Part shown: one piece after another, positions 1 through 64,000 of the stretch | Position numbering within the stretch: position 1 is the stretch's first letter | Layout: every line of letters begins with the position of its first letter | Assembly: GCA_018268055.1 (NCBI GenBank) | Contig: JAFDXF010000019.1 | Span: forward strand, 8,580-72,579 | Reading direction: 5' to 3' | Length of the DNA stretch: 64,000 bases | DNA from: Bacteroidota bacterium | Lineage (GTDB): Bacteria; Bacteroidota; Bacteroidia; Chitinophagales; Chitinophagaceae | Notes under the pieces: generated by a model | Database searches by the model: none | The model's input: the letters and a program-made list of their open reading frames with translations, nothing else | Told to the model about the DNA's origin: nothing | Program-made: the position numbers and the translations under genes

Positions 1-115
1 TCCACCAAGGTAGAATACAAGAGATGACACCAACGGCAGCTAAGATTAAAGCAGAGAGTTTTTGTTTGTGTAAACCAGAGAATGGATTTTGTGTGTTTTG
101 TGAATTTTGTTCCAT
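1..115 (-). CDS. Hypothetical membrane protein, N-terminal part only (runs off window start): MEQNSQNTQNPFSGLHKQKLSALILAAVGVISCILPWW...
   Basis: Manual translation of the reverse strand from ATG at 115; open to the window edge; hydrophobic segment ending in LPW. Not in the ORF track. Confidence 0.75.
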   Translation of the reverse strand, partial: MEQNSQNTQNPFSGLHKQKLSALILAAVGVISCILPWW

Positions 116-134
116 AGCAAAATAGTTGATTTAG

Positions 135-195
135 GTTTTGCCTACTCGTATGGCTTTTCGGCATTCGCCCCTGTTTTGTGAGGGTCAGGTCTTCC
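135..195 (-). ncRNA. Structured leader RNA resembling Bacteroidota motifs of the Flavo-1 / DUF805 type (exact family not determined)
   Basis: Minus strand GACCUGACCCUCACAAAACAGGGGCGAAUGCCGAAAAGCCAUACGAGUAGGCAAAAC. Hairpins CCCU/AGGG and UGCC/GGCA. Ends ~20 nt before the ATG at 115. Family resemblance is from memory only. Confidence 0.5.
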
Positions 196-204
196 TTTGT
201 AAAA

Positions 205-238
205 CTAAATTAAGGCAGTTTGGCTGAATTACGCCAAA
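205..238 (-). promoter_or_regulatory. Putative sigma-A promoter for the leader and gene at 1-195
   Basis: TTTG (238-235), 22-nt spacer, TAATTTAG (212-205), a variant of the Bacteroidota -7 TAnnTTTG element. Confidence 0.4.
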
Positions 239-297
239 TAGTGTTGAGTTTTTTTTAAACGACTATTCCACAGAGATAGATAGGAGAGGAGTAAAAC

Positions 298-436
298 ACT
301 CGTAGCAGAAGCAGGAAATGTTTGTAAAAATCATTCGGACACCAAGAGTACTGGCTTTTTACCGATATTGGATTATCACAATTTTCCTGCCTTTGCGCTT
401 ACATAAAGAATTATGCCTGCGTGATTTGCTACGGGT
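298..436. ncRNA. Candidate structured ncRNA (three-way junction), unassigned family
   Basis: Nested inverted repeats: 301-307/427-433, 311-318/383-390, 322-332/371-381, 335-338/362-365, plus side hairpin 396-421. Confidence 0.45.
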
Positions 437-509
437 TTCTTAGTTATGATACTTAAAAGAACTACGTTGTTATATTGTCTTTTGCTGTCAGACAATTAAT
501 TTTCATGAC

Positions 510-917
510 TTAACGAATTTCAAACTGTCCGGTTGCAGTTTCTGTATCGCCATTAAAAACTCTATAGATATAAATACCTCTATTCAGGCTTGTTAACTTG
601 ATATGATCTTTTGATTTCATTTTGTAATTATTCACTAATGAGCCTTGTATGTCAAAAACAAAAAAATCAAGAACATCATTCCCGTCTTTGGCTACAACAT
701 GCATCTCTCGTTTGATAATATCAGGAAAGATTTTTACGGCAGCATTATTTAGTGTTCCGGTCTTGTTATTCTGTTTTGCCGGTTTTTTCTTTTCTTTTTT
801 TATCGGCTCTTCTTTGCCAATATTATCATTTGCAAAAGTGGGTTGTAGTAAAATGAAGCTACCGGCTATTAGCAATGCAGGTATGCTTAGTTTGTGGTTA
901 AAGTTTAATTGTTTCAT
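510..917 (-). CDS. Small T9SS type A sorting-domain protein (signal peptide, short Lys-rich linker, CTD only)
   Basis: Signal peptide ending ...QPTFA. CTD-like motifs VKIFP, FFVFDIQGSLV and LTSLNRGIYIYRV. No passenger domain. Confidence 0.7.
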   Translation of the reverse strand: MKQLNFNHKLSIPALLIAGSFILLQPTFANDNIGKEEPIKKEKKKPAKQNNKTGTLNNAAVKIFPDIIKREMHVVAKDGNDVLDFFVFDIQGSLVNNYKMKSKDHIKLTSLNRGIYIYRVFNGDTETATGQFEIR

Positions 918-941
918 GGGCTCGGTTGTTTTATGTTATGT

Positions 942-1898
942 TTAGTAATATGTGGGACATTTTAGTTGCTTCAAGCGAGGATCCTTTTTATTTAAACGCC
1001 ATCCAAAGCGTATGATACTGGTGAAATAAGCATCATTTTGTTTTGGATCACCACGCTCTGCAAATTCTTGATAGGGGCGAGTGGTAGGAAATGTATAAGT
1101 GCCACGATAATAGAGCCTTCTTGCCCTTACTGCATCGGCAGGTGATAAGTAATGATCAAAATAAATAGGGTCTATATAATAGTTATGACTTACATCATCC
1201 ACATAGTCTGTAAATAATTTACGATGTAATATTTCCAGGCCTACATACATATTTTCTTTTAAATAATATTTAAAACCAAAGCCCATTACTACATTCATTT
1301 GGGTCAACTTGTAAGGTTTGCTATCAGGATATTCAGCCATACCCTGTCCTTCTAATCTTAATGGAGCAAGCTCTACCCATTTCCCATCGATATCCTGCGC
1401 CTTTGGATTGAAGTGAAACATTCCGGCTCCTCCCACTAAATATGGTCTCATCTTTCCTTGTAAGCCTTCATATTTTTCAAAAAAAACAGTTGGATATAGC
1501 TCAATGGCAGCATACGCTTCATTGATATTTGATTTAAAACTAAGGTTTCGATATTTACGATCTTCTTCATCACCACCTTTTGCAGGTGCTTCTGAGTCTT
1601 TGCCTTCTACAAAGCCCATTGTAGCTGATACTCGAAAGCCAAGCCACTCGGTAGGATAGTAATTAAAATACGCAGACTTAGATAATTTTGTCAAGGGAAG
1701 ATTTAAGTCTTTAATAAATGTTTTTCCTACGCCAGCCGTGCCTCCGAGATCACCTAAAAAAAACATTGGACCTACGCCAGCACCCAATTCAAATTTTCCA
1801 TTAGGAGTACTGATGGATTGAGCATTTCCTGTTACACAAAGGATGTTCAGATAAGAAAATAATACGGACAGCCGTAAAAAATGGATACTTGTTCTCAT
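942..1898 (-). CDS. DUF6089-family outer-membrane beta-barrel protein (PorG-like paralog)
   Basis: Signal peptide; ELGAGVGPMFFLGDLGG, RNLSFKS, PLRLEGQG, TDYVDDVS and RGDPKQNDAY motifs typical of DUF6089. Confidence 0.75.
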   Translation of the reverse strand: MRTSIHFLRLSVLFSYLNILCVTGNAQSISTPNGKFELGAGVGPMFFLGDLGGTAGVGKTFIKDLNLPLTKLSKSAYFNYYPTEWLGFRVSATMGFVEGKDSEAPAKGGDEEDRKYRNLSFKSNINEAYAAIELYPTVFFEKYEGLQGKMRPYLVGGAGMFHFNPKAQDIDGKWVELAPLRLEGQGMAEYPDSKPYKLTQMNVVMGFGFKYYLKENMYVGLEILHRKLFTDYVDDVSHNYYIDPIYFDHYLSPADAVRARRLYYRGTYTFPTTRPYQEFAERGDPKQNDAYFTSIIRFGWRLNKKDPRLKQLKCPTYY

Positions 1899-2042
1899 TG
1901 GAATTGGATTTCAGTTTTTCGTTCTATTGGATTTGAATACAAAATAGAAACGGAATTTCCCTTATAAAGAATAAACGATTAAGTATTTTCTTTTTAACGA
2001 CTAAAAAAAGAAGAAGTGCTTAGTGATAATACGAGTGGAGTA

Positions 2043-2483
2043 TTAGGATTTTACCATTTCAATATGTTCAATGCCATCTTCTAAATAAATCTCACCTTGT
2101 GTTGTAAATCCTAGTTGTGTATAAAACTTGATAAGATAATATTGAGCACCAATACGTATAGATTGTTTACCTAATTTATTATATATGGACTCAATAGATT
2201 TCTGCATTAGGAGTTTTCCTATTCCTGCACGCCTTGTCTGAGGAGACGTTACTACTCTTCCTATACTTGCTTCTTTAAAGGCTATGCCGGGTGGTATTAT
2301 TCTGGAATATGCAATCAGCTTATTGTTACTAAAACACATTAAATGATAAGCTGCTTGATCTTTATTATCCATATCAGGATAAACACAGTTTTGTTCTATG
2401 GCAAATACTTCATTGCGTAATTGCAATATGGCGTATAGCTCGTCAACTGATAGTGCTTCAAATTTTTTTAATAACCAATTCAT
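2043..2483 (-). CDS. elaA: GNAT family N-acetyltransferase, ElaA-like
   Basis: LYAILQLRNEVFAIEQNC, IGRVVT, RRAGIGKLLM, IGAQYYL and YLEDGIEHIEM motifs. Confidence 0.85.
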   Translation of the reverse strand: MNWLLKKFEALSVDELYAILQLRNEVFAIEQNCVYPDMDNKDQAAYHLMCFSNNKLIAYSRIIPPGIAFKEASIGRVVTSPQTRRAGIGKLLMQKSIESIYNKLGKQSIRIGAQYYLIKFYTQLGFTTQGEIYLEDGIEHIEMVKS

Positions 2484-2511
2484 ATTAGAAATATAAAATT
2501 ATATTCGTTGA

Positions 2512-3864
2512 TTATCTACCGGCAGGCAATGATATTACTGCCAAACTTTCATTTCCATCCTCACCTACAGCTTGTACTCCGAAAAAGTAATTGTCTTTTG
2601 AAAAAGGTAAATCCATTTTAGTTTCAGTAGTAAATATTTTTTTCTGCCATATAGGAGAAGTGGTTTCACGGATTAGAACAAAGTATCCTTTTACATTTCC
2701 ATGTTTTGGCGATTTCCAAGACAGGTTTGAGAAGTTAGTTAATTTTCTTGTCTCCATTTTTACTTCCAATGGTTCGGATGGAGCTTTGGCAAGGTTTGCC
2801 AGATTGCAAAGATTTAAGCAAGTGTTTTTGCGTAGATATTCAAAATCCATATACTCCGGAAGGTCTCCGTATTGAATTCCATTTTCCAATCTTACATCCT
2901 GATGTTGATGTGTATAGTTCTCATTCATTTCTGTAATACGAACTGCTGTAAATCCTCGTTGCAGATAAGGGATATGGTCTCCTCCACGTAAAAAGCGGTC
3001 AGGGCGATACACCATTACCACTTCTAAATTGTCGACATACCTTTCGCCTATTTCTTTAATATACCTTGCCAATTGTCTTGACTTGCTGTCGTTTTCCAAA
3101 CCGAGGTTACGAATGTTTAATGCTGCTTTGCCTGTATCTAAAATAGAAAAAGCTTCACTGAATACACGTACTTGTGTGTTGTTTGTTATATTAGTTTCAT
3201 TACTATTATTACTGCCTATTATATCGTTATTGAACACTGCTTCAATATCCCAATGCTCTTTTTTTGCATTTGAAGCCATAAAATTTGCGCCTAACAATCC
3301 TTGTTCTTCTCCACTTACTGCAACGAAAATGATGGTAGCAGGAAAATTTCTTTTACTCATTATTCTGGCACATTCCAGTACATTAGCTACACCACTTGCA
3401 TCATCATTTGCACCTGGAGCATTGCCAACGCTATCCATCACATTGCTACGCATATTATCTAAATGGCCACTCACAATAAATATTCTTTTATCTTGAACGT
3501 CTGTGCCTTTCAAAGTGGCTACTACATTTCCAAGTATTATTTTTCTATCTACTCTTTTACCATCGGGTTGTAATGTTATTGTATCTATAATTGCTGATAA
3601 TCTTCCATCGGATGAAGCAGCAAATTGATTGAACTTACTCAATACCCAATTTCGGGCAGCACCAATACCTCTTATATTGCTTATTTGATTGCTTAATGTA
3701 TTACGTGTTCCAAAACTCACCATTTTATTAATATATGATTCTAAAGAATCTTTAGAAACTTCATTGGCCATTTTTTCTATGGCAGCATCACGTATTATTA
3801 TAGTTTGGCCAATTGACGATTTTGTGATAAAAGTAGCAGCTAAAACAAGTAATATATTTTTCAT
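2512..3864 (-). CDS. M28 family metallopeptidase, secreted, with small C-terminal FN3-like domain
   Basis: Signal peptide; GHLD, GANDDASG, SGEEQGLLG, NNDIIG and RGGDH zinc/catalytic motifs. Confidence 0.85.
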   Translation of the reverse strand: MKNILLVLAATFITKSSIGQTIIIRDAAIEKMANEVSKDSLESYINKMVSFGTRNTLSNQISNIRGIGAARNWVLSKFNQFAASSDGRLSAIIDTITLQPDGKRVDRKIILGNVVATLKGTDVQDKRIFIVSGHLDNMRSNVMDSVGNAPGANDDASGVANVLECARIMSKRNFPATIIFVAVSGEEQGLLGANFMASNAKKEHWDIEAVFNNDIIGSNNSNETNITNNTQVRVFSEAFSILDTGKAALNIRNLGLENDSKSRQLARYIKEIGERYVDNLEVVMVYRPDRFLRGGDHIPYLQRGFTAVRITEMNENYTHQHQDVRLENGIQYGDLPEYMDFEYLRKNTCLNLCNLANLAKAPSEPLEVKMETRKLTNFSNLSWKSPKHGNVKGYFVLIRETTSPIWQKKIFTTETKMDLPFSKDNYFFGVQAVGEDGNESLAVISLPAGR

Positions 3865-3989
3865 TGCTCAATTTTTAAATAATAAACATTATTGTAATTG
3901 TGTTTGTATTTTCAATAGTATGTTCATTTCTTTTCTGTAATCATTTAAAAGTAAGAAGGAAAAGTTATATTTTTAGCAAAATATGTTTT

Positions 3990-6137
3990 ATGCATACTAG
4001 AAATTTATTTTCAGTTCTAATTTTTTTATTTATGACTTCCCTTAAAAGTTCAGCACAAAATATAAATTGGCCAACCAACATCAAAGCACCTGAGGCTTTG
4101 AAAAAAACATACAACAGAACTATACATGGCGAAACTGTTGCTGATCCATATTATTGGATGATTGATTATTTTAAAAAAGGGCCGGACAGTACCAATGTAG
4201 TCAACTACTTAAAAGATGAAAATGATTATTTACATAAAATGATGCAAAGCACCGATGACTTTCAAAAAAATCTTTTTACCGAAATGAAAAGTCGTATTCA
4301 GGAAAAAGATGAATCAGTGCCCGTTTATAAAAATGGATATTATTATTATACCCGCACAGAAGATGGTAAACAATACTATAAATACTGTCGCAAAAAAGGA
4401 AATTTAACTGCACCTGAAGAAATTTTGCTGGATGTAGATGCCATGGCAGAAGGGCATGCTTATTATGCTATTGGCGGCATCAACATCAGCCCCAACAACA
4501 ACTTATTAGTATTTGGAGAAGATACTGTTTCTCGCCGTCAATATCTAATGAAGGTAAAAGACCTCACTACCGGTATTATAAAAGATCAAGGTGTACAAAA
4601 CACAAGTGCCAATTATGTTTGGGCAAATGATAACACTACTATTTTTTACACTGCCAAAAACCCTGAAACCCTTTTGTCAGAAAAAATAAGACGACATACG
4701 CTAAATGATTTTGCAAAAAATGATGTAACGGTTTATGAAGAAAAAGACAATACCAATTATATTGGTGTAAGTAAAACTACTGCTGAAAATTATATTTTGA
4801 TTACTTCCCAAGGCACACTTTCCAGTGAAGTAAGATATTTGCCGATTAACAATCCTATAGGTGATTTTACTATCTTTCAGCCCAGAATGAAAAATGTATT
4901 GTATAACGTAGATGCAGATGATAAAACATTTTACATTACCACCAATAAAGAAGCGCTCAATTTTAAAATTATGAAAGCTGCCTTTGATAAAACAGATGCA
5001 GATCATTGGCAAGAGTGGATCACGCATAGAAAAAATATATTGGTAGAAGGCATAACATTATTTAAAAACTATACTGTAATTAGCGAAACTGAAGCAGGAT
5101 TAGATAAAATCAGAATCATTAATAAAACCACCGGTAAAGATGATTATTTACCTTTTAAAGAAACTGTTTATGCTGCATCGCCTGCCGGAAATGCAGAATA
5201 CAATACGGATATATTAAGATACTCTTATGTATCAATGACCACTCCTTCTTCCATTTACGATATTAATTTACTAACTGATGAAACCACCATGAAAAAGCAA
5301 CAAAAAGTTTTAGGTGGATTTAACCCTAATGATTACCAAGCAGAACGATTGTTTGCAACTGCCAAAGACGGCACTAAAATTCCAATATCAATAGTATATA
5401 AAAAAGGATTTAAAAAAGATGGCAAACAACCCTTGCTATTATACGGATATGGATCTTATGGCAATTCAATGTCGCCTTCATTCAATAGCGCTAGGTTGAG
5501 TTTACTAAACAGAGGGTTCGCATTTGCAATAGCACATATAAGAGGCGGGCAAGAAATGGGGAGGCAGTGGTATGAAGATGGCAAACTGATGAAAAAGAAA
5601 AATACATTTACCGACTTTATTGATTGTGCCGAATATTTAGTGAAAGAAAAATATACATCTCCCAAACATTTATATGCCAATGGTGGCAGCGCCGGTGGGT
5701 TATTAATGGGAGCAGTAGCCAATATGGCTCCTAAATTATTTAATGGTATAGTAGCTGATGTTCCTTTTGTAGATGTGGTGAATACAATGCTTGACCCGAC
5801 AATACCGCTTACAACTAATGAGTATGACGAATGGGGCAATCCAGAAAATCAGGATGCTTATCAGTATTTAAAATCTTATTCACCTTACGAAAATGTAACG
5901 GCAAAGTCATACCCCAATATGCTGGTAACAACAGGATTACATGACAGTCAGGTACAATATTTTGAACCTGCAAAATGGGTTGCAAAACTAAGAGCTACAA
6001 AAAAAGGCAAGCAGGTTTTATTTTTGAAAACCAATATGAATTTTGGTCATGGTGGAGCATCAGGACGTTTTGATTATTTAAAAGATGTAGCATTGATGTA
6101 TGCATTCTTTTTAAAATTGGAAGGAATAAATAAATAA
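3990..6137 (+). CDS. ptrB: Oligopeptidase B (S9A family serine peptidase), exported
   Basis: DPYYWM, HIRGGQEMGRQWY, GGSAGG nucleophile, HDSQV and GHGG motifs. Start moved from 3900 to ATG 3990, where the signal peptide begins. Confidence 0.9.
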   Translation: MHTRNLFSVLIFLFMTSLKSSAQNINWPTNIKAPEALKKTYNRTIHGETVADPYYWMIDYFKKGPDSTNVVNYLKDENDYLHKMMQSTDDFQKNLFTEMKSRIQEKDESVPVYKNGYYYYTRTEDGKQYYKYCRKKGNLTAPEEILLDVDAMAEGHAYYAIGGINISPNNNLLVFGEDTVSRRQYLMKVKDLTTGIIKDQGVQNTSANYVWANDNTTIFYTAKNPETLLSEKIRRHTLNDFAKNDVTVYEEKDNTNYIGVSKTTAENYILITSQGTLSSEVRYLPINNPIGDFTIFQPRMKNVLYNVDADDKTFYITTNKEALNFKIMKAAFDKTDADHWQEWITHRKNILVEGITLFKNYTVISETEAGLDKIRIINKTTGKDDYLPFKETVYAASPAGNAEYNTDILRYSYVSMTTPSSIYDINLLTDETTMKKQQKVLGGFNPNDYQAERLFATAKDGTKIPISIVYKKGFKKDGKQPLLLYGYGSYGNSMSPSFNSARLSLLNRGFAFAIAHIRGGQEMGRQWYEDGKLMKKKNTFTDFIDCAEYLVKEKYTSPKHLYANGGSAGGLLMGAVANMAPKLFNGIVADVPFVDVVNTMLDPTIPLTTNEYDEWGNPENQDAYQYLKSYSPYENVTAKSYPNMLVTTGLHDSQVQYFEPAKWVAKLRATKKGKQVLFLKTNMNFGHGGASGRFDYLKDVALMYAFFLKLEGINK

Positions 6138-6236
6138 TGTTGTATGCTTCATGCTACATGCGAAAAAAAGAAAAAAGCAAACTAAGTTGGGTATAAAATA
6201 GTTAGTGGTTTTAAAAAAATATGAAATTATGAATAT

Positions 6237-6268
6237 AAAAAAAGCATCCTCAATAAAGGGATGCTTTT
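6237..6268. terminator. Bidirectional intrinsic terminator between ptrB and the alpha/beta hydrolase
   Basis: AAAAGCATCC ... GGATGCTTTT stem between convergent genes. Confidence 0.75.
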
Positions 6269-6287
6269 GCGAAAAAATATTTTTTAT

Positions 6288-7136
6288 TTAATGCACATTC
6301 GCATTAAGAAATGCTGCTATTTTATCAAATGAATCAGTCATATTAAGGCCAGACCATCCATGATTTTCTGTTGGATAAAAAACATATTGGTTCACTACGC
6401 CGAAAGAAGTTAGCTTGTTTTTAAGCATTACTGATTGGCTGGGTGATACTAAAACATCTGCTCCGCCATGCAGAATTATTGTAGGAGCACTTTGTGCAGT
6501 AATATAATTTAGCGGATTTGACGAAGCATAAAGAGCAGGCACTGTAGTAGGCGATCCGCCAATAACATTATAAAGCTGAAATGGAACTAAGGGGTTTGCA
6601 GGATTATTATACATATCTGCCAAATCGGTAGGGCCAAAGAAATCTACTACCGCTTTAAATCTTACGGTGGATGTGTATTTGTAAGCATCCAAACACGCTA
6701 AATGAGCGCCGGCGCTTGCACCTAATAGCACAAACTTATCACTGATTAAATATTCAGATCTTTTGCTATAAATATATTCAATAGCAGCTTTTACGTCTAA
6801 TTCTTGGGTAGGGAATAAATTAGGCGGGTTGGCCAATCTGTAATTTATATTGATGATAGCCCAATCGGGTAATCTTCTTTTTATGGTATCCACATATTGT
6901 GTCAAATCTGCTTTATCACCACCATTCCAACTGCCGCCGTGAACCATTATAATTAATTTAGTGGTTGCTGTGGTACGGCCTGAGGGTAAATAGATATCCA
7001 TTTTTTGAAGTGCATCAGTGCCATAAGATGCATCCAATTGTGTTTTTGCAGCTACCGGAGGAGGAGCAGGATCATTCTCTTTTTTGCAGGAAGAAAATAG
7101 GATTACGGTGAATAACAGAATGTGTAAAACTCTCAT
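6288..7136 (-). CDS. Alpha/beta hydrolase lipoprotein (esterase/lipase, HSL-like)
   Basis: Lipobox LFSSC; HGGSW oxyanion motif; GASAG nucleophile; HGGADVLV; terminal NHGW His. Confidence 0.85.
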   Translation of the reverse strand: MRVLHILLFTVILFSSCKKENDPAPPPVAAKTQLDASYGTDALQKMDIYLPSGRTTATTKLIIMVHGGSWNGGDKADLTQYVDTIKRRLPDWAIININYRLANPPNLFPTQELDVKAAIEYIYSKRSEYLISDKFVLLGASAGAHLACLDAYKYTSTVRFKAVVDFFGPTDLADMYNNPANPLVPFQLYNVIGGSPTTVPALYASSNPLNYITAQSAPTIILHGGADVLVSPSQSVMLKNKLTSFGVVNQYVFYPTENHGWSGLNMTDSFDKIAAFLNANVH

Positions 7137-7239
7137 ATAAAAATAATTGTGTGGTTGTTTTTTGTTGTCTTTAATAAAATTAGTGTGTTTGAAACAGAAT
7201 TCGTCTAAAAATTATTGTAAAAAAACAGTTTGAAAAACA

Positions 7240-7271
7240 TTTGGCTAAAAAGTTTTGCAAGACTATCTTTG
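7240..7271 (+). promoter_or_regulatory. Canonical Bacteroidota promoter of tRNA-Glu
   Basis: TTTG (7240-7243), 20-nt spacer, TATCTTTG (7264-7271). Confidence 0.8.
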
Positions 7272-7293
7272 CCGCCCGTTCAACAAGGGTAAC

Positions 7294-7365
7294 GGCCCGT
7301 TCGTCTAAGGGCTAGGACACCACCCTTTCACGGTGGTGATACGGGTTCGAATCCCGTACGGGCTA
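7294..7365 (+). tRNA. tRNA-Glu (anticodon TTC)
   Basis: Acceptor GGCCCGT/ACGGGCT; anticodon stem CCACC/GGTGG with loop CTTTCAC; T-loop GGTTCGAATCC. CCA not encoded. Confidence 0.97.
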
Positions 7366-7372
7366 CAGGAGT

Positions 7373-7404
7373 AACAGGCTTTGAATATTTTCAAGGCCTG
7401 TTTT
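7373..7404 (+). terminator. Intrinsic terminator after tRNA-Glu
   Basis: AACAGGCTTTGAA-TATT-TTCAAGGCCTGTT followed by T run. Confidence 0.75.
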
Positions 7405-7477
7405 ATTTACTAAACCATTCATAAAATTTATCCGCTTCTCGGAATACCAAGTAGATTTTTCCTGTCTTGCTTTTCAT

Positions 7478-7485
7478 TAACTTTG
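7478..7485 (+). promoter_or_regulatory. -7 promoter element for gap
   Basis: TAACTTTG ending 38 nt before the ATG. Confidence 0.6.
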
Positions 7486-7523
7486 CACATCAAATTATTA
7501 TTATCAATTAAAAAATCCTTTAG

Positions 7524-8537
7524 ATGAGTACAGTTAAAGTTGCCATCAATGGCTTTGGTCGTATCGGCCGCTTAGTATATCGCCAGATATATAAAATGGA
7601 AGGTATTGATGTAGTGGCAGTCAATGACCTTACCAGTCCAAATGTTATTGCACATTTATTAAAATATGATAGTGCTCAAGGCAGGTTTGATGCAACAGTG
7701 AAAGCAACTGAAAATTCTATTTTGGTAAATGGAGATGAGGTATGTGTGTATGCTCATAAGAACCCTGCCGAGATTCCTTGGAAAAATCATGATGTAGATG
7801 TAGTGTTAGAGTGTACCGGTTTTTTTACCGATAAAGACAAAGCTGCAGCCCATATTACTGCCGGCGCTAAGAGAGTAGTAATATCTGCTCCGGCTACCGG
7901 CGATTTAAAAACAGTAGTATTTAATGTGAATCATAGCATTCTGGATGGCAGTGAAACAATTATTTCCTGCGCATCTTGTACTACCAACTGTTTAGCGCCA
8001 ATGGCTAAAGTGTTGAATGATCAGTATGGTATAGCTACCGGATTGATGACCACCATCCACGCATACACGAATGATCAAAATACCTTGGATGCACCACATC
8101 CAAAAGGTGATTTACGTCGTGCGAGAGCAGCAGCAGCTAATATTGTCCCCAATAGCACCGGTGCTGCCAAGGCGATTGGTTTAGTACTGCCTGAATTGAA
8201 AGGGAAATTGGATGGCGTGGCTCAACGTGTACCTACTATTACCGGCTCACTTACTGAGCTGACTTGTATTTTGAATAAAAAAGTAACTGTTGAAGAAATA
8301 AATGCTGCAATGAAAGCTGCCAGCAATGAAAGCTTTGGTTACAATGAAGATGAAATTGTAAGCACAGATATTATCGGTATGCATTTTGGCTCTTTGTTTG
8401 ATGCTACGCAGACTAAGGTAATGACTGTTGGCGATGCTCAATTAGTAAAAGCAGTAAGCTGGTATGATAATGAAATGAGTTATGTGAGTCAATTAGTTCG
8501 CACAGTTCATTATTTTGCAAAGCTGATTAGCAAATAA
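7524..8537 (+). CDS. gap: Type I glyceraldehyde-3-phosphate dehydrogenase
   Basis: [17 protein letters not shown] catalytic Cys, WYDNE motifs. Confidence 0.98.
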
Positions 8538-8555
8538 GATATTTTTTTAACCTTG

Positions 8556-8597
8556 ATGCCCCGAAACAATGAGCCTTTCAATGTGCGGGGCATTTTT
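8556..8597 (+). terminator. Intrinsic terminator after gap; pgk has its own TAACTTTG at 8604-8611
   Basis: ATGCCCCG ... CGGGGCAT followed by TTTT. Confidence 0.65.
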
Positions 8598-8627
8598 GTT
8601 TTGTAACTTTGAAAAAAAATAGTCTAT

Positions 8628-9827
8628 ATGGCAAACTTCTCAACATACAACTTTAATGGCCAAAGAGCATTAATCAGAGTAGATTTTAATGTGCCCTTAA
8701 ATGATCAATTTGAAATAACAGATGATACTCGTATTCGTGCGGCTATTCCTACTATTAAAAAAGTTTTAGCCGATGGTGGCAAAGTTATTTTGATGAGCCA
8801 TTTAGGCCGCCCGAAGAATGGACCGGAAGAAAAATTTTCATTAAAACATTTAGTGCCTCATTTACACGAATTATTGGGTGGCGCAACAAATGTTTTATTT
8901 GCCAATGATTGTATTGGCGAGCAGGCGTACCTTACTGAAAGTATGATGCGCCCCGGAGAGGTTCTATTGTTAGAGAATCTGCGATTTTATAAAGAAGAAG
9001 AAAAAGGTGATGAAGCATTTGCAGAAAAACTTTCTAAGTTGGGAGATGTTTGGGTAAATGATGCTTTTGGTACTGCGCATCGGGCACATGCCTCTACAGC
9101 GGTTATTGCAAAATTTTTCCCTTCGGAGAAAAGAATGTTTGGATTGCTGATGAATGCGGAAGTAGCCAGTGCAGAAAAAGTGTTACATCATTCGGAAAAA
9201 CCATTTACGGCAATTATAGGTGGTGCTAAAGTGAGTGATAAAATATTGATCATTGAAAATTTATTAGACAGAGCTACTGATATTATCATCGGCGGGGGAA
9301 TGGCATACACTTTTATAAAAGCACAAGGCGGAAATATTGGTAATTCGCTTTGCGAAGAAGACCGCCTGCAAACGGCTTTAGATATTTTGAAAAAAGCCGA
9401 AGCAAAAGGTGTTACTATTCATCTGCCATCCGATTCTGTAATAGCGGATAAGTTTGCTGCGGATGCTCAAACATCTGTAGCTGCAAGTAATATTATTCCG
9501 GCAGGATGGATGGGGCTTGATATTGGCACTACAGCTTGTAATCAATTTACCAATGCCATTCTACGTTCAAAAACGATTTTATGGAATGGCCCGATGGGTG
9601 TTTTTGAAATGCCAAAGTTTCAGCACGGCACAAAAACAATTGCAGAAGCAGTAGCGGCTGCAACGCAGCAAGGAGCATTTTCTTTAGTGGGTGGTGGAGA
9701 TTCTGTAGCTGCAGTGAATCAGTTTGGGTTTGCAGATAAAGTAAGTTATGTATCTACCGGCGGCGGCGCAATGCTGGAATATTTTGAAGGAAAAATTTTG
9801 CCCGGCATTGCGGCAGTGAATGGATAG
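8628..9827 (+). CDS. pgk: Phosphoglycerate kinase
   Basis: [33 protein letters not shown] and STGGGA motifs. Confidence 0.98.
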
Positions 9828-9873
9828 ATGAAAATGATGAAACATATTTTTTTTATTCTTAAATACATCCTGA

Positions 9874-10782
9874 ATGGGAACAGCAAGAGAACAGCTGCTA
9901 CTATTGATAACAACGCCGATATATCTGATTGTCATTGGCCTTGAATTATTTGTAAGTAAACTGCATAAACAAAATACTTATACATTAAAAGACACAGCAC
10001 AAAATGTGTATTTAATGTTGGTGAATGGTAGTATCGACTTACTTTTCCGAGCTATTTATATTGGAATCGTTCTAACTTTTTTTTACAATCATCGCATTGT
10101 TGAGCCAATTAAAAATCCTTGGCTTTATTGGCCTGTTTTGCTCGTGTTCGAAGATTTTATGTATTATTGGCTGCATAGAGTGGATCATGTTTGCAGATTA
10201 TTTTGGGCAACACATGTTACGCATCATTCATCACCTCAGTTCAATCTTACGGTTGGATTTCGTTCTTCTGTTTTAGAGCCACTTTATCGATTTGTATATT
10301 TTATTCCCATCGCATGGTTGGGTTTTCAACCGATTGATATTGCTTTCATTTATTCAGCTACGCAGATTTGGGGCATATTAGTGCATACAGAAAAAGTAAA
10401 GCACATTGGTTTTTTGGAACATTTTCTTGTGTCACCTTCACATCATCGTGTGCACCATGCTTCAAATCCTAAATATTTGGACAAGAATATGGGAATGTTT
10501 TTGATTGTATGGGACAAAATGTTTGGTACTTTTCAACCGGAACTATCTGCAGAACAATACCAACCCATTCGTTATGGACTTACCAAGCCATTGGAAAAAG
10601 AAGACCCGTTGAATATTATAGTACATGAATGGAAAAACATCGGGAAAGATCTGAGTCGAAAAGGGCTTAGACTACGCCAACGATTGAGTTATATTTTCGG
10701 ACCTCCTGGATGGAGCCACGATGGAAGCACGAAAACCAGCAATGAAATGCGTAAAATGGAAGCTGAAAACTTAAATAGTTAG
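9874..10782 (+). CDS. Sterol desaturase / fatty-acid hydroxylase superfamily membrane enzyme (start uncertain, see findings)
   Basis: His boxes WLHRVDH, HVTHHS and HHRVHH; DKNMG..LIVWDKMFGTF. Confidence 0.85.
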   Translation: MGTAREQLLLLITTPIYLIVIGLELFVSKLHKQNTYTLKDTAQNVYLMLVNGSIDLLFRAIYIGIVLTFFYNHRIVEPIKNPWLYWPVLLVFEDFMYYWLHRVDHVCRLFWATHVTHHSSPQFNLTVGFRSSVLEPLYRFVYFIPIAWLGFQPIDIAFIYSATQIWGILVHTEKVKHIGFLEHFLVSPSHHRVHHASNPKYLDKNMGMFLIVWDKMFGTFQPELSAEQYQPIRYGLTKPLEKEDPLNIIVHEWKNIGKDLSRKGLRLRQRLSYIFGPPGWSHDGSTKTSNEMRKMEAENLNS

Positions 10783-10874
10783 CACACATTTATCCACTTA
10801 TCATCTTCGCCTGTTTTTTCTTATGCTTACGCTGTACCTTTGCAACTTATTTTTAAATCTTTAAGTAGTTTGTT

Positions 10875-13754
10875 ATGAATATTTTTGAACAACAATCCAA
10901 TGAGTTTGTACAGCGTCATATCGGGCCAAATGAATCTGACACTCGCAAAATGCTGAAAAAAATTGGTAGCGACAATATTGATGCGCTAATTCATAATACT
11001 GTTCCTCCGGCTATTAGAATGGAGAAGCCTCTCGATATTCCTGCAGCAATGAGTGAATACGAATATCTGAAACACATTAAAGAAATCTCATTAAAGAATA
11101 AAGTTTACAAAAATTATATTGGACAAGGTTATTATGATACAATTACTCCTTCAGTAATTCTTAGAAATGTTTTCGAAAACCCCGGATGGTACACACAGTA
11201 CACTCCTTATCAGGCTGAAATTTCTCAAGGGCGTTTAGAAAGTTTATTGAACTTTCAAACAATGGTAAGTGATTTAACTGCATTGCCAATTGCCAATGCA
11301 TCACTATTAGATGAAGCTACTGCTGCTGCTGAAGCAATGGCAATGTTTTTTCATACATTGAACAAACAAGAACCTGCAGAGCGACCAAAATTTTTCGTTG
11401 ATAAAGAAATATTTCCACAAACAAAAGATGTATTACATACAAGGGCTACTCCGATCGGCATAGAACTAATTGAAGGGGATTATAAAACTGCTGCAATGGA
11501 CCAAACATATTTTGGAGCTATTGTACAATATCCAAACGATAAAGGCAGTATTGAAGAGTATAAAAATTTTATTGATCAAGTACATGCAGCCGGAGGTTTG
11601 GTAGTGATGGCTGCAGATTTATTGGCACTTACATTACTTACACCTCCGGGCGAGTTGGGTGCTGATGCTGCTGTTGGTGCTGCACAGCGTTTTGGAGTTC
11701 CGCTTGGTTATGGCGGACCACATGCAGCTTATATGTCATGCAAAGACGAATTTAAAAGAAGTATTCCCGGTCGTATAATCGGTGTTAGTGTAGATGCACA
11801 AGGAAACCGTGCGTTAAGAATGGCATTGCAAACAAGAGAGCAACATATTAAAAGAGAAAAAGCGACTTCAAATATTTGTACTGCCCAAGCTTTGTTGGCT
11901 AATATGGCTGCTATGTATGCAGTATGGCATGGCCCCGATGGATTAAAAAATATTGCTAAAAGAGTTGCTATTCTGACACAAACTGTTGCAACAGCAATTA
12001 AAGAAAGAGGTTTTGAACTGATAGCTGAAAACTTCTTTGATACAATCACTGTTAAAGTAAATAATCAGGAAGTCATTAGAGAAAAAGCAGAGCGTCAGCA
12101 AATCAATCTACGTTATATCGGTAATGGCTTAATCGGCATTTCATTGGATGAAACGACAGAGATAAGTGATTTGTACGATCTCATTAACTGTTTTGAAAAT
12201 GAAAAAAATCCTGTTGCTTTTGATATAAACCAAGATGCTTCATTACAACATTTGCCTGATTCATTATTACGTACATCGCATTATTTGACACATCCTGTTT
12301 TTAACACACATAAAAGTGAAAGTCAGATGATGCGTTATATCAAACAATTAGAGAATAAAGATCTTTCACTCAACACTTCAATGATCTCATTAGGCAGTTG
12401 CACAATGAAATTAAATGCCGCTACTGAAATGATGCCATTGAGTTGGCGTCAATGGGCAATGATGCATCCATTCGCACCTGCAGATCAGGTACAAGGCTAT
12501 AAATATATTATTGATGAATTAGGAAAATATCTTTGTGCCATTACTGCTTTTGATGCGTGCAGTATGCAACCTAATAGCGGAGCACAAGGCGAATATGCCG
12601 GATTGTTGACAATAAAATCTTATCACGAGGCCAATGGCGATCATCATAGAAATGTGATGTTGATTCCTATTTCTGCACATGGTACCAATCCTGCTTCGGC
12701 AGTGATGGCCGGAATGAAAGTAGTAGTAGTAAAGGCTTTGGAAAATGGATACATTGATGTTGAAGATTTAAAAGTAAAAGCTAATCAATATAAGGATACG
12801 CTTGCAGGTATTATGATTACCTATCCGAGTACTTATGGAATCTATGAAGAAACGGTAAGAGAGATAAACGACATCATACACCAACATGGTGGACAGGTAT
12901 ATATGGACGGTGCTAATATGAATGCACAAGTAGCATTGACTGCTCCCGGATTAATTGGTGCCGATGTTTGCCACTTGAATCTGCATAAAACTTTTGCCAT
13001 TCCGCACGGTGGCGGTGGCCCGGGTGTAGGCCCTATATGTGTGAAAGCACATTTAGCAAAACATCTTCCGGGATTTTCAGATAAAACTATCGGGCTCTTA
13101 GAAAATGGTGCAGTAAGTGCAGCACCTTATGGCAGTGCTTCTATTTTATTGATTAGTTATGGATACATTAGAATGTTGGGCGCAGCAGGATTGAAGCAAG
13201 CAACAGAATATGCCATTCTGAATGCAAACTATATGCGTGCAAGATTGCAAGGGGCTTATGATATACTCTACACCAATCACAGTGGACAATGTGCACACGA
13301 ATTTATTGTGGATTTAAGACCGTTTAAAAAATCAGCCGAGATAGAAGCAGAAGATGTGGCAAAGCGATTAATCGATTATGGTTTCCATGCACCTACGATG
13401 AGTTTCCCTGTACCGGGCACTATTATGATAGAACCGACAGAGAGTGAAGATAAAGCTGAATTAGATCGTTTTTGTGATGCTTTACTTTCTATTCGTGAAG
13501 AAATAAGAGCTATTGAGGAAGGGAAAGCGGATAAAAAAGATAATGCTTTAAAGAATGCGCCACATACACAATTTGTAATTACCGATGATGAATGGAAACA
13601 TCCTTATTCAAGAAAAGATGCAGCTTATCCATTGTTTTATGTAACACAAAATAAATTCTGGCCTTCTGTAGCAAGAGTCAATAATACGCACGGTGATAGA
13701 AATCTTATATGCACTTGTGAACCGACAGAAGCATATATGCAAGCAGAGGCATAA
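10875..13754 (+). CDS. gcvP: Glycine dehydrogenase (glycine cleavage P protein)
   Basis: YTPYQAEISQGRLE, TSNICTAQAL, LGSCTMKLN, HLNLHKTF (PLP Lys) and EPTESE motifs. Promoter element TACCTTTG at 10835-10842. Confidence 0.98.
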   Translation: MNIFEQQSNEFVQRHIGPNESDTRKMLKKIGSDNIDALIHNTVPPAIRMEKPLDIPAAMSEYEYLKHIKEISLKNKVYKNYIGQGYYDTITPSVILRNVFENPGWYTQYTPYQAEISQGRLESLLNFQTMVSDLTALPIANASLLDEATAAAEAMAMFFHTLNKQEPAERPKFFVDKEIFPQTKDVLHTRATPIGIELIEGDYKTAAMDQTYFGAIVQYPNDKGSIEEYKNFIDQVHAAGGLVVMAADLLALTLLTPPGELGADAAVGAAQRFGVPLGYGGPHAAYMSCKDEFKRSIPGRIIGVSVDAQGNRALRMALQTREQHIKREKATSNICTAQALLANMAAMYAVWHGPDGLKNIAKRVAILTQTVATAIKERGFELIAENFFDTITVKVNNQEVIREKAERQQINLRYIGNGLIGISLDETTEISDLYDLINCFENEKNPVAFDINQDASLQHLPDSLLRTSHYLTHPVFNTHKSESQMMRYIKQLENKDLSLNTSMISLGSCTMKLNAATEMMPLSWRQWAMMHPFAPADQVQGYKYIIDELGKYLCAITAFDACSMQPNSGAQGEYAGLLTIKSYHEANGDHHRNVMLIPISAHGTNPASAVMAGMKVVVVKALENGYIDVEDLKVKANQYKDTLAGIMITYPSTYGIYEETVREINDIIHQHGGQVYMDGANMNAQVALTAPGLIGADVCHLNLHKTFAIPHGGGGPGVGPICVKAHLAKHLPGFSDKTIGLLENGAVSAAPYGSASILLISYGYIRMLGAAGLKQATEYAILNANYMRARLQGAYDILYTNHSGQCAHEFIVDLRPFKKSAEIEAEDVAKRLIDYGFHAPTMSFPVPGTIMIEPTESEDKAELDRFCDALLSIREEIRAIEEGKADKKDNALKNAPHTQFVITDDEWKHPYSRKDAAYPLFYVTQNKFWPSVARVNNTHGDRNLICTCEPTEAYMQAEA

Positions 13755-13763
13755 AGCCTCTGC
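13743..13763. terminator. GC-rich hairpin with the gcvP stop codon in its loop, between convergent genes
   Basis: GCAGAGGC-ATAAA-GCCTCTGC; no clear U tract on either strand. Confidence 0.4.
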
Positions 13764-13799
13764 TGTGATTAAGAATTATATTATATCTGAAAGTGAGTT

Positions 13800-14324
13800 T
13801 TATTTTTTCACGTTCACTGTAACCACTGCTGATAATGGCACACCATAAGAACGGTGAAGTGCATCACCCATTTGCAACACTAATTTATGTTTGCCAGGTG
13901 CAAGGTCTTTCAATTCATATTCTGTTTGACCTTTGCCAAAATGAACGTGTACAGAATCTTTAGGGATTACAATACCGGGTTCAATAAAATCAGGGCCATC
14001 TATCAACAGATGATGATGCCCTCTGCCGGCTGCAACAGGGCCACCTGCTGTATCAACGGTGATTTTTTCGGCGCCCATTTCTATTTTGAATGGCAATGTA
14101 ATTGTTTGGTCATTTTTCAAATTTTTGAAAAACACTTTAGCACCTTCGGGCACTGCAGGTAATGCAGGAACTTCAGGGCCTACCGAAGGCATTTTATGAT
14201 CCATTGTATCATGGCTGGTATTAGCTGTAGTGCTGTCTTTCTTTGCAGCTGCGTCATTACCGGAATTGTTGCAAGCGGCTAAAGCCACTAATGCCATCAT
14301 AGAAAGAATAATTCTAAATTTCAT
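13800..14324 (-). CDS. DUF4399-domain lipoprotein (His-rich)
   Basis: Lipobox LAAC; GHHHLLID, HVHFGKGQTE, PGKHKLVLQMGDALH motifs typical of DUF4399. Confidence 0.8.
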   Translation of the reverse strand: MKFRIILSMMALVALAACNNSGNDAAAKKDSTTANTSHDTMDHKMPSVGPEVPALPAVPEGAKVFFKNLKNDQTITLPFKIEMGAEKITVDTAGGPVAAGRGHHHLLIDGPDFIEPGIVIPKDSVHVHFGKGQTEYELKDLAPGKHKLVLQMGDALHRSYGVPLSAVVTVNVKK

Positions 14325-14426
14325 TTGCTGGTTTTTATTGTTTTAAAAATGGGTAATAAAACAAACGATAAAAATGATCAATGCAAAAATGTTCGGATGA
14401 TTTTTATTTTTGTTTATTACTGTTTG

Positions 14427-14446
14427 ATTTTGCAATTGCAAAATTA
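14427..14446. promoter_or_regulatory. 18-bp perfect palindrome overlapping the minus-strand -7 element (TAATTTTG, 14446-14439) of the DUF4399 gene
   Basis: ATTTTGCAATTGCAAAAT (14427-14444) is its own reverse complement. Confidence 0.5.
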
Positions 14447-14575
14447 GGTAGAATCAGAGCAGGGTAAAAAACTTTCCTGCTAACGGCATCTTTACTGTAA
14501 ATTTTTATGAAATATTTTTGCATTATTGCTTCCTATCTTTGATCATTCAAGAAACGTAACTGTTCTTGCTTGACT

Positions 14576-15217
14576 ATGCAATTCAAAAATTATTACGCCA
14601 TTTTAGGAGTAGATCCGACTGCTTCCATAGAAGAAATAAAAAAATCTTATAGAAAGTTGGCTTTACAGCATCATCCCGATATTAATAACGATGATGATGC
14701 CCATTCTTCTTTTGCGGCAATAAATGAAGCGTATGAAACCTTGACTGATCCATTAAAAAAGAAAAAATATCTGAATCAGCAAAACAATTTTTTCAATGGA
14801 CAAAAGAAAAAAATGGAATTAACTGTATTTGATATAGTAGAACAATCCATAAAAATTGAAAGGCAAGTCGTAAAGCAAGACGAGTTCAGGATGGATAAAT
14901 TGAAGTTGAAAAAACAAATACTTAGTCTTTTAACAGTCGAAAATATTCAAGTACTCATTCAGGATAATGATGAAAATGCAAAGAATACAATAATTCAATT
15001 AATCTTGAAAGCTGCAAAACCTTTACTAAAAGATGATGCCTTAGAAGTTGCATCAAAGCTTATGGAAATTGCAGGCCAAAATGTTTCAGCACAGTATCAG
15101 ATAAAAAAATTTAAAGAAAATGCAAGGAAGAAGCATTTTTGGGATCGCTTTTCAGTAGTTGCCATCCTAATAGTCACAATTCTTCTGTGTTTGCTTATCT
15201 ACCTTGCAAGCCAATAA
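14576..15217 (+). CDS. J-domain (DnaJ-like) protein with C-terminal membrane anchor
   Basis: NYYAILGV, IKKSYRKLALQHHPD and INEAYETLTD motifs; hydrophobic C-terminus. ATG 14576 preferred over TTG 14570; TATCTTTG at 14534-14541. Confidence 0.85.
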   Translation: MQFKNYYAILGVDPTASIEEIKKSYRKLALQHHPDINNDDDAHSSFAAINEAYETLTDPLKKKKYLNQQNNFFNGQKKKMELTVFDIVEQSIKIERQVVKQDEFRMDKLKLKKQILSLLTVENIQVLIQDNDENAKNTIIQLILKAAKPLLKDDALEVASKLMEIAGQNVSAQYQIKKFKENARKKHFWDRFSVVAILIVTILLCLLIYLASQ

Positions 15218-15231
15218 AGTATCTTTGCAAA

Positions 15232-17109
15232 ATGCACTATGTATCAGCAGAAGAAATCAGTAAAAGTTATGGTATTCAACCGCTTTTCTCCAATATCTCA
15301 TTCAATATAGAAGAAGGTGATAAAATTGCCTTGGTGGCAAGGAATGGAACCGGTAAATCAACTTTACTTCGTATTCTTTCCGGAAAAGAAACCCCCGACG
15401 AAGGAAAGGTTTGGATTAATAAAGATGTGGACGTTGTGTTGTTTGAACAAGATCCTGCCTTCGCAGAAGATAAAACTGTTTTAGAAAACATTTTCTTTCA
15501 CAATCATCCGATCATTAATGCCATCAAAGAGTATGAATCGATTAGCGAGTCGGGCGATGCTGCAAAGCTGAATGAAATCATAGTGAAAATGGATGAACTC
15601 GGTGCATGGGATTTTGATGCCAAAGTAAAACAGGTATTGGGAAAATTAAATATTCATCAACTGAATCAATCAGTAAATACATTGAGCGGAGGCCAAAGAA
15701 AAAGAGTGGCCCTTGCAAAGACATTGATTGATATCGGATTTGAACACAAGCATGTTTTATTGATAATGGATGAACCTACCAATCACTTGGATGTAGAAAT
15801 GGTAGAGTGGCTGGAACATTATTTAGATAAAGAAAATGTAACCTTGCTTTTAGTAACGCACGATCGCTATTTTCTGGATGAAGTGAGCAATGAAATTTGG
15901 GAACTCGATAATGGCATGCTCTATACTTATAAGGGAGACTATGCAAATTATTTAGAGAAGAAAGCGGCTCGAGTAGAAAGTGAAACTGCAAGTATTGACA
16001 AGGCAAGAAACCTATATCGGCGAGAATTGGAGTGGATGCGTAAACAGCCTAAGGCACGAACAACAAAAAGCAAAAACCGTCAGGATAATTTTTATGAAGT
16101 AGAAAAAAAAGCCAAACAGAAAATGGCTGACGAGCAATTACAACTGCAGATGAAGATGAACCGATTAGGAGGTAAAGTAGTTGAGTTAAAAAAAGTGTAT
16201 AAAAATTATGGAGATAAGGTAATTTTAAAAGGCTTTGATTACACTTTTAAGAAAGGAGAGCGCATCGGAGTTGTAGGAAAAAATGGAGTAGGGAAGTCCA
16301 CATTCATCAATATATTGCAAGGAACAGAAACCGCTGACAGTGGAAAAATAAATATTGGCGAGACTGTCATTTTTGGAAATTATTCGCAGCAGGGGCTTGT
16401 GCTGAAAGAAGATATGCGTGTGATAGAGTTTGTGAAATCAATAGCGGAAAATTTTCCACTTGCTTCAGGTGGGACATTAAGTGCTGCACAATTTTTACAA
16501 CTTTTTCTATTTGATGATGATAAACAATATACTTACATCAGTATGTTGAGTGGTGGCGAAAAAAGAAGATTGCATTTACTCTCTATCCTTTTTAGAAACC
16601 CCAATTTTTTAATATTGGATGAGCCTACCAATGATTTGGATTTGCCAACATTAGGCGTGTTAGAAAATTTTCTTTCAGAATTTCCGGGGTGTATCATTAT
16701 TGTGTCGCACGATCGCTACTTTATGGACAGGTTGGTAGATCACCTCTTTGTGTTTGAAGGAGCAGGGGTTGTACGTGACTTTCCGGGCAATTATTCTCAA
16801 TACAGGGAGTTTGAAAAAAAGAATACAGTAGCAATAGAAAAACAAGAAAAAGTTCAAGAGAAAAAAGAAGTGCAGAGTACTGAATCAAACAAGCGGCAGT
16901 TTACCTATAAAGAAAAAAGAGAGTTTGAACAATTAGAAAATGAAATTACTGCACTCACAAAAGAGAAAGCAGAAATTACCGGTAAGCTAAATAGCGGAGC
17001 AGCGCCTTTCGAAGAATTGCAAAAACTTTCTGTACGTATTGGCGAAGTAAGTAATTTATTGGATGAAAAAGAATTGCGTTGGTTAGAACTGAGTGAAATA
17101 AATCAATAA
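15232..17109 (+). CDS. ABC-F family ATP-binding protein (Uup-like)
   Basis: Two ABC domains (ARNGTGKST/LSGGQ/DEPTNHLD; GKNGVGKST/LSGGE/DEPTND), no TM segments, C-terminal coiled coil ending RWLELSE. Start moved to ATG 15232. Confidence 0.92.
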   Translation: MHYVSAEEISKSYGIQPLFSNISFNIEEGDKIALVARNGTGKSTLLRILSGKETPDEGKVWINKDVDVVLFEQDPAFAEDKTVLENIFFHNHPIINAIKEYESISESGDAAKLNEIIVKMDELGAWDFDAKVKQVLGKLNIHQLNQSVNTLSGGQRKRVALAKTLIDIGFEHKHVLLIMDEPTNHLDVEMVEWLEHYLDKENVTLLLVTHDRYFLDEVSNEIWELDNGMLYTYKGDYANYLEKKAARVESETASIDKARNLYRRELEWMRKQPKARTTKSKNRQDNFYEVEKKAKQKMADEQLQLQMKMNRLGGKVVELKKVYKNYGDKVILKGFDYTFKKGERIGVVGKNGVGKSTFINILQGTETADSGKINIGETVIFGNYSQQGLVLKEDMRVIEFVKSIAENFPLASGGTLSAAQFLQLFLFDDDKQYTYISMLSGGEKRRLHLLSILFRNPNFLILDEPTNDLDLPTLGVLENFLSEFPGCIIIVSHDRYFMDRLVDHLFVFEGAGVVRDFPGNYSQYREFEKKNTVAIEKQEKVQEKKEVQSTESNKRQFTYKEKREFEQLENEITALTKEKAEITGKLNSGAAPFEELQKLSVRIGEVSNLLDEKELRWLELSEINQ

Positions 17110-17131
17110 TTTTACATCAAACCTTATCGTT

Positions 17132-17893
17132 ATGAGATGCAATGCCGCTGTATTGCTGGGCATTCTTTGTTTTTGTTTTAAAGCAGATGCGCAGATTGTA
17201 AATGTAGAAAATGCTCGGATGCAATCAGATACTGTTGGATGGTTAGGGAGCGCAGGTGCTTCTCTCAGTGTCATTAAAAATACCACACAAATATTTTCTA
17301 TTGGAACGGAGGCACATGTTCAATACAAAACAAAAAACAACCAAAGTATTTGGCTGCTTTTAGGTGATTTCAATTTTCTTAAAGCACAAAATAAACGGTT
17401 TGTTTCTGATGATTTATTTCACCTTCGCTACAATAAAAAAATTTCTAAGAGAATTCGTTGGGAAGCGTTTACACAATATCAAAATAACAATATCATGAAT
17501 GTGGCCTCCCGTTTCTTAGTAGGAACTGGCCCGCGATTTAAGTTGGTGGAATTGTCTTCTTTTAAATTTTATGCGGCAACTTTATTGATGCTTGAGAGAG
17601 AAAATGAAATTGCAACTTCTGAAACACTGCATCAAGATTTACGCAATAGTAGCTACTTTTCTTTTACTTGGTTTCCCAAAGATTATATTACAATGATCGG
17701 TACTACTTATATTCAACCGAAGTTGGATAAGATTTCGGATTATAGAATTTTAAATCAATTGTTATTAAAAATAAAAGCTACTAAACGTTTTTCATTGAGT
17801 TTGAAATGGAATTATCTCTTTGATAGCTTCCCTGCCGGAACAGCGCCTAACACTTCTTATAATTTTACTACCGGTTTCTTGGTTGATATGTAA
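17132..17893 (+). CDS. DUF481-family outer-membrane beta-barrel protein
   Basis: Signal peptide ...ADA|QIVNVE; FLVGTGPRF; alternating beta-strand pattern. Confidence 0.75.
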   Translation: MRCNAAVLLGILCFCFKADAQIVNVENARMQSDTVGWLGSAGASLSVIKNTTQIFSIGTEAHVQYKTKNNQSIWLLLGDFNFLKAQNKRFVSDDLFHLRYNKKISKRIRWEAFTQYQNNNIMNVASRFLVGTGPRFKLVELSSFKFYAATLLMLERENEIATSETLHQDLRNSSYFSFTWFPKDYITMIGTTYIQPKLDKISDYRILNQLLLKIKATKRFSLSLKWNYLFDSFPAGTAPNTSYNFTTGFLVDM

Positions 17894-17894
17894 A

Positions 17895-18848
17895 CTATTC
17901 TATAAATTTTGTATAGGCTCTGTTGAAATAATATTTATAATTTTTCGAATTAAAACGGGTGCCGCAAAAAATAGCATGGATAAAACCATTCAATTCTACT
18001 TGCTGTGTATGGTAGATACCTTGATTTAGATTCGGTTTAAAGAAAAATTGTATTCTAATATCTTTTGATTTTACCATTTCTATACTATCACTCTTTGAAT
18101 AGTGGAACTTGAAATCATTTTGTAAATGCTTTAAGAGTAGATGACTCCGATGCCATGTGCCGCCAGTTGCAGAAACGACTGGTTTGCCATTGTATAATGC
18201 AATACTGTCATTATAAGCAAATACATTTAGTGCGTTATGTCTTGAATACTTTAGCCATTTTAGAATTTTAGGGTAATAAGAGCTATCATACCCATAATCG
18301 CTATCCAAAAAACTTATTCGCCTTATATATTGGGGAATTTTTTGAACATTGGCCAGATATCCAAAAATAAAACTTCCACCTCCGCTATGCCCGTTTAAAT
18401 AAATTACTTTATGTTTTGCATGGATTGATTGAAATAATGAGTCAACAATTTTTGTGATTAGAAAAATCGAATCTTTATGCTTTTGTTTCCATAATGGCCA
18501 ACTTTTAAAAGTGTTTTCCAAATAATAAACAATATAATTTTTTCCTGAATCTTGATTTCTAATAAAATTTGTTTGTGCCCGAATATGTTGAATATCAAAA
18601 TGCCAATCATCGCCTTCTTGCATTTTCTTTCCCATAGTCTGTGCTGTAGTATTCCCATTCGGTAATGCATAGAAAATGATTATTGTTTTCTTTTTCTTGT
18701 TTAGTGCTTCTGGTTTATCAATAGTTATTTTAATGTCATTATAAATTCTAAAAGAATCAATTGTTGATTGTGCTGCAAGGATGTCAGGCGAAAGAATACA
18801 AACGCATAAGTTAAGGAAATGTAATATACAGGGTAAAAGACTTTTCAC
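17895..18848 (-). CDS. Secreted hypothetical protein with alpha/beta-hydrolase-like GHSGG motif
   Basis: N-terminal signal-like segment; YLNGHSGGGSF nucleophile elbow; FLDSDY; no family recognised with certainty. Confidence 0.7.
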   Translation of the reverse strand: MKSLLPCILHFLNLCVCILSPDILAAQSTIDSFRIYNDIKITIDKPEALNKKKKTIIIFYALPNGNTTAQTMGKKMQEGDDWHFDIQHIRAQTNFIRNQDSGKNYIVYYLENTFKSWPLWKQKHKDSIFLITKIVDSLFQSIHAKHKVIYLNGHSGGGSFIFGYLANVQKIPQYIRRISFLDSDYGYDSSYYPKILKWLKYSRHNALNVFAYNDSIALYNGKPVVSATGGTWHRSHLLLKHLQNDFKFHYSKSDSIEMVKSKDIRIQFFFKPNLNQGIYHTQQVELNGFIHAIFCGTRFNSKNYKYYFNRAYTKFIE

Positions 18849-18890
18849 TTCTTGAAAGTGTATGGTTTATAAAAAATGAAAATGATTAAC

Positions 18891-19877
18891 TTATAAATTT
18901 ATCTTAGTTACTTGTACAATTTTTTCTGCCTGAATCATCTCCATACATTTAAAATGCCCGAGCGGACACTTGTTAAAGCCAATTTTGCTGCAAGGTCTGC
19001 ACCAGAGTTTATTCACTTGCATCACTACATCTTTCGCTGCAATAGCTCCATAATAAGGCGTCATTCCAAATGCGGGAACAGTATTGCCCCAGATAGAAAT
19101 AATTGGTTTTTTATATGCTGCGGCAATGTGCATCAAGCCGGTATCGTGTGTGATAACAAGTTTTGACTTGCGAACTAAATCTGCACTTTCATTTAGTTTA
19201 AACTTGCCACAGGCATTATATACTTTTATATTATCTACAGATGCAATTTCTTTCCCGGCCGCTTCATCTTCGGGGCCTCCGAGTAAAATAATTGGATGTT
19301 GCAACTCTGTACAAAATTCTTTCCATTTAGGAATTGGCCATTTTTTGGTGTTATGTGCTGCGCCAATCACACAGGCAATATATCCTGCATGATGTGATGC
19401 AGGAATATCATTGAGCTTTGTTTCTTCGTCTTTTGAAATAAAATAATCTAATCCCGCTCCATCATTTTTTACGCCAAAAGATTGAACGGTTTGCATATAA
19501 CGATCTACAATGTGAACTTTGGGTAATAAATTGATTTTAAAAGCTGTCAGAAAATATTTTTGAATATTGAGTTTGTAAAATGAAAATGATTTCTTCTTTA
19601 ATGCTTTTTTAATGCGCATGGATTTAACATTATGATGCAAGTCAATAATGTAATCAAATTTTTCTGATATTAATTCATGGATCATCAACTCCCAACTATG
19701 TGATAAAACGTGAATTTTATCAATATATGGGTTATGCGCCACTACAGAACGAAAATTATCTTTAACCAAAAAATGTACTTGAGCATCTTGTACCTGTTGT
19801 TTCAAACAACGGATAACCGGTGTCGTTAAAACAATATCGCCAATAGAAGAGAGCCTTATGATTAAAAATTTTGCCAA
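18891..19877 (-). CDS. Glycosyltransferase family 9 (heptosyltransferase-like LPS core enzyme)
   Basis: IRLSSIGDIVLTTP, KKWP, THDTGLMHIAAA and C-terminal CRPCSKIG..C..GHFKCM motifs. TTG start at 19877 preferred. Confidence 0.9.
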   Translation of the reverse strand: MAKFLIIRLSSIGDIVLTTPVIRCLKQQVQDAQVHFLVKDNFRSVVAHNPYIDKIHVLSHSWELMIHELISEKFDYIIDLHHNVKSMRIKKALKKKSFSFYKLNIQKYFLTAFKINLLPKVHIVDRYMQTVQSFGVKNDGAGLDYFISKDEETKLNDIPASHHAGYIACVIGAAHNTKKWPIPKWKEFCTELQHPIILLGGPEDEAAGKEIASVDNIKVYNACGKFKLNESADLVRKSKLVITHDTGLMHIAAAYKKPIISIWGNTVPAFGMTPYYGAIAAKDVVMQVNKLWCRPCSKIGFNKCPLGHFKCMEMIQAEKIVQVTKINL

Positions 19878-19895
19878 TGTATATTTCCTCAATTA

Positions 19896-21140
19896 TTATG
19901 ATTCTAAATAGTCTAAATCTTTATGATAAGTTTCTTCTGTAAAATTAAATGCAATTAATGTAACTGCCATAACGACTATTCCGGTAACAATTCCACTTTG
20001 CACTAATGACCAGCCCATATTTTTTTGAAATAAATCTTTAAACATCAAGTTGATTAATGGCAATGCTCCACGCACCATATTTGGTATGGTGGTTGCCGCT
20101 GTAGCTCTGAGGTTAGTGCCAAATTGCTCAGCGCCCATCGTTATAAATATTGCCCAAAAGCCGGTACTGAAACCAAGAAATGCGCAACATAAGTACATTC
20201 TGCCATCTGAATTATTGAATGGACTAAAAAACAAAATGAGTGATATGATGCAAAGAATATAATAAAGGAGTAATGCTTTTTTTCTACTTTTAAAATATTG
20301 ACATACGAAGCCAACGGCAATATCGCCCACAGCAATTGCCATATATGCAAACATGATAGAGCGACCGCTTTCTATTTTATTATCTCCATACAATCGGGTA
20401 GCAAATTGATCGCTCAGATTTACCAATACACCTATTACATACCATGTTGGTAAACCGATTAAAATAGCCAGTAAATATTTTTTAAAGCGTTTACGATTAT
20501 TAAAAAATGAAAAAAAATTTCCTCTTTGCACATTCAGTTGTTTTACTTGTTTAAACAAACCCGATTCTGCAACACCCAAACGAAGTAGTAACAATACAAT
20601 ACCCAATCCTCCGCCTATTTTGTAGCAGAGTCGCCAATCCTGGTCAGTAGCATGAAAAATAAAATAGGCAAGTACTGCACCGCTTAAGCCAATGCCTGCT
20701 ACAAGCGAAGTACCAATGCCACGTTTATTTTTGGGAAGTAGTTCGCTTACCAATGTGATGCCGGCGCCTAACTCGCCTGCTAATCCTAACCCTGCAGTAA
20801 ATCTTGCGAAAGCATATTCATTAACTGTAGAAACATAAGCAGTAAAAAAATTAGCAGTAGAATAAAGCAAGATAGAGCCAAAAAGAACTGAGAGCCTACC
20901 TTTTTTGTCACCCATTATTCCCCAGATAATACCACCCAACAAAAGCCCAATCATTTGCCAGTTGATGATTTTTATACTTGCAGCACCCATCGCTGCAATG
21001 TTATCCGGAACATTTAGGTCTAACAAACTTGGTTTACGAACAATAGTGAAAATGAGTAAGTCATAAATGTCAACAAAATAACCAAGTGCGGCAACGATTA
21101 CAACAATATTAAAAACGGATGCCGGTTTTTGTTGGTTCAT
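19896..21140 (-). CDS. MFS transporter
   Basis: About 12 hydrophobic segments; GIMGDKKGR motif A; GLAGELG; EQFGTNLRAT. Confidence 0.9.
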   Translation of the reverse strand: MNQQKPASVFNIVVIVAALGYFVDIYDLLIFTIVRKPSLLDLNVPDNIAAMGAASIKIINWQMIGLLLGGIIWGIMGDKKGRLSVLFGSILLYSTANFFTAYVSTVNEYAFARFTAGLGLAGELGAGITLVSELLPKNKRGIGTSLVAGIGLSGAVLAYFIFHATDQDWRLCYKIGGGLGIVLLLLRLGVAESGLFKQVKQLNVQRGNFFSFFNNRKRFKKYLLAILIGLPTWYVIGVLVNLSDQFATRLYGDNKIESGRSIMFAYMAIAVGDIAVGFVCQYFKSRKKALLLYYILCIISLILFFSPFNNSDGRMYLCCAFLGFSTGFWAIFITMGAEQFGTNLRATAATTIPNMVRGALPLINLMFKDLFQKNMGWSLVQSGIVTGIVVMAVTLIAFNFTEETYHKDLDYLES

Positions 21141-21145
21141 AAAGT

Positions 21146-21901
21146 TTAAGCATTGTTATTTGTATCAGATGCGTTCTTTTTTTTCTTCCCCCCTGATATC
21201 ATCTTGATGATTACCGGTGCAGTAGTTACCAATACAATTCCAAGTACAATTATTTCAAGATGATTTTTTAAATCAAAACCAAATTGATTGAAAATCCATC
21301 GTTGCAAAAAGAAGCCTCCCAATACCATAACAGCCACCCAAAGAATACAACCGATTACATTAAAGAAATGAAACTTCTTTTTATCCATCTGCACAATGCC
21401 GGCAACAATAGGTGCAAAAGTGCGAATGAAAGGAAGAAATCTTGCTGCTACTACTGCTACACCACCATGCTTCTCATAAAAATCGTGTGCTTGATGCAGG
21501 TATCTTTTCTTGAACAAAAAACGATCTCGCCAGTTGTACATCGCAGGCCCCACTTTTCTGCCGGTCCAATAACCAACCATATTTCCTAATACACCTGCAG
21601 CAGTAATTAACCCCACCAGAACAAATAAATCAATCCAATAGGAATAGGGATATTGAATGCCGAATAATTTTAAAAACTGATATCCTAAACCGGCTTTTAC
21701 CTCACCGGTACTTGTAGTTATTTCATGTGCAAAAATTCCCGAAACAAACAAGAGCGAGTCGCCGGGAAGAAAGAAGCCAACAAACAATCCTGTTTCCGCA
21801 AATACTACAAACAGTAAAAGCCATAGTCCACCATGCTCTACATACCATTGTGGTTGTAATAAATCCGTCCACTTAAAAATATCTAATAAAAATAAATCCA
21901 T
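21146..21901 (-). CDS. DedA/VTT family membrane protein
   Basis: FAETGLFVGFFLPGDSLLF and ARFLPFIRTFAPIVAG motifs. Confidence 0.92.
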   Translation of the reverse strand: MDLFLLDIFKWTDLLQPQWYVEHGGLWLLLFVVFAETGLFVGFFLPGDSLLFVSGIFAHEITTSTGEVKAGLGYQFLKLFGIQYPYSYWIDLFVLVGLITAAGVLGNMVGYWTGRKVGPAMYNWRDRFLFKKRYLHQAHDFYEKHGGVAVVAARFLPFIRTFAPIVAGIVQMDKKKFHFFNVIGCILWVAVMVLGGFFLQRWIFNQFGFDLKNHLEIIVLGIVLVTTAPVIIKMISGGKKKKNASDTNNNA

Positions 21902-21920
21902 TGCTTAATAATTAAAAAAT

Positions 21921-23228
21921 TTAATGATGTGTGTGATGATGTTCTGCTTTGTAATTTGATTCATGTTCTAATGCTCCTTCCCACTTACTTACTGCCGCAG
22001 TAGCTAATGCATTACCCAATACATTGGTCATTGTTCTACCCATATCGCAAAAAACATCTACTGCTAAAATCAGCCCAACACCCTCTGCAGGAAGATTGAA
22101 CATGGCGCCGGTTGCCAATATAACAACCAATGAAGCTCGTGGTACACCTGCAATACCTTTACTAGTGACTAAGAATACCAAAAGCATTATAATTTGTTGG
22201 CCAATATCACCGGTGAGAGAAGTAATACCATAGGCTTGCGCAATAAACATACTGGCAAAAGTCATATACATCATACTGCCATCCAGATTGAAGGAATAAC
22301 CTAAAGGCAAAACAAAAGAAACGATTTTGTCTTTGCAACCGAAGCGTTCCATTTCTTCTACCAATTTGGGATAGACAGCTTCACTGCTTGCAGTACTGAA
22401 AGCAATTGACATCGGTGATGCAATTCTTCTCAACAATACTTTTATTCTCTTTTTCAAAAACAAATAACCTACGAAAATTAATAGCAACCAAAGAACGACT
22501 AAACCTAAGTAAAACGAGCCTACATATTTTCCAAAGGAACTAATAATGCCCAACCCGTTTTTGGAGATAGCTGCCGCCATTGAACCAAATACACCAAGCG
22601 GCGCCAAGTACATAACATAAGTAACCATTTTTAGCACTACATGAGCCAGTGAGTCAAGTGCATTGATGATGTTTTCTCCTTTTTTGCCGATTGCCGTTAA
22701 AGCGATACCAAAGAAAACAGAGAAAACAACTAATTGTAAAATCTCATTAGTAGCCATTGCTTCAATCACACTACGTGGTACTAAATGCTCAACGAATTTT
22801 GCCAATGAAAACCCTTTTGATTTATCTACCAGATCATTTACTGCAGCCATATCCACTTTGCCTATATCTGCTCCTTGACCGGGTTGTGTAATATGCACCA
22901 ATAATAAACCTAATGCTAAAGAAATAAGAGAGGCAGAAACAAACCAAAGCATCGCTTTGCCACCCACTCTTCCTACCGTTTTAAGATCGCCCAATTTGGC
23001 AATACCTACCACGAGTGTAGAAAAAACAATTGGCGCTATAATCATTTGTACCAACCTCAAAAATATTGTAGTCAACAAGTTGATATTTGTCGCAAATGTT
23101 TTTCTTACTTCCGGTGGATAGTTCTCATGTACTATATACCCGACAAGGATACCTATAATCATACTGATGACAATCCATAATGTCAGCCGATTGTTCTTTG
23201 TTGGTTTTTGAGCAATTTCCATTTGCAT
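21921..23228 (-). CDS. Dicarboxylate/amino acid:cation symporter (DAACS, GltP-like)
   Basis: FSTASSE, LPLGYSFNLDG, TSKGIAGVPRAS and DMGRTMTNVLGN motifs. Confidence 0.93.
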   Translation of the reverse strand: MQMEIAQKPTKNNRLTLWIVISMIIGILVGYIVHENYPPEVRKTFATNINLLTTIFLRLVQMIIAPIVFSTLVVGIAKLGDLKTVGRVGGKAMLWFVSASLISLALGLLLVHITQPGQGADIGKVDMAAVNDLVDKSKGFSLAKFVEHLVPRSVIEAMATNEILQLVVFSVFFGIALTAIGKKGENIINALDSLAHVVLKMVTYVMYLAPLGVFGSMAAAISKNGLGIISSFGKYVGSFYLGLVVLWLLLIFVGYLFLKKRIKVLLRRIASPMSIAFSTASSEAVYPKLVEEMERFGCKDKIVSFVLPLGYSFNLDGSMMYMTFASMFIAQAYGITSLTGDIGQQIIMLLVFLVTSKGIAGVPRASLVVILATGAMFNLPAEGVGLILAVDVFCDMGRTMTNVLGNALATAAVSKWEGALEHESNYKAEHHHTHH

Positions 23229-23365
23229 AAAATTAGTGTCGCAATATAAGGCATCTGAACGAATGAAATTGTGGTAAACCCGTTTATAAATCTTTGTATA
23301 AAGAATGACCTTAATTCATTATTTTTCCTCCTCGTAATTTTTTAAAACCAAACCAATTGGCAAAT

Positions 23366-24805
23366 ATGTCAAATCAACAATCATCATTTAAGGCTTCTTT
23401 AGGTCTGTTCGATGGCACTATGATAGTTGCAGGCTCTATGATCGGCTCCGGAATTTTTATCGTCAGTGCAGACATCACTCGACACACAGGCAGTGCAGGA
23501 TGGTTAATCGCTGTATGGCTGCTAACCGGATTTATGACTTTGACAGCAGCATTAAGTTATGGTGAGCTTAGCGGAATGTTTCCAAAGGCCGGTGGCCAAT
23601 ATGTTTATTTAAAAGAAGCATACAATCCATTGGTGGGTTTTTTATACGGTTGGAGTTTCTTCGCTGTGATACAAACTGCTACCATCGCTGCCGTTGGTGT
23701 AGCTTTTTCAAAATTTTTGGCTTATCTCGTTCCTGAATTGGGTAATAGTTATTTTCTTTTTGATGCAGGAATAGTGAATGTTTATTCAGGTCAATTGGTG
23801 GCTATATTTATTATCTGCCTACTCACTTACATTAATTCAAAAGGAGTAAAAGAAGGAAAGTTTATTCAAACTCTTTTTACTACTACAAAGTTGCTTGCAT
23901 TATTTGGACTTATTGTTTTTGGATTTTTATTGGTGAAAGAAAGTTTCTGGTCGCAAAACTGGCAAACGGGTTTCACGGGAATGCAGGATTTTGGTACAAC
24001 AGATAAAGCGGGTCAGTTACAACCCACCACATGGTCGCCGATTTCAGGAAGTGTACTAATGGGCGCTATTGCAGCAGCAATGGTGGGCTCTATATTCAGT
24101 AGTGATGCATGGAACAATGTTACCTTCATCGCAGGTGAGATGAAAAATCCAAAGAGAAATATTGGTATGAGTTTATTCTTGGGCACTTTGATTGTAACTA
24201 TTATATATGTATCCGTAAATCTGATGTACTTGAATGCTTTACCTATCAACGAACTTGCATTTGCAAAAGATGACCGACCGGCTGTTGATGCTTCTCTGAA
24301 AATATTTGGCAACAGTGGTACATATATTATTGCATTACTGATTATGATATCAACATTCGGCTGCAACAATGGTTTAATCCTCGCAGGTGCTCGTGTGTAT
24401 TACACCATGGCAAAAGATGGTTTGTTTTTTAAACAGGTGGGTGAGTTGAATAAATTTTCCGTACCACAGGTTGCATTGTGGTTGCAATGTATCATTGCTT
24501 CTATTTGGAGTTTAAGCGGCAAGTACGGACAATTGTTGGATATGATTTCTTTCGTAGTTGTATTATTTTATATCCTTACCATCATAGGAATTTTTATACT
24601 TCGTAAAAAAAGACCGGATGCTGAACGGCCATATAAGGCTTTCGGATATCCGATATTGCCGATTTTATACATATTGATGGGCACTGCATTTTGCCTTTTA
24701 TTGATAATATATAAGCCACAGTTTACATGGCCGGGGCTCTTGATTGTACTCTTAGGAGTACCATTATATTATCTGGCAATTTCCGCTAATAAAAAACAAT
24801 CTTAA
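23366..24805 (+). CDS. APC family amino-acid permease (LAT-like)
   Basis: GSMIGSGIF, ELSGMFPKAGGQY, GEMKNPKRN and ARVYYTMAKDG motifs. ATG 23366 preferred over TTG 23357. Confidence 0.92.
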   Translation: MSNQQSSFKASLGLFDGTMIVAGSMIGSGIFIVSADITRHTGSAGWLIAVWLLTGFMTLTAALSYGELSGMFPKAGGQYVYLKEAYNPLVGFLYGWSFFAVIQTATIAAVGVAFSKFLAYLVPELGNSYFLFDAGIVNVYSGQLVAIFIICLLTYINSKGVKEGKFIQTLFTTTKLLALFGLIVFGFLLVKESFWSQNWQTGFTGMQDFGTTDKAGQLQPTTWSPISGSVLMGAIAAAMVGSIFSSDAWNNVTFIAGEMKNPKRNIGMSLFLGTLIVTIIYVSVNLMYLNALPINELAFAKDDRPAVDASLKIFGNSGTYIIALLIMISTFGCNNGLILAGARVYYTMAKDGLFFKQVGELNKFSVPQVALWLQCIIASIWSLSGKYGQLLDMISFVVVLFYILTIIGIFILRKKRPDAERPYKAFGYPILPILYILMGTAFCLLLIIYKPQFTWPGLLIVLLGVPLYYLAISANKKQS

Positions 24806-24848
24806 ATTTTTAACACAATACTTATCTTAGACACTTAAAAACTAACTA

Positions 24849-26501
24849 ATGAGTTTATTTGTAAGAAAACCACTGGCTACCCTGCTGAATGAAGCAAATG
24901 AAACGGGAAGCCATTCATTGAAAAGAACTTTAGGCGCAGGCGGCCTTATCGCACTTGGCATTGGTGCTATTATTGGTGCCGGTTTATTTTCTATTACCGG
25001 TATGGCGGCTGCCAATCATGCAGGGCCTGCCATTACTTTGTCATTTATAGTAGCAGCAGTAGGTTGTTTGTTCGCCGGCCTTTGCTATGCTGAATTTGCG
25101 TCTATGATTCCTGTTGCGGGTAGTGCCTATACTTATTCGTATGCCACAATGGGAGAATTTATTGCGTGGATTATCGGATGGGACTTAGTGTTAGAGTATG
25201 CAGTAGGTGCTGCCACAGTTGGAATCAGTTGGAGCCGCTATTTAGTTAAGTTTTTAGCAGGGTTTGATATTCATCTACCCGAGGCATTAACTGTTGGGCC
25301 ATGGGATGGGGGTGTTATTAATCTACCCGGAGTTTTCATTATTGTATTAATGAGTTTATTGTTGATAAAAGGAACTAAGGAAAGTGCTTTTGTTAATGGA
25401 ATCATTGTAGCACTCAAAGTGGCTGTAGTGTTGGTATTTATTTTTCTTGGATGGAAATATATCAATGACAGCAATTACAATCCTTACATTCCTGATAATA
25501 CGGGAAAGTTTGGCGATTTTGGCTTTAGTGGAATTATTCGTGCAGCAGCAATTGTATTCTTCGCTTACATTGGATTTGATGCAGTAAGTACTGCTGCGCA
25601 AGAAGCTAAGAATCCAAAAAGAGATATGCCGATTGGTATCTTAGGTTCATTATTAATATGTACTATTCTTTACCTTTTATTTGCACACGTTATGACCGGT
25701 GTCACCAGTTATACAAGCTTTGCAGGCAAAGATGGTATCGCACCAGTAGCTGTAGCCATTGAACACATGGGGCATCCTGATGCTGCCGGAGTTATTCAAC
25801 CGGATTATCCATGGCTGAATAGAGCCATCGTAGTGGCCATCTTGGCTGGCTACTCTTCAGTAATTTTAGTGATGTTGATGGGTCAAAGCCGTGTATTCTT
25901 TAGCATGAGTAAAGATGGGTTGATTCCAAAAGTGTTTTCAAAAGTTAATCCTAAAACACAAACACCTGCAAAAAGCAACCTTCTGTTTATGTTGTTCGTA
26001 AGCTTATTTGCAGCATTTATTCCTGCACGTATTGTTGGAGAAATGACCAGCATCGGTACATTATTCGCCTTCATTTTAGTATGTGCAGGTATATTAGTAA
26101 TGCGTAAAAAAATGCCGGATGCTCCACGATCCTTCAAAACACCTTTTGTGCCGGTTGTTCCTATTCTTGGCATTGGTGTTTGTTTGTTTATGATGGTATT
26201 CCTTCCATTAGATACATGGATACGTTTATTAGTATGGATGGTTATCGGTTTAGATATTTATCTGGTATATGGTGCTAAGAACAGTCATCTCGGAGATGGA
26301 AGTAATACTCGAAAAGGTATGAAAGCTGCAAGATATACCGGTATTGGTCTTTCAATTTTGTTGGCTATTGTAGGTTATCTGCACCAGCAATCTGTTGGCT
26401 TTGATGCCGATAAAACGTTGATGTACATTTCAATTGCAATAGGAGCAGCACATTTATTTATTTATGGAAGTAAATTGAATAAACCTGAGCAGGCTTCATA
26501 A
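24849..26501 (+). CDS. APC family amino-acid permease (cationic amino-acid transporter-like)
   Basis: GIGAIIGAG, YAEFASMIPVAGSAY, FAYIGFDAVST, EAKNP and SIGTLFAF motifs. Confidence 0.93.
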   Translation: MSLFVRKPLATLLNEANETGSHSLKRTLGAGGLIALGIGAIIGAGLFSITGMAAANHAGPAITLSFIVAAVGCLFAGLCYAEFASMIPVAGSAYTYSYATMGEFIAWIIGWDLVLEYAVGAATVGISWSRYLVKFLAGFDIHLPEALTVGPWDGGVINLPGVFIIVLMSLLLIKGTKESAFVNGIIVALKVAVVLVFIFLGWKYINDSNYNPYIPDNTGKFGDFGFSGIIRAAAIVFFAYIGFDAVSTAAQEAKNPKRDMPIGILGSLLICTILYLLFAHVMTGVTSYTSFAGKDGIAPVAVAIEHMGHPDAAGVIQPDYPWLNRAIVVAILAGYSSVILVMLMGQSRVFFSMSKDGLIPKVFSKVNPKTQTPAKSNLLFMLFVSLFAAFIPARIVGEMTSIGTLFAFILVCAGILVMRKKMPDAPRSFKTPFVPVVPILGIGVCLFMMVFLPLDTWIRLLVWMVIGLDIYLVYGAKNSHLGDGSNTRKGMKAARYTGIGLSILLAIVGYLHQQSVGFDADKTLMYISIAIGAAHLFIYGSKLNKPEQAS

Positions 26502-26523
26502 ATTAGGAAAATAAAATTTCTTG

Positions 26524-26557
26524 AAACCGCTTTGCTTTAATTAGTAAAGCGGTTTTT
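26524..26557 (+). terminator. Intrinsic terminator after the APC pair
   Basis: AAACCGCTTT ... AAAGCGGTTT followed by T run. Confidence 0.8.
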
Positions 26558-26624
26558 CTTTTGCTGCTCAAAGCTTACTTTTGCATCCCGATTTAAATCT
26601 CTTTATTTTAAAACTTTACTTTTT

Positions 26625-27347
26625 ATGGGTCGCATATTTGAAGTACGTAAAGCCACCATGTTTGCTCGTTGGGATAGAATGGCCAAACAGTTTACACGTA
26701 TTGGAAAAGAAATAGCTATTGCTGTAAAATCCGGCGGCCCAGATCCCACCACCAATCCAGCATTAAGACGTTGTTTTCAAAATGCCAAGGCTGTAAATAT
26801 GCCAAAGGATCGGGTAGAAGCTGCTATCAAAAGAGCACAAGGGAAAGAAATGGAGAATTATGACGAAATTCTTTATGAAGGATATGGGCCACATGGTGTT
26901 GCTATTTTAGTAGAAACAGCCACCGATAATCATGTTCGCACAGTTGCCAACGTAAAGTCGCATTTCAATAAAGGGGGCGGCGCTTTGGGCAATAGTGGAA
27001 GCGTATCTTTTCAGTTTAAAAAAATGGGTGTTTTCAAATTAAAACCCGAAGGTTTGAGTGCTGATGATTTGGAATTGGAATTAATTGATTTTGGTTTAGA
27101 AGAATTAGGCGAAGGAACAGGTGAAAATGATGAGAATATACTTATCGTACGCTGTGGCTTTACAGATTTTGGCAATATGCAAAAAGCATTGGAAGATAAA
27201 GGCATCACTCCTATTAGTGCAGAAATTGAATGGATACCAACCGTAACAGTGCCTGTAAATGATGAGCAGGCTGCCGATGTAAGTAAACTGATTGAACGCT
27301 TAGAACAAGACGAAGATGTTCAAAAAGTGTTTCATAATATGGGCTAA
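26625..27347 (+). CDS. yebC: YebC/PmpR family protein
   Basis: [34 protein letters not shown] and DVQKVFHN motifs. TACTTTTG promoter element at 26576-26583. Confidence 0.95.
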
Positions 27348-27378
27348 GAACTAAATTAAATCTTTCAAATTACACTTT

Positions 27379-27394
27379 ACGCAAACGTTTGCTT
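27379..27394. promoter_or_regulatory. LacI-family-type operator upstream of susC
   Basis: ACGCAAACGTTTGC with perfect 12-bp core GCAAACGTTTGC (27381-27392), CG-centred. Confidence 0.6.
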
Positions 27395-27668
27395 TGATTC
27401 GTTTTCTTAGTGGTCATTTTCTGCAAAATAAAAAGCACTATTTCAAGATGAAAAATAGTTTTTTCAATTGCTTTTTCTCCTATTTTCACGCCCTGAAAAA
27501 AACACCTTAAAACATTATGCAGCAAACTATACTCAATAAATGTCTTGATATACTTAAAGCCACCAACCTTTAATTCATTCGTACACCATTTTTTTCTAAA
27601 CTATAAATAAAGCTTTCTTTAACTCGAAATAAAATCAGTCACCAATTTTTTAAACAAAAAAAACGCAA

Positions 27669-30600
27669 ATGAGAAAACAACTAGTTCTGTTGTCCGGCTT
27701 TTTGCTATGCAGTATTTTAATGCTTGCACAGCGAACTGTAACCGGAAAGGTAACAGACGACAAGGGCAACCCTGTTGCAAATGCATCTGTAGTAGTAAGT
27801 GGTACTACAAAAGGCGTTAGCTCCAATGCTGACGGACATTATTCAATTCAAATTCCTGCTAATGCGAAAGCATTAGTCTTTTCCAGTGTTGATATGGAAA
27901 CACAGGAAGTTTCAATTGGCAACCAAACACAGCTCAATGTAACATTAAAATCTTCCGACAAATCACTACAGGAAGTAGTAATCACAGGTTATCAAACTGT
28001 AAGGAAAAAGGATGTAACCGCTGCCATCACAAAAATTAGTGCCGCAGAAATTGATAACTTACCTATTCCCAACTTTGCACAAGCTATTCAGGGACGTGCA
28101 GCCGGCGTTATTGTTGCTGCTGCAAACGGTGTTCCCGGTGGTTCATTGAGTGTGATCATCCGTGGTGTAGGTTCTATCAATGCAGGAAGCACTCCTCTTT
28201 ATGTAGTGGATGGAGTTCAATTGAACACAGGAACCGGTTCAATAAACACTCAGAACAATCCATTGAACTTCTTGAACCCTGACGATATTGAATCTATTGA
28301 AGTATTGAAAGATGCTGCCGCTGCTTCTATCTATGGAGCAAGAGCAGGAAACGGAGTAATACTTGTAACAACGAAAAAAGGAAGAATTGGCAAACCTAAA
28401 TTCACGTTCAATACTTATTATGGTAAAACATCCACACTTGGTAAAATGGATGTATTAACTACGCAACAGTGGTTAGAGCTAAGAACAGAAGCTTTAGTAA
28501 ACGCAGGACAAACTCCTGCTGCTGCAAGAACAACTGCATTAGCCAACCTTGGTCTTCCTTCTACTACAACACAAGGAAAGATTGATAGCCTTCCAACCTA
28601 TAACTGGCAGGATGAAGCTTTCAGCAAAGGAACTATTTTGAATGCTGAACTGTCTATGCAGGGAGGTTCTCAAAACGTGAGTTACTATCTTTCAGGTTCT
28701 TATTCAAAAAATGAAGCTTTTATTGCTCCAACGAATTTTGTAAGAGGTGCACTTTTTTCTAAAACTTCTTTTAAAGTAAATTCTAATTTTACAATCGAGA
28801 ATGCATTAAGCCTGAGCACTGTTGGACAAAATGCACCTTATAGTATTGGTAATACAGGCTTTGGTAATCCTGCTTATGCATCTGCTATGATTTTACCGAT
28901 CAATCCAATTTATAATCCAGATGGAACATACTTTGGTTTGCCGGGTTCTGGTCAGGCAATGGTGGGTACATTCAATCACAATATCAAGGCGATTGGTGAG
29001 TATGTTAAATACTTTACACGTACCAATCAATTTGTTGGAAGCCTTTCTGCTTCATACAAAATAACACCGGAGTTTACTTTAAGATCTATGGTCGGCCTTG
29101 ACTACAGAAATACAATTGACCATCGCTATCAAGATCCAAGAATCAATGATGGATATGCAGTAAGTGGCCGTCTTTCTGATCAAGCAGATTTTAATACTAA
29201 CTTCCAAACAAATACGACACTTAATTTCAGTAAGGTATTTAAAACAGTGCATAGCGTAAATGCTCTTGCAGGTATTGAGTTTCGTCGCGATCAAAACCAA
29301 TGGTTTGAGGCAGATGGACAAGGATTCCCTTCTTATTTATTACAATATTTAAGTGCTGCTTCTACACCTTCAGGTGTATCCGGCCAATGGTCAGCAAGTG
29401 CTACCTTCTCACAGTTTGGGAAGCTTGGATATTCTTATATGGGTAAATATATTTTCAACTATTCTATTCGTCGTGATGGTTCAAGCCGCTTTGGTTCAAA
29501 CCATAAGTTTGGTGTTTTCCAATCTGCACAATTTGCATGGAATGCAAAAGAAGAAAGCTTTTTGAAAAGAATCAAATTCATCAATGATTTGAAACTGAGA
29601 TATTCTTTTGGCCAGGCAGGTAATGATCAAATTGGTAACGTGCTATACGCACAGTTATATGGTGCAACAAGACTTTATGGTAATGCTTCAGGAATATTCC
29701 CAAGCCAATTGGGTAATCCGGATCTTACATGGGAAAACCGTGAAGAAAGCAACGTAGGTCTTGATGTATCTGTTTGGAAAAACAGAATCTCTTTGACAGT
29801 TGATGCTTACAAAAGAATCAATAAAGATTTATTGTTGAGTAGAGCATTATATGCAACAACCGGCTTTACTTCAATTACTCAAAACTTAGGTAAAATGCAG
29901 AATACCGGTTTAGAGTTTGCATTGACTGTAAATCCATTTAGTGGAAAATTCAGATGGTCAAGTACTTTCAATATTGCATTCCAGAAAAATAAAGTAACTG
30001 AATTGTATGATGGATTGCAAGCATTACCTTCTGATGCAAGTATTCGTGTTGGTTATCCTATTGGTTCATTCTTTACTTCTGAGTGGGCTGGTGTAAACCC
30101 CGCTACAGGTAGAGGTATGTGGTATGATATCAATGGAAACCTTACGTACAACCCTAGTGCAGCAGATAGAAAAATTATCGGCAATATTTATCCTTCAAAA
30201 TTTGGCGGATGGAATAATACATTAAGTTATAAGGGCGTATCATTAGATGTTTTCTTCCAATATGAATATGGAAGATTAAGAACAGACGGACAATATGCTC
30301 AAATGATGAGAATGGCAGGAACTACCGTGAATACACTTTCTTCTGGTTACAATTCACGTTGGAGAAATCCGGGTGATATTGTACCTACACCAAGAACATT
30401 TAACGCAATGGCAGACTACAATAGTGCAGGATGGGGTAGTGGTACAAGATATATTTTCAAAACTGATTATGTCAGATTGAAGCAGCTTACATTAGGATAT
30501 GATATTCCTGCATCATTAATCAAGAAGTACAAATTAGATGGAATAAAAGTGTATGTACAGGGTATGAACTTATGGACATATTCAAAATGGCCAAGCTATG

Positions 30601-30680
30601 ATCCTGAATTTACAGGTGATAACTATGGTATCATTCCACAGTCTAAGAATATCACATTTGGATTACAAGTCCGCTTTTAA
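27669..30680 (+). CDS. susC: SusC/RagA family TonB-dependent outer-membrane transporter
   Basis: N-terminal carboxypeptidase-regulatory-like domain; plug with [50 protein letters not shown]; terminal F. Confidence 0.96.
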   Translation: [1003 protein letters not shown]

Positions 30681-30706
30681 TTCATCATTAATAAACTGAA
30701 GTAATT

Positions 30707-32218
30707 ATGAAACGAATAAATATAAAATTATTACTATTAACGGCGGGCGTTGTCTCGTTGGGCACATCCTGCAAAAAGCAACTGGATATTCCTTCCAGAA
30801 ACTCGCTTGATGCAAATGTGGCACTTACTACCAAGAGTGGTATTGAATATGCTATCAACTCAGTGTATTCTATTTTGAAAAGAGAAACGCATTATGGTCG
30901 AGACCTATTTTCCGTTACAGATGCAATGGCTGATATTGCATTTGCAAATGGTCGTTCATCAAGATTGTTGAGCGAAAATAAAAATACATCCGGCGCTAAC
31001 GTTGGTATCTGGGCAGGATCTTATGATGCTATCAATGAAATCAATCTAACATTAGATGCATATCCTGCAATCGGAGATGCTACAGCTGCAGATAAAGCAA
31101 GATGGGAAGGCGAATTAAAATTCTTACGGGCTTTTTATAATTTTGACTTAGTAAGAAATTATGCTTACATCCCAACTTATACTGTGCCAAGCCAAGATAA
31201 AGGTGGTATTGTTATCAATCTTCAAGGATTTAAAACTGCTGCTGCTGCTGCTGGATATTTTCCTTCCAGAGCTACATTAGCTGCTTCTTATGCACAAATA
31301 TGGTCAGATCTTTATGCTTCAATCAATCTACTCTCTAACTCAAATAGAGGCAGAAACTATGCAAGCAAACACGCTGCATTAGCATTGGGTTCAAGAATTG
31401 CATTGTATGAAGGAAACTGGACAAGATCCGACTCAATGGCAACTGCGGCAATTACTTTATCAGGAGGAATTGGTTCTTTGACTAATACAGCAAACTATGT
31501 AAGTGGCTGGAGAGCTGCCGATCATCCGGAAGGAATTTTCCAGGTTTGGTTTGCTACACTTGGTGAAAACCTTGGTGTGAATACATCTCTTGCTGCAACA
31601 CATACTACATTATCTGCTCCAGGTGCTTGGGCAAGTACAAGACAAGGTCAGGGTGACTTAGTGCCGAATGGTTTCCTCCTTACTCAATTGGGGATTTCAG
31701 GATTCCCTGTAGGTCTTGCACAATCACCTCCACCTCCTGCACTGACTTATAGCAGTGACATCCGTAACAAACTTTTTGAATGGGGTGTTAATGCCGGTGG
31801 TCATTATGTAGAATGTACTAAATGGATGGGTAAAAGTGGTGGACCTAATTGGGACAACACAGTTGTACTTCGTTGGGCAGAACTGTATTTGAATCGTGCA
31901 GAAGCAAGATACAGAGCGGGAGATGAGCCTGGAGCATGGGCTGATTTGAACCTCATCAGATTGGCACGTTATGTTGGATTCACAGTACCTGGAGTTCCGC
32001 TAAGTGGTCAAGCACTGTTGGATGAAATTCTGAAGCAGCGTATGTTGGAATTTGCATTTGAAGGTCAGCGTTTTTATGATTTAAAGAGAAATGGTTTAGC
32101 AATCGTAAAAACAAATCCTGCTGTAAACCTTCCTGCAACTGACTACAGAGTTTTACCAAGAATTCCACAAAGTGAAGTGGATGGTAATCCTAATATGGTT
32201 CAAAACTTTGGTTATTAA
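30707..32218 (+). CDS. susD: SusD/RagB family surface lipoprotein
   Basis: Lipobox GTSC; GELKFLRAFYNF, LRWAELYLNRAEA, RMLEFAFEGQRFYDLKR and NPNMVQN motifs. Confidence 0.95.
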   Translation: MKRINIKLLLLTAGVVSLGTSCKKQLDIPSRNSLDANVALTTKSGIEYAINSVYSILKRETHYGRDLFSVTDAMADIAFANGRSSRLLSENKNTSGANVGIWAGSYDAINEINLTLDAYPAIGDATAADKARWEGELKFLRAFYNFDLVRNYAYIPTYTVPSQDKGGIVINLQGFKTAAAAAGYFPSRATLAASYAQIWSDLYASINLLSNSNRGRNYASKHAALALGSRIALYEGNWTRSDSMATAAITLSGGIGSLTNTANYVSGWRAADHPEGIFQVWFATLGENLGVNTSLAATHTTLSAPGAWASTRQGQGDLVPNGFLLTQLGISGFPVGLAQSPPPPALTYSSDIRNKLFEWGVNAGGHYVECTKWMGKSGGPNWDNTVVLRWAELYLNRAEARYRAGDEPGAWADLNLIRLARYVGFTVPGVPLSGQALLDEILKQRMLEFAFEGQRFYDLKRNGLAIVKTNPAVNLPATDYRVLPRIPQSEVDGNPNMVQNFGY

Positions 32219-32243
32219 TTTACAAAACGCAAAATCAGAAAAG

Positions 32244-32840
32244 ATGAAGATGAAAAAACTATATATCATTGCAAGTGCCGCAGGAATGCTTTTTCTGTCG
32301 TCTTGCATCAAACAACTTGATAAAACATTTACAGGAACTACGGTAGTAGAAATAGATGCTACACCGTTGAACTCTGCTAATGCAATTGCAGGATACCCTG
32401 TATTGACACGTGTCCCTGTTGATGCAATTCCTTTAAGAACAACTGACTCTACCTTACGTCGCTGGAATGGCACCGTAAGAATAAGAGTGAATCTGGTTGG
32501 CCCTCAGAGCGGTACTGCTCAAACAGTAGGCTATAAAGTAATGGCGGTTTCTCCATTAACAAGTATTGCTTTTCCCGCTACTGCTACCGGACAAACACCT
32601 ACAGCATCAGCAGCAACGCTTACTGTAGCCAATGCAGTTGCCGGAACAGATTACACTGCTTTAAGTGGTGTATGTAATATACCTGCAAACAGTTCTTTTG
32701 GTTATATTGATGTAGCCATTAAAAATAATGGAGCAATTGCAGGTCAGTCAAGATTTATCGGTATTCAATTAGATTCTACCGGTACAATTAAGCCGAATCC
32801 GAATTACAACAAAATTGGATTGGTAATTGATCAACGTTAA
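32244..32840 (+). CDS. Small accessory surface lipoprotein of the susCD locus (Ig/Calx-beta-like, inferred)
   Basis: MKMKKLYIIASAAGMLFLSSC lipoprotein signal; beta-rich, Thr/Ala-rich; no catalytic motif recognised. Start moved to ATG 32244 (32250 also possible). Confidence 0.75.
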   Translation: MKMKKLYIIASAAGMLFLSSCIKQLDKTFTGTTVVEIDATPLNSANAIAGYPVLTRVPVDAIPLRTTDSTLRRWNGTVRIRVNLVGPQSGTAQTVGYKVMAVSPLTSIAFPATATGQTPTASAATLTVANAVAGTDYTALSGVCNIPANSSFGYIDVAIKNNGAIAGQSRFIGIQLDSTGTIKPNPNYNKIGLVIDQR

Positions 32841-32864
32841 TTGCGCATTATATTAACTTTAGAT

Positions 32865-32895
32865 AACGGCGGACAATTTTAGTCCGCCGTTTTTT
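32865..32895 (+). terminator. Intrinsic terminator closing the susC-susD-lipoprotein operon
   Basis: AACGGCGGAC ... GTCCGCCGTT followed by T run. Confidence 0.85.
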
Positions 32896-32911
32896 ATTTT
32901 TGTAATCATTT

Positions 32912-33802
32912 ATGCAATCAACTAGTCCGTTGTTTTCTATTAAAAACGGCTATCCCTTTTTAAAACATTATTTAAAAGGAGTTAGTCAAATAATGCTACA
33001 AGAAAATATTTTTACAGGAATATTATTGATAGCCGGTGTTTTTTTGGGTTCTCTCAATATGGGCTTGGCTGTTTCATTGGCTACTCTTGTTGGTAGTTAT
33101 ACTGCATACTTTTTTAATTTCAATAAAAAACAATTAGAAAAGGGCGCCTATGGTTTTAATGCCGCTTTAGTAGGAGCAGCAATGTTACTTTTTCTAAAAC
33201 CATTATGGATTACATGGATTATAGTTGTATTGGCTTCGGTTATTGCTACATTGCTGCAGCACTGCTTTATCAAATGGAAGCTTTCGGTATTTACACTACC
33301 TTTTGTTTTAGTGACTTGGGTATTTTTATTGGGTGTTCAATATTTTGATACATCATTATTGGTAGTATTGCCTCCCGATATTATTTCAGATTCCGATAAG
33401 TTTTTCTTTCCAATAAAAGGATATGGTCAGGTAATATTCCAAAGTAGTATTTTATCAGGGTTATTGTTTTTTATTGGCGTATTCATTAATAATCGTATTG
33501 CGACTCTTTATGGCCTCGTCGGTGCTTTTGTATGTGGAATGATTGCACTATGTTTCACTACACATCTTGATGAAGTTTGGAGTGGGCTGTATAGTTATAA
33601 TGCCGTTTTATGCGCCATTGTATTGGCTGGTAAAAAGATAGTTGACGCATTTTGGATATTGATATCAATATTGTTATCATTTTGTTTTTACCTAATATTA
33701 AAAAATATGGGTATCCCTATATTGACTTTTCCATTTGTCGCAGCAGTCATCATTACCATTAAAATAAAGTCAAAAGTTATGGATTTACATAACAGGGGAT
33801 AA
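32912..33802 (+). CDS. Urea transporter (UT/Yut family)
   Basis: KGVSQIMLQEN, GAYGFNAAL, FTLPF, KGYGQVIFQ, GLYSYNAVL and LTFPF: the duplicated UT signature. Confidence 0.88.
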   Translation: MQSTSPLFSIKNGYPFLKHYLKGVSQIMLQENIFTGILLIAGVFLGSLNMGLAVSLATLVGSYTAYFFNFNKKQLEKGAYGFNAALVGAAMLLFLKPLWITWIIVVLASVIATLLQHCFIKWKLSVFTLPFVLVTWVFLLGVQYFDTSLLVVLPPDIISDSDKFFFPIKGYGQVIFQSSILSGLLFFIGVFINNRIATLYGLVGAFVCGMIALCFTTHLDEVWSGLYSYNAVLCAIVLAGKKIVDAFWILISILLSFCFYLILKNMGIPILTFPFVAAVIITIKIKSKVMDLHNRG

Positions 33803-33825
33803 GGAGGAGAAACTTTGTCTATTGA

Positions 33826-35022
33826 TTATTTAACTCTTCCAGGATATTGCTCCAATGCTTTTTCCAAACAATCCATCGCTGCATTGATGGCAGTTACATT
33901 GAGTACATAAGCAAGTCTAACTTCACTTTTGCCTAATCCGGGTGTGCCATAAAATCCGGTAGCAGGTGCCAACATCACTGTTTGATTTTGATAAGAGAAG
34001 TCTTCCAGCAGCCATTGGCAAAACTTATCTGCATCATCAATAGGCAGTTTTGCTATTGCATAAAATGCTCCTCCGGGATTGGGACAAAATACACCCAGCA
34101 TTGCATTTAAGCGACTAACTAATACATCACGTCGGCTTAGATATTCAGATTTCGGTGCATCAAAATAACTGGCAGGAAGGTCAACGGCGGCTTCGCCCAT
34201 AATCTGTGCTAAGCCCGGAGGGCTTAGCCTTGCTTGTGCAAACTTCATTGCAGCATCATATACTTCTTTATTTTTTGTTACAAACGCACCAAGCCTTGCA
34301 CCGCAAGCGCTATATCGTTTACTGATTGTATCCATCAATACAGTGTTTTGATCCAAGCCTTGAAGATGCATTGCACTCACATATTCGCCATCATAGCAAA
34401 ATTCACGATATGCTTCATCACTAAATAGATAAAGATTGTGCTTTAAGCAAATTTCTTTCAATGCTTCCATTTCTGCACGACTGTATAAATAACCTGTTGG
34501 ATTATTAGGACTGCATATAATGATTGCTTTCGTTTTATTGGTAATTACTTTTTCAAAATCTGCAATCGGTGGAAGTGCAAAGCCGTTTTCTATATGTGAT
34601 GTTATCGGAACTACACTTACGCCTGCAGCACAGGCAAAGCCATTGTAGTTTGCATAAAAAGGTTCAGGAATAATTACTTCATCTCCCGGATTAAGGCAAG
34701 TGAAAAAACCAAACATAATGGCTTCGCTGCCACCCGTAGTGATGATGATTTGTTCCGGTGTTACATCTATTCCAACACTTTTGTAATACTGTACTAATTT
34801 TTTACGATAACTTTCATTGCCTGCGCTGTGGCTATATTCCAGCACTTTTATATCTGCATTGCGTACCGCATCCAATATAGCAGGCGGCGTTTCTATATCC
34901 GGCTGACCAATATTGAGGTGATAAACTTTAATTCCTTTCTTTTTTGCTGCTTCAGCATAAGGCACTAATTTCCTGATAGGTGATGCAGGCATATCTTTGC
35001 CGCGAAATGAAATTGTTAACAT
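33826..35022 (-). CDS. Class I PLP-dependent aminotransferase (aspartate aminotransferase-like)
   Basis: LNIGQPDI, TTGGSEA, SPNNPTG, DEAYREF and ISKRYSACGARLG (PLP Lys) motifs. Confidence 0.92.
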   Translation of the reverse strand: MLTISFRGKDMPASPIRKLVPYAEAAKKKGIKVYHLNIGQPDIETPPAILDAVRNADIKVLEYSHSAGNESYRKKLVQYYKSVGIDVTPEQIIITTGGSEAIMFGFFTCLNPGDEVIIPEPFYANYNGFACAAGVSVVPITSHIENGFALPPIADFEKVITNKTKAIIICSPNNPTGYLYSRAEMEALKEICLKHNLYLFSDEAYREFCYDGEYVSAMHLQGLDQNTVLMDTISKRYSACGARLGAFVTKNKEVYDAAMKFAQARLSPPGLAQIMGEAAVDLPASYFDAPKSEYLSRRDVLVSRLNAMLGVFCPNPGGAFYAIAKLPIDDADKFCQWLLEDFSYQNQTVMLAPATGFYGTPGLGKSEVRLAYVLNVTAINAAMDCLEKALEQYPGRVK

Positions 35023-35124
35023 AGCACAAAGTTATTGCTAAATGCAATTGGAAAATGTTTTGACAAATGTTTCATAAGGCGATTTGTTTTAATTAGAGCA
35101 CAGTTATTTCCTTTTCTTTGCATT

Positions 35125-36501
35125 ATGATAAATTCTTTAAACGATTTTAAAAACCCTTTTTTCATTGGTATCGCAGGTAGTGGAATGAGCGCATTGGCAC
35201 AATACCTTCAGGGCATTGGAAAAAATGTTTCCGGCAGTGATCGTTTTTTTCAACCGGATGTTTTTAATGATGTTGCTGAAAAATTGAAAGCAGAAGGTAT
35301 TCATTGCTTTATGCAAAATGGTGAAGGCATTACCAATGGAACTGATTTAATCGTAGCTTCTACAGCAGTGGAGGATTCAGTACCCGAAATGCAAAAAGCG
35401 AAACAAATGGGTATTCCGGTTTTAAGAAGATCTGAATTGCTGGCACTGATTGCAGCAAGTAAAAAAACAATTGCAGTAGGTGGTACGAGTGGTAAAAGCA
35501 CGACCAGTGCTATGTTGTTTGACATTTTGGAATATGCAGGATTACAGCCAAGCATTATCAGTGGTGCAGGGTTAATCAGCATTATCAAAACAGGCAAAAT
35601 TGGAAATGCAAAAGTTGGAACAGGTGATTGGTTGGTGATAGAAGCCGATGAAAGTGACGGCTCTATTGTTCAATACAAACCAGAAATTGGGTTGCTCATG
35701 AATATTGATAAAGATCATCAGGAGATTGACGAATTGATGCGCATTTTTGGAATTTTTAAAGATAACAGCAAGCGGTTTGTGGTGAATGAAGGTCATATTT
35801 TAGCAAAACAATTTTCGCAGAACAAACAATATGATTTCACTACAATTGAAAATACAGATGCAGGTTATGTATCCAAAAATTTTTCACAAAATGGATTTAC
35901 GATTCAGTTTACGGTGAATGATGAACTTTTTTCAATGAACGTATTAGGTCGCCATAATATGGAAAATGCATTGGCTGCTACAGCAGTAGCAAATAGCATT
36001 GGCGTAGATTTACAGACTTGCTCAGCAGCATTAAAAAATTATGAAGGAATTTATCGCCGTCATCAGGTGTTTGGAAAAAAGAATGGTGTCATCCTCATTG
36101 ATGATTATGCACACAATCCGGTGAAATGTGCAGCAGCGATTGAAGCATGTAAGCCTGTTGCTTCAAAAGTAATAGCCTGGTTTCAGCCGCATGGGTATAA
36201 ACCTACCCGTTTTTTGAGAGATGATTTTGTAAAAGAAATTGCTCACGCACTACGCCCCAATGATGAAATATGGATGAGTGAAATATTTTATGCAGGAGGC
36301 ACAGCCGTAAAAGATATTTCATCAAATGATTTGGTTGAGGATTTAAAAATAGCAGGTAAAAATGCTTTTTTTGTAGAACACAGAGAAGCGTTTTTAGAAA
36401 CTGCTCGTGCTCATTTTACGGCTGATTGCGTTCTGTTATTGATGGGTGCAAGAGATCCATCTTTAGAAGGTTTTGCTCAATCCGTTTGGGCGGCACTTTA
36501 A
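35125..36501 (+). CDS. Mur ligase family protein, MurC/Mpl-like paralog outside the dcw cluster
   Basis: FIGIAGSGMSALA Rossmann motif; GTSGKSTT P-loop; EADESDGS; GRHNMEN; DDYAHNP; FQPHG. Start moved to ATG 35125. Confidence 0.85.
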   Translation: MINSLNDFKNPFFIGIAGSGMSALAQYLQGIGKNVSGSDRFFQPDVFNDVAEKLKAEGIHCFMQNGEGITNGTDLIVASTAVEDSVPEMQKAKQMGIPVLRRSELLALIAASKKTIAVGGTSGKSTTSAMLFDILEYAGLQPSIISGAGLISIIKTGKIGNAKVGTGDWLVIEADESDGSIVQYKPEIGLLMNIDKDHQEIDELMRIFGIFKDNSKRFVVNEGHILAKQFSQNKQYDFTTIENTDAGYVSKNFSQNGFTIQFTVNDELFSMNVLGRHNMENALAATAVANSIGVDLQTCSAALKNYEGIYRRHQVFGKKNGVILIDDYAHNPVKCAAAIEACKPVASKVIAWFQPHGYKPTRFLRDDFVKEIAHALRPNDEIWMSEIFYAGGTAVKDISSNDLVEDLKIAGKNAFFVEHREAFLETARAHFTADCVLLLMGARDPSLEGFAQSVWAAL

Positions 36502-36545
36502 TTATTAGAGCAAATAATGTAACTTCACTACATATATTTTTTATT

Positions 36546-37025
36546 ATGCTTACAGAAAGAGAAAATAAGTTTTTAGAAAGAGCAATTGAATTGTCACGAG
36601 AAGGAATGAAAGGTGGTAAAGGCGGCCCGTTTGGTTGTGTCATTGTGCAGGGCGATGAAATAGTGGGTGAAGGATGCAATCAAGTAACATCTAGTAACGA
36701 TCCTACTGCACACGCTGAAGTAGTAGCTATCAGAGATGCTTGCAAAAAATTAAAGACCTATCAATTAGAGGGTTGCGAAGTCTATACGAGTTGCGAACCT
36801 TGCCCTATGTGCCTTGGCGCTATTTATTGGGCAAGGCCAAAGCGAGTTGTTTATGCCAATACAAAAGATGATGCAGCGTCTATACAGTTTGATGATGATT
36901 TTATTTATAAAGAGATTGCCGCACCTATGAATGACCGAAAAATTTCTTTTGTACATGCCCCCCATCCAAAAGCACAAAAAGTATTTCAGGATTGGAAAGA
37001 GTGGGAAGGAAAAACTGAATATTAA
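36546..37025 (+). CDS. Nucleoside/guanine deaminase (cytidine deaminase-like fold)
   Basis: GGPFG, NDPTAHAEV and TSCEPCPMCLGAIYWAR motifs. Start moved to ATG 36546. Confidence 0.9.
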   Translation: MLTERENKFLERAIELSREGMKGGKGGPFGCVIVQGDEIVGEGCNQVTSSNDPTAHAEVVAIRDACKKLKTYQLEGCEVYTSCEPCPMCLGAIYWARPKRVVYANTKDDAASIQFDDDFIYKEIAAPMNDRKISFVHAPHPKAQKVFQDWKEWEGKTEY

Positions 37026-37388
37026 TTATTTATTCATCAACCGATGAATAACAAAATAAGAGAGCACAATCAAAAGAATAAGTATCAAAACGGATATAAG
37101 TATCCATGGCTGATGGTTGATTTTCAACTTTGCTTTGCGTTTTTCCTTTTGTTCAGTTTTTTTCTTTAAATCACGATTCAGCATTTCCACCATGAACTGA
37201 ATTTGCTGCTTATCTTTTATGGCAGCAAGTCCCTCTAAGGCCTCGTCATCAAAATTATCTTGCAACAGATGTTTTTCAACCTCATGCTTTTTTTCTTCAG
37301 ATAATTTCCCTTTCAGATAAAGCAATAATGTTTCCTGATCAATATCATTTGATAAATTGGATAATATGTCTTTTAAGTTTTCTGACAT
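37026..37388 (-). CDS. Probable anti-sigma factor (small, single C-terminal TM)
   Basis: Overlaps the ECF stop codon; N-terminal LLLYLKGKLSEEKKHEVEKHL..D.F..EALEGL typical of anti-sigma domains; C-terminal TM. Confidence 0.65.
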   Translation of the reverse strand: MSENLKDILSNLSNDIDQETLLLYLKGKLSEEKKHEVEKHLLQDNFDDEALEGLAAIKDKQQIQFMVEMLNRDLKKKTEQKEKRKAKLKINHQPWILISVLILILLIVLSYFVIHRLMNK

Positions 37389-37966
37389 TAGCTTTTCATT
37401 TCACTTAGTTTTCTTTCAATCATTATTTTTAAATTTCTTTTTCCGTTTTGAATATGACTCTTCACTTGTAATAGTGTAAAGCCTGTATCATCACTTATCT
37501 GTTGATAGCTCTTTTTTTGCAGGTAAAACAAAGTTACACATTGCTGTTGCTCCTTGCTAAGCTCATTTAAAGCAATTTGCATTAAATCATATACTTTTTC
37601 ATTTTGTATTAAGGAAGAAAACTCGGTAACTTCTATCGGCTGAGTATCAGCGTGACGTTCTGTTATCTCTGTAAATGCTTTCCCTTGTTTATCTCTTATA
37701 CGCATCAGACAATGATTTTTTGCAATCATATACAGCCATGATTTAAAATACTCAACTTTATATTTATGCAGCTCCTGAATTACTTTTAAAAAAACCTGTT
37801 GTACACTATCTTTTGCTTCTTCTTCATTTTTTAAATATTTCATACACACACCCAGCAAGAGCAAGGTATATCGTTGCAATAAAATACCTAACCACTCATT
37901 ATTGCGGTCGGAATAAAACTGTTCCAGCAGTTCTTTATCGGTTATATGCTGATACTTGTCAGACAT
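37388..37966 (-). CDS. ECF RNA polymerase sigma-70 factor
   Basis: Region 2 EEEAKDSVQQVFLKV and FKSWLYMIAKNHCL; region 4 QQQCVTLFY..KSYQQIS...VKSHIQNGKRNL. Confidence 0.93.
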   Translation of the reverse strand: MSDKYQHITDKELLEQFYSDRNNEWLGILLQRYTLLLLGVCMKYLKNEEEAKDSVQQVFLKVIQELHKYKVEYFKSWLYMIAKNHCLMRIRDKQGKAFTEITERHADTQPIEVTEFSSLIQNEKVYDLMQIALNELSKEQQQCVTLFYLQKKSYQQISDDTGFTLLQVKSHIQNGKRNLKIMIERKLSEMKS

Positions 37967-38066
37967 TCGGTTTGAAAATAGCGAAATATTTAGTAATGAG
38001 ATGCAAACATTCCTGAATTCAATAAAATGGTAACAGTATTTTTTTTATTTTGGCAAAAAATTAAAA

Positions 38067-38834
38067 ATGGATTATGCTGTGGTAACAGTAGCCGCTGCTC
38101 CGATTCGAATAAAGGCAGATCATCGTTCAGAAATGGTCAATCAGTTATTGTTTGGTGAAACAGTTAAAATTTTAGATCAAAAAAAAGATAACTGGATTAA
38201 AATTCAAAGCTTGCACGATGGGTATGAAGGCTGGTCGCAGTTTCTTATGTTTAAAAACATTACTAAAAAGATTGCATTTGTAAAGCCTCAATATGTAGTG
38301 CATGATTTATTTGAGAAATTGCATTATAAAGAAAACATTGTTTATGCCCCTGCTGGATCCTTATTGCCAAATTTTAAAAATGATAAAGGGCAATTAGCAG
38401 ATGAAGAATATATTTTCAAAGGGAGAACTACACCTATAGCGAAGAAAAATGTATCAATTAAGTTATTACATAATCTGACATTGCCATGGTTGAATGTTCC
38501 TTATCTCTGGGGCGGACGCACAGCACTTGGCATTGATTGTAGTGGCTTTGCACAAATTATATTTCGGCAAATAGGTGTTTGGCTGCCTCGTGATGCTTGG
38601 CAACAAGCTTTGAAAGGGAAGGCCATTAAAGATTTTAGTAAAATTAAATATGGAGATTTGGCATTCTTTGGCAAAAATGAAAAGATTACACACGTAGGTA
38701 TTATTTTAGAAGATAATAAAATTATTCATGCTTCCGGAAAAGTGAGGTTGGATACATTAACTGCTGAGGGAATAAGTGATAGCGGAACAGGAAAAATAAT
38801 GTCCAAGTTGATTTCGGTGCGAAGGATGATATAA
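38067..38834 (+). CDS. C40 (NlpC/P60) peptidase with N-terminal SH3b domain, no signal peptide
   Basis: EMVNQLLFGE SH3b; PYLWGGRT, GIDCSG catalytic Cys, LPRDAWQQ, HVGI and IIHASG motifs. Confidence 0.92.
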   Translation: MDYAVVTVAAAPIRIKADHRSEMVNQLLFGETVKILDQKKDNWIKIQSLHDGYEGWSQFLMFKNITKKIAFVKPQYVVHDLFEKLHYKENIVYAPAGSLLPNFKNDKGQLADEEYIFKGRTTPIAKKNVSIKLLHNLTLPWLNVPYLWGGRTALGIDCSGFAQIIFRQIGVWLPRDAWQQALKGKAIKDFSKIKYGDLAFFGKNEKITHVGIILEDNKIIHASGKVRLDTLTAEGISDSGTGKIMSKLISVRRMI

Positions 38835-38858
38835 AAATAATAAGATATTGTGTTGAAA

Positions 38859-39521
38859 TTATTCCGGTACTAATTCAGATTTTGTCAGAAATTTTAGCGA
38901 TAAATAGGTTTTAAGCGTGTTTGGATCTTTCCTTACGATTAAGTTGATGCTGAGAAATGGAAAATCTTTATCATCGCTAATGTGAATACTATTCTGCGTA
39001 GTAGTTACAAAAGGGAAAGCAAAAATGCTGATGAAATATTTATTTTTATTATTGACGATATGCTGAACGTCTTTCAAATTAGCGGAGAACAACTTTTTTA
39101 ATTTTTTATATTCCTTAATTAATAACGCATAACTCTCGTTGCTCTGATCGCCATAAAGTACTACCTGAAAAAGTAGTCTTCTATGATAGTTTAAAGAATC
39201 TTTGTGTTTAAAGAGTCTTGCTTCACTAATATAATAGGCAATTGTATCTGTGGATATATCAAATGGGTTGAATGAAGTTGAGTACCCTTTAAAAAAATAG
39301 GAACTATTATCGGTTAAATATTGTGAGGTGTCGATAACAGTACGTGTGTTTTTCTGAAATTCTTCCAGCGTTTTTAAAAGTGGGTTGTCGGCAATTTTTA
39401 TTTTAAAAAAACGAAAGAATAAGTCGTTAGAAAACTCAATAGCGTTGGATGCTTGAGCTTTGACAAATATGCTGCATAATGAAATAAAGAGTGTGGAGAT
39501 GATTGTTTTTACTTGCGACAC
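38859..39521 (-). CDS. Hypothetical secreted protein (ORFan-like, AT-rich)
   Basis: GTG at 39521 overlaps the upstream TAG (TAGTG coupling); signal peptide ...FVKA|QASN; no family recognised. Confidence 0.6.
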   Translation of the reverse strand: MSQVKTIISTLFISLCSIFVKAQASNAIEFSNDLFFRFFKIKIADNPLLKTLEEFQKNTRTVIDTSQYLTDNSSYFFKGYSTSFNPFDISTDTIAYYISEARLFKHKDSLNYHRRLLFQVVLYGDQSNESYALLIKEYKKLKKLFSANLKDVQHIVNNKNKYFISIFAFPFVTTTQNSIHISDDKDFPFLSINLIVRKDPNTLKTYLSLKFLTKSELVPE

Positions 39522-39937
39522 TAAATGAAATTTTTTATCCATTTGAATAAGGCAATATCCCAGCCGAGCATTTTGAAACCGCTGTAAAATATAATGACCG
39601 CAAAAATTTTTTTCATCAATTCTTTGTCAATAACGATAGCCAACTTTCCGCCGAACAAGGCACCAATAAAAAAACCACAACATAGTAAGCCAACAATTTT
39701 AAAATTGATAGGTGTGCCATCTGCCTGACATTTATAAAAATAGGTTATCGTTGCTAAAATTACTACTGGTAAACTGAGTACAGCAAGTGAAGTGCCTTGA
39801 GCCTGATGTTGGGTATAATTCATAAAAAATACTAATGCAGGCACCATAATGATACCTCCGCCAACGCCTACTAATCCACTCAACATTCCTGCTGCAAGGC
39901 CTATCAGCAGTGCTACTAAGATTTCAGGAGAGCTCAT
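39521..39937 (-). CDS. Sulfite exporter TauE/SafE family, half-length (138 aa)
   Basis: GLAAGMLSGLVGVGGGIIMVPAL and QHQAQGTSLA motifs. Start moved to ATG 39937. Confidence 0.88.
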   Translation of the reverse strand: MSSPEILVALLIGLAAGMLSGLVGVGGGIIMVPALVFFMNYTQHQAQGTSLAVLSLPVVILATITYFYKCQADGTPINFKIVGLLCCGFFIGALFGGKLAIVIDKELMKKIFAVIIFYSGFKMLGWDIALFKWIKNFI

Positions 39938-39976
39938 ATTGTTTTTTTGTAAAGAGTTCAATGAATTCTATTTAAA

Positions 39977-40348
39977 TTAACGAACCAGTTTCATTCCAAG
40001 CAAGGTTGCTAAAAGTCCGATAAGTACACTGCCTATAACATAAAGCAAAAAATCGGTTAAACGATTTTCTTTAATAAGGCCAATTCCCTCAAGTGTAAAG
40101 GCAGAGAATGTAGTAAACCCGCCACACAAACCGGTCATTAGAAATAATTTCCAACTTTCATTATTTTCAATTGATTTAAAACTCAATCCCCAAAACAAAC
40201 CAATTAAAAAGCAACCCACGATGTTTACAGAAAGTGTTGCCCATGGAAAACGATTTGAATGATAGAATGTAATCCAATACTGACTGGCGTAACGTGCAAT
40301 ACTACCTAATGAGCCACCTAAGCCTACTAATAGAATATTCTTTATCAT
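39977..40348 (-). CDS. crcB: Fluoride efflux channel CrcB/FluC
   Basis: GGSLGSIARY, FPWATLSVNIVGCF and GLCGGFTTFSAF motifs. Confidence 0.95.
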   Translation of the reverse strand: MIKNILLVGLGGSLGSIARYASQYWITFYHSNRFPWATLSVNIVGCFLIGLFWGLSFKSIENNESWKLFLMTGLCGGFTTFSAFTLEGIGLIKENRLTDFLLYVIGSVLIGLLATLLGMKLVR

Positions 40349-40797
40349 TTTTTAAGCGAATCAGAAATTGGTGCTTTCTTAATGGTTGTATCAAAATCGT
40401 GTTCAAACAAATATTTTAAATCCACTAACCACTTTCCCTTTTCTTTTAATAGTTTAAGCGTATCGTGATCATTTTTAAATGAGTTGGAATAGATTATGAC
40501 AGTAGTAGTGTCATTAATTGGCGTTACATTATGAATATTGATTGATGAATTACGATAATTTGTTTTGGTGTCTAAATCTGCTTTTTGATAATTGCGCTCT
40601 GCAATATCTAAGTAGTTTTTATTGATGGAATCAGGGAGCATATAATTTTGTGCTTCTTTGAACTTACCATCTAATGCAGCACGAATAAAGCTCGAAGCCG
40701 TATTCACATCATCATCTTGCGACTCATTTTGTTTTTTGCTACCACAGGCTGCTAAAAATAAAAGCAGGAATAAAAAGAGTGTTTGATTACTTTTCAT
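40345..40797 (-). CDS. Hypothetical lipoprotein (NTF2/DUF4878-like, tentative)
   Basis: Lipobox LAAC; ASSFIRAALDG.F..A; GKWLVDL. Overlaps the crcB start by 4 nt. Confidence 0.7.
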   Translation of the reverse strand: MKSNQTLFLFLLLFLAACGSKKQNESQDDDVNTASSFIRAALDGKFKEAQNYMLPDSINKNYLDIAERNYQKADLDTKTNYRNSSINIHNVTPINDTTTVIIYSNSFKNDHDTLKLLKEKGKWLVDLKYLFEHDFDTTIKKAPISDSLKK

Positions 40798-40844
40798 TCC
40801 TGCAAGTTAAGAAATTGTTGCTGTTTATTATGGCAAAAGAATTT

Positions 40845-41825
40845 CTATGGTTGTTTCTTTTCGGGATTTTCCCGTTCGTGTTCTTTGGTATAAGCTCTTA
40901 ATATATGTTTTACAAGTCGGTGACGCACCACGTCTTCTTCATCGAGTTCGATATGAGCAATGCCGTCAATATTTTTTAAAATACGCACTGCAGTAGCCAA
41001 ACCACTCCTTTGATTGCGTGGTAAGTCCACCTGAGTCATATCGCCGGTGATGATTGCTTTCGCATTGGCCCCAATTCTGGTTAAGAACATTTTTAATTGT
41101 AGCTCCGTAGAGTTTTGTGCTTCATCCAGAATTATAAAGGCGTTGTCTAATGTACGACCACGCATATAGGCAAGCGGTGCTATCTCAATCGTGCGTGTGG
41201 TCATATAATAGCCGAGTTTATCGGCAGGTATCATATCATCGAGAGCATCATATAGCGGGCGTAGATATGGATCAATTTTTTCTTTTAAATCGCCGGGTAA
41301 GAAGCCAAGACTTTCTCCCGCTTCTACAGCAGGGCGTGTGAGAATGATTTTTTTGACTTGTTTATTCTTTAATGCTCTTACTGCCAGCGCAACAGCCGTG
41401 TAGGTTTTGCCGGTACCTGCAGGACCAATGGCAAAAACAATATCATTTTTATCGGCTTCTACTGCCAACTTTTTTTGATTGGCTGTTCTTGCTCTTACCG
41501 ATTTTCCATTTGGCCCAAATACTAAAACATCACTTGGATTTCTTTCGGTAAAATGATCAACGATTTCAGCATCATCTCCTCCAAGAACTTGTTCAAAATA
41601 GTTTTCACTCATGTGGCCGTTTCGCTCCAGATAATTAACGATGAGTTCAATTTTTTCTCGGGCAGGTTCAATGTGCTCAGGAGCACCACTCAGTTTAATT
41701 TGAGTGCCACGAGATAAAATTTTTAATAAAGGAAATTTCTTTTTTAGAAGATCGAGTTTACCGTTATTTACTCCGAAAAATTCAATAGGGTTTACTGTTT
41801 CGAGGTTAATAATTGCGTCTGTCAA
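40845..41825 (-). CDS. phoH: PhoH family ATPase/RNA helicase (KH plus PhoH domains)
   Basis: GPAGTGKTY, TRPAVEAGESLGFLPGDL, LAYMRGRTL, DEAQN and TGDMTQVDL motifs. TTG 41825 preferred. Confidence 0.95.
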   Translation of the reverse strand: MTDAIINLETVNPIEFFGVNNGKLDLLKKKFPLLKILSRGTQIKLSGAPEHIEPAREKIELIVNYLERNGHMSENYFEQVLGGDDAEIVDHFTERNPSDVLVFGPNGKSVRARTANQKKLAVEADKNDIVFAIGPAGTGKTYTAVALAVRALKNKQVKKIILTRPAVEAGESLGFLPGDLKEKIDPYLRPLYDALDDMIPADKLGYYMTTRTIEIAPLAYMRGRTLDNAFIILDEAQNSTELQLKMFLTRIGANAKAIITGDMTQVDLPRNQRSGLATAVRILKNIDGIAHIELDEEDVVRHRLVKHILRAYTKEHERENPEKKQP

Positions 41826-41851
41826 ATTCAATTAGTTTGAGTTTCAAAATG

Positions 41852-41917
41852 CCGGCATAGGGTGATACCGGATTATTGTTTGTCTTTCCACTATTTTGGA
41901 AAGCTTCACCCTCACAT
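41852..41917 (-). promoter_or_regulatory. Structured 5' leader of the phoH operon with alternative pairings (candidate attenuator/riboswitch)
   Basis: AGGGUGA/UCACCCU (41912-41906/41865-41859); CUUUCCA/UGGAAAG hairpin (41903-41884); CCGGUAU-CACCCU-AUGCCGG hairpin (41871-41852). Confidence 0.45.
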
Positions 41918-42281
41918 CTCAATATTAGCTATGAAATTTGAATTATTGGCAATTTAATTATTCACATTATGTGGAAATAGTGGATGTGAAAAGGATTGAG
42001 ATAGTATAGATAAATCCTAAATGATCTTGATTATAGCTGCATTTCTAAAACTTCAAAATGTTATTACTTTATAAAACTATTTCGTTCGTGCAACGTGAAC
42101 ATTACAATTGCTGTCGTATGAATGCATAGCATATTTGCTTTATCTGATTGTTAAGATTAATAACTCAGGAATATGAATTTTTCTAATTATGGATGTTAAT
42201 AAATTCAAAAGATTGCATAGCTGCTGCTGTTATTCCAAATGTAATTTTAATTTTTGCTTTGAAAAATTTGATCATTAACCA

Positions 42282-44726
42282 ATGAACTATCGCATACTCT
42301 TTTTTACTTTTTTTATTCTACTATCTTCTATTGCAAATGCCCAGTTGTATAAACTTTCAGGCACTGTGCTGGACGACAAGAAAGAACATCTTGCTTTGGC
42401 GAGTGTAGAGATCAAAGAATTGCAACGAGGCTTGTTGAGTAAAGATGATGGCAGCTTTGAATTTTATTTGGAGCGAGGTAAATATACTTTGGTGGTGAGC
42501 ATGACGGGTTACAAGCCTTTGGTACGTACTGTTTACATTAATAATAATGATGTAACCGAAACGGTGATCATGGAAGAAAATGAAGCTGCTACTTTAGGTG
42601 AAGTAATTGTAAAGGCAAAAAGCAGAGATAGGGCAGAGGAGTTGATAAGAAATGTGGTTCGGATAAAGAATAGTATTCTGGATGCAATCGGTTCTTATTC
42701 TTATAATGCATATATAAAAGCATTTCAGTTGGATTCAGGGATCAATAAAAAGAAATTGTCAGATACTGCTTTGATAACACCGGACTATTCCGGAATGGCA
42801 CTGTCTGAGATTGCAGTACATGTAGATAAAAACGAAAATGGTCAAATTAAAGAAGAGAGAATTGGCGTAAGTAAAAGAGGAAACACCGAAGGATTATTTT
42901 ATCTTACTGTAACGGATGGTGATTTTTATTTGTATGGAAATTTAATTAACACGCCACCCGTTTCTAAAATTCCTTTCATTTCACCATTGAGTAATGCAGG
43001 CCTGCTGGCCTATAAGTTTAAGACTTTAAAAATAGACCGAACCATTGCACCAAAAGTTTATACTATCTCTATTCGACCAAAGCAGCTCAGTAATGCAGTG
43101 ATCGAAGGTGAAATAAAAATTCAAGATAGCACATGGAATGTAATCAGTGCCAATTATCGTTTGCCTGCAGCACACATGCCGGGATATGATTATATGGAAG
43201 TAAAACAGGATTATCAAAAAGTAGGGGATAGCGCTAGAATGATTAGCCGACAGCAATTTTTGTATTACACCAAGTCAAAAAATGGGAGGCTCTATGGCGA
43301 AACAACTGTGGATTATACAAATTATGAATTAAAGAAAGATTTTAAAAAAGGATATTTTGGCAATGAAGTGAGCACTACTACAGTACAAGCTTATGAAAAG
43401 GATTCTTCATTTTGGCAATCGGTAAGAACTGTGCCATTATCTGTGCAACAATCTCTATATGTAAAATATCAAGATAGCATTTATGCCTATCAACATAGTG
43501 AGGCCTATCTTGATTCTATGGATAGAGTCTTGAATAAAATCACTTGGAAAAAGATGCTCATCTTCGGACAGATATTTAATGATCACAGGAAAGAACGTAT
43601 GTGGATTTTACCTCCGCTTACTTCATTGATAATGCCCATTTCATTTGGTGGAGCAAGACTTCATTTGGCCGGCGCTTACAGAAAAACATTTACAGATAAA
43701 AAAACACTTTCGGTAGAAGCTGATTTGAGTTATGGCTTTAGAAATAAAGACGTGAATGGAATGGTGAGTGTAAGCAGAATGTATAATCCTTTTAATCGAG
43801 GTAAATTTAAAATAAGCGCCGGTAGAAATTTTGAATTTATTTATTCAGGTGATTCCTGGGTAAATGTGTTGAAGCGCAGTAATATTTATTTGAATAATCA
43901 AATAGAAGTTGAACACGAGCTGCAAATTATAAATGGGGTGCATTTGATGAATACTGTGCAAGTGGCCTTGCGAAGGTCGGTAGCTCATTATAAAGTGGGC
44001 ACCAATACCAATAGCGTTTTCGGAATCAAAAATGAACCGGCGATTGATTTTGATCCTTATAATGCTACTTATAATGAAGTGAAACTTTATCTCACTCCTA
44101 AACTGAAATATATTCGTGATGCACGAGAGAAAATATTCTTGGGCTCCAAATGGCCAACTTTTTATACTATTTGGAGAAAAGGGTTACCAAAAATTTTCAA
44201 CAGTGCAATCAACTTTGATTATTTAGAATTTGGCCTTGAGCAAAACATCAAATTCGGAGTAGCAGGAAACACTTCATACATTATTAAATCAGGAGATTTT
44301 TTAAATACAAAAGATTTGAGAGTGATTGATTATAAATTTATGCGACGTGGAGATCCATTACTCTTTCAAAATCCGCAAAAAGCATTTCAAGCATTAGATT
44401 CTACATTCCCTGTGTTTAAGCGCTACTATCAAGGGAATCTTGTTCATGAGTTTAATGGATTTCTGATTAACAAAATCCCCTTTATGAAAAAACTGAAAGT
44501 TCAAGAGATCGCCGGAGGCGGATTCTTATTGGCTCCGGAACGCAACTTGAGGTACATGGAGTTCTTCGCAGGCTTGGAAAGAGTTTTTAAATGGCCATTC
44601 AATCCATTGGCTCGTATTAAGTTGGGTGCTTATGTTGTGGGTTCGGTGGCGAATAAATTCAACAATCCGGTTCAATTTAAAATAGGGCTTACCACTTGGG
44701 ATAGATTTAGAAATAATTGGAGATAA
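42282..44726 (+). CDS. DUF5686 plus carboxypeptidase-regulatory-like domain outer-membrane protein
   Basis: Signal peptide; N-terminal SGTVLDDKKEHLALASV domain; FISPLSNAG; SFWQSVRTVPLS; C-terminal beta-barrel pattern. Confidence 0.75.
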   Translation: MNYRILFFTFFILLSSIANAQLYKLSGTVLDDKKEHLALASVEIKELQRGLLSKDDGSFEFYLERGKYTLVVSMTGYKPLVRTVYINNNDVTETVIMEENEAATLGEVIVKAKSRDRAEELIRNVVRIKNSILDAIGSYSYNAYIKAFQLDSGINKKKLSDTALITPDYSGMALSEIAVHVDKNENGQIKEERIGVSKRGNTEGLFYLTVTDGDFYLYGNLINTPPVSKIPFISPLSNAGLLAYKFKTLKIDRTIAPKVYTISIRPKQLSNAVIEGEIKIQDSTWNVISANYRLPAAHMPGYDYMEVKQDYQKVGDSARMISRQQFLYYTKSKNGRLYGETTVDYTNYELKKDFKKGYFGNEVSTTTVQAYEKDSSFWQSVRTVPLSVQQSLYVKYQDSIYAYQHSEAYLDSMDRVLNKITWKKMLIFGQIFNDHRKERMWILPPLTSLIMPISFGGARLHLAGAYRKTFTDKKTLSVEADLSYGFRNKDVNGMVSVSRMYNPFNRGKFKISAGRNFEFIYSGDSWVNVLKRSNIYLNNQIEVEHELQIINGVHLMNTVQVALRRSVAHYKVGTNTNSVFGIKNEPAIDFDPYNATYNEVKLYLTPKLKYIRDAREKIFLGSKWPTFYTIWRKGLPKIFNSAINFDYLEFGLEQNIKFGVAGNTSYIIKSGDFLNTKDLRVIDYKFMRRGDPLLFQNPQKAFQALDSTFPVFKRYYQGNLVHEFNGFLINKIPFMKKLKVQEIAGGGFLLAPERNLRYMEFFAGLERVFKWPFNPLARIKLGAYVVGSVANKFNNPVQFKIGLTTWDRFRNNWR

Positions 44727-44827
44727 GCAACTCCTTAGCTTTTGGCTGCCATAAAAATGGTAAGAAAATAATCAATGTTTATTGTAAACAATTCACCCTT
44801 AAATTTGGGGCTTAATTTTAATAAAAA

Positions 44828-45571
44828 ATGAAAAAAACATTTATCCTTTTAATTTTTGTCGGAAGCGGCTTTACCATTAATGCACAGAAAACTAAAGTTG
44901 TGCCAAAGCCAACAACTAAACCGGCTGCAAAACCGGTTCTTAAACCTGTATCAATTTTAAAAACGCATAATGACTCATTAAGTTATGTTTTGGGTGAGAT
45001 GTCAGCTTTTAATTTAATTCAACAAGGGTTTGGTGATATTAAAATCAATGAAGTAGCATTTTCAAAAGCGGCAACTGATATCATGTCTAAAAAGCAAACT
45101 TTAATAGATGATCTCGCAGCAAATGCTTTGTTGAATAATTACATGGGAAGACTGCAAGAAGAAAAAGCGAAAGCAAGAATAGATTCAGGAAAAGTATTTT
45201 TATCTGACAATGCAAAAAGAAAAGAAGTAAAAACTACTGCAAGCGGTTTGCAATATGAAATTCTTACTGAAGGAACCGGTATTAAACCTACTACTCAGGA
45301 TACATTTGTAGTAAACTATCGTGGCACATTGATCAATGGAACTGAATTTGATGCATCTGCTAATCGTGGTACGCCATTAAAAATGGCACTTACTTCCGTT
45401 ATTCCCGGTTGGACAGAAGGACTGCAATTAATGAATGTAGGTTCTAAATTCAAACTCTTTGTTCCGTACACACTTGGTTACGGAGTATATGATAATGGCC
45501 CGATTCCCGGTGGCTCTACACTTATTTTTGAAATGGAATTAGTAGATGTGAAGAAGAAAGGACACGAATAA
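44828..45571 (+). CDS. FKBP-type peptidyl-prolyl cis-trans isomerase (FkpA/FklB-like)
   Basis: DSLSYVLG N-domain; TASGLQYE, VNYRGTLING.EFD, VIPGWTEGL and STLIFEMEL motifs. TAAATTTG promoter element at 44800-44807. Confidence 0.93.
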   Translation: MKKTFILLIFVGSGFTINAQKTKVVPKPTTKPAAKPVLKPVSILKTHNDSLSYVLGEMSAFNLIQQGFGDIKINEVAFSKAATDIMSKKQTLIDDLAANALLNNYMGRLQEEKAKARIDSGKVFLSDNAKRKEVKTTASGLQYEILTEGTGIKPTTQDTFVVNYRGTLINGTEFDASANRGTPLKMALTSVIPGWTEGLQLMNVGSKFKLFVPYTLGYGVYDNGPIPGGSTLIFEMELVDVKKKGHE

Positions 45572-45598
45572 ATTTGAATTAGTTAGTATAAAATATTT

Positions 45599-45620
45599 AA
45601 GGAGCATTGCTCCTTTTTTT
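45599..45620 (+). terminator. Intrinsic terminator after the FKBP gene
   Basis: AAGGAGC-ATT-GCTCCTT followed by T run. Confidence 0.7.
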
Positions 45621-45858
45621 ATGCATACTAATTATGATTAGCTAATGGTGTAACAATAGGTTAATATTTTTACTGTTGGTGATGCTTCTACTGAGATAAG
45701 TAGTTAGATTATCAAGATTTATAGTGAGTACAATATTTTGATATTGTGTTTTTATATTTTATTGAATAAGTAAATCTGTCAAAGCTGTGTTGCTCAATAT
45801 GAGCAAACTGAATTTTCAATAGGCATTAAGCTTTTTGATTAGACCAAAAGGTGAACAT

Positions 45859-45895
45859 AAAAAAAGGGGGCAGACATTAATATGTCACCCCCCTG
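45859..45895 (-). terminator. Intrinsic terminator after the T9SS cargo gene
   Basis: Minus strand AGGGGGGUGACA ... UGUCUGCCCCCU followed by a U run. Confidence 0.8.
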
Positions 45896-45916
45896 TGCTA
45901 ATTTAAACCTTGAGTA

Positions 45917-48040
45917 TTAGCGTTTCATGATCTTTTGTGATACTTTACTATCCGGAGTGATTAACTCTAGAATCATAAGTCCACTATTTAGTTTGTCCAA
46001 TCCCTCGTTCACTACCAATATGTTTTCACCTTTTTGTAGGCTAACATTTGAATTATATACTACCTGACCTAAAGTATTAGTAATTCTTAACACACCTGTT
46101 GTTTCAGATAAACTATTTACTTGCAATTTAATATCTGAAGTAAATGGATTAGGGAATACTGTAAAGTCTTTTATTGAACCTCCATTTAATCTTAATGGAA
46201 TTATTTTGCTATAGCTGGATTTTGTATCAGCATCAACAGATTTAATACGATAGTAAACAATTTGATAGCTATAATTGATAGCGTCTGTATATTGATAGCT
46301 GATATCTGAAGCAGAGTTTCCGGCAGCAGATTTCACACCAATCTTTGTGAAGTTTATACCGTCATAACTTCTTTCTATTTCAAAATGATCTGAGTTGATC
46401 TCTGTAGCTGTTTTCCAGTTTAGCATTGCATTATCGCCTTGCTTGCTCACTGTAAAGGAACTCATTATGACAGGTAGTGTAGTTTGCTGAGGGAATACAT
46501 TGCTCGCTAAGTCTTGTAATCCTGAAACAGTTGCTACCCAGAAACAGCCAACAGTACCGCTACCTGTATTTACTGTATTAGCATCTACATAATACAAGCC
46601 TGTAGCCGTAGATATGTAGATAGAGCCAGCCAGGTCAAATGCCACACCATTTACACTTCCAGAGAAAGTATTGCCATTCTCATCAACTAAATCAAATATT
46701 TTGGTAAACGTAGTGTTACTGCCATTAGGTGAGCCTTTAAAAATTCTTGTTACACTACCATCGCTAGAATTTGCCAATGCATAAATAGTACCGTTACCAC
46801 TCACACAAAGATCACCATTAAAGAAATCGGTAGCATTGCCGCCTACCAAACTTACGCTTGCGTCTTCAACGGTAACTGTAGCAGCGCCTAAGCCATTTGT
46901 GCCAGTTGGTACAAATTTCACTAAATATACTGTGCTGCTTGCATCACCTGCTAATATCCATCCCGATCCATCAGGTCCCATGCCAAGACGTACAAAGGTG
47001 AGATTTGTATTGTTGCTGCTTCCATTCACGTCCATAGTTCCTACCTGAGCAATTGTACCGGTTTTATCACGTCCATAAATTGTTACTACACCTGCATTGG
47101 TATTCCAATTGTTAGGCAGGTAATAGAATGTGCCGTTAGCGCCTTGACCTTGCTGATCGCTTAAACCCAATGCAGCTGTAGAGCTACCACCACCTGTACC
47201 GGTGAATGTAGGTGTGAACAAATTTGTAGGACCGGAAAAATAAGTACCATTTGCTACAACAAAGCTTGATACCTTAGTACCATTTGATGATGTAGCCCAA
47301 ATACTTGGTACAGTTGGCGCTGCTGCAAGAACGGTTACTTTTTTAGTGGTTGCAGAGATTGTTTGGCCGCCTGAACCTTGACGTGTAACGGTACAAGTGA
47401 TAAAGTAATCACCGGCAGTAGCAAAGCCACTTGCTGTAGTAGAAACACTTGTTCCTGTTATTGTCTGATTATTATTAGAAAAGCTTAATGTCGCAGGGCC
47501 TGTATTAGACCAAGCATAATTAAAATTAGTGCCACTTCCTGTCCAATTAGTATTATCATTTCTAGTAGCTGTAAGATTGAGTGTACTACCAACCAAAATA
47601 GTAGATACTGACAATGCAGGTGGATTAATCGTAACAGTAGGTACATTAATTTTAACCGTAGTTGTTAAGGTCCCATTTGTAGTATTTGTACCACTGGTGT
47701 TATTAGTGTACGTGTACGTTAGTGTAAAAGTGTATGTGCCTGCAGGTGTATTTGCCGGAATGGTAGCTACGGCATCTGCTGTATTGTTATTGCTACCTGA
47801 GCTAAGAGTCGTAGCACCAACAGTAATAGCATTAAGTGGTGTAAGGTTATTTACAGACCAAGTAGCAGCAGTATAACGGCGATTGGAGGCTGAGGTTCCT
47901 TTAAGTGCCACTGTAGTTGAGGAAGGGCCTATCCAAGTTGAGGGTGCTGCACTTCCAGATTGCGCCATCAATTCTACCGACATATTCAATGTCAATGCAA
48001 GAACGAAGGCAAATTTTAGAATTCTTGTAAATTTTTTCAT
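45917..48040 (-). CDS. T9SS type A-sorted surface protein, Thr/Ser/Gly/Asn-rich, non-catalytic by inspection
   Basis: Signal ...ELMA|QSG; pre-CTD module LPVIMSSF..LNWKTATEINSDHFEIERS; CTD VFPNPF...ITNTLGQVV...SQKIMKR. Confidence 0.88.
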   Translation of the reverse strand: MKKFTRILKFAFVLALTLNMSVELMAQSGSAAPSTWIGPSSTTVALKGTSASNRRYTAATWSVNNLTPLNAITVGATTLSSGSNNNTADAVATIPANTPAGTYTFTLTYTYTNNTSGTNTTNGTLTTTVKINVPTVTINPPALSVSTILVGSTLNLTATRNDNTNWTGSGTNFNYAWSNTGPATLSFSNNNQTITGTSVSTTASGFATAGDYFITCTVTRQGSGGQTISATTKKVTVLAAAPTVPSIWATSSNGTKVSSFVVANGTYFSGPTNLFTPTFTGTGGGSSTAALGLSDQQGQGANGTFYYLPNNWNTNAGVVTIYGRDKTGTIAQVGTMDVNGSSNNTNLTFVRLGMGPDGSGWILAGDASSTVYLVKFVPTGTNGLGAATVTVEDASVSLVGGNATDFFNGDLCVSGNGTIYALANSSDGSVTRIFKGSPNGSNTTFTKIFDLVDENGNTFSGSVNGVAFDLAGSIYISTATGLYYVDANTVNTGSGTVGCFWVATVSGLQDLASNVFPQQTTLPVIMSSFTVSKQGDNAMLNWKTATEINSDHFEIERSYDGINFTKIGVKSAAGNSASDISYQYTDAINYSYQIVYYRIKSVDADTKSSYSKIIPLRLNGGSIKDFTVFPNPFTSDIKLQVNSLSETTGVLRITNTLGQVVYNSNVSLQKGENILVVNEGLDKLNSGLMILELITPDSKVSQKIMKR

Positions 48041-48292
48041 GACTTCAAGGTTTTTTGTTTAAAAAGACATTTTTTGTTTCTATAATTGAGCTAAATACTC
48101 CAAAATAATTAACCGTTTACTACAAGAGTAATCGGATGAAAGTCATTCAAAAGAGGGAATTACAAACGCTCACACAGTTGAAATACCAAATGAATGATAT
48201 TCAAAAAAATTAAATCAGTTAATTCCTGTTTTCGGATTTCTGTGCGGCTTTGTCTAAGGAGTGTTGGAAAGAGGATTGGTGCTATACAAAGA

Positions 48293-48324
48293 CAAATGTA
48301 ATACCTACTTCGTAAACTTGCAAG
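48293..48324 (-). promoter_or_regulatory. Putative promoter of the T9SS cargo gene, implying a ~250-nt leader
   Basis: CTTG (48324-48321), 20-nt spacer, TACATTTG (48300-48293). Confidence 0.5.
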
Positions 48325-48341
48325 TGTTTTGCAAAATATTT

Positions 48342-49022
48342 CTAAGAAATTTTACTAAGTATCCATCCCATCGCCTTTTCAAACTGTTGATTCTCTGTTA
48401 AATGGGTATTATCTAATATATATGCATCTTCTGCTTTTCTAAGTGGGCTAATTTCGCGGTTGGAGTCTATATAATCTCTCATTTCAAGATTATCTTTTAC
48501 TTCTTCAATAGTAATATTCGGGTTTTTGGCATAGAGTTCTTTAAAACGGCGCTCCACCCGAACTGCTGTATCGGCAGTCATAAATATTTTTAACTCAGCA
48601 TCAGGAAATACCGTGGTACCAATATCTCTTCCATCCATCACGATACCTTTTTTGTCACCCATTTTTTGTTGTTGTGCTACGGCAAATTCTCTTACCTCTT
48701 TGATCGCTGCTACATCACTCACTTTTTCGGCAATCAATAAATCACGGATCAAGTATTCAACATTTTCACCATTGAGATATATTTCACTTGATTGCGTGTT
48801 AGGGTTGGAATGAAACTCCAGGCTAATTTGCTTTAAAGCTTGTTTTATTTCCTCATTTTCTTCCAAGTCAATATTATTCCTTAAAAAATAAAGAGTGATA
48901 GCTCTGTACATAGCACCACTATCTACATATATATAGTTTAATTTCTTTGCCAGTTGCTTTGCCAGGGTGCTTTTCCCGCAACTACTCCAGCCGTCAATCG
49001 TTATAATTATTTTCTTTGCCAT
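48342..49022 (-). CDS. cmk: Cytidylate kinase
   Basis: ITIDGWSSCGKST, YVDSGAMYRA, VMDGRDIGTTVFPDA and RDYIDSNREISPL motifs. Start moved to ATG 49022. Confidence 0.96.
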   Translation of the reverse strand: MAKKIIITIDGWSSCGKSTLAKQLAKKLNYIYVDSGAMYRAITLYFLRNNIDLEENEEIKQALKQISLEFHSNPNTQSSEIYLNGENVEYLIRDLLIAEKVSDVAAIKEVREFAVAQQQKMGDKKGIVMDGRDIGTTVFPDAELKIFMTADTAVRVERRFKELYAKNPNITIEEVKDNLEMRDYIDSNREISPLRKAEDAYILDNTHLTENQQFEKAMGWILSKIS

Positions 49023-49032
49023 TGCCAATGCA

Positions 49033-49069
49033 AAAATAAAAGGAGTACCGATAGTCAGCACTCCTTTTT
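49033..49069 (-). terminator. Intrinsic terminator after clpC, overlapping the cmk -7 element (TATTTTTG, 49038-49031)
   Basis: AAAAGGAGT ... ACTCCTTTT stem with U-rich tail. Confidence 0.7.
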
Positions 49070-49090
49070 GAAATTTATCAAAATAAATTT

Positions 49091-51622
49091 TTATGCCTGA
49101 GTCTTTTCTTCTGCTTTTGGCTTAAAGCTAAAAGTAAGTTTTCCGTGTTCTGTATCGGCATCTGCTACTAAAACATCACCGGCTTTTACATTCATATTCA
49201 AAATCTCTTCAGCAAGTGGGTCTTCTAAGTATTTTTGAATAGCTCTGTGTAAAGGTCGTGCGCCAAACTGCTGATCATAGCCCTTATCGGCAAGAAATGA
49301 TTTGGCAGATTCTGAAAGTTCTAACCCAAAACCAAGAGTAGTAAGTCTTTTCATTACACCTTTCATCAAAATGTCAATAATGCTAAAGATGTTTTCTTTG
49401 GTAAGACTATTGAATATTACTACATCATCAATTCTATTTAAAAACTCAGGAGAAAATGTTTTTTTCAAAGCCTTCTCAATAACTGCTTTGTTTGCTTCAT
49501 CTTCATTTTCCAATCGGGCAGTCGTGGTAAAGCCCACACCACTTCCAAAATCTTTTAATTGACGTACACCGATATTTGATGTCATGATGATGAGGGTGTT
49601 TTTAAAATCTACTTTTCTGCCCAATCCATCTGTCAATTGTCCATCATCTAATACTTGCAATAAAATATTATAGATATCCGGATGTGCTTTTTCAATTTCA
49701 TCCAATAAAATAACACTATACGGTTTGCGACGTACTCTTTCGGTCAGTTGTCCGCCTTCTTCGTAGCCAACATATCCGGGAGGAGCACCGATTAAGCGGC
49801 TCACTGTGAATTTTTCCATGTACTCACTCATGTCAATGCGTATCAGCGATTCTTCACTGTCAAACATTTGGCGGGAGAGTGCTCTGGCCAACTCCGTTTT
49901 ACCCACACCCGTAGGGCCAAGAAATATAAATGAGCCAACCGGTTTCTTAGGGTCTTTTAATCCAACCCTATTCCGTTGTATTGCTTTTACTACTTTTAAA
50001 ATTGCTTCGTCCTGTCCTATTACCATACCTCTCATATCATCCGCCATCTTGCGTAGCTTTTCAGTTTCTGCCTGCACCATTCTTTTTACCGGTATGCCCG
50101 TCATCATACTTACCACTTCGGCAATATCTTCTTCTCCAATAGGGTAGCGTTTGTGTTTGCTCTCTTCTTCCCACTGGCTCTTGGCATGTTCCAAATCTTC
50201 CTGCAATCTTTTTTCTGTATCACGAAGTGAAGCGGCTTCTTCAAATTTTTGACTCTTTACCACTTTGTTCTTCTCGTTCTTTACATCTTCAATCTTGCTT
50301 TCTAAGTCGATGATATTTTGTGGAACATTGATGTTTTTAAGATGCACTCTGGCACCTACTTCATCCATCACATCTATAGCCTTATCGGGTAGCAGGCGGT
50401 CGGTGATGTAACGATCGCTCAACTTTACGCAAGCGTCTATTGCTTCGTTGTCATAATTCACATTGTGATAATCTTCGTATTTGGATTTAATGTTATTTAA
50501 AATCTGAATAGTGTCATCTACACTTGGTGGATCAATAATTACTTTTTGAAAACGGCGATCTAATGCGCCATCTTTTTCTATGTGCATCCTATATTCATCC
50601 AATGTTGATGCACCAATGCATTGAAGCTCGCCTCTGGCTAATGCCGGTTTGAAAATGTTGCTGGCATCTAATGAGCCGCTGGCGCCGCCAGCACCTACAA
50701 TGGTATGTAATTCGTCTATGAATAAAATAACGTCACGATTTTTTTCCAACTCATTCATGATGGCTTTCATCCGTTCTTCAAACTGGCCACGATATTTTGT
50801 GCCGGCTACCAATGCAGCAAGATCCAAAGAGATGACTCTTTTATCAAAAAGTACACGGGAAACCTTTCTTTGTACGATTCTCAATGCAAGCCCTTCCACA
50901 ATTGCTGTTTTACCCACTCCGGGTTCGCCAATCAGAATCGGATTATTCTTTTTACGACGTGAAAGTATTTGCGAAACTCTTTCAATCTCAGATTCTCTTC
51001 CTACGATTGGGTCTAAGGTGCCCATTTCGGCAAGTTTGGTAATATCTCTACCGAAATTATCCAATACAGGTGTTTTGCTTTTTACGCCACCTGCTTGCTT
51101 GCTTCCCCCTTTGGGCTGCGAATATTTTTTTTCTTCATCAAACTCTTCTTCGCCTTCTTCATTGTATTCGGAACGAATGTCGTTTGATTTTACAATGCCT
51201 AATTCCTGGCGGAACAAATCATAATCCACATCAAATTGATTTAAAATCTGGGTGGCTACGTTTTCTTTATTCTTTAATATAGAAAGCATGAGATGCTCTG
51301 TTTCTACCGTGGGGCTTTTAAGCGCTTTTGCTTCTAAAACAGTTACTCGGATTACTTTCTCTGCGGGCTTGGTAAGCGGCAGACTGTTGATATTGGCAAT
51401 ATTCTTTCCGGATTTATCTTTTACAGCTAATTCTACTTCTTTTCTGAGCTCGTATAAATCTACATTGAAACTTTTCAGAATCCGAATAGCTGTATTTTCA
51501 CCTTCACGAATAAGTCCAAGCAATAAATGCTCTGTTCCGATAAAATCATTTCCCAATTTCAAAGCCTCTTCTCTGCTATACGAAATGATTTCTTTTACCT
51601 GTGCTGAAAAATTATTATCCAT
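49091..51622 (-). CDS. clpC: ATP-dependent Clp protease ATP-binding subunit (ClpC-like)
   Basis: Clp N-domain repeats; GEPGVGKT NBD1; UVR coiled coil; GPTGVGKT NBD2; DMSEYMEK; GARPL. Confidence 0.95.
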   Translation of the reverse strand: MDNNFSAQVKEIISYSREEALKLGNDFIGTEHLLLGLIREGENTAIRILKSFNVDLYELRKEVELAVKDKSGKNIANINSLPLTKPAEKVIRVTVLEAKALKSPTVETEHLMLSILKNKENVATQILNQFDVDYDLFRQELGIVKSNDIRSEYNEEGEEEFDEEKKYSQPKGGSKQAGGVKSKTPVLDNFGRDITKLAEMGTLDPIVGRESEIERVSQILSRRKKNNPILIGEPGVGKTAIVEGLALRIVQRKVSRVLFDKRVISLDLAALVAGTKYRGQFEERMKAIMNELEKNRDVILFIDELHTIVGAGGASGSLDASNIFKPALARGELQCIGASTLDEYRMHIEKDGALDRRFQKVIIDPPSVDDTIQILNNIKSKYEDYHNVNYDNEAIDACVKLSDRYITDRLLPDKAIDVMDEVGARVHLKNINVPQNIIDLESKIEDVKNEKNKVVKSQKFEEAASLRDTEKRLQEDLEHAKSQWEEESKHKRYPIGEEDIAEVVSMMTGIPVKRMVQAETEKLRKMADDMRGMVIGQDEAILKVVKAIQRNRVGLKDPKKPVGSFIFLGPTGVGKTELARALSRQMFDSEESLIRIDMSEYMEKFTVSRLIGAPPGYVGYEEGGQLTERVRRKPYSVILLDEIEKAHPDIYNILLQVLDDGQLTDGLGRKVDFKNTLIIMTSNIGVRQLKDFGSGVGFTTTARLENEDEANKAVIEKALKKTFSPEFLNRIDDVVIFNSLTKENIFSIIDILMKGVMKRLTTLGFGLELSESAKSFLADKGYDQQFGARPLHRAIQKYLEDPLAEEILNMNVKAGDVLVADADTEHGKLTFSFKPKAEEKTQA

Positions 51623-51776
51623 AATGAGATAATTAGTTGTGCTACAATATTACTAAATAAATTTGTTTTGCCTTGCCGAATAATTATAAACGAAGTGTTG
51701 ATAAATTTAATCAGAGAAAATCACCCAATTTTGTTTTCTTAATTTCGCTTGTTACTAAACGACATAAACTCAATCT

Positions 51777-52163
51777 ATGAAAGTCAAAATTGATACCAAA
51801 GAAAAATTTAATAGCGTTACACTGTCAGAAACTGTACTAACTGCCGCTATGACTGAAGAATTGTCTGATACCTTAATTGTTTTTCTGGAAAAATCTGTTA
51901 AAAATGTAGTGCTGATAATGACAGAGGTATCGGAAATGGATATAGTTGCTGCAGAGAAATTGGTGACCATTCAACAGCAATTTTATGAAAATGGGGCATC
52001 ATTTGTAATCTGTAATCTTCAAAATTCTGTCTTAGACTTTTTGGATAAAAACGAATTGCTGGAGATGATGAATGTAACACCGACCGAAAGTGAAGCATGG
52101 GACATCGTTCAGATGGAAGAAATGGAAAGGGAAATGTTTGGAGATGATGATGCAGCTAATTGA
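51777..52163 (+). CDS. STAS domain protein (anti-sigma antagonist-like)
   Basis: MKVKIDTKEKF, NVVLIMTEV...D and PTESEAWDIVQMEEMERE motifs, matching the conserved Bacteroidota STAS protein upstream of rnz. Confidence 0.8.
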   Translation: MKVKIDTKEKFNSVTLSETVLTAAMTEELSDTLIVFLEKSVKNVVLIMTEVSEMDIVAAEKLVTIQQQFYENGASFVICNLQNSVLDFLDKNELLEMMNVTPTESEAWDIVQMEEMEREMFGDDDAAN

Positions 52164-52211
52164 TATTATTTTGAGTCTTTAGAAGTATTATTCAAAACCA
52201 ACAATACATTA

Positions 52212-53114
52212 ATGTTTGCAGTAACCATTTTAGGAAATAACTCAGCAGTGCCGGCATTTGGCAGGCACCCTACTGCTCAGGTGGTTACTTTTAATGGAGT
52301 TAATTATTTGGTGGACTGTGGCGAAGGCACACAAATCCAAATGATAAATTACAAGATTAGGCGTAGCAAAATATCTCACATCTTTATTTCACATTTGCAC
52401 GGAGACCATTATTTTGGTCTGATTGGGTTGATTAACAGCTTTGGTCTGCTCAGTCATCAACAAGAGCTGCATGTATTTGGCCCCGCAGGGTTGAAAGAGA
52501 TTATTGAATTGCAATTAAAAGTTGCTGAAACCACTTTGCCCTTTAATTTATACTTGCACACCATCACCGGCGCTGCTACATTGGTGGATAATGAAAAAAT
52601 TACGATCAAATGCTTCCCAACCAATCATCGTATTGAATGTTATGGATTTGTATTTGAGGAAAAAAAAATGCCTCGTAAATTAATTCCTGAAAAAGCAATT
52701 GAGTTCGAAATTCCACAATCTTTTTATGAACGGTTAAGACTTGGAGAAGATTATACAAAGAAAGACGGGAGCATTGTGAAAAATGAATGGCTCACAGAAG
52801 AAGGGCCACATTGCAGAAAGTATGCTTTTTGTGCGGATACTAAATATGATGAATCTATCATACCGCACATAGCAAATGCAGATATGATATATCATGAAAC
52901 TACTTATTTGGACAATTTAAAAGATCGAGCAGAAAGCCGATTTCACTCTACAACGAAGCAAGCGGCATTAATAGCAAAAAAAGCCAAAGTAAAAAAATTA
53001 CTCATCGGTCACTTCAGTAGTAAATACGATACCCTGGAAGAATTTGAATTAGAAGCCAAAGAAGTGTTCCCCAATACCCGATTGGCATTAGAAGGCACTT
53101 GCTTTAATATTTGA
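52212..53114 (+). CDS. rnz: Ribonuclease Z
   Basis: DCGEGTQ, HIFISHLHGDH, CADT, HETT and GHFSSKY motifs. Confidence 0.95.
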   Translation: MFAVTILGNNSAVPAFGRHPTAQVVTFNGVNYLVDCGEGTQIQMINYKIRRSKISHIFISHLHGDHYFGLIGLINSFGLLSHQQELHVFGPAGLKEIIELQLKVAETTLPFNLYLHTITGAATLVDNEKITIKCFPTNHRIECYGFVFEEKKMPRKLIPEKAIEFEIPQSFYERLRLGEDYTKKDGSIVKNEWLTEEGPHCRKYAFCADTKYDESIIPHIANADMIYHETTYLDNLKDRAESRFHSTTKQAALIAKKAKVKKLLIGHFSSKYDTLEEFELEAKEVFPNTRLALEGTCFNI

Positions 53115-53140
53115 TTTTTGCTTGCCGAAAAGAATAGATG

Positions 53141-53578
53141 CTACATACCCGGCAATAAATGTCTGCCTATGCCTGAGCCTCTGAATGGCCATGGAACTGC
53201 AACTAAAATAAAGATGAGTGATGTTACTAATAACCAGCCCGCAGCTTTATAATTAAATGCTTTAGCTTTTCCTCTTGCCATTGTAATTAAAACAATAGCA
53301 ACAATCATCAGCAATGGATGCTCTACCCAATAAAAGCGATAAAAAGAATCTTTCATCAAACTTGTACCTGCTGGTAATCCTTTATTAATCATTCCAAAAC
53401 GGCCTAATAGTAATTGGTATAATCCGATGCCCAACATAGTATGTGCACAAATCATCAACCAAAGGCTCGATTTTTTTAAACTTTTGTTTTTAGAAAATGC
53501 CTGATAGATGGTAACAAAAAGTAGAACAATAATTATCCAACGAAGAACGCTGTGCAGATCCAACATACCCTTTTCCAT
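53141..53578 (-). CDS. Conserved hypothetical 4-TM membrane protein (cytochrome b-like family, tentative)
   Basis: LHSVLRW, HTMLGIGL and RFYWVEHPLLM..A..LIT motifs; conserved His residues in TM segments. Confidence 0.7.
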   Translation of the reverse strand: MEKGMLDLHSVLRWIIIVLLFVTIYQAFSKNKSLKKSSLWLMICAHTMLGIGLYQLLLGRFGMINKGLPAGTSLMKDSFYRFYWVEHPLLMIVAIVLITMARGKAKAFNYKAAGWLLVTSLIFILVAVPWPFRGSGIGRHLLPGM

Positions 53579-53635
53579 AAACGTGGTTTTAGTTTTATTA
53601 AAGCGCTAAAGTTACAATATACTGGCCTTTCAAAA

Positions 53636-54739
53636 TTATTCTACCCAATCTGCAATAAAAACATTGGTGTCGTGTGTACCGCCATTATTTCGGTTGCTGG
53701 AGAATAGAATTTTCTTACCATCGGGTGAAAACATTGGAAATGCATCAAATATTTTTTCGTGAGTTATTTTTTGCAAATTTGTCCCATCGCCATTGATAGA
53801 ATACAAATTGAAAGGGAAACCACGCTTGTATTCCTGATTGCTGGCAAAAATGATTCGTTTGCTATCGGGGAAGAAAGAAGGTGCCCAATTTGCCTGACCA
53901 AAATTGGTTATTTGCTTTGCATTACTACCATCGGCATTGGCAGTAAAAACTTCCATATTCGTAGGAGCAACCAATCCTTCGGCCAATAATTCTTTGTACT
54001 CTTTTACTTCCGCATCTGTTTTCGGACGACTTGCACGCCAGATGATTTTTTTACCATCGGGGCTAAACCAAGCGCCACCATCGTAACCCAACGTATTGGT
54101 AACACGTTTTTCTTTTCCTGTTTTTAAATCCATTATATAAAGATCCAAATCGCCATCTTTATCACTTGTATAAATCATTTTTTTGCCATCAGGGCTTAAT
54201 GTTGCTTCTGCATCATAACCTTTTGCATTTGTTAGTTGCTTTACAATTTTTCCATTCAGATCGGCCATAAAAATATCATAGGTATCATATAACGGCCAGA
54301 TATAGCGATTACCATATTTTTTTCTATCAGGTACCGGTGGGCATGTATCTGCACCAAGATGTGTGGACGCATAGATGATGTGCTTGCCATCTTTCGTGAA
54401 TGCACCACAGGTTGTTCTTCCTTTACCGGTACTCACCATTTTATAAGTGAATTTTTCTCCTTGTTTCGGTACCTTACCAATAAACATTTGATCGCATAAA
54501 AGACCATCTTTTGGATCGGTACGTTGAAAAATAATCCACTTACCATCATAACTGAAATAGGCTTCAGCGTTATCACCACCGAATGTAAGTTGCTGCACAT
54601 TTTTTAAATGAGTTTCCTCCGGAAAATGAATCGTATCAACAGAAATTGGTGATACAAGATTCATTGTAGTGCCCATGCGAAAAGAAGTAAGTGCAAAAGT
54701 TGTTATTCCGGCAAAAAAGAAAAAGAATATACGTTTCAT
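53636..54739 (-). CDS. TolB-like PD40 beta-propeller protein, secreted
   Basis: Repeated AYFSYDG, ATLSPDG, AWFSPDG, SFFPDS and MFSPDG PD40 repeats. Confidence 0.88.
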   Translation of the reverse strand: MKRIFFFFFAGITTFALTSFRMGTTMNLVSPISVDTIHFPEETHLKNVQQLTFGGDNAEAYFSYDGKWIIFQRTDPKDGLLCDQMFIGKVPKQGEKFTYKMVSTGKGRTTCGAFTKDGKHIIYASTHLGADTCPPVPDRKKYGNRYIWPLYDTYDIFMADLNGKIVKQLTNAKGYDAEATLSPDGKKMIYTSDKDGDLDLYIMDLKTGKEKRVTNTLGYDGGAWFSPDGKKIIWRASRPKTDAEVKEYKELLAEGLVAPTNMEVFTANADGSNAKQITNFGQANWAPSFFPDSKRIIFASNQEYKRGFPFNLYSINGDGTNLQKITHEKIFDAFPMFSPDGKKILFSSNRNNGGTHDTNVFIADWVE

Positions 54740-54891
54740 TGCTATGGTTTAAAAATGAGTGGCAAAGATATTTTTGTTAAAAAACTCATTTGTCAGATTA
54801 TTGTCACATCTCGGGTTGTAAAATCGTATAGTTTTGTACTTATTGTATCTGAAATAATGTAAATCAGCTATTCACTGCAATTCAAAAATTT

Positions 54892-55899
54892 ATGCTGAAG
54901 AATACAAAAATTATTGGGGCACTTATTTTATTTATTTTCTTGCTAAGCGGTTGCGGAAATGGGGATCAAGAGACTTCTCCTTATGAAGACTTATTCAATC
55001 AACCCACCTTTTCAAAAATAACAGACAGTATTCGTGATGCACCCAAAAATGATGAACTCTATTTTCATCGTGCAGTGCTGCTCAACTCAAACAATTATCC
55101 TGAGCCTGCCTTGGAAGATTTTAAAATAGCGTGGGCAATAAAAAAAGAAGAACGTTATGCTTTAGGCGTGGGTAATCTTTTATTGGAAAATAAACCTGAT
55201 ACCGCCATCGCATTTTTAAACGCAGCAGTAAAAGAGATTCCCAATAGCCTTTTATTGCAAATAACCTTGGCTAAAGCATACAATATTAAAGGTGAATCAG
55301 AAGCTGCACTTACTCTATGTGATAAAATTTTGACTACACTACCGCAACAAGTTGATGTATTGAAATTAAAAGCTGATATTTTAAATAAACAAGAAAAGCC
55401 GGAAGAAGCAATTAAAATTTTAGAGCAGGCTTATTCTTTAACACCTTATGATATTGCTTTGAATTATTCATTGGCAAATCTATATGCCGAAAATAATAAT
55501 CCAAAAGTTTTGCGTATCTGCGATTCTTTAATAAAAGTAGATACATTAGGTCAATTTGCCGAGCCTTACTATCTCAAAGGCATTTATTATACAAACATTG
55601 AAGACGATGTAAAAGCACTGAGCATGTTCAATACCGCTATTCAAAAAAATTATACATTTCTGAATGCGTACATTGAAAAGGGTAAATTATTTTTCAATCA
55701 GAAAAAATTTGTAGAAGCCTTAAAAGTATTTCAATTATGCAGTTCTATAAAGCCTGCTTATCCTGATGCCTATTATTGGATTGGTATGTGTCAAGAGGCG
55801 ACTGGGGAAAAAGAAAACGCATACCTAAATTTTCATCGGGCTTATGAATTAGATAAAACATTTACAGAAGCTAAAGAAGCAATGAGTCGGGTGAAGTAA
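54892..55899 (+). CDS. Tetratricopeptide-repeat lipoprotein
   Basis: Lipobox LSGC; multiple TPRs (e.g. AEPYYLKG, AYIEKG, DAYYWIG). Confidence 0.85.
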   Translation: MLKNTKIIGALILFIFLLSGCGNGDQETSPYEDLFNQPTFSKITDSIRDAPKNDELYFHRAVLLNSNNYPEPALEDFKIAWAIKKEERYALGVGNLLLENKPDTAIAFLNAAVKEIPNSLLLQITLAKAYNIKGESEAALTLCDKILTTLPQQVDVLKLKADILNKQEKPEEAIKILEQAYSLTPYDIALNYSLANLYAENNNPKVLRICDSLIKVDTLGQFAEPYYLKGIYYTNIEDDVKALSMFNTAIQKNYTFLNAYIEKGKLFFNQKKFVEALKVFQLCSSIKPAYPDAYYWIGMCQEATGEKENAYLNFHRAYELDKTFTEAKEAMSRVK

Positions 55900-55999
55900 T
55901 CATTGATGTTAACGGGTGCAGATGCTTACTGCAAATCATTTTTTGTAGTTTAATGGATAAACAAATTCCATTGCCTAAATTGCATCAAAATATACGCCG

Positions 56000-56647
56000 A
56001 TGGCCATAATTGCTCCTTCACTTCTTTCTGCAAATTTCTTAAATCTGCAAGCCGATTGCGATATGCTTAACAAAAGCGAAGCCGACTGGTATCATTTGGA
56101 TATTATGGACGGTCGTTTTGTCCCTAATATTAGTTTTGGGCCAATGCTGGTTGAATTTTTTAGAAAAGCAACAAAAAAAGAATGTGATGTGCATTTGATG
56201 ATTGAGGAACCGGAACGCTACGCCGAACAGTTTAAAAATGCAGGTGCCAATCATTTATCTGTTCATATTGAAGCCTGTAATCATTTGCATCGTAATATTC
56301 AACAAATAAAGTCTTTGGGTATGAAAGCCGGAGTGGCGATTAATCCACACACGCCAATCAATCAATTGGTCGATATCATTGCAGATATAGACATCGTATG
56401 TATGATGAGTGTGAATCCGGGTTTTGGCGGACAAAAATTTATTACACATACATTAGAAAAAATAAAGCAACTACGCAAATTGATTGATGAAAAAGGGCTA
56501 AAAGTGTTGATTGAAATTGATGGTGGTGTAACAATAGAAAATGCTCCTTCCATCATTGCTGCTGGTGCTGATGTATTGGTGGCAGGAAACACCGTTTTCA
56601 AATCGCCAAACCCAACAGATACAATCAGTCAATTAAAAAAGATATAA
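56000..56647 (+). CDS. rpe: Ribulose-phosphate 3-epimerase
   Basis: IAPSLLS, HLDIMDG.FVPN, DVHLMI, MSVNPGFGGQ and EIDGG motifs. Confidence 0.97.
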   Translation: MAIIAPSLLSANFLNLQADCDMLNKSEADWYHLDIMDGRFVPNISFGPMLVEFFRKATKKECDVHLMIEEPERYAEQFKNAGANHLSVHIEACNHLHRNIQQIKSLGMKAGVAINPHTPINQLVDIIADIDIVCMMSVNPGFGGQKFITHTLEKIKQLRKLIDEKGLKVLIEIDGGVTIENAPSIIAAGADVLVAGNTVFKSPNPTDTISQLKKI

Positions 56648-56674
56648 AACCTTAGCATCTTGTATCACATACTT

Positions 56675-59197
56675 ATGAAAGTGCCAAAACTGACTATACT
56701 GTTCTTTCTTTCTCTTTTCGTTCTATCTATTTCAGCGCTTGCACAAAAGAAGACGGCAATCGTATCAGGAAAAGTTGTGGACGAAAATGAACACACGCTT
56801 ACAGGCGTGTCTATAATAATTTTAGGCCAATCAAAAGGTGTGGTAACAAATGATTCAGGTTTTTTTAAAATTACGGTAAGTGCCAACAAGGCTTTTGCAT
56901 TAGTATTCAGTTATACTGGTCATAAAAGTGAACAAAGAAATTTTTTATTGAATGAAGGTGAAGAAGAAACTGTTTCAATAAGATTAGAAAAAGGTGAAAC
57001 AGAATTAACACCCGTGGTTGTAACAGATCAACGAGACAGAAGAGAAGCAGGACTAATTCGCCCCAATCCGAAAACAATTTTAAATCTTCCTTCTGCAGTT
57101 ACAGGTGTGGAAAGCTTGATTAAGATTTTTGTGGGAAGTAATAACGAATTAACCTCACAATATTCGGTGCGTGGCGGCAGCTATGATGAAAATCTTATTT
57201 ATGTAAATGACTTTGAAATATTCCGCCCCTATTTAGTGCGGAGTGGACAACAAGAAGGCTTGAGCTTTATCAATCCTGAAATGGTGCGCAACATTAATTT
57301 TTATAATGGTGGCTTTCAGGCAAAGTATGGCGACAAGATGAGCAGCGTACTGGATATTCAATATAAAAAGCCAAAGCGTTTTGGCGGTTCAGCATATATC
57401 AGTATTCTGGAACAAGGTTTGTCATTAGAAGGCACCAATAAAAATTCAAAATTCTCCTATATCGTTGGTGTACGCAATCGTAGCAATAGAAACCTATTAA
57501 GTCGTCAAGATACAAAAGGAAACTATGTTCCTTCTTCTGCCGATTTTCAAGGTTTGTTTACTTATCAATTCAATCCAAAATGGAATGCAGAATTATTAGC
57601 AAATATTTCTAAAACAAAATTTACTTTAATACCTGAGTTTAGTCAGCTGACTACTTCTGTTTTCTCACCGCTGTTTAGCGCTACGATTGGTATTGACATA
57701 AACTTTGACGGAAGTGAAAAAGATGAATACCAAACGGGAATGTTGGGCTTTTCCATTACCAATACAGTAAATAAAAAACTCCGATTAAAATGGATGGCTT
57801 CTCGGTTTGAAAATGATGAAAAAGAAAATGTAGATATTACGGGAGCTTATTTATTTGGTAATAGAGATTTTGATCGGCGTAATGCAACTTTTGGTCTTAT
57901 TGTTAATCCGCTCGGTGCAGGCATTTTTCAAAATTTTTCAAGAAATAATCTGAGTATTACAAATTGGAATATTGCACATAAAGGAAATTTAGATGCAGGG
58001 AAACACGCATTTCAATGGGGCTTAGGATATGATAAAACAATTATAGCAGATAAACTTAATGAGTGGGAGTTTCAGGATTCAGCAGGTTATTCTTTGCCTT
58101 ATCAACCCAATATGCTGCAATTGAATAAAGTTATAAAATCGAATGCCCATTTAGACATCAATAAACTATCCGGGTATTTTCAAGATAATATTTTATTGGG
58201 CAAAGATTCTGCACGTTCTGCAACACTTACTGCGGGTGTGCGATTTAACTACAATTCACTCAATAATGAATTCATTATTTCTCCTCGTATCGGTGCAAGC
58301 TGGAAGCCGAAATGGAAAAGTGATATTGTATTTCGTGCTGCAGCAGGTATTTATGATCAGCCTCCATTTTATCGTGAGTTGAGAAGATATGATGGTACTA
58401 TAAATACAAAATTAAAATCCCAAAAGAGTTGGCAAACTGTAGCCGGATTTGATTACAACTTTATTGGTATTGGCGACCGGCCTATGCGTTGGACTACCGA
58501 AGTGTATTATAAAAATATGTGGGATGTAGATCCTTATGATGTCGACAATGTGCGCATACGATACTTTGGAGAGAATATGGCAAAAGCGTATGCAGCAGGT
58601 GTAGATATGCGTTTGCATGGCGAGTTGGTTAAAGATGCAGAAAGCTGGGTGAGTATAGGAATTATGAAAACCAATGAAAATTTAGTGGGAGATCACTACT
58701 ACCGCTATAAAAATGCTGCCGGCGATTTTATCACTGCACAAAGTACAGATCAAACTCCGGTGGATAGCGTACGCTACGATGTAGGTTGGCTTCGCAGGCC
58801 TACTGACCGAAGAATCACTTTCGGCTTATATGCTTCCGATTATTTGGCAACGAACAAAAATTTCAAAGCCTACATCAATTTACTCTATGGCAGCAATTTG
58901 CCTTACAATATACCCAATGCCGTGAAGTACAGAAATGCCGCAGTAATCGATCCATATATTCGTTGCGATGTTGGTTTCAGCGCATTATTGATGGATGAAG
59001 ATAGGACGAAACGTAGAAGCCATTCACCATTCAGAAACTTTGATAATATATGGGCAACATTAGAAATTTTTAATATCATAGATAGAGCCAATACCATTTC
59101 ATATTTATTTGTAAAAGATTTTTCCAATACAATCTATCTGATGCCCAATCGACTTACTCCAAGATTAATCAATTTCAAGATAGTAGCAAGGTGGTAA
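56675..59197 (+). CDS. TonB-dependent-receptor-like outer-membrane protein with carboxypeptidase-regulatory-like N-domain (possibly PorF-like)
   Basis: Plug SQYSVRGGSYDENLIYVND and GGFQAKYGDKMSSVLDI; beta-barrel ending in W. Start moved to ATG 56675. PorF similarity is from memory. Confidence 0.8.
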   Translation: MKVPKLTILFFLSLFVLSISALAQKKTAIVSGKVVDENEHTLTGVSIIILGQSKGVVTNDSGFFKITVSANKAFALVFSYTGHKSEQRNFLLNEGEEETVSIRLEKGETELTPVVVTDQRDRREAGLIRPNPKTILNLPSAVTGVESLIKIFVGSNNELTSQYSVRGGSYDENLIYVNDFEIFRPYLVRSGQQEGLSFINPEMVRNINFYNGGFQAKYGDKMSSVLDIQYKKPKRFGGSAYISILEQGLSLEGTNKNSKFSYIVGVRNRSNRNLLSRQDTKGNYVPSSADFQGLFTYQFNPKWNAELLANISKTKFTLIPEFSQLTTSVFSPLFSATIGIDINFDGSEKDEYQTGMLGFSITNTVNKKLRLKWMASRFENDEKENVDITGAYLFGNRDFDRRNATFGLIVNPLGAGIFQNFSRNNLSITNWNIAHKGNLDAGKHAFQWGLGYDKTIIADKLNEWEFQDSAGYSLPYQPNMLQLNKVIKSNAHLDINKLSGYFQDNILLGKDSARSATLTAGVRFNYNSLNNEFIISPRIGASWKPKWKSDIVFRAAAGIYDQPPFYRELRRYDGTINTKLKSQKSWQTVAGFDYNFIGIGDRPMRWTTEVYYKNMWDVDPYDVDNVRIRYFGENMAKAYAAGVDMRLHGELVKDAESWVSIGIMKTNENLVGDHYYRYKNAAGDFITAQSTDQTPVDSVRYDVGWLRRPTDRRITFGLYASDYLATNKNFKAYINLLYGSNLPYNIPNAVKYRNAAVIDPYIRCDVGFSALLMDEDRTKRRSHSPFRNFDNIWATLEIFNIIDRANTISYLFVKDFSNTIYLMPNRLTPRLINFKIVARW

Positions 59198-59289
59198 AGA
59201 ATTATTTAATGTAAATGATTTGGAAGTGTGTATTTACTTTGTCTCTTTTTCATTATTTTAGTTGCACAAACATGGTTTAATTCAAAGAA

Positions 59290-59730
59290 ATGGAAATATT
59301 TAGCTATCCTGTATTTATTCGCTGGGCAGATATAGATGCAAACAATCATCTCCGTCATTCTGTATATTACGATTGGGGTGCTACTTGTCGTATGGAATTT
59401 TTATTTATGCATGGAGTGACGATGCAATTGATGGAGCAAATTAAGTTGGGACCTATTTTATTTAGAGAAGAATGTGTTTTTCGCAGAGAATTAAAATATG
59501 GCGATACTCCGGAGGTTTCATTGGAAATAATAGCAGCCAAAAAGAATTATTCTAGATGGAGTATAAGACATAATGTATGGAAAGATAAAGAAACAGTTTC
59601 AGCGATTATAACTGTAGAGGGCGCATGGTTAGATACGATAAAAAGAAAACTTGCCGTTCCTCCGGAAGATGTAGCAAAAGGTTTTGCTTTGATGCCAAAA
59701 AGTAAAGACTTTATTTGGTTAGATAAATAA
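59290..59730 (+). CDS. Acyl-CoA thioesterase (4HBT/hot-dog fold)
   Basis: IRWADIDANNHLRHSVYYD and GPILFREEC.FRRE motifs. Confidence 0.85.
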   Translation: MEIFSYPVFIRWADIDANNHLRHSVYYDWGATCRMEFLFMHGVTMQLMEQIKLGPILFREECVFRRELKYGDTPEVSLEIIAAKKNYSRWSIRHNVWKDKETVSAIITVEGAWLDTIKRKLAVPPEDVAKGFALMPKSKDFIWLDK

Positions 59731-59759
59731 TTAATGGAATCATTAAATTTCTATAGCAC

Positions 59760-60710
59760 TTGAACGATGAAAAACTGATAATGTTTAAAAACAGGCTTGC
59801 AAAAGTGTATAAGCATCTGAGCAAGCAAGCAAAAAGAATGGGTGTTACATGTTATCGTATCTACGATCATGATTTGCCAGAATTTCCGTTTTGCATTGAA
59901 GTTTATCAAGATAAAGTATATGTGGCAGAATACCATCGCCGTCACAGGATGGAAGAAGACATACATCAAAATTGGCTGATAAAATGTGTAGCAGTGATTT
60001 CAGAAATTTTGCAAACAGGCAATGAAAATATCTTTTTAAAAACACGACAACGAAAACAAGGAAGGCAAGGGCAATATCAAAAAGTTGATTCGGCGAAAGA
60101 AGAGTTTGAAGTAATTGAAAATGGGTTGAAATTTTTTGTAAACCTTACTGATTATTTAGATACAGGTTTGTTTTTAGACCATCGTACTACTCGCCAGATG
60201 GTGCGTGAACAGTGTAATGAGAAAAAAGTGTTGAATCTTTTTGCTTACACCGGTTCTTTTTCAGTTTATGCTGCCTCAGGCAATGCAGCAGCAGTAACGA
60301 CCGTCGATTTATCCAATACCTATCTTGCCTGGGCAGAAAGAAATATGAAACTAAATGGATTTACAGATGAAACAAAATTCAAATTGGTGCGTGCCGATGT
60401 AAAACAATATTTAAAAACCATTCCCTCGGCATCTTTTGACTTGATAGTAATGGATCCGCCAACTTTTAGTAACAGCCAAAGGATGGAGGATATTTTAGAC
60501 ATACAACGAGATCATCCTGGGCTGATCAATGATTGTTTACGGGCATTAAGTGCAGAAGGAAAATTATATTTCAGTACTAATTTTACCAAATTTGTTTTGA
60601 ACAAGGAATTAATAAAATCTTCAGAAATAAAAGACATAACCAAAGTAACAACACCGTTTGACTTTGTAGGCAGACTTAATAGATGGTGTTATTTGATTAA
60701 GAATAATTAA
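59760..60710 (+). CDS. Stand-alone RlmK/RlmI-like SAM-dependent rRNA methyltransferase
   Basis: CYRIYDHDLPE, DYLDTGLFLDHR, VLNLFAYTGSFS, VDLSNTYL and DPPTFSNS, matching the C-terminal (RlmK) half of RlmKL. Confidence 0.88.
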   Translation: MNDEKLIMFKNRLAKVYKHLSKQAKRMGVTCYRIYDHDLPEFPFCIEVYQDKVYVAEYHRRHRMEEDIHQNWLIKCVAVISEILQTGNENIFLKTRQRKQGRQGQYQKVDSAKEEFEVIENGLKFFVNLTDYLDTGLFLDHRTTRQMVREQCNEKKVLNLFAYTGSFSVYAASGNAAAVTTVDLSNTYLAWAERNMKLNGFTDETKFKLVRADVKQYLKTIPSASFDLIVMDPPTFSNSQRMEDILDIQRDHPGLINDCLRALSAEGKLYFSTNFTKFVLNKELIKSSEIKDITKVTTPFDFVGRLNRWCYLIKNN

Positions 60711-60725
60711 ATTCTTCAGTTTCTT

Positions 60726-61136
60726 TTAAGGCTTGTTTTTTTGAGCATCTAAAACATGCCCTTTTATAAATAATACATTTAATGCTGGGTCTGTATTTGT
60801 TTCAACAATTGTTGTCTTTAATATTTCGCCATCATCATTTTTGCTGTTATATTGTATGTGTATCGTATCCTTACTGCCAATAGCAATCGTGTCTCTATGA
60901 AAAAAAACTTTTGTACATCCACAACTTGCCTCCATATTTTTGATTATTAATGGCAACTTGCTAATGTTTTGAAATGGGAATGATGCAATAATCGAATCGC
61001 CTTTTTGTATTGAATTAAAATAAAAAGTGTCTTTCTCGAATTTTATTTTTGACAGTGGTTCACTATGTGGGATTTTATTGCCTATGTTTTTACAAGAAGA
61101 TATAAATAACACTAAAAAAAATATATTATTTTTCAC
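60726..61136 (-). CDS. DUF1573-domain lipoprotein
   Basis: Lipobox ISSC; F.FQNISKLPLII..MEASCGCT motif. Confidence 0.85.
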   Translation of the reverse strand: MKNNIFFLVLFISSCKNIGNKIPHSEPLSKIKFEKDTFYFNSIQKGDSIIASFPFQNISKLPLIIKNMEASCGCTKVFFHRDTIAIGSKDTIHIQYNSKNDDGEILKTTIVETNTDPALNVLFIKGHVLDAQKNKP

Positions 61137-62007
61137 GTTTCAATTCATTTATTTTAGCAATAGTTTCTTTTTTATAAATAGATGCTATTGACACGCCAAA
61201 ACCAAGCAATGAAGATGCTATTTTCCAATTCTTGTCTATTATAAATTCTGTGGGATATGCCTCTATGGACATTTCTTGTGCATTTTTTCCATAAGCGTCG
61301 TACGCAAAGGTGATATTGTCAGGAAATTTTTTTATTTCCTTTTGAAAATTATTGAACGTATCAGAGCCGGATCCTCTATCAATTGCAAGTATTACTATAG
61401 AAGTGTCGTTTTTATAATATTCAGCAAGATAGCTTAATTCTTTCATCTTGGTTTTGCAAGGGCCGCAACCGATGAACCAATAATCCAACAATACAATTTT
61501 ATTTTTTAAAGTAGAAGAAGAAATTATATTACTGTCTTTGTCAATAAACTGAAACTCTGGCGCAGCATCCCTTTTTTGATAATTTGCGTACAACTTTTGA
61601 TATTGAGCATTAAGTAAAGGTGGATAAACAATGTATGCAAGGCATAAGACGAATGTAATTAACAAAACAGTTAGCCCAAGTTTTAATTTAATATTGAGTG
61701 TGTCAATATAATACCCTAGAAGATAAGCAGGGAAGCCGGCGGCTAATTCCATGAGAAATAAGTGTGGATCATTGAGATGTGTGAATATACCTATTGCCTC
61801 AGTGCCCAATAAGCCAATCAGGAATAATAATCTGTTTGGAATGAATTTTGGCCTTAATTCTCTTATGATATAGCCTACTGCAAATAAACTTATCATAAGA
61901 ACAATTAATTTGTAATGGCTTGGCAAGCCTCTGCTAAACGTCAATAAATATTGAACCGTTAAACCTCCAAATAGATAAATGAGCGCATCTATTATTTTTC
62001 GTTTCAT
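61126..62007 (-). CDS. Membrane-anchored TlpA/ResA-like thioredoxin (about 5 N-terminal TMs plus CxxC domain)
   Basis: APEFQF, KNKIVLLDYWFIGCGPC and YPTEFIIDK motifs. Start moved to ATG 62007. Confidence 0.85.
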   Translation of the reverse strand: MKRKIIDALIYLFGGLTVQYLLTFSRGLPSHYKLIVLMISLFAVGYIIRELRPKFIPNRLLFLIGLLGTEAIGIFTHLNDPHLFLMELAAGFPAYLLGYYIDTLNIKLKLGLTVLLITFVLCLAYIVYPPLLNAQYQKLYANYQKRDAAPEFQFIDKDSNIISSSTLKNKIVLLDYWFIGCGPCKTKMKELSYLAEYYKNDTSIVILAIDRGSGSDTFNNFQKEIKKFPDNITFAYDAYGKNAQEMSIEAYPTEFIIDKNWKIASSLLGFGVSIASIYKKETIAKINELKREK

Positions 62008-62061
62008 TGAATAAATTTTATGTTTTAGTTTGGATTTTTTGGAGCACGAATGCACCATCCT

Positions 62062-62154
62062 TTATATTCTAATGTTAATTGCAGCATTTGTTTTTTCTTT
62101 TTTACACGCCGTATTTAATAGTAAAAACGTTATAATTATATAAGAGAATTTCAT
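62062..62154 (-). pseudogene. 30-aa lipoprotein-signal ORF (MKFSYIIITFLLLNTACKKEKTNAAINIRI*), probable truncated gene remnant
   Basis: Manual translation; h-region plus Cys followed by KKEK; stop TAA is in frame with the downstream thioredoxin ORF. Confidence 0.55.
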
Positions 62155-62270
62155 GATTAATTTTTTTAAGATAATAAAGTATAAGATTGCCCAAATAGTA
62201 GCTCTAAAGAGAATTAATAAAATAAGTTCTTGGCTAAAACTATGGCGGTTGATAATTGATTAAAGTACTC

Positions 62271-62280
62271 GGGGGGGGGG
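62271..62280. repeat. G10 homopolymer tract
   Basis: Ten consecutive G in an AT-rich intergenic region. Confidence 0.9.
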
Positions 62281-62498
62281 CACTTTCTTAATAAGCAAAA
62301 ATTATAGCTTATGTTTTTTGCAAGAAGAGTATGAAAAAAAATGTATGTCATAATATTTTCTCGAATTGCAAAATACTAAAATCAGATATATTCTTTTAAA
62401 ATATTTCAAGGAAAGACTTAGTTTATAAAGCCTAAGGCAATATGTTCTGTGCATTTTATTATTTTCTACTAATTTTGCCCCACATCAAACCCTTTTGA

Positions 62499-63392
62499 AT
62501 GAGTTATCCTAAAGGAAAACTGATAGCCGTAGGCGGCGCAGAAGATAAAGGCACAGACCTGGAGACAGGCGAGATACACAGGAATAATCTAAATTTTTTT
62601 GAACTCGGTATTCTTCGCAGAGTTGTAGAAGAAGCCGGTGGCAATCATGCACATATTGAAGTGATTACTACTGCATCTACTATACCTTTTGAAGTAGGAG
62701 AAAATTATCTGAATGCTTTTGGTAAGATTGGTTGCACCAACGTGAATGTGATGCATATCCGAAATAGGCATGATACGATGGAGCAGGAATATTTAGATAG
62801 AATAAAGACTTGTGATGCTGTCATGTTCAGTGGTGGAAACCAAATGCGACTAAGCGTTACAGATGGTGGCACAGAGTTCCTCTCTATTCTGAAAAAGAGA
62901 TATAGTGAAGAAGATTTTTTAATCGCAGGAACTTCTGCAGGCGCAATGGCAATGAGCCAAACAATGATTTATGAAGGTAATGCTGCACGAGCACATTTGA
63001 AAGGAGAAGTGAAAATGACCAGCGGGCTTGGATTTATAGAATCAGTAATCATTGATTCTCATTTTGAAAAACGAGGGAGATTTGGCAGACTTGCTCAGGC
63101 AATAGCAACGAACCCTTCTTCAATTGGAATTGGTTTAGGAGAAGATACCGGTATGTTGATAACAGAAGGAAATAAAATGGAAGCGATTGGGAGCGGATTG
63201 GTGGTCATCATAGACGGGCATCAAATTATGCATTCCAACATTGCTGATATACCCGAAGGAAATCCAATTAGTGTGGAGAATCTGAAAGTTCATTTTTGTG
63301 AAAAAGGAAATGGATATTTAATCAATGAGCGAAAATTTTTACCACTTGCCAGAGAAGGAGCTGTAATAACGAAGCAAGTTGATGTAGAATAA
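62499..63392 (+). CDS. cphB: Cyanophycinase (S51 family serine peptidase)
   Basis: LIAVGGAEDK, FSGGNQ, AGTSAGA nucleophile, IDSHFEKRGRFGRL and GLGEDT motifs. TAATTTTG promoter element at 62470-62477. Confidence 0.9.
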   Translation: MSYPKGKLIAVGGAEDKGTDLETGEIHRNNLNFFELGILRRVVEEAGGNHAHIEVITTASTIPFEVGENYLNAFGKIGCTNVNVMHIRNRHDTMEQEYLDRIKTCDAVMFSGGNQMRLSVTDGGTEFLSILKKRYSEEDFLIAGTSAGAMAMSQTMIYEGNAARAHLKGEVKMTSGLGFIESVIIDSHFEKRGRFGRLAQAIATNPSSIGIGLGEDTGMLITEGNKMEAIGSGLVVIIDGHQIMHSNIADIPEGNPISVENLKVHFCEKGNGYLINERKFLPLAREGAVITKQVDVE

Positions 63393-63500
63393 AGTTAAGT
63401 TTCAGTTGCAATAATTTTTCACAAAATAGAAAGACAACTGTTGGTTTTGAAGATGCATCTAAAAATAGATTGGTGAACAAAACATCATAAATTATTTAAT

Positions 63501-64000
63501 ATGAAGAAAGTTCTGCTACTGTTTATCCTGATACCTTTCCTATTTAGTTTTGCTCCACAAAAGAAAACACGAGTTATATTTTTTGGCGACTCTATCACAG
63601 AGTTGGGTGTGAAGAGAGATCGATATGTAGGCTACATTCTCAAGATGGATAGTATGCTAAAAGCAGAAAAGAAAGACAACCTATTTGAGTTAATCGGCTC
63701 CGGAATTAGCGGAAATAAAGTGTATGACTTATATCTGAGAATGGAGGAAGATGTATTGGCAAAGAATCCGGATGTTGTTTTTATTTATGTGGGAGTAAAT
63801 GATGTGTGGCACAAAACATTATTGGGTACAGGAACAGACGCTGATAAGTTTGAAAAATTTTATCAAACGATGATCAATAAGTTAGTTGCGAAAAAAATAA
63901 AAGTTGTATTAGTTACACCTGCAGTAGTAGGAGAGAAGTGGAATGGTTCTAACGCTTTAGATGCAGATTTAGATAAATATAGTAATATCATTCGTGACTT
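63501..64000 (+). CDS. SGNH/GDSL hydrolase, secreted, partial (runs off window end)
   Basis: Manual translation MKKVLLLFILIPFLFSFAPQKKTRVIFFGDSITE; blocks GDS, GISGNK and GVND. Not in the ORF track. Confidence 0.88.
   Translation, partial: MKKVLLLFILIPFLFSFAPQKKTRVIFFGDSITELGVKRDRYVGYILKMDSMLKAEKKDNLFELIGSGISGNKVYDLYLRMEEDVLAKNPDVVFIYVGVNDVWHKTLLGTGTDADKFEKFYQTMINKLVAKKIKVVLVTPAVVGEKWNGSNALDADLDKYSNIIRD

Follow-up and report, generated by a model that had tools for sequence, protein, structure and literature searches.

A conserved, uncatalogued folded RNA behind a small T9SS sorting-domain gene in Chitinophagaceae

The DNA analysed here (hereafter, the window) is a 64,000-nucleotide stretch of a Chitinophagaceae genome, and the features described below lie near its beginning and are read on its minus strand. 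A DUF6089 barrel gene (942-1898, minus; Pfam, 30.4 bits) is followed by a gene for a 135-aa protein (510-917, minus) with a T9SS C-terminal sorting domain (Por_Secre_tail, 24.8 bits, just below the 27-bit cut-off). A spacer of 394 nt then separates this gene from the start of a small membrane-protein gene at position 115 (minus). Within the spacer, a preliminary description had flagged positions 298-436, here called E1, as a candidate structured RNA. Read in the direction of the genes, the spacer contains a small hairpin at 474-496 (minus; from the repeat listing and the fold), located between the stop codon and the tail, where relatives carry a second element (E2); a conserved 5' tail; E1 itself; and a pyrimidine-rich, G-poor tract at 259-297 (minus; GUUUUACUCCUCUCCUAUCUAUCUCU...), which by its composition is a possible Rho-loading or termination region. 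The DUF6089 barrel gene and the small T9SS gene were paired in all loci examined. The small protein of the pair has 120-170 aa, a signal peptide, a Lys-Glu-rich composition and the sorting domain, with no passenger domain. Additionally, a conserved box, AACCGAACC(N2-3), stands directly before the AUG of the small T9SS gene in about 60 relatives; the corresponding start-site box in the window (918-935, minus) is AACCGAGCCC-AUG, and looks like a leader signal common to these genes.

The downstream part of the same spacer has features of its own. A DUF805b RNA motif (RF02914) was found at 139-171 (minus) with 31.3 bits, relative to a gathering score of 35.6, and in relatives the motif scores reach 35.1 bits (DUF805b) and 43.8 bits (DUF805). 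Upstream of it on the minus strand, at about 205-240, is a promoter-like site, TTTG-N22-TAATTTAG. The C-rich tract is separated from the promoter of the DUF805b-led gene by a stretch with the conserved motif YTGTTAYTAAC-N-GGTTTAAAAAAA, which in the window (about 250-275, minus) reads GGAAUAGUCGUUUAAAAAAAAC. This motif is clearer in relatives, is present only where the DUF805b-led gene is the left neighbour, and may be an UP-element or a regulator site.

The preliminary description had claimed nested complementarity above the AT-rich background, and folding of positions 298-436 alone bears this out: the minus strand reached -44.5 kcal/mol (z -5.89) and the plus strand -44.0 kcal/mol (z -4.92), and none of the 200 dinucleotide shuffles folded as well on either strand. 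Every pairing that it had listed is present in the sequence and was recovered in the minimum-free-energy (MFE) folds of this stretch. P1, the closing helix, pairs a 5' arm CGUAGCA (427-433, minus; family core CCCGUA, from folds and covariation) with a 3' arm UGCUACG (301-307, minus). P3 is formed by 309-318/383-392, 322-327/376-381, 329-332/371-374 and 335-338/362-365, and ends in an apical hairpin at 341-355. The outermost of these segments, P3a, has the 5' arm AGGCAGGAAA (383-392, minus; folds and covariation). The inner rod (341-381, minus) consists of the 5' arms of P3b (376-381) and P4 (371-374), one arm of a 4-bp helix (362-365) and the apical hairpin, while 309-338 (minus) supplies the 3' arms of P3a and of the inner helices. 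P2, a side hairpin (396-421, minus; CGC-AG-GCAUAA-UUCU-UUAUGU-AA-GCG), pairs 396-398 with 419-421 and 401-406 with 411-416 in the folds, and has counterparts in homologues. The proposed three-way junction is thus real in this window, but it does not define the family: P2 arms are present in 30 of 82 distinct homologues, as a two-tier hairpin whose sequences differ yet stay complementary, and since P2 is optional the junction is no defining feature.

The copy of E1 in the window is divergent and gives only a local match of 54 bits to the covariance model described below. The most conserved loop, an internal loop of the inner rod that is UAUCCGGnUGAAAAACC in the family, has a 2-nt deletion here (AUAUCGGUAAAAAGCC), and the CAC bulge on the 3' side of the family rod is CAU. 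Furthermore, a G-to-A change in the 3' arm of P1 results in an A-C mismatch on the minus strand, or a G-U pair on the plus strand. When the element was folded within 263 nt of minus-strand context, P1 of the window was absent from the MFE structure, because it contains two A-C mismatches on this strand. The divergence of E1 and the loss of E2 at this locus may reflect relaxed constraint, or a locus that is decaying in this lineage.

E1 was modelled first by a profile hidden Markov model (HMM) and afterwards by a covariance model (R1). E1 is a single-copy element in its own 3.2-Mb genome, where only the query itself was matched, and a model search of the 64-kb window found no second E1 copy and no E2 remnant. 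The spacer is syntenic in approximately 20 genomes of the same genus. A BLAST search with the E1 copy of a relative matched 26 of 401 genomes of the family, belonging to 16 of 151 genera, once per genome, and in a further set of 80 Chitinophagaceae loci about 70 have E1 next to E2. A REP/MITE-type or other mobile repeat was rejected, as the element is single copy in the genome and syntenic in relatives, with one E1 locus in each. Searches of window positions 1-3000 and 270-510 (241 nt) against Rfam 15 with cmscan (E<=10) returned chance hits only, of 14-15 bits and to eukaryotic families; a relative carrying both E2 and E1 likewise had no Rfam 15 match beyond chance, and E2 in relatives matched no Rfam family. 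Within the literature collection that was searched, there was no paper on Chitinophagaceae structured RNAs or DUF805 motifs.

Plain MAFFT alignments with RNAalifold recovered only P3, or P1 and P3, because variable inserts become misaligned; a hand-set structure and a covariance model were therefore needed. In the model-based alignment of E1 (65 distinct sequences, 500 shuffles), which was fitted to the structure of the minus-strand model and hence leans towards that structure, standard pairs occupy 96.7% of cells, relative to 92.5 +/- 0.2% in shuffles and 29-48% when the partners are slid. Compensatory changes on both sides were observed in 16 of 26 pairs (5.2 +/- 1.5 in shuffles) and double changes in 60 cells (9.3 +/- 2.7 in shuffles), and none of the 500 shuffles equalled any of the observed values. 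At one P1 position, for instance, UA occurs 42 times, CG 11 times and UG 5 times. In a mixed alignment of E1 and E2, 24 of the 26 pairs have a compensatory change. P3a is the best-supported helix (97.7% paired, with compensatory changes in six of eight pairs), and its counts are robust because this segment is free of indels and lies between invariant flanks that anchor it. The comparison of syntenic regions that had been suggested as a check thus yielded homologues in many Chitinophagaceae genera, and these covary. Overall, the fold, the synteny, the covariation and the absence of an Rfam match all favour the novel sRNA or structured element that had been proposed, and the flagged stretch is a real, conserved, uncatalogued folded RNA of the soil-bacterial family Chitinophagaceae.

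Most relatives have the second conserved element, E2, which is located between the T9SS stop codon and the E1 tail. It was detected in nearly every locus as a weaker second match of the E1 HMM and of R1 (35-65 bits), with examples at L022:1080-1237 and L013:1910-2065. The two elements have in common a closing helix (CCCGUAAG/CUUACGGG), a GGCAGGRA/UYCCUGCC helix, a CAC bulge and an AAAUC...GAUAYC..UGAAAAA(A)CC segment, and on this sequence evidence E2 is a paralogue of E1. Its inner part contains an invariant stretch (minus strand, ...UGAUCCGUUCUCUAUUGGUACUCUCAU...), of which a 22-nt piece was found in at least 120 species-level genomes, all of Chitinophagaceae or Chitinophagales, including Terrimonas and many MAGs; among the cultured carriers of this E2 core are Terrimonas ginsenosidimutans NA20 and Terrimonas sp. 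R1. In the window E2 is absent, and only 43 nt with the small hairpin are left in its place (467-509). The spacer from E2 to the E1 tail measures only 4-13 nt in 31 of 85 loci and elsewhere contains variable hairpins. In L013, L017, L018, L019, L029, L086 and L128, for example, these hairpins are long and built up from short tandem units, each of about 7 nt, together with complementary copies (e.g., GTGAATC GTGAATG ... TTCACGA TTGACGA), which are inserted in some genomes and absent in others.

The position of both elements relative to the T9SS gene is nearly constant. Of 85 non-redundant loci, 82 have an ORF with the sorting domain (at least 90 codons; motif ...GDEETAxGxFEIR) whose end lies near E2, and in 78 of those 82 the stop codon is no more than about 25 nt from the start of the E2 model match; the closing helix of E2 therefore starts approximately 25-30 nt downstream of this codon. 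The tail of E1 in the window begins about 43-44 nt after the stop of the T9SS gene (510). As is the case for 3'-UTR-embedded RNAs, the element is on the same strand as the gene, downstream of its stop, with no room for a promoter of its own. The right neighbour is constant, whereas the left (downstream) neighbour varies between the DUF805b-led membrane gene, a Yip1-like gene and a convergent uvrA that follows with no intervening gene, and E1 therefore belongs with the T9SS gene rather than with the downstream gene. A riboswitch or other cis-regulatory 5' leader was rejected, as there is no constant same-strand gene downstream.

Directly behind a stop codon, such rods could be a purely cis-acting 3'-end structure, which would only protect the DUF6089/T9SS message against 3' exonucleases or aid its termination, with no partner and no separate RNA. 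Several observations fit this explanation. No intrinsic terminator site was found in window positions 1-1000, and hairpins that resemble terminators and have a U tract are few, without strand bias, between E2 and E1 (9 and 8 of 85 loci on the two strands) and occur after E1 in only 9 and 4 of 85 loci. The closing helices are stable, and the tract that follows is G-poor and C-rich: in 85 loci, the 50 nt after E1 have 30% C and 12% G, relative to 22% and 20% across the whole loci, and a C-rich, G-poor composition is expected of a Rho loading (rut) site. However, a stabiliser needs structure and not a particular sequence, and yet Box A and Box B of the tail and the UAUCCG..UGAAAA loop of E1 are near-invariant across genera, an invariant 22-nt stretch of E2 occurs in at least 120 species, and the two neighbouring paralogues have both been retained although their conserved loops differ. 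A role limited to stabilisation or termination is thus considered unlikely, although it deserves some weight.

The conserved unit reaches past the flagged stretch into the 5' tail (window 437-466), as seen by comparison of homologues. The tail contains Box B (UAGUUCUUUU; 455-464, minus; family consensus GAGYUCUUUU, model R1 positions 1-10) and Box A (AUAACUAAG; 439-447, minus), the latter 2-6 nt before P1. The Box B region is about 90% conserved in genomes of the same genus (query 315-348), and Box A is near-invariant in the 65 distinct homologues. Among homologues, the boxes are separated by 7-10 nt; a gap that varies in this way excludes an ORF and speaks against a -35/-10 pair. The tail is specific to E1 and is the best conserved DNA of the spacer, and one genus (L039/L041/L044) has E1 without it. 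A short plus-strand ORF in the tail (ATG ACA ATT AAA AGA GCT) was rejected, as some genera do not have its ATG, the spacer differs in length by 1-3 nt (not multiples of three) and the changes in helices are compensatory rather than codon-like. Base-pairing between the tail and the region around the start codon of the host T9SS gene was likewise rejected: the duplexes reach only -2 to -11 kcal/mol, and across 60 loci they share no consistent register.

The conservation of the tail could instead mean that E1 is an independent minus-strand sRNA gene, the tail being its promoter and transcription starting at the foot of P1. Consistent with this, the tail ends 2-6 nt before P1, is found with E1 only, and has been retained together with E1 in the window, where E2 is lost; moreover, the sequence UAACUAAG loosely resembles the -7 promoter box of Bacteroidota, TAnnTTTG. 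In contrast, there is no conserved TTTG-type -33 element at the expected distance, and a Sigma-A-type Bacteroidota promoter in the tail was rejected for this reason and for the variable box spacing. A two-box promoter would hardly allow the 3-4 nt by which that spacing varies, and the genus that has E1 without the tail is difficult to accommodate. A separate gene of this kind therefore appears improbable.

The direction in which the RNA is read was examined by means of wobble pairs, as an A-C combination on the minus strand corresponds to G-U if read on the plus strand. In P1, P3a and P3b of E1, minus-strand G-U occurs 64 times and A-C 7 times; in P1 and P3a of E2, the respective counts are 80 and 9. 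At one P3a pair, AU (23), GU (29) and GC (11) form a series that is wobble-compatible on the minus strand only. The wobble counts from these alignments thus place the RNA on the minus strand of the window, so that its orientation is that of the DUF6089 and T9SS genes. The opposite arrangement would be a plus-strand sRNA convergent with the T9SS gene, with the U-rich tail UUUCUUAGUUAU as part of its terminator. Individual homologues do often fold with slightly lower energy on the plus strand, P1 of the window pairs better there (G-U for A-C), and a terminator-like plus-strand hairpin follows the tail in three related loci. Nonetheless, G-U outnumbers A-C by about 9 to 1 in favour of the minus strand in both paralogues, the AU/GU/GC series fits only that strand, and the plus strand offers no promoter or gene logic, with terminator-like sites in 8 of 85 loci. 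The plus-strand arrangement is thus very improbable.

A 6S-type RNA that binds RNA polymerase would also be a rod with closed ends and a large asymmetric internal loop, encoded at one locus per genome, and the two paralogues recall 6S-1 and 6S-2 of Bacillus; moreover, no catalogued 6S model matches in Chitinophagaceae. Yet the models RF00013, 6S-Flavo and Bacteroidales-1 gave no match even at E<=10 on short stretches, the rod without P2 is about 105-115 nt long, relative to about 150-200 nt for 6S RNA, and the loop lies near the apex and not in the centre, so that there is very little to recommend a 6S assignment. Finally, a feature of the DNA itself (a palindrome bound by protein, a cruciform or what is left of a mobile repeat) would account for the long inverted repeats, but is scarcely credible for a single-copy locus that is syntenic over many genera, and whose compensatory changes and strand-asymmetric wobble pairs point to a single-stranded nucleic acid of one strand.

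The reading that we prefer, with a probability of roughly 0.55, is that E1 and its tail (437-466) form a structured RNA domain in a 3' UTR, probably released as a stable regulatory or protein-binding RNA. The message would be a two-gene unit, encoding the DUF6089 barrel and the small protein with the T9SS sorting domain, with E1 in its 3' UTR. The RNA is a rod closed by P1 that has the strongly conserved GGCAGGRA/UYCCUGCC helix, a bulge and an internal loop that are both conserved, and, optionally, the side hairpin. The transcripts of most relatives would contain two such domains, E2 directly after the stop and then E1, and that of the window only one. Transcription would end within the C-rich, G-poor tract, presumably by a Rho-type mechanism, and the RNA would be trimmed back to the rods, whose stability would block 3' exonucleases. 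E1 may then be kept on the message, or cleavage within its A/U-rich tail may set it free as a stable species about 110-140 nt long. The near-invariance of the unpaired parts, together with the presence of two paralogues with different conserved loops, argues for a partner to which the sequence matters; the invariant unpaired segments (Box A, Box B and the UAUCCGGnUGAAAAACC loop) might be recognised by a protein or by another RNA. What the sequences show is the structure, its covariation, the strand, the synteny and the absence from Rfam; we infer transcription, the 3' end, processing and any regulatory role.

A more far-reaching and doubtful possibility is that E1 and E2 represent a new class of RNAs that bind proteins or machinery and serve the cell envelope of Bacteroidota, which are not known to have Hfq. 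They could, for example, be a signal borne on the mRNA, whereby translation or placement of both encoded proteins (the DUF6089 barrel and the T9SS substrate that has no passenger) is coupled to the secretion machinery, or else a sponge or decoy pair for an RNA-binding regulator. The GGCAGGRA helix, the CAC bulge and the UGAAAAA loop would then be a common docking site. To our knowledge, regulation by RNA has hardly been explored in Bacteroidota other than the gut Bacteroides, and Hfq and ProQ are lacking in these bacteria. E1 and E2 offer a testable entry into the control of envelope and secretion genes in Chitinophagaceae, and into the role of the tiny T9SS substrate. The alignment and the covariance model would be sufficient to propose a new Rfam family.

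Among known systems, the DUF805b and DUF805 motifs (RF02914 and RF03081) resemble E1 in being orphan Bacteroidota RNA motifs that come from comparative genomics, and the DUF805b-type motif of the window lies in the same intergenic region, 130 nt away. They are nevertheless separate from E1: the motif has its own promoter-like site, is located in the 5' leader of the downstream gene and is a small hairpin of about 35-68 nt, and E1 is not linked to the DUF805b-led gene, because its left neighbour varies. The 6S families (RF00013, 6S-Flavo RF01685 and Bacteroidales-1 RF01693) are similar to E1 in their rod shape, paired ends, internal loop, single locus per genome and paralogues, but E1 matches none of their models, is about 40% shorter, has a loop that is not central and lies inside a 3' UTR.

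Envelope-linked sRNAs derived from 3' UTRs are known from enterobacteria, and include CpxQ from cpxP, MicL within cutC, SroC and DapZ. As in these, a conserved RNA module is placed at the 3' end of an envelope-related message, and by analogy E1 could be released as a stable RNA with conserved unpaired segments. There is, however, no homology in sequence or structure. The enterobacterial sRNAs use the intrinsic terminator of the parent gene and depend on Hfq, whereas E1 has no intrinsic terminator and occurs in Bacteroidota, from which Hfq is not known; and E1 and E2, unlike the enterobacterial 3'-UTR sRNAs, are two tandem paralogous rods. What is new is the family itself, and the tandem placement of its members behind a T9SS gene; the kind of element, a 3'-UTR RNA module or sRNA, is known.

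Follow-up and report, generated by a model that had tools for sequence, protein, structure and literature searches.

What is the role of a gene encoding hardly more than the C-terminal sorting domain (CTD) of a T9SS substrate, when it lies immediately behind the gene of an outer membrane barrel, and do the two products work together? The pair resides in a 64,000-nucleotide stretch, hereafter the window, of the genome of a member of the Chitinophagaceae, a family of soil bacteria. Both genes are on the minus strand. The first (942..1898) encodes a DUF6089 outer membrane barrel of 318 aa, a PorG paralog on the evidence of the ORF list, PF19573, NF052316 and an AF2 model, with a predicted signal peptide spanning approximately residues 1-27 (1818-1898). 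The second (510..917) encodes a protein of 135 aa. A preliminary description of the locus had placed a 135-aa ORF 24 bp 3' of the DUF6089 gene on the same strand, and the ORF list matches this exactly, the spacer between the barrel stop and the start of the small gene corresponding to minus-strand positions 918..941. The barrel stop and the small-gene start share one reading frame, in which two TAA codons are found. The barrel gene is flanked by this CTD gene on one side, and by a GNAT (ElaA-like) gene on the other.

Three segments can be distinguished in the small protein. Residues 1-29 (831..917, minus strand) were read by eye as a putative Sec signal peptide, made up by a K-rich n-region and the hydrophobic core LSIPALLIAGSFILL, and terminating with QPTFA, followed by ND; the N-terminal pattern MK...LLxxQxxxA is kept in the family alignment. 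Residues 30-56 (750..830, minus strand) form a cationic linker of 27 aa, disordered according to AF2 pLDDT values. Residues 57-135 (513..749, minus strand) correspond to a type-A-like T9SS CTD, which runs from VKIFPDIIKREMHVV to GQFEIR and ends at the last residue of the protein. Both the Lys/Glu-rich stretch NDNIGKEEPIKKEKKKPAKQNNKTGTLNN and the FPDI sequence replacing YPNP, already pointed out in the preliminary description, are present.

With TIGR04183, which models the type A sorting domain, the small protein reaches 29.8 bits (cut-off 23); with Pfam PF18962 it reaches 24.8 bits, slightly under the 27-bit cut-off. On TIGR04183 the related proteins of loci L024 and L029 reach 32.8 and 37.7 bits, respectively, and that of locus L033 gives no match. 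In the AF2 model, built from 60 homologs, residues 57-135 fold as a 7-strand beta-sandwich (pLDDT 90-96), residues 1-55 are unstructured, and the pLDDT of the linker is below 50. Foldseek comparison with the PDB retrieved two CTDs from structures of substrate-bound translocons, those of RemA (8gl6_D, TM 0.72) and NucA (8glk_D, TM 0.76), with rmsd values of 2.6-2.7. Also found among the top matches were 3sd2 (TM 0.72) and 4g5a, two DUF3244 proteins from Bacteroides thetaiotaomicron. The type A CTD claimed for the C-terminus is thus confirmed by both the HMM search and the predicted fold.

No folded passenger was found in the small protein, the residues between signal peptide and CTD being disordered in the model. 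A profile of the family, searched against 1.84 billion representative proteins, gave only 285 matches at E<=1e-3, of which 82 reached E<=1e-10, which makes the family a narrow one. Proteins of 105-161 aa account for nearly the whole set, and the passenger-less architecture, first noticed in the window protein, is therefore the rule in the family. An exception is the 244-aa form encoded by L029 (genus G064), which features an extra Ig/FN3-like stretch of about 100 aa. Besides the small protein, about 50 type A CTD proteins are encoded in the source genome. One of these, of 113 aa and with the canonical YPNP sequence, is likewise passenger-less; its gene lies on contig C87 with no barrel gene adjacent, and CTD-only proteins are thus not unique to the window locus.

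These data bear on one explanation, in which the small protein would be a type A T9SS substrate of the common kind. PorU would remove the CTD, and a cationic peptide of about 30 aa would be either set free or attached to anionic LPS, the barrel being co-expressed as a PorG-like secretion helper, or through shared regulation. This explanation, which we rate as unlikely yet worth serious consideration, is supported by the TIGR04183 score, by the CTD fold, by the presence of PorU and PorV in the genome and by the C87 protein, which has no barrel gene beside it; the Ig/FN3-like stretch of the L029 form looks like a cargo. The exclusive linkage of the small gene to one PorG paralog is left unexplained.

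The identity of this paralog was established from profile scores and gene context. The barrel scores 30.4 bits on DUF6089 (PF19573), above the gathering threshold of 23.2, and 90.3 bits on the PorG equivalog model NF052316, under the 130-bit cut-off. Three DUF6089 genes reside in the source genome (3.2 Mb, 94 contigs), the window gene and one each on contigs C25 and C31. The C25 gene scores 147.7 bits on NF052316, is flanked by the NAD kinase gene (nadK) and by uppS-bamA, and is the genuine porG of the genome. This Aim-operon context (uppS-bamA), occupied by the C25 gene, is absent at the window barrel. The C31 gene encodes a paralog of 305 aa without the tail cysteine described below, and its downstream gene is convergent. 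Judged by sequence, the window barrel is a paralog of PorG, PorG itself being excluded both by the score and by the separate porG on another contig. The DUF6089 assignment of the preliminary description thus stands; not recognized there were the status of the barrel as a paralog distinct from PorG, and its retention of the PorG tail cysteine.

The AF2 model of the barrel (56 homologs), of modest confidence (mean pLDDT 68.8), has eight long strands, as the outer membrane barrel of PorG does, and three long loops, L1 (residues 49-70), L3 (164-198) and L4 (229-289), predicted from the usual topology to face outwards. Invariant columns in the alignment of the 56 homologs number 109, many of them within the extra-membrane loops of the model. 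Foldseek matched the model to OmpA-TM, Ail, NspA and OmpX, and searching the barrel profile against PDB sequences gave no match. PorG (PGN_0297 / PG0189; Fjoh_1692) is likewise an 8-stranded DUF6089 protein with a periplasmic C-tail carrying a cysteine. The window barrel differs from it in being about 100 aa longer, owing to the long conserved loops, in having the gene of a CTD protein on its 3' side, where porG has none, in being restricted to Chitinophagaceae and close kin, and in missing the nadK-porG-uppS-bamA context. PorG-like paralogs range from 3 to 5 in each of five relatives examined, and most feature an x-C-P-x tail ending. Within 1.5 kb of these paralogs, no CTD-like ORF was detected in the five relatives except in clade A, to which the window barrel belongs.

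The C-tail of the barrel (residues 303-318; 945..992, minus strand) is disordered in the AF2 model, would be periplasmic, and contains Cys314 (codon 957-959), the sole cysteine of the mature protein, five residues from its end. This cysteine is invariant across all clade-A orthologs, and the tail motif R-Q-[LM]-[KR]-C-P-x-[FY]-[FY], or a close variant (N-S-T-R-C-P), was found in every ortholog extracted. The PorG of the same genome ends with SYKCPPTK, the window barrel with KCPTYY, and the PorGs of five relatives with SY[KRH]CPTA[KDN]. The tail cysteine of PorG (Cys232) is disulfide-bonded to Cys356 of PorK, the equivalent partner in GldK being Cys343, and SprF, the carrier of the SprB adhesin, is bonded through the same Cys343 of GldK as PorG (PMC12365241, PMC12635249). 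Two 2025 papers propose that such cysteine bonds tie barrels to a motor-driven track, powering type 9 secretion and gliding (PMC12365241, PMC12635249). The source genome encodes a full T9SS, with GldK (573 bits), PorU (1373 bits), PorV (452 bits) and a GldJ-like protein identified, GldK featuring several cysteines. By analogy with PorG and SprF, we infer that Cys314 would be disulfide-bonded to GldK.

The pairing of the two genes was monitored by protein searches in 100 genera of Chitinophagaceae. All 19 loci retrieved with the small protein have the barrel gene directly upstream on the same strand, at a distance of 11-88 bp, and the GNAT (ElaA-like) gene upstream of the barrel. Searching with the barrel and inspecting the downstream DNA revealed seven further pairs (genera G003, G015, G045, G049, G057, G058 and G064). 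Overall, the pair is found in 26 of the approximately 35 barrel-bearing genera among the 100 sampled, and in about 30 genera when all searches are combined, too many for a chance feature. The synteny with DUF6089 across Chitinophagaceae, which had been put forward as a check, is thereby established, and is specific to this paralog. A small gene away from the barrel was not found in any genome of the 100-genus sample. Clade-A barrels with the tail cysteine lacking the small gene occur in eight genera (G007, G016, G018, G019, G048, G056, G074 and G082), which indicates that the main job of the barrel is independent of the small protein.

Barrel phylogeny by maximum likelihood shows PorG far outside the group and the tail-less paralog forming a derived clade; the small gene accompanies 19 of 20 rows in one large clade and 8 of 9 rows in another. 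The losses in G007 and G016 are nested in the tree, and at least these two are thus secondary. When 300 genomes of the phylum were searched with the small-protein profile, true members were detected in Chitinophagaceae only, and were missing in 2 of 3 congeners; outside the family only generic CTD matches in large proteins were found. In the same 300 genomes the barrel clade is confined to Chitinophagaceae, plus weak relatives with the tail cysteine, and without the small gene, in a sister family.

Adjacency alone is weak evidence, because the unrelated GNAT gene is an equally constant neighbor and the synteny of the region is generally conserved, uvrA being often found downstream (GNAT-barrel-small-uvrA). 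The two genes may thus be functionally unlinked, the small gene having arisen once beside the barrel and stayed there through general synteny; persistence of the barrel after loss of the small gene would fit this explanation as well. We regard it as very improbable. Barrel and small gene are on the same strand and separated by 11-88 bp, whereas the spacer between GNAT and barrel measures about 140-150 bp in relatives, and 144 bp in the window (1899..2042, minus strand). Moreover, both products are thematically related to the T9SS, and features of the transcription unit, detailed below, point in the same direction.

Neither a terminator-like site nor a TAnnTTTG motif was found in or before the 918-941 spacer. 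An exact TAnnTTTG motif is also missing upstream of the barrel, where 1899..2042 contains only the near-consensus TAnTTTG, and a sigma-70 promoter scan is uninformative for Bacteroidota. Given the size of the corresponding spacer in relatives, 1899..2042 probably represents the promoter and leader of the pair. Downstream of the small gene, an iterated nhmmer profile identified a conserved, structured RNA element (299..463, minus strand), present in one copy in the source genome, with a folding z of -4.35; no Rfam family matched. Nearly all related loci have the element on their downstream side, in many cases duplicated in tandem. It was found also in L027 and L031, both devoid of the small gene, and is thus a component of the barrel unit, at its 3' end, and not of the small gene in itself. 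The short spacers, the lack of a terminator or TAnnTTTG motif between the genes and the common 3' element closing the unit suggest that barrel and small gene are co-transcribed, and argue against unlinked genes.

Segments of the pair diverge at different rates. When 351 genome pairs were compared, the barrel showed a mean identity of 52%, the CTD of 37% and the linker of about 16%. In a core group spanning many genera CTDs are 55-72% identical and share 17 invariant positions, many of which are charged. In fast lineages, CTD identity drops to 20-28% while barrels remain 55-60% identical, and the CTD is thus unevenly conserved. In the linker no sequence is conserved; what is kept is its character, with a median length of 31 aa, 37% charged residues and, in 75 of 79 members, a positive net charge (+4 in the window protein). 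A basic patch is found immediately N-terminal of the CTD across the family, and a near-invariant S-L-N-N stretch directly precedes the CTD in the core group. A copper site of the CusF type (Met72, His73, Met100 and His105, invariant in the core alignment) was considered and rejected, as these positions vary in the wider family. In five relatives, no clear orthologs were found of a comparison CTD cargo encoded in the window (45917-48040), only the C-terminal module being shared. The statement that the CTD is conserved rests on its comparison with the linker, and on literature data indicating that type A CTDs show little conservation of the surface contacting the translocon, conserved motifs specifying the fold (Lauber et al., PMC10994853). 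The same authors report that a lysine close to the C-terminus, before the last strand, is almost invariant in type A CTDs and makes a functionally important contact with the translocon (PMC10994853). The corresponding residue of the small protein is Gln131, and the position is occupied by K or R in only 36 of 79 family members, against about three-quarters of the other CTDs of the source genome.

These patterns can be read both ways with respect to an ordinary substrate processed by PorU. PorU sites usually sit just before the CTD, and the S-L-N-N stretch is located there; the preserved charge and length of the linker are expected for a cationic product. Yet the presumed product is barely conserved, and the supposedly disposable tag is. 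The invariant CTD positions of the core group include many charged residues that are likely exposed, and the relaxation of the canonical lysine (PMC10994853) does not suit a standard substrate. Of the two readings advanced in the preliminary description, a CTD with a dedicated barrel partner is hence favored by the identity of the CTD and a released cationic micropeptide disfavored by that of the linker, though the charge of the latter is kept.

Alternatively, the small protein may be a periplasmic regulator or decoy, a free CTD at least partly residing in the periplasm. Such a CTD would either report or tune the T9SS load, in analogy to the action of the PorA CTD on PorY, or sit on the barrel or on GldK and thereby modulate attachment to the track. 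PorA (PGN_0123), a small protein of P. gingivalis with a type A CTD, provides a precedent, as this CTD functions beyond targeting and doubles as a signaling ligand on PorY, with basic residues being important (PMC12152298). The basic patch ahead of the CTD and the relaxed lysine position are in line with this possibility. PorA is described as the smallest type A cargo verified so far (PMC12152298). Unlike the small protein, it includes a folded passenger, with 10 strands and about 130 aa, and is not accompanied by the gene of a barrel partner, and a sequence relationship between PorA and the small-protein family is not detectable. The closest structures include DUF3244 proteins of Bacteroides thetaiotaomicron (BT_3571, BT_1867; PDB 3sd2, 4g5a), free-standing small beta-sandwiches of Bacteroidota equipped with a signal peptide. 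A scan of the small protein for the DUF3244 family gave no match at the sequence level; we know of no DUF3244 protein paired with a barrel, and to our knowledge B. thetaiotaomicron has no T9SS. A regulatory role seems improbable, since the two-gene unit includes neither a sensor kinase nor a regulator gene, and the family is patchy even inside one genus, which would be odd for a core regulator.

We tentatively prefer, while granting it less than an even chance, that barrel and small protein are a carrier and its cargo, tethered to the track. The barrel would be tied through its tail cysteine to GldK on the motor-driven periplasmic track. The small protein would use its CTD to cross the outer membrane via the SprA/PorV translocon; the CTD would then not simply be clipped off, and would serve as a lasting docking domain on the conserved loops of the barrel, in the way PorZ and PorU CTDs dock on PorQ and PorV, or SprB on SprF. 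Together they would form a surface module, small and driven by the track, from which the cationic tail is displayed, with the barrel functional also on its own, and the small protein acting as an accessory client. This reading is favored because the CTD is more conserved than the linker, pairing is exclusive to one paralog, and the barrel loops and tail cysteine are invariant; because T9SS and track genes are present; and because the small protein consists of a CTD only, folded like translocon-bound CTDs. Precedents are available both for barrel-CTD pairs and for cysteine tethering (PMC12635249, PMC12365241, PMC9143113).

A barrel gene adjoining the gene of a CTD protein is the established signature, at the genomic level, of T9SS carrier-client pairs, as in sprB-sprF and PorP-like/type B pairs (PMC9143113, PMC12635249). 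The SprB-SprF and PG1035-PorP pairs, both with type B CTD cargo, are arranged likewise, and the client of SprF rides the track, as tail cysteines of SprF bond GldK. These pairs consist of barrels of the PorP/SprF family and type B CTDs, the window pair of a DUF6089 barrel and a type-A-like CTD, and SprB is huge, the small protein passenger-less. PorU-PorV and PorZ-PorQ provide examples of CTDs retained uncleaved and docked on an outer membrane barrel; yet large functional domains are part of PorU and PorZ, the barrels on which they dock differ from the 8-stranded PorG type, and the gene arrangement is unlike that of the window pair. Additional data weigh against a carrier-cargo pair. Known CTD carriers (PorV, PorP/SprF, PorQ) are large barrels and not of the 8-stranded kind, and the rapid divergence of the CTD in lineages with well conserved barrels is difficult to reconcile with an interface under tight co-evolution. 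The conserved charge of the linker suggests that the tail, rather than the CTD, could be the product.

T9SS barrel-CTD pairs and outer membrane proteins tethered to the track were already known; what is new here is the association of a PorG paralog with a minimal CTD partner. In the full-text literature, no work on DUF6089 beyond PorG was found, and neither passenger-less CTD proteins nor a CTD partner of any PorG paralog were found described. Should the small protein turn out to be just a cleaved substrate, it would be a handy minimal reporter; we know of no shorter class of T9SS cargo. If the two proteins bind, they would represent a natural, stripped-down pair for learning how a PorG-type barrel recognizes a CTD, and could be used to test whether type A CTDs may act as permanent anchors, and how many clients the track has. 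A broader possibility, which we consider rather doubtful, is that, in addition to PorG and SprF, the Bacteroidota track has clients of a third kind, 8-strand barrels disulfide-tethered to GldK and permanently carrying a minimal CTD protein on their conserved loops, and that other paralogs with x-C-P-x tails are clients likewise. If true, the CTD would be a docking domain instead of a cleaved signal, and the pair a new carrier-cargo module. Chitinophagaceae are also flagged, on the basis of the five relatives examined, as carrying 3-5 PorG-like barrels per genome, mostly with Cys-Pro tails.

A conserved, structured RNA element (positions 299-463, minus strand) lies at the 3' end of the unit made up by the DUF6089 barrel gene and the small gene encoding the CTD protein, and in relatives is frequently duplicated in tandem, with two copies at loci such as L009, L016, L011, L015, L017 and L047. 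The small gene has been lost at loci L027 and L031, and the element is still found directly 3' of the barrel gene; the element thus belongs with the barrel unit and not with the small ORF. A weak Rfam match to the DUF805b RNA (positions 152-169, minus strand; 18.2 bits, below the cut-off of 35.6) precedes the gene for a small membrane protein.

The spacer separating the GNAT gene from the barrel gene (positions 1899-2042) features only a near-consensus TAnTTTG. Its length stays near 140-150 bp across genera, in the window as in the equivalent spacers of L008-L026, and so a promoter or leader may be conserved here. In the region 918-944 the barrel and small ORFs share the same reading frame, being separated by TAA-ACA-TAA and six sense codons. 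This is probably a coincidence, since in relatives the length of the corresponding spacer is not divisible by three.

Interrupted barrel genes were observed at two loci. At L019 (genome G083) the barrel gene is split by a TAA or a frameshift, and the small gene is intact; at L086, from a congener with a 2.0-Mb genome (G347), the Cys tail of the barrel is displaced into a different frame, and there is no small gene. Both interruptions could reflect decay or assembly errors.

A second CTD protein lacking a passenger, 113 aa long, is encoded outside the window in the same genome (contig C87, 148337-148678, minus strand), and is made up by a signal peptide, about 14 residues and a type A CTD with a canonical YPNP. 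No barrel gene adjoins it, a gene for a 438-aa phosphodiesterase-like protein being located 156 bp upstream. Among the observed members of the small-protein family, a passenger was seen only in the 244-aa product of the gene downstream of the barrel at L029 (genome G064; 737-1471, minus strand), in which the family CTD (PF18962, 37.7 bits) is preceded by roughly 100 additional residues that are Ig/FN3-like.

PorG-like DUF6089 paralogs number 3-5 per genome in Chitinophagaceae (relatives G011, G049, G057, G069 and G155; loci L116-L123 and L126). Most of them end in a Cys-Pro tail (..INCPVNVY, ..VGCPATRY and ..TACPKM, for example), which suggests that GldK may have several disulfide clients among these proteins in addition to PorG.

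What the first reader, a model, noticed from the sequence alone, without database searches (positions are those of the whole stretch)
41826..42002. Switch-like 5' leader upstream of phoH-lipoprotein-crcB-tauE with mutually exclusive folds
Seen on the minus strand: AUG-UGA-GGGUGAAG, hairpin CUUUCCA-AAAUAG-UGGAAAG, an A-rich linker, hairpin CCGGUAU-CACCCU-AUGCCGG, then CAUUUUG. The second hairpin's loop and flank (UCACCCU) exactly complement the upstream AGGGUGA. That gives either a pseudoknot or an antiterminator/terminator-like switch. A minimal start-stop ORF (41917-41912) overlaps the switching strand. A promoter-like TAAATTGC near 41956-41949 would give a ~120-nt UTR. Further 10-bp (41887-41896/41975-41984) and 8-bp (41916-41923/41995-42002) inverted matches lie upstream. 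It lacks the crcB fluoride-riboswitch consensus. Inference: a candidate undescribed cis-regulator of an operon holding an RNA helicase/ATPase and anion exporters.
Basis: partly seen in the sequence, partly recalled or inferred. Interest (0 to 1): 0.72.

Follow-up and report, generated by a model that had tools for sequence, protein, structure and literature searches.

The report
Pseudoknot leader RNA before phoH
The flagged stretch holds a real, apparently undescribed, roughly 70-base folded RNA (a pseudoknot) at the start of the phoH/ybeZ-type ATPase mRNA, conserved in about a hundred uncultured Chitinophagaceae species; it most likely tunes production of that one protein, and it is not a terminator switch for the anion exporters downstream.

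Summary
The core, window 41915-41846 on the minus strand, is a conserved structured RNA.

- **Distribution:** a covariance model finds one copy per genome in 98 of 147 genomes of the genus. It also hits 17 other genera among the 150 sampled in the family. There were no credible hits elsewhere in the order or phylum. A strict pattern scan of 185,579 species gave 71 hits, all in Chitinophagaceae-type MAGs.
- **Gene link:** every instance checked lies directly upstream of phoH (55 of 55; 70 of 71, the last at a contig end).
- **Structure:** across 86 distinct sequences, 94% of cells pair. All 7 pseudoknot pairs and 5 of 7 hairpin-1 pairs show compensatory changes. The CCGG hairpin is invariant.
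- **Rfam 15:** no match, even at E up to 10.

- A canonical Bacteroidota -7 box (41927-41920) puts the start of transcription near 41915. That makes the AUG-UGA mini-ORF and the upstream inverted repeats non-transcribed, and neither is conserved.
- There is no conserved U-tract and no conserved alternative pairing.
- The motif follows phoH, not crcB or tauE.

The best reading is an H-type pseudoknot leader acting in cis, possibly as a feedback site for PhoH. A small-molecule riboswitch remains a live rival. No expression data could be obtained.

The parts
41961..41975 (-). Conserved palindrome (family consensus TTCACA-nn-TGTGAA; here CACA-TAA-TGTG) just upstream of the -33 region. It looks like an operator for an unknown transcription factor.
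   Evidence: It sits at a fixed distance from the promoter boxes in about 50 species of several genera. No factor was identified.
41947..41956 (-). -33 region of the phoH promoter (family consensus TAACTTTAGG; here TAAATTGCCA).
   Evidence: Alignment of upstream regions. The position relative to the -7 box fits Bacteroidota sigma-A promoters (PMC9723704).
41920..41927 (-). -7 promoter box TAATATTG (relatives: TATATTTG, which matches TAnnTTTG exactly).
   Evidence: Near-invariant across the family. TAnnTTTG occupies -12 to -5 in flavobacterial TSS maps (PMC9723704).
41915..41915 (-). Predicted transcription start (about +/-2 nt); inferred, not measured.
   Evidence: It lies five bases after the G of the -7 box (applied). 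It coincides with the 5' end of the covariance-model match.
41846..41915 (-). The whole conserved RNA motif as matched by the covariance models.
   Evidence: R1 72 bits, E 2.9e-12. R2 64.9 bits. It is the only match in the 3.2-Mb genome.
41906..41912 (-). Pseudoknot 5' strand AGGGUGA.
   Evidence: Pairs with 41865-41859. All 7 family pairs show double (compensatory) changes.
41884..41903 (-). Hairpin P1 (7 bp, 6-nt loop).
   Evidence: 97% of cells paired; 5 of 7 pairs have compensatory changes.
41872..41883 (-). A-rich linker (family consensus A-CGC-AAA-nn-UAAU), with near-invariant unpaired bases.
   Evidence: Column conservation in the 86-sequence alignment. One species carries an extra hairpin inserted here (L002).
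41852..41871 (-). Hairpin P2 (CCGGU...GCCGG). Its loop (41865-41859, UCACCCU) is the pseudoknot 3' strand.
   Evidence: The four CCGG pairs essentially never vary (one exception in 86). The closing pair is U-G in 68, U-A in 8 and C-G in 4 sequences.
41826..41851 (-). A-rich, 26-nt spacer between the motif and the start codon; no structure predicted. An in-frame TAA lies at 41834-41832.
   Evidence: No conserved pairing in RNAalifold. The spacing class is 25-29 nt in 32 species and 53-71 nt, with an inserted hairpin, in 38 species.
40845..41825 (-). phoH (YbeZ/PhoL-type, 326 aa, no PIN domain) with a conserved UUG start at 41825-41823.
   Evidence: PF02562, E 2.2e-92. PDB 3b85, E 1.3e-74. The UUG start is conserved across the order.

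Best explanation
The element is a ~70-nt H-type pseudoknot RNA that forms the 5' end of the phoH (ybeZ-type ATPase) mRNA.

**Shown by comparison:**
- It has a hairpin P1, an invariant CCGG hairpin P2, and a 6-8-bp helix between the first bases of the transcript and the P2 loop.
- The pseudoknot 3' strand runs straight into the P2 3' strand, with 0-1 nt between them. Three to four nt cross back over the helix.

From these spacings I infer that the two helices can stack into one ~12-bp rod, with P1 and the conserved A-rich linker alongside.

**Inferred:**
- Transcription starts at about 41915, from a canonical Bacteroidota promoter.
- The folded RNA sits at the upstream edge of the unstructured translation-initiation region of a Shine-Dalgarno-less, UUG-started gene.
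- It acts in cis and after transcription, on translation initiation and/or mRNA stability of phoH.
- It most likely works as a specific binding site for a protein. The favoured candidate is PhoH itself or a partner, giving feedback control like the autoregulatory leaders of other RNA-metabolism and ribosome-biogenesis genes.
For: - Covariation: 94.1% of cells paired in 86 distinct sequences, 12 pairs with double changes, 0 of 500 shuffles as good, and slid controls at 0.03-0.08 against 0.237.
- Duplex energy of a sequence's own 5' strand with its own loop averages -9.5 kcal/mol, against -5.9 with a shuffled loop.
- There is one copy per genome, always directly before phoH.
- It stays with phoH whatever lies downstream.
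- The conserved -7/-33 boxes end a fixed 5-7 nt before the pseudoknot strand (PMC9723704).
- G-U pairs, including the conserved U-G closing pair, fix the strand as that of phoH.
- Near-invariant unpaired bases (ACGC, AAU, UAC) suggest specific recognition rather than a mere stabilising stem.
- In Bacteroidota, initiation depends on low structure from -20 to +20 (PMC6847099). The motif ends at -27.
- YbeZ/PhoH-like proteins are partners of the RNase YbeY in 16S rRNA maturation (PMC5101352, PMC10582724).
- A narrow, single-gene association is typical of protein-binding leaders (my own knowledge).
Against:
- P2 is invariant, so it is supported only by conservation and its closing pair.
- No conserved pairing links the motif to the start codon, so the way it would affect initiation is undefined.
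- RNA binding by this PhoH is not shown. The model of its N-terminal domain was poor (pLDDT 39), and sequence searches gave only a weak KH hint (E 0.24).
- Close relatives that lost the motif keep an almost identical PhoH, so there is no sign of protein-RNA co-evolution.
- The same features fit a small-molecule aptamer.
Confidence: 0.4

Rival explanations
1. It is a riboswitch. The pseudoknot would be an aptamer for a small molecule or ion (for example a nucleotide, an alarmone or a metal ion) and would control phoH translation.
For: It is a compact H-type pseudoknot with an embedded hairpin, strongly conserved junction bases and a 5'-UTR position. This resembles the preQ1-II, SAM-II and guanidine-III aptamers. 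Expression platforms are hard to see in Shine-Dalgarno-less Bacteroidota (PMC6847099).
Against: There is one copy per genome, one gene family only, and a range limited to part of one family. The gene is not a transporter or a biosynthetic enzyme. It matches no known aptamer model.
Confidence: 0.25
2. It is a constitutive structural element with no effector: a 5'-terminal fold that protects the mRNA from 5'-end-dependent decay or acts as a fixed translational enhancer or stand-by site.
For: The pseudoknot engages the first bases of the predicted transcript. Eight of 55 species add a plain hairpin at the extreme 5' end.
Against: A simple hairpin would do that job. An elaborate pseudoknot with near-invariant unpaired bases argues for specific recognition. 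Where an extra 5' hairpin is present, the pseudoknot is still kept.
Confidence: 0.15
3. One reading: a terminator/antiterminator-like switch with mutually exclusive folds, coupled to a start-stop mini-ORF, controlling a phoH-lipoprotein-crcB-tauE operon.
For: In this window hairpin 2 is followed by CAUUUUG, and an AUG-UGA overlaps the 5' strand. No terminator lies between phoH and the next gene. 45 of 126 instances have 5 or more U in the 8 nt after P2.
Against: No terminator was called. The U-tract is not conserved. The P2 stem is only 5 bp. The AUG-UGA is unique to this window and is cut by the predicted TSS. The helices do not compete for bases. The motif is kept where crcB/tauE are absent or distant.
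Confidence: 0.05
4. It is a separate small RNA gene, or a coding N-terminal extension of PhoH as several gene callers annotate it.
For: Database PhoH entries of 339-365 aa read through the motif. Upstream frames are open in some species.
Against: An in-frame TAA lies at 41834-41832 in this window. Indels are not multiples of three and hairpins are inserted. The pattern of covariation is that of RNA. There is no terminator to end a small RNA.
Confidence: 0.05

Closest known systems
H-type pseudoknot riboswitch aptamers (preQ1-II with its embedded hairpin, SAM-II/SAM-V, guanidine-III, preQ1-I)
   Same: Small size, 5'-UTR position, a 5' strand pairing with a hairpin loop, stacked helices, and an A-rich strand placed to lie along a groove. 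They control translation without a terminator.
   Different: No sequence or structure match to any of their Rfam models. No Shine-Dalgarno sequence is sequestered. The gene association is with an ATPase of RNA metabolism, in a single copy and a narrow clade. No ligand is known.
Autoregulatory structured leaders of RNA-metabolism and ribosome genes (rne 5' UTR, pnp leader, ribosomal-protein leaders such as the rpsA/S1 pseudoknot leader; PMC7038950 was listed but not read)
   Same: One structured leader tied to one gene whose product, or its partner, handles RNA, with a lineage-restricted distribution. This is the working model favoured here.
   Different: Binding of PhoH to the leader is untested. 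There is no sequence relationship to those leaders.
PhoH2-associated long ncRNAs of Bacteroidota (bioRxiv 10.64898/2026.10.21.760802)
   Same: A structured, Rfam-absent RNA next to a PhoH-family gene in Bacteroidota. It carries the idea of lineage-specific RNA partners for PhoH proteins.
   Different: Those flank PIN-PhoH (PhoH2) genes and are long; the cluster analysed is a 357-nt multistem motif. This one is ~70 nt, lies in the 5' UTR of a PIN-less YbeZ-type phoH, and has a different fold.
Fluoride riboswitch (crcB motif, RF01734)
   Same: A pseudoknotted leader in a locus that contains crcB.
   Different: No match even at E up to 10. It is two genes away from crcB and is retained where crcB is absent.

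Membership tests
Fluoride riboswitch (RF01734) | Scores against the Rfam covariance model | tested here: not met
   No hit at E up to 10 in 2-kb or 111-nt scans, and none at gathering score in the whole window.
Fluoride riboswitch (RF01734) | Sits directly upstream of fluoride-response genes (crcB, eriC-F and others) | tested here: not met
   It is always directly upstream of phoH. It is kept in loci without crcB (L090, L093) or with 1.4-2.4 kb inserted before the crcB block.
Known pseudoknot riboswitch classes (preQ1-I/II/III, SAM-II/V, guanidine-III, ZTP) | Match to the class consensus (Rfam model) | tested here: not met
   cmscan against all 4227 Rfam 15 families found nothing on the motif.
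Riboswitch (generic) | Direct, selective binding of a small molecule that changes expression | not testable with these tools
   Needs in-line probing or reporter assays.
H-type pseudoknot (structural class) | Two helices in the order 5'a-5'b-3'a-3'b, supported by covariation, with loop lengths that allow stacking | tested here: met
   All 7 pseudoknot pairs have compensatory changes. P2 is invariant, with a U-G/U-A/C-G closing pair. There are 3-4 nt between the P2 5' strand and the pseudoknot 3' strand, and 0-1 nt before the P2 3' strand. Simultaneous formation is inferred, not shown.
Intrinsic terminator / attenuator | Stable GC-rich stem immediately followed by a conserved U-tract, plus a competing antiterminator | tested here: not met
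   No terminator was called. 81 of 126 instances have 4 or fewer U in the 8 nt after P2. No conserved alternative pairing was found.
Autoregulatory protein-binding leader | Exclusive association with the gene of the binding protein | tested here: met
   55 of 55 and 70 of 71 instances lie directly before phoH, one per genome.
Autoregulatory protein-binding leader | The encoded protein binds the leader and represses its own synthesis | not testable with these tools
   Only indirect support. YbeZ-type proteins partner the RNase YbeY. The N-domain model was of low confidence, with a KH-like beta-alpha-alpha-beta-beta-alpha order.
PhoH2-associated ncRNA (2026 preprint) | Adjacent to a PIN-PhoH (PhoH2) gene; long multistem RNA | tested here: not met
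   The protein has no PIN domain. The RNA is ~70 nt with three helices.
Regulatory start-stop / leader mini-ORF | Conserved AUG-stop within the transcript | tested here: not met
   AUG-UGA occurs only in this window. The predicted TSS (41915) falls on the G of the AUG.

The most novel reading that the evidence does not exclude
The leader is the natural RNA ligand of a YbeZ-type PhoH protein and forms a feedback sensor for it. The purine-rich, Shine-Dalgarno-like 5' strand (GAAGGGUA) pairs with a pyrimidine-rich loop (UACCCUUC). That loop resembles the anti-Shine-Dalgarno tail of this genus's 16S rRNA (...GGAAUACCUCCUUU). The pairing may therefore imitate the 16S 3'-end region on which YbeY/YbeZ are thought to act. 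If so, the motif would give the first defined RNA recognition element for this widespread protein family of unknown function.
Probability: 0.12. Interest if true: 0.8.

Novelty: new member of a known kind. Interest (0 to 1): 0.55.

Why it matters
PhoH/YbeZ-type ATPases are among the most widespread bacterial proteins without a defined biochemical role. A conserved, covarying RNA dedicated to the phoH mRNA gives a concrete, small object to test, either as a PhoH binding site or as an aptamer. It adds an orphan RNA family from an uncultured Chitinophagaceae clade that Rfam lacks. It also shows that many database PhoH entries (339-365 aa) wrongly translate this RNA as an N-terminal extension. Finally, it is an example of post-transcriptional control in a phylum that lacks Shine-Dalgarno-based initiation, where expression platforms are poorly understood.

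Tried and rejected
1. **Rfam 15**, at gathering score and at E up to 10, on the window and on a consensus-like relative: nothing on the motif.
2. **Terminator reading:** no call, and the U-tract is not conserved.
3. **Conserved pairing between the motif and the start region.** RNAalifold over the full UTR plus 35 nt of coding sequence gave only P1, P2 and a 3-bp artefact with coding sequence. By eye I also checked CGAAG/CUUCG, GCUUC/GAAGU and an alternative GAAG/CUUC register. None covaries with changes in P1 or the pseudoknot.
4. **Mini-ORF and upstream inverted repeats:** specific to this window and upstream of the TSS.
5. **Coding extension:** excluded by the in-frame TAA and by indels that are not multiples of three.
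6. **Wider distribution.** Samples of the order and phylum gave only three weak hits. Two lie inside long ORFs and one has a broken P2. phoH upstream regions of other families, searched with filters off, gave nothing.
7. **16S h45 / anti-SD mimicry:** 9 of 16-17 matching bases by eye, and the strand covaries rather than staying fixed. Kept only as a low-odds speculation.
8. **PhoH N-domain fold.** Pfam found nothing. The AlphaFold model was poor because all 120 listed homologues were at least 86% identical. A PDB profile search gave only a Vigilin KH hit at E 0.24.
9. **MAFFT-only alignment.** It blurs the pseudoknot through 1-nt register shifts, so I ran an alignment-free duplex test instead.
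11. **Earlier scan notes:** none on this element.

Full report
**Observation.** On the minus strand the window reads, from 41927 downwards:
- TAATATTG
- AGAUGU
- GAGGGUGA
- AG
- hairpin 1 (CUUUCCA-AAAUAG-UGGAAAG, 41903-41884)
- a 12-nt A-rich linker
- hairpin 2 (CCGGUAU-CACCCU-AUGCCGG, 41871-41852)
- CAUUUUGAAAC..., and 26 nt after hairpin 2 the phoH reading frame.

The loop and flank UCACCCU (41865-41859) complement AGGGUGA (41912-41906). The 177 nt fold better than shuffles (z = -2.45). The stretch lies in a 450-nt divergent intergenic region between phoH and a DUF5686 gene.

**Conservation and covariation.**
- I collected phoH loci from relatives and aligned the upstream regions. The two hairpins and the long-range pairing recur in 17 of 20 loci of the genus with visible compensatory changes. 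Examples are GGGU/ACCC, GGGC/GCCC, AAGGC/GCCUU and GAGU/ACUC, and for hairpin 1 CUUCUG/CAGAAG, CUGCUGG/CCAGCAG and CUUCCGG/CCGGGGG.
- A covariance model (R1) finds exactly one copy per genome in 98 of 147 genomes of the genus. Many of the genomes without a match are only 1.5-2 Mb. It also hits 17 other genera among the 150 sampled in the family.
- On an 86-distinct-sequence model alignment, 94.1% of cells pair. All 7 pseudoknot pairs and 5 of 7 hairpin-1 pairs have changes on both sides. None of 500 shuffles reaches the observed scores. Sliding the partners by 1-3 columns drops the covariation score from 0.237 to 0.03-0.08 (similar on 53 sequences).
- That alignment is fitted to the model, so I ran two further checks. 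A plain MAFFT alignment still supports P1 and P2, but blurs the pseudoknot through 1-nt register shifts. An alignment-free duplex test gives -9.5 kcal/mol for a sequence's own 5' strand with its own loop, against -5.9 with a shuffled loop and -7.8 with foreign loops.
- The four CCGG pairs of hairpin 2 essentially never vary (one exception in 86), so they say nothing for or against pairing. Its closing pair is U-G (68), U-A (8) or C-G (4).
- The many G-U pairs fix the strand as that of phoH.
- These genomes are related to one another, so the counts overstate the number of independent events.

**Distribution and gene association.**
- A second model (R2) found nothing credible in 150-genome samples of the order and of the phylum. 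There were three weak hits: two inside long ORFs and one with a broken hairpin 2.
- phoH upstream regions of eight other families lack the motif, even with filters off.
- A strict pattern scan of one genome for each of 185,579 species gave 71 hits. All are uncultured MAGs labelled Chitinophagaceae, Chitinophagales, Sphingobacteriales or Bacteroidota.
- All 55 model hits and 70 of the 71 pattern hits (the last at a contig end) lie directly upstream of phoH.
- Downstream synteny (lipoprotein, crcB, tauE) is common but not obligatory. Several genomes have 1.4-2.4 kb inserted after phoH. One lacks the whole block and one lacks crcB, yet both keep the motif. Motif-less relatives keep the synteny. 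The element therefore belongs to phoH, not to the anion exporters.

**Promoter and transcript start (inferred).**
- Upstream of the motif the family shares three elements: a palindrome (TTCACA-nn-TGTGAA), a block TAACTTTAGG, and 18-22 nt further on TATATTTG or TAATATTG. The last is the Bacteroidota sigma-A -7 box TAnnTTTG.
- In flavobacterial TSS maps this box occupies -12 to -5 (PMC9723704).
- In the window the box is 41927-41920, so the start is predicted at 41915 +/-2, three bases before the pseudoknot strand.
The UTR is thus about 90 nt, not 120.
- The AUG of the mini-ORF is cut by the predicted start, and AUG-UGA is unique to this window.
- The 10-bp and 8-bp inverted repeats lie outside or across the promoter and are not conserved.
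- Eight of 55 species carry an extra plain hairpin between the -7 box and the motif.

**Architecture.**
- The order of strands is: pseudoknot 5', P1, linker, P2 5', pseudoknot 3' (inside the P2 loop), P2 3'.
- Only 0-1 nt separate the pseudoknot 3' strand from the P2 3' strand, and 3-4 nt (UAC-n) lead from the P2 5' strand to the pseudoknot 3' strand.
- By the usual geometry of H-type pseudoknots (my own knowledge), this allows both helices to form together and stack into a ~12-bp rod. The short loop would cross the deep groove, and the long loop (P1 plus the A-rich linker) would run back along the rod.
- The helices do not compete for bases, so 'mutually exclusive folds' is not required. No conserved alternative pairing was found.
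- Unpaired positions are near-invariant: ACGC after P1, AAU before P2, and UAC in the loop.
- One species has an extra hairpin in the linker.

**Expression platform.**
- No terminator is called.
- The 8 nt after P2 hold 4 or fewer U in 81 of 126 instances.
- The start codon is a UUG that is conserved across the whole order, with or without the motif.
- It lies 25-29 nt after P2 in 32 species and 53-71 nt after P2 in 38 species. The extra length in the second group is an inserted hairpin.
- Bacteroidota lack Shine-Dalgarno pairing and need low structure from about -20 to +20 (PMC6847099). The motif ends at -27, at the edge of that zone.
- An in-frame TAA (41834-41832) and indels that are not multiples of three exclude a coding extension. 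Even so, database entries of 339-365 aa translate straight through the motif.

**The protein.**
- PhoH here is 326 aa: an unassigned N-terminal ~108 residues plus the PhoH ATPase domain (PF02562; PDB 3b85).
- It has no PIN domain, so it is YbeZ/PhoL-type and not PhoH2.
- YbeZ-type proteins bind the RNase YbeY and are linked to maturation of the 16S 3' domain (PMC5101352, PMC10582724).
- The N-domain has no Pfam match. The AlphaFold model was poor (pLDDT 39). Its secondary-structure order is beta-alpha-alpha-beta-beta-alpha, which is KH-like. The only related PDB hint is a Vigilin KH domain at E 0.24. This is a lead, not a finding.

**Mechanism.**
- I commit to a cis-acting pseudoknot leader that sets phoH translation and/or mRNA stability. 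It is most likely recognised by a protein, with PhoH itself as the favoured candidate, because the element is single-copy, tied to one gene and restricted to one lineage, and the gene product belongs to RNA metabolism.
- The fold and the association are shown. The TSS, the stacking, the cis action and the effector are inferred.
- A small-molecule riboswitch is the main rival (0.25). An effector-less stabiliser comes next (0.15).

**Comparison with what is known.**
- Rfam 15 has nothing like it, and literature searches found no description.
- The nearest report is a 2026 preprint on long ncRNAs beside PIN-PhoH2 genes in Bacteroidota. That concerns a different protein class and a different RNA. 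The same preprint's divergent fluoride riboswitch candidate sits next to co-oriented crcB, has a putative Shine-Dalgarno sequence, and gives sub-threshold RF01734 hits at 294 of its loci; none of these holds here.
- The scan's earlier notes hold nothing on this element.

**Verdict.** This is a real and apparently new RNA family of a known kind: a pseudoknotted 5' leader. It has solid comparative support, but its effector is unknown and there is no expression evidence.

Noticed in passing
window 41961-41975 (-), and the same position in L002-L077: A palindrome (TTCACA-nn-TGTGAA) is conserved just upstream of the -33 region of the phoH promoter across several genera. It looks like an operator for an unidentified transcription factor, so phoH may be controlled at two levels.
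   Followed up: partly
P0010, P0004 and other database entries; L012, L014: Many public PhoH gene calls from this clade are 339-365 aa because the caller chose an upstream start. The extension (…INPVPPFAG…) is the translated pseudoknot motif. This misannotation may have hidden the RNA from searches restricted to intergenic regions.
   Followed up: yes
window 41825-41823; L022-L030: phoH starts with UUG (UUGAC/UUGAG) in every family of the order examined, whether or not the motif is present. That is an unusually deep conservation of a weak start codon.
   Followed up: partly
L004, L005, L016, L018, L020, L031-L039 and others (downstream of the motif); L020, L023, L036, L042, L055, L060, L065, L070 (upstream of it): Two optional hairpin insertions occur in subsets of species. 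A ~40-nt hairpin lies between the motif and the start codon, which gives the 53-71 nt spacing class. A ~25-nt hairpin lies between the -7 box and the motif.
   Followed up: partly
window 38859-39961 (-): The TauE-like ORF (39521-39961, 146 aa) covers only the C-terminal half of the Pfam model (positions 121-237 of 237) and directly follows crcB. Relatives have about 550-1,100 nt between crcB and the matching part. The overlapping 227-aa ORF (38859-39542) has no Pfam match and no counterpart in the 20 related loci checked.
   Followed up: partly
window 39977-40348 (-): crcB here has no fluoride riboswitch. The whole 64-kb window contains no Rfam match above gathering score except one tRNA (7294-7365).
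   Followed up: yes
window 41984-41975 and 41896-41887: An exact 10-bp inverted match pairs the promoter-upstream DNA with the loop and 3' arm of hairpin 1. I estimate about 0.015 such matches by chance in 180 nt. It is absent in the closest relative (L002) and lies upstream of the predicted TSS. It remains unexplained.
   Followed up: partly
G000 (whole assembly): The assembly holding the window (94 contigs, 3.23 Mb) contains no 16S rRNA 3' end. The 16S comparison therefore used three genomes of the same genus (L174-L176).
   Followed up: yes
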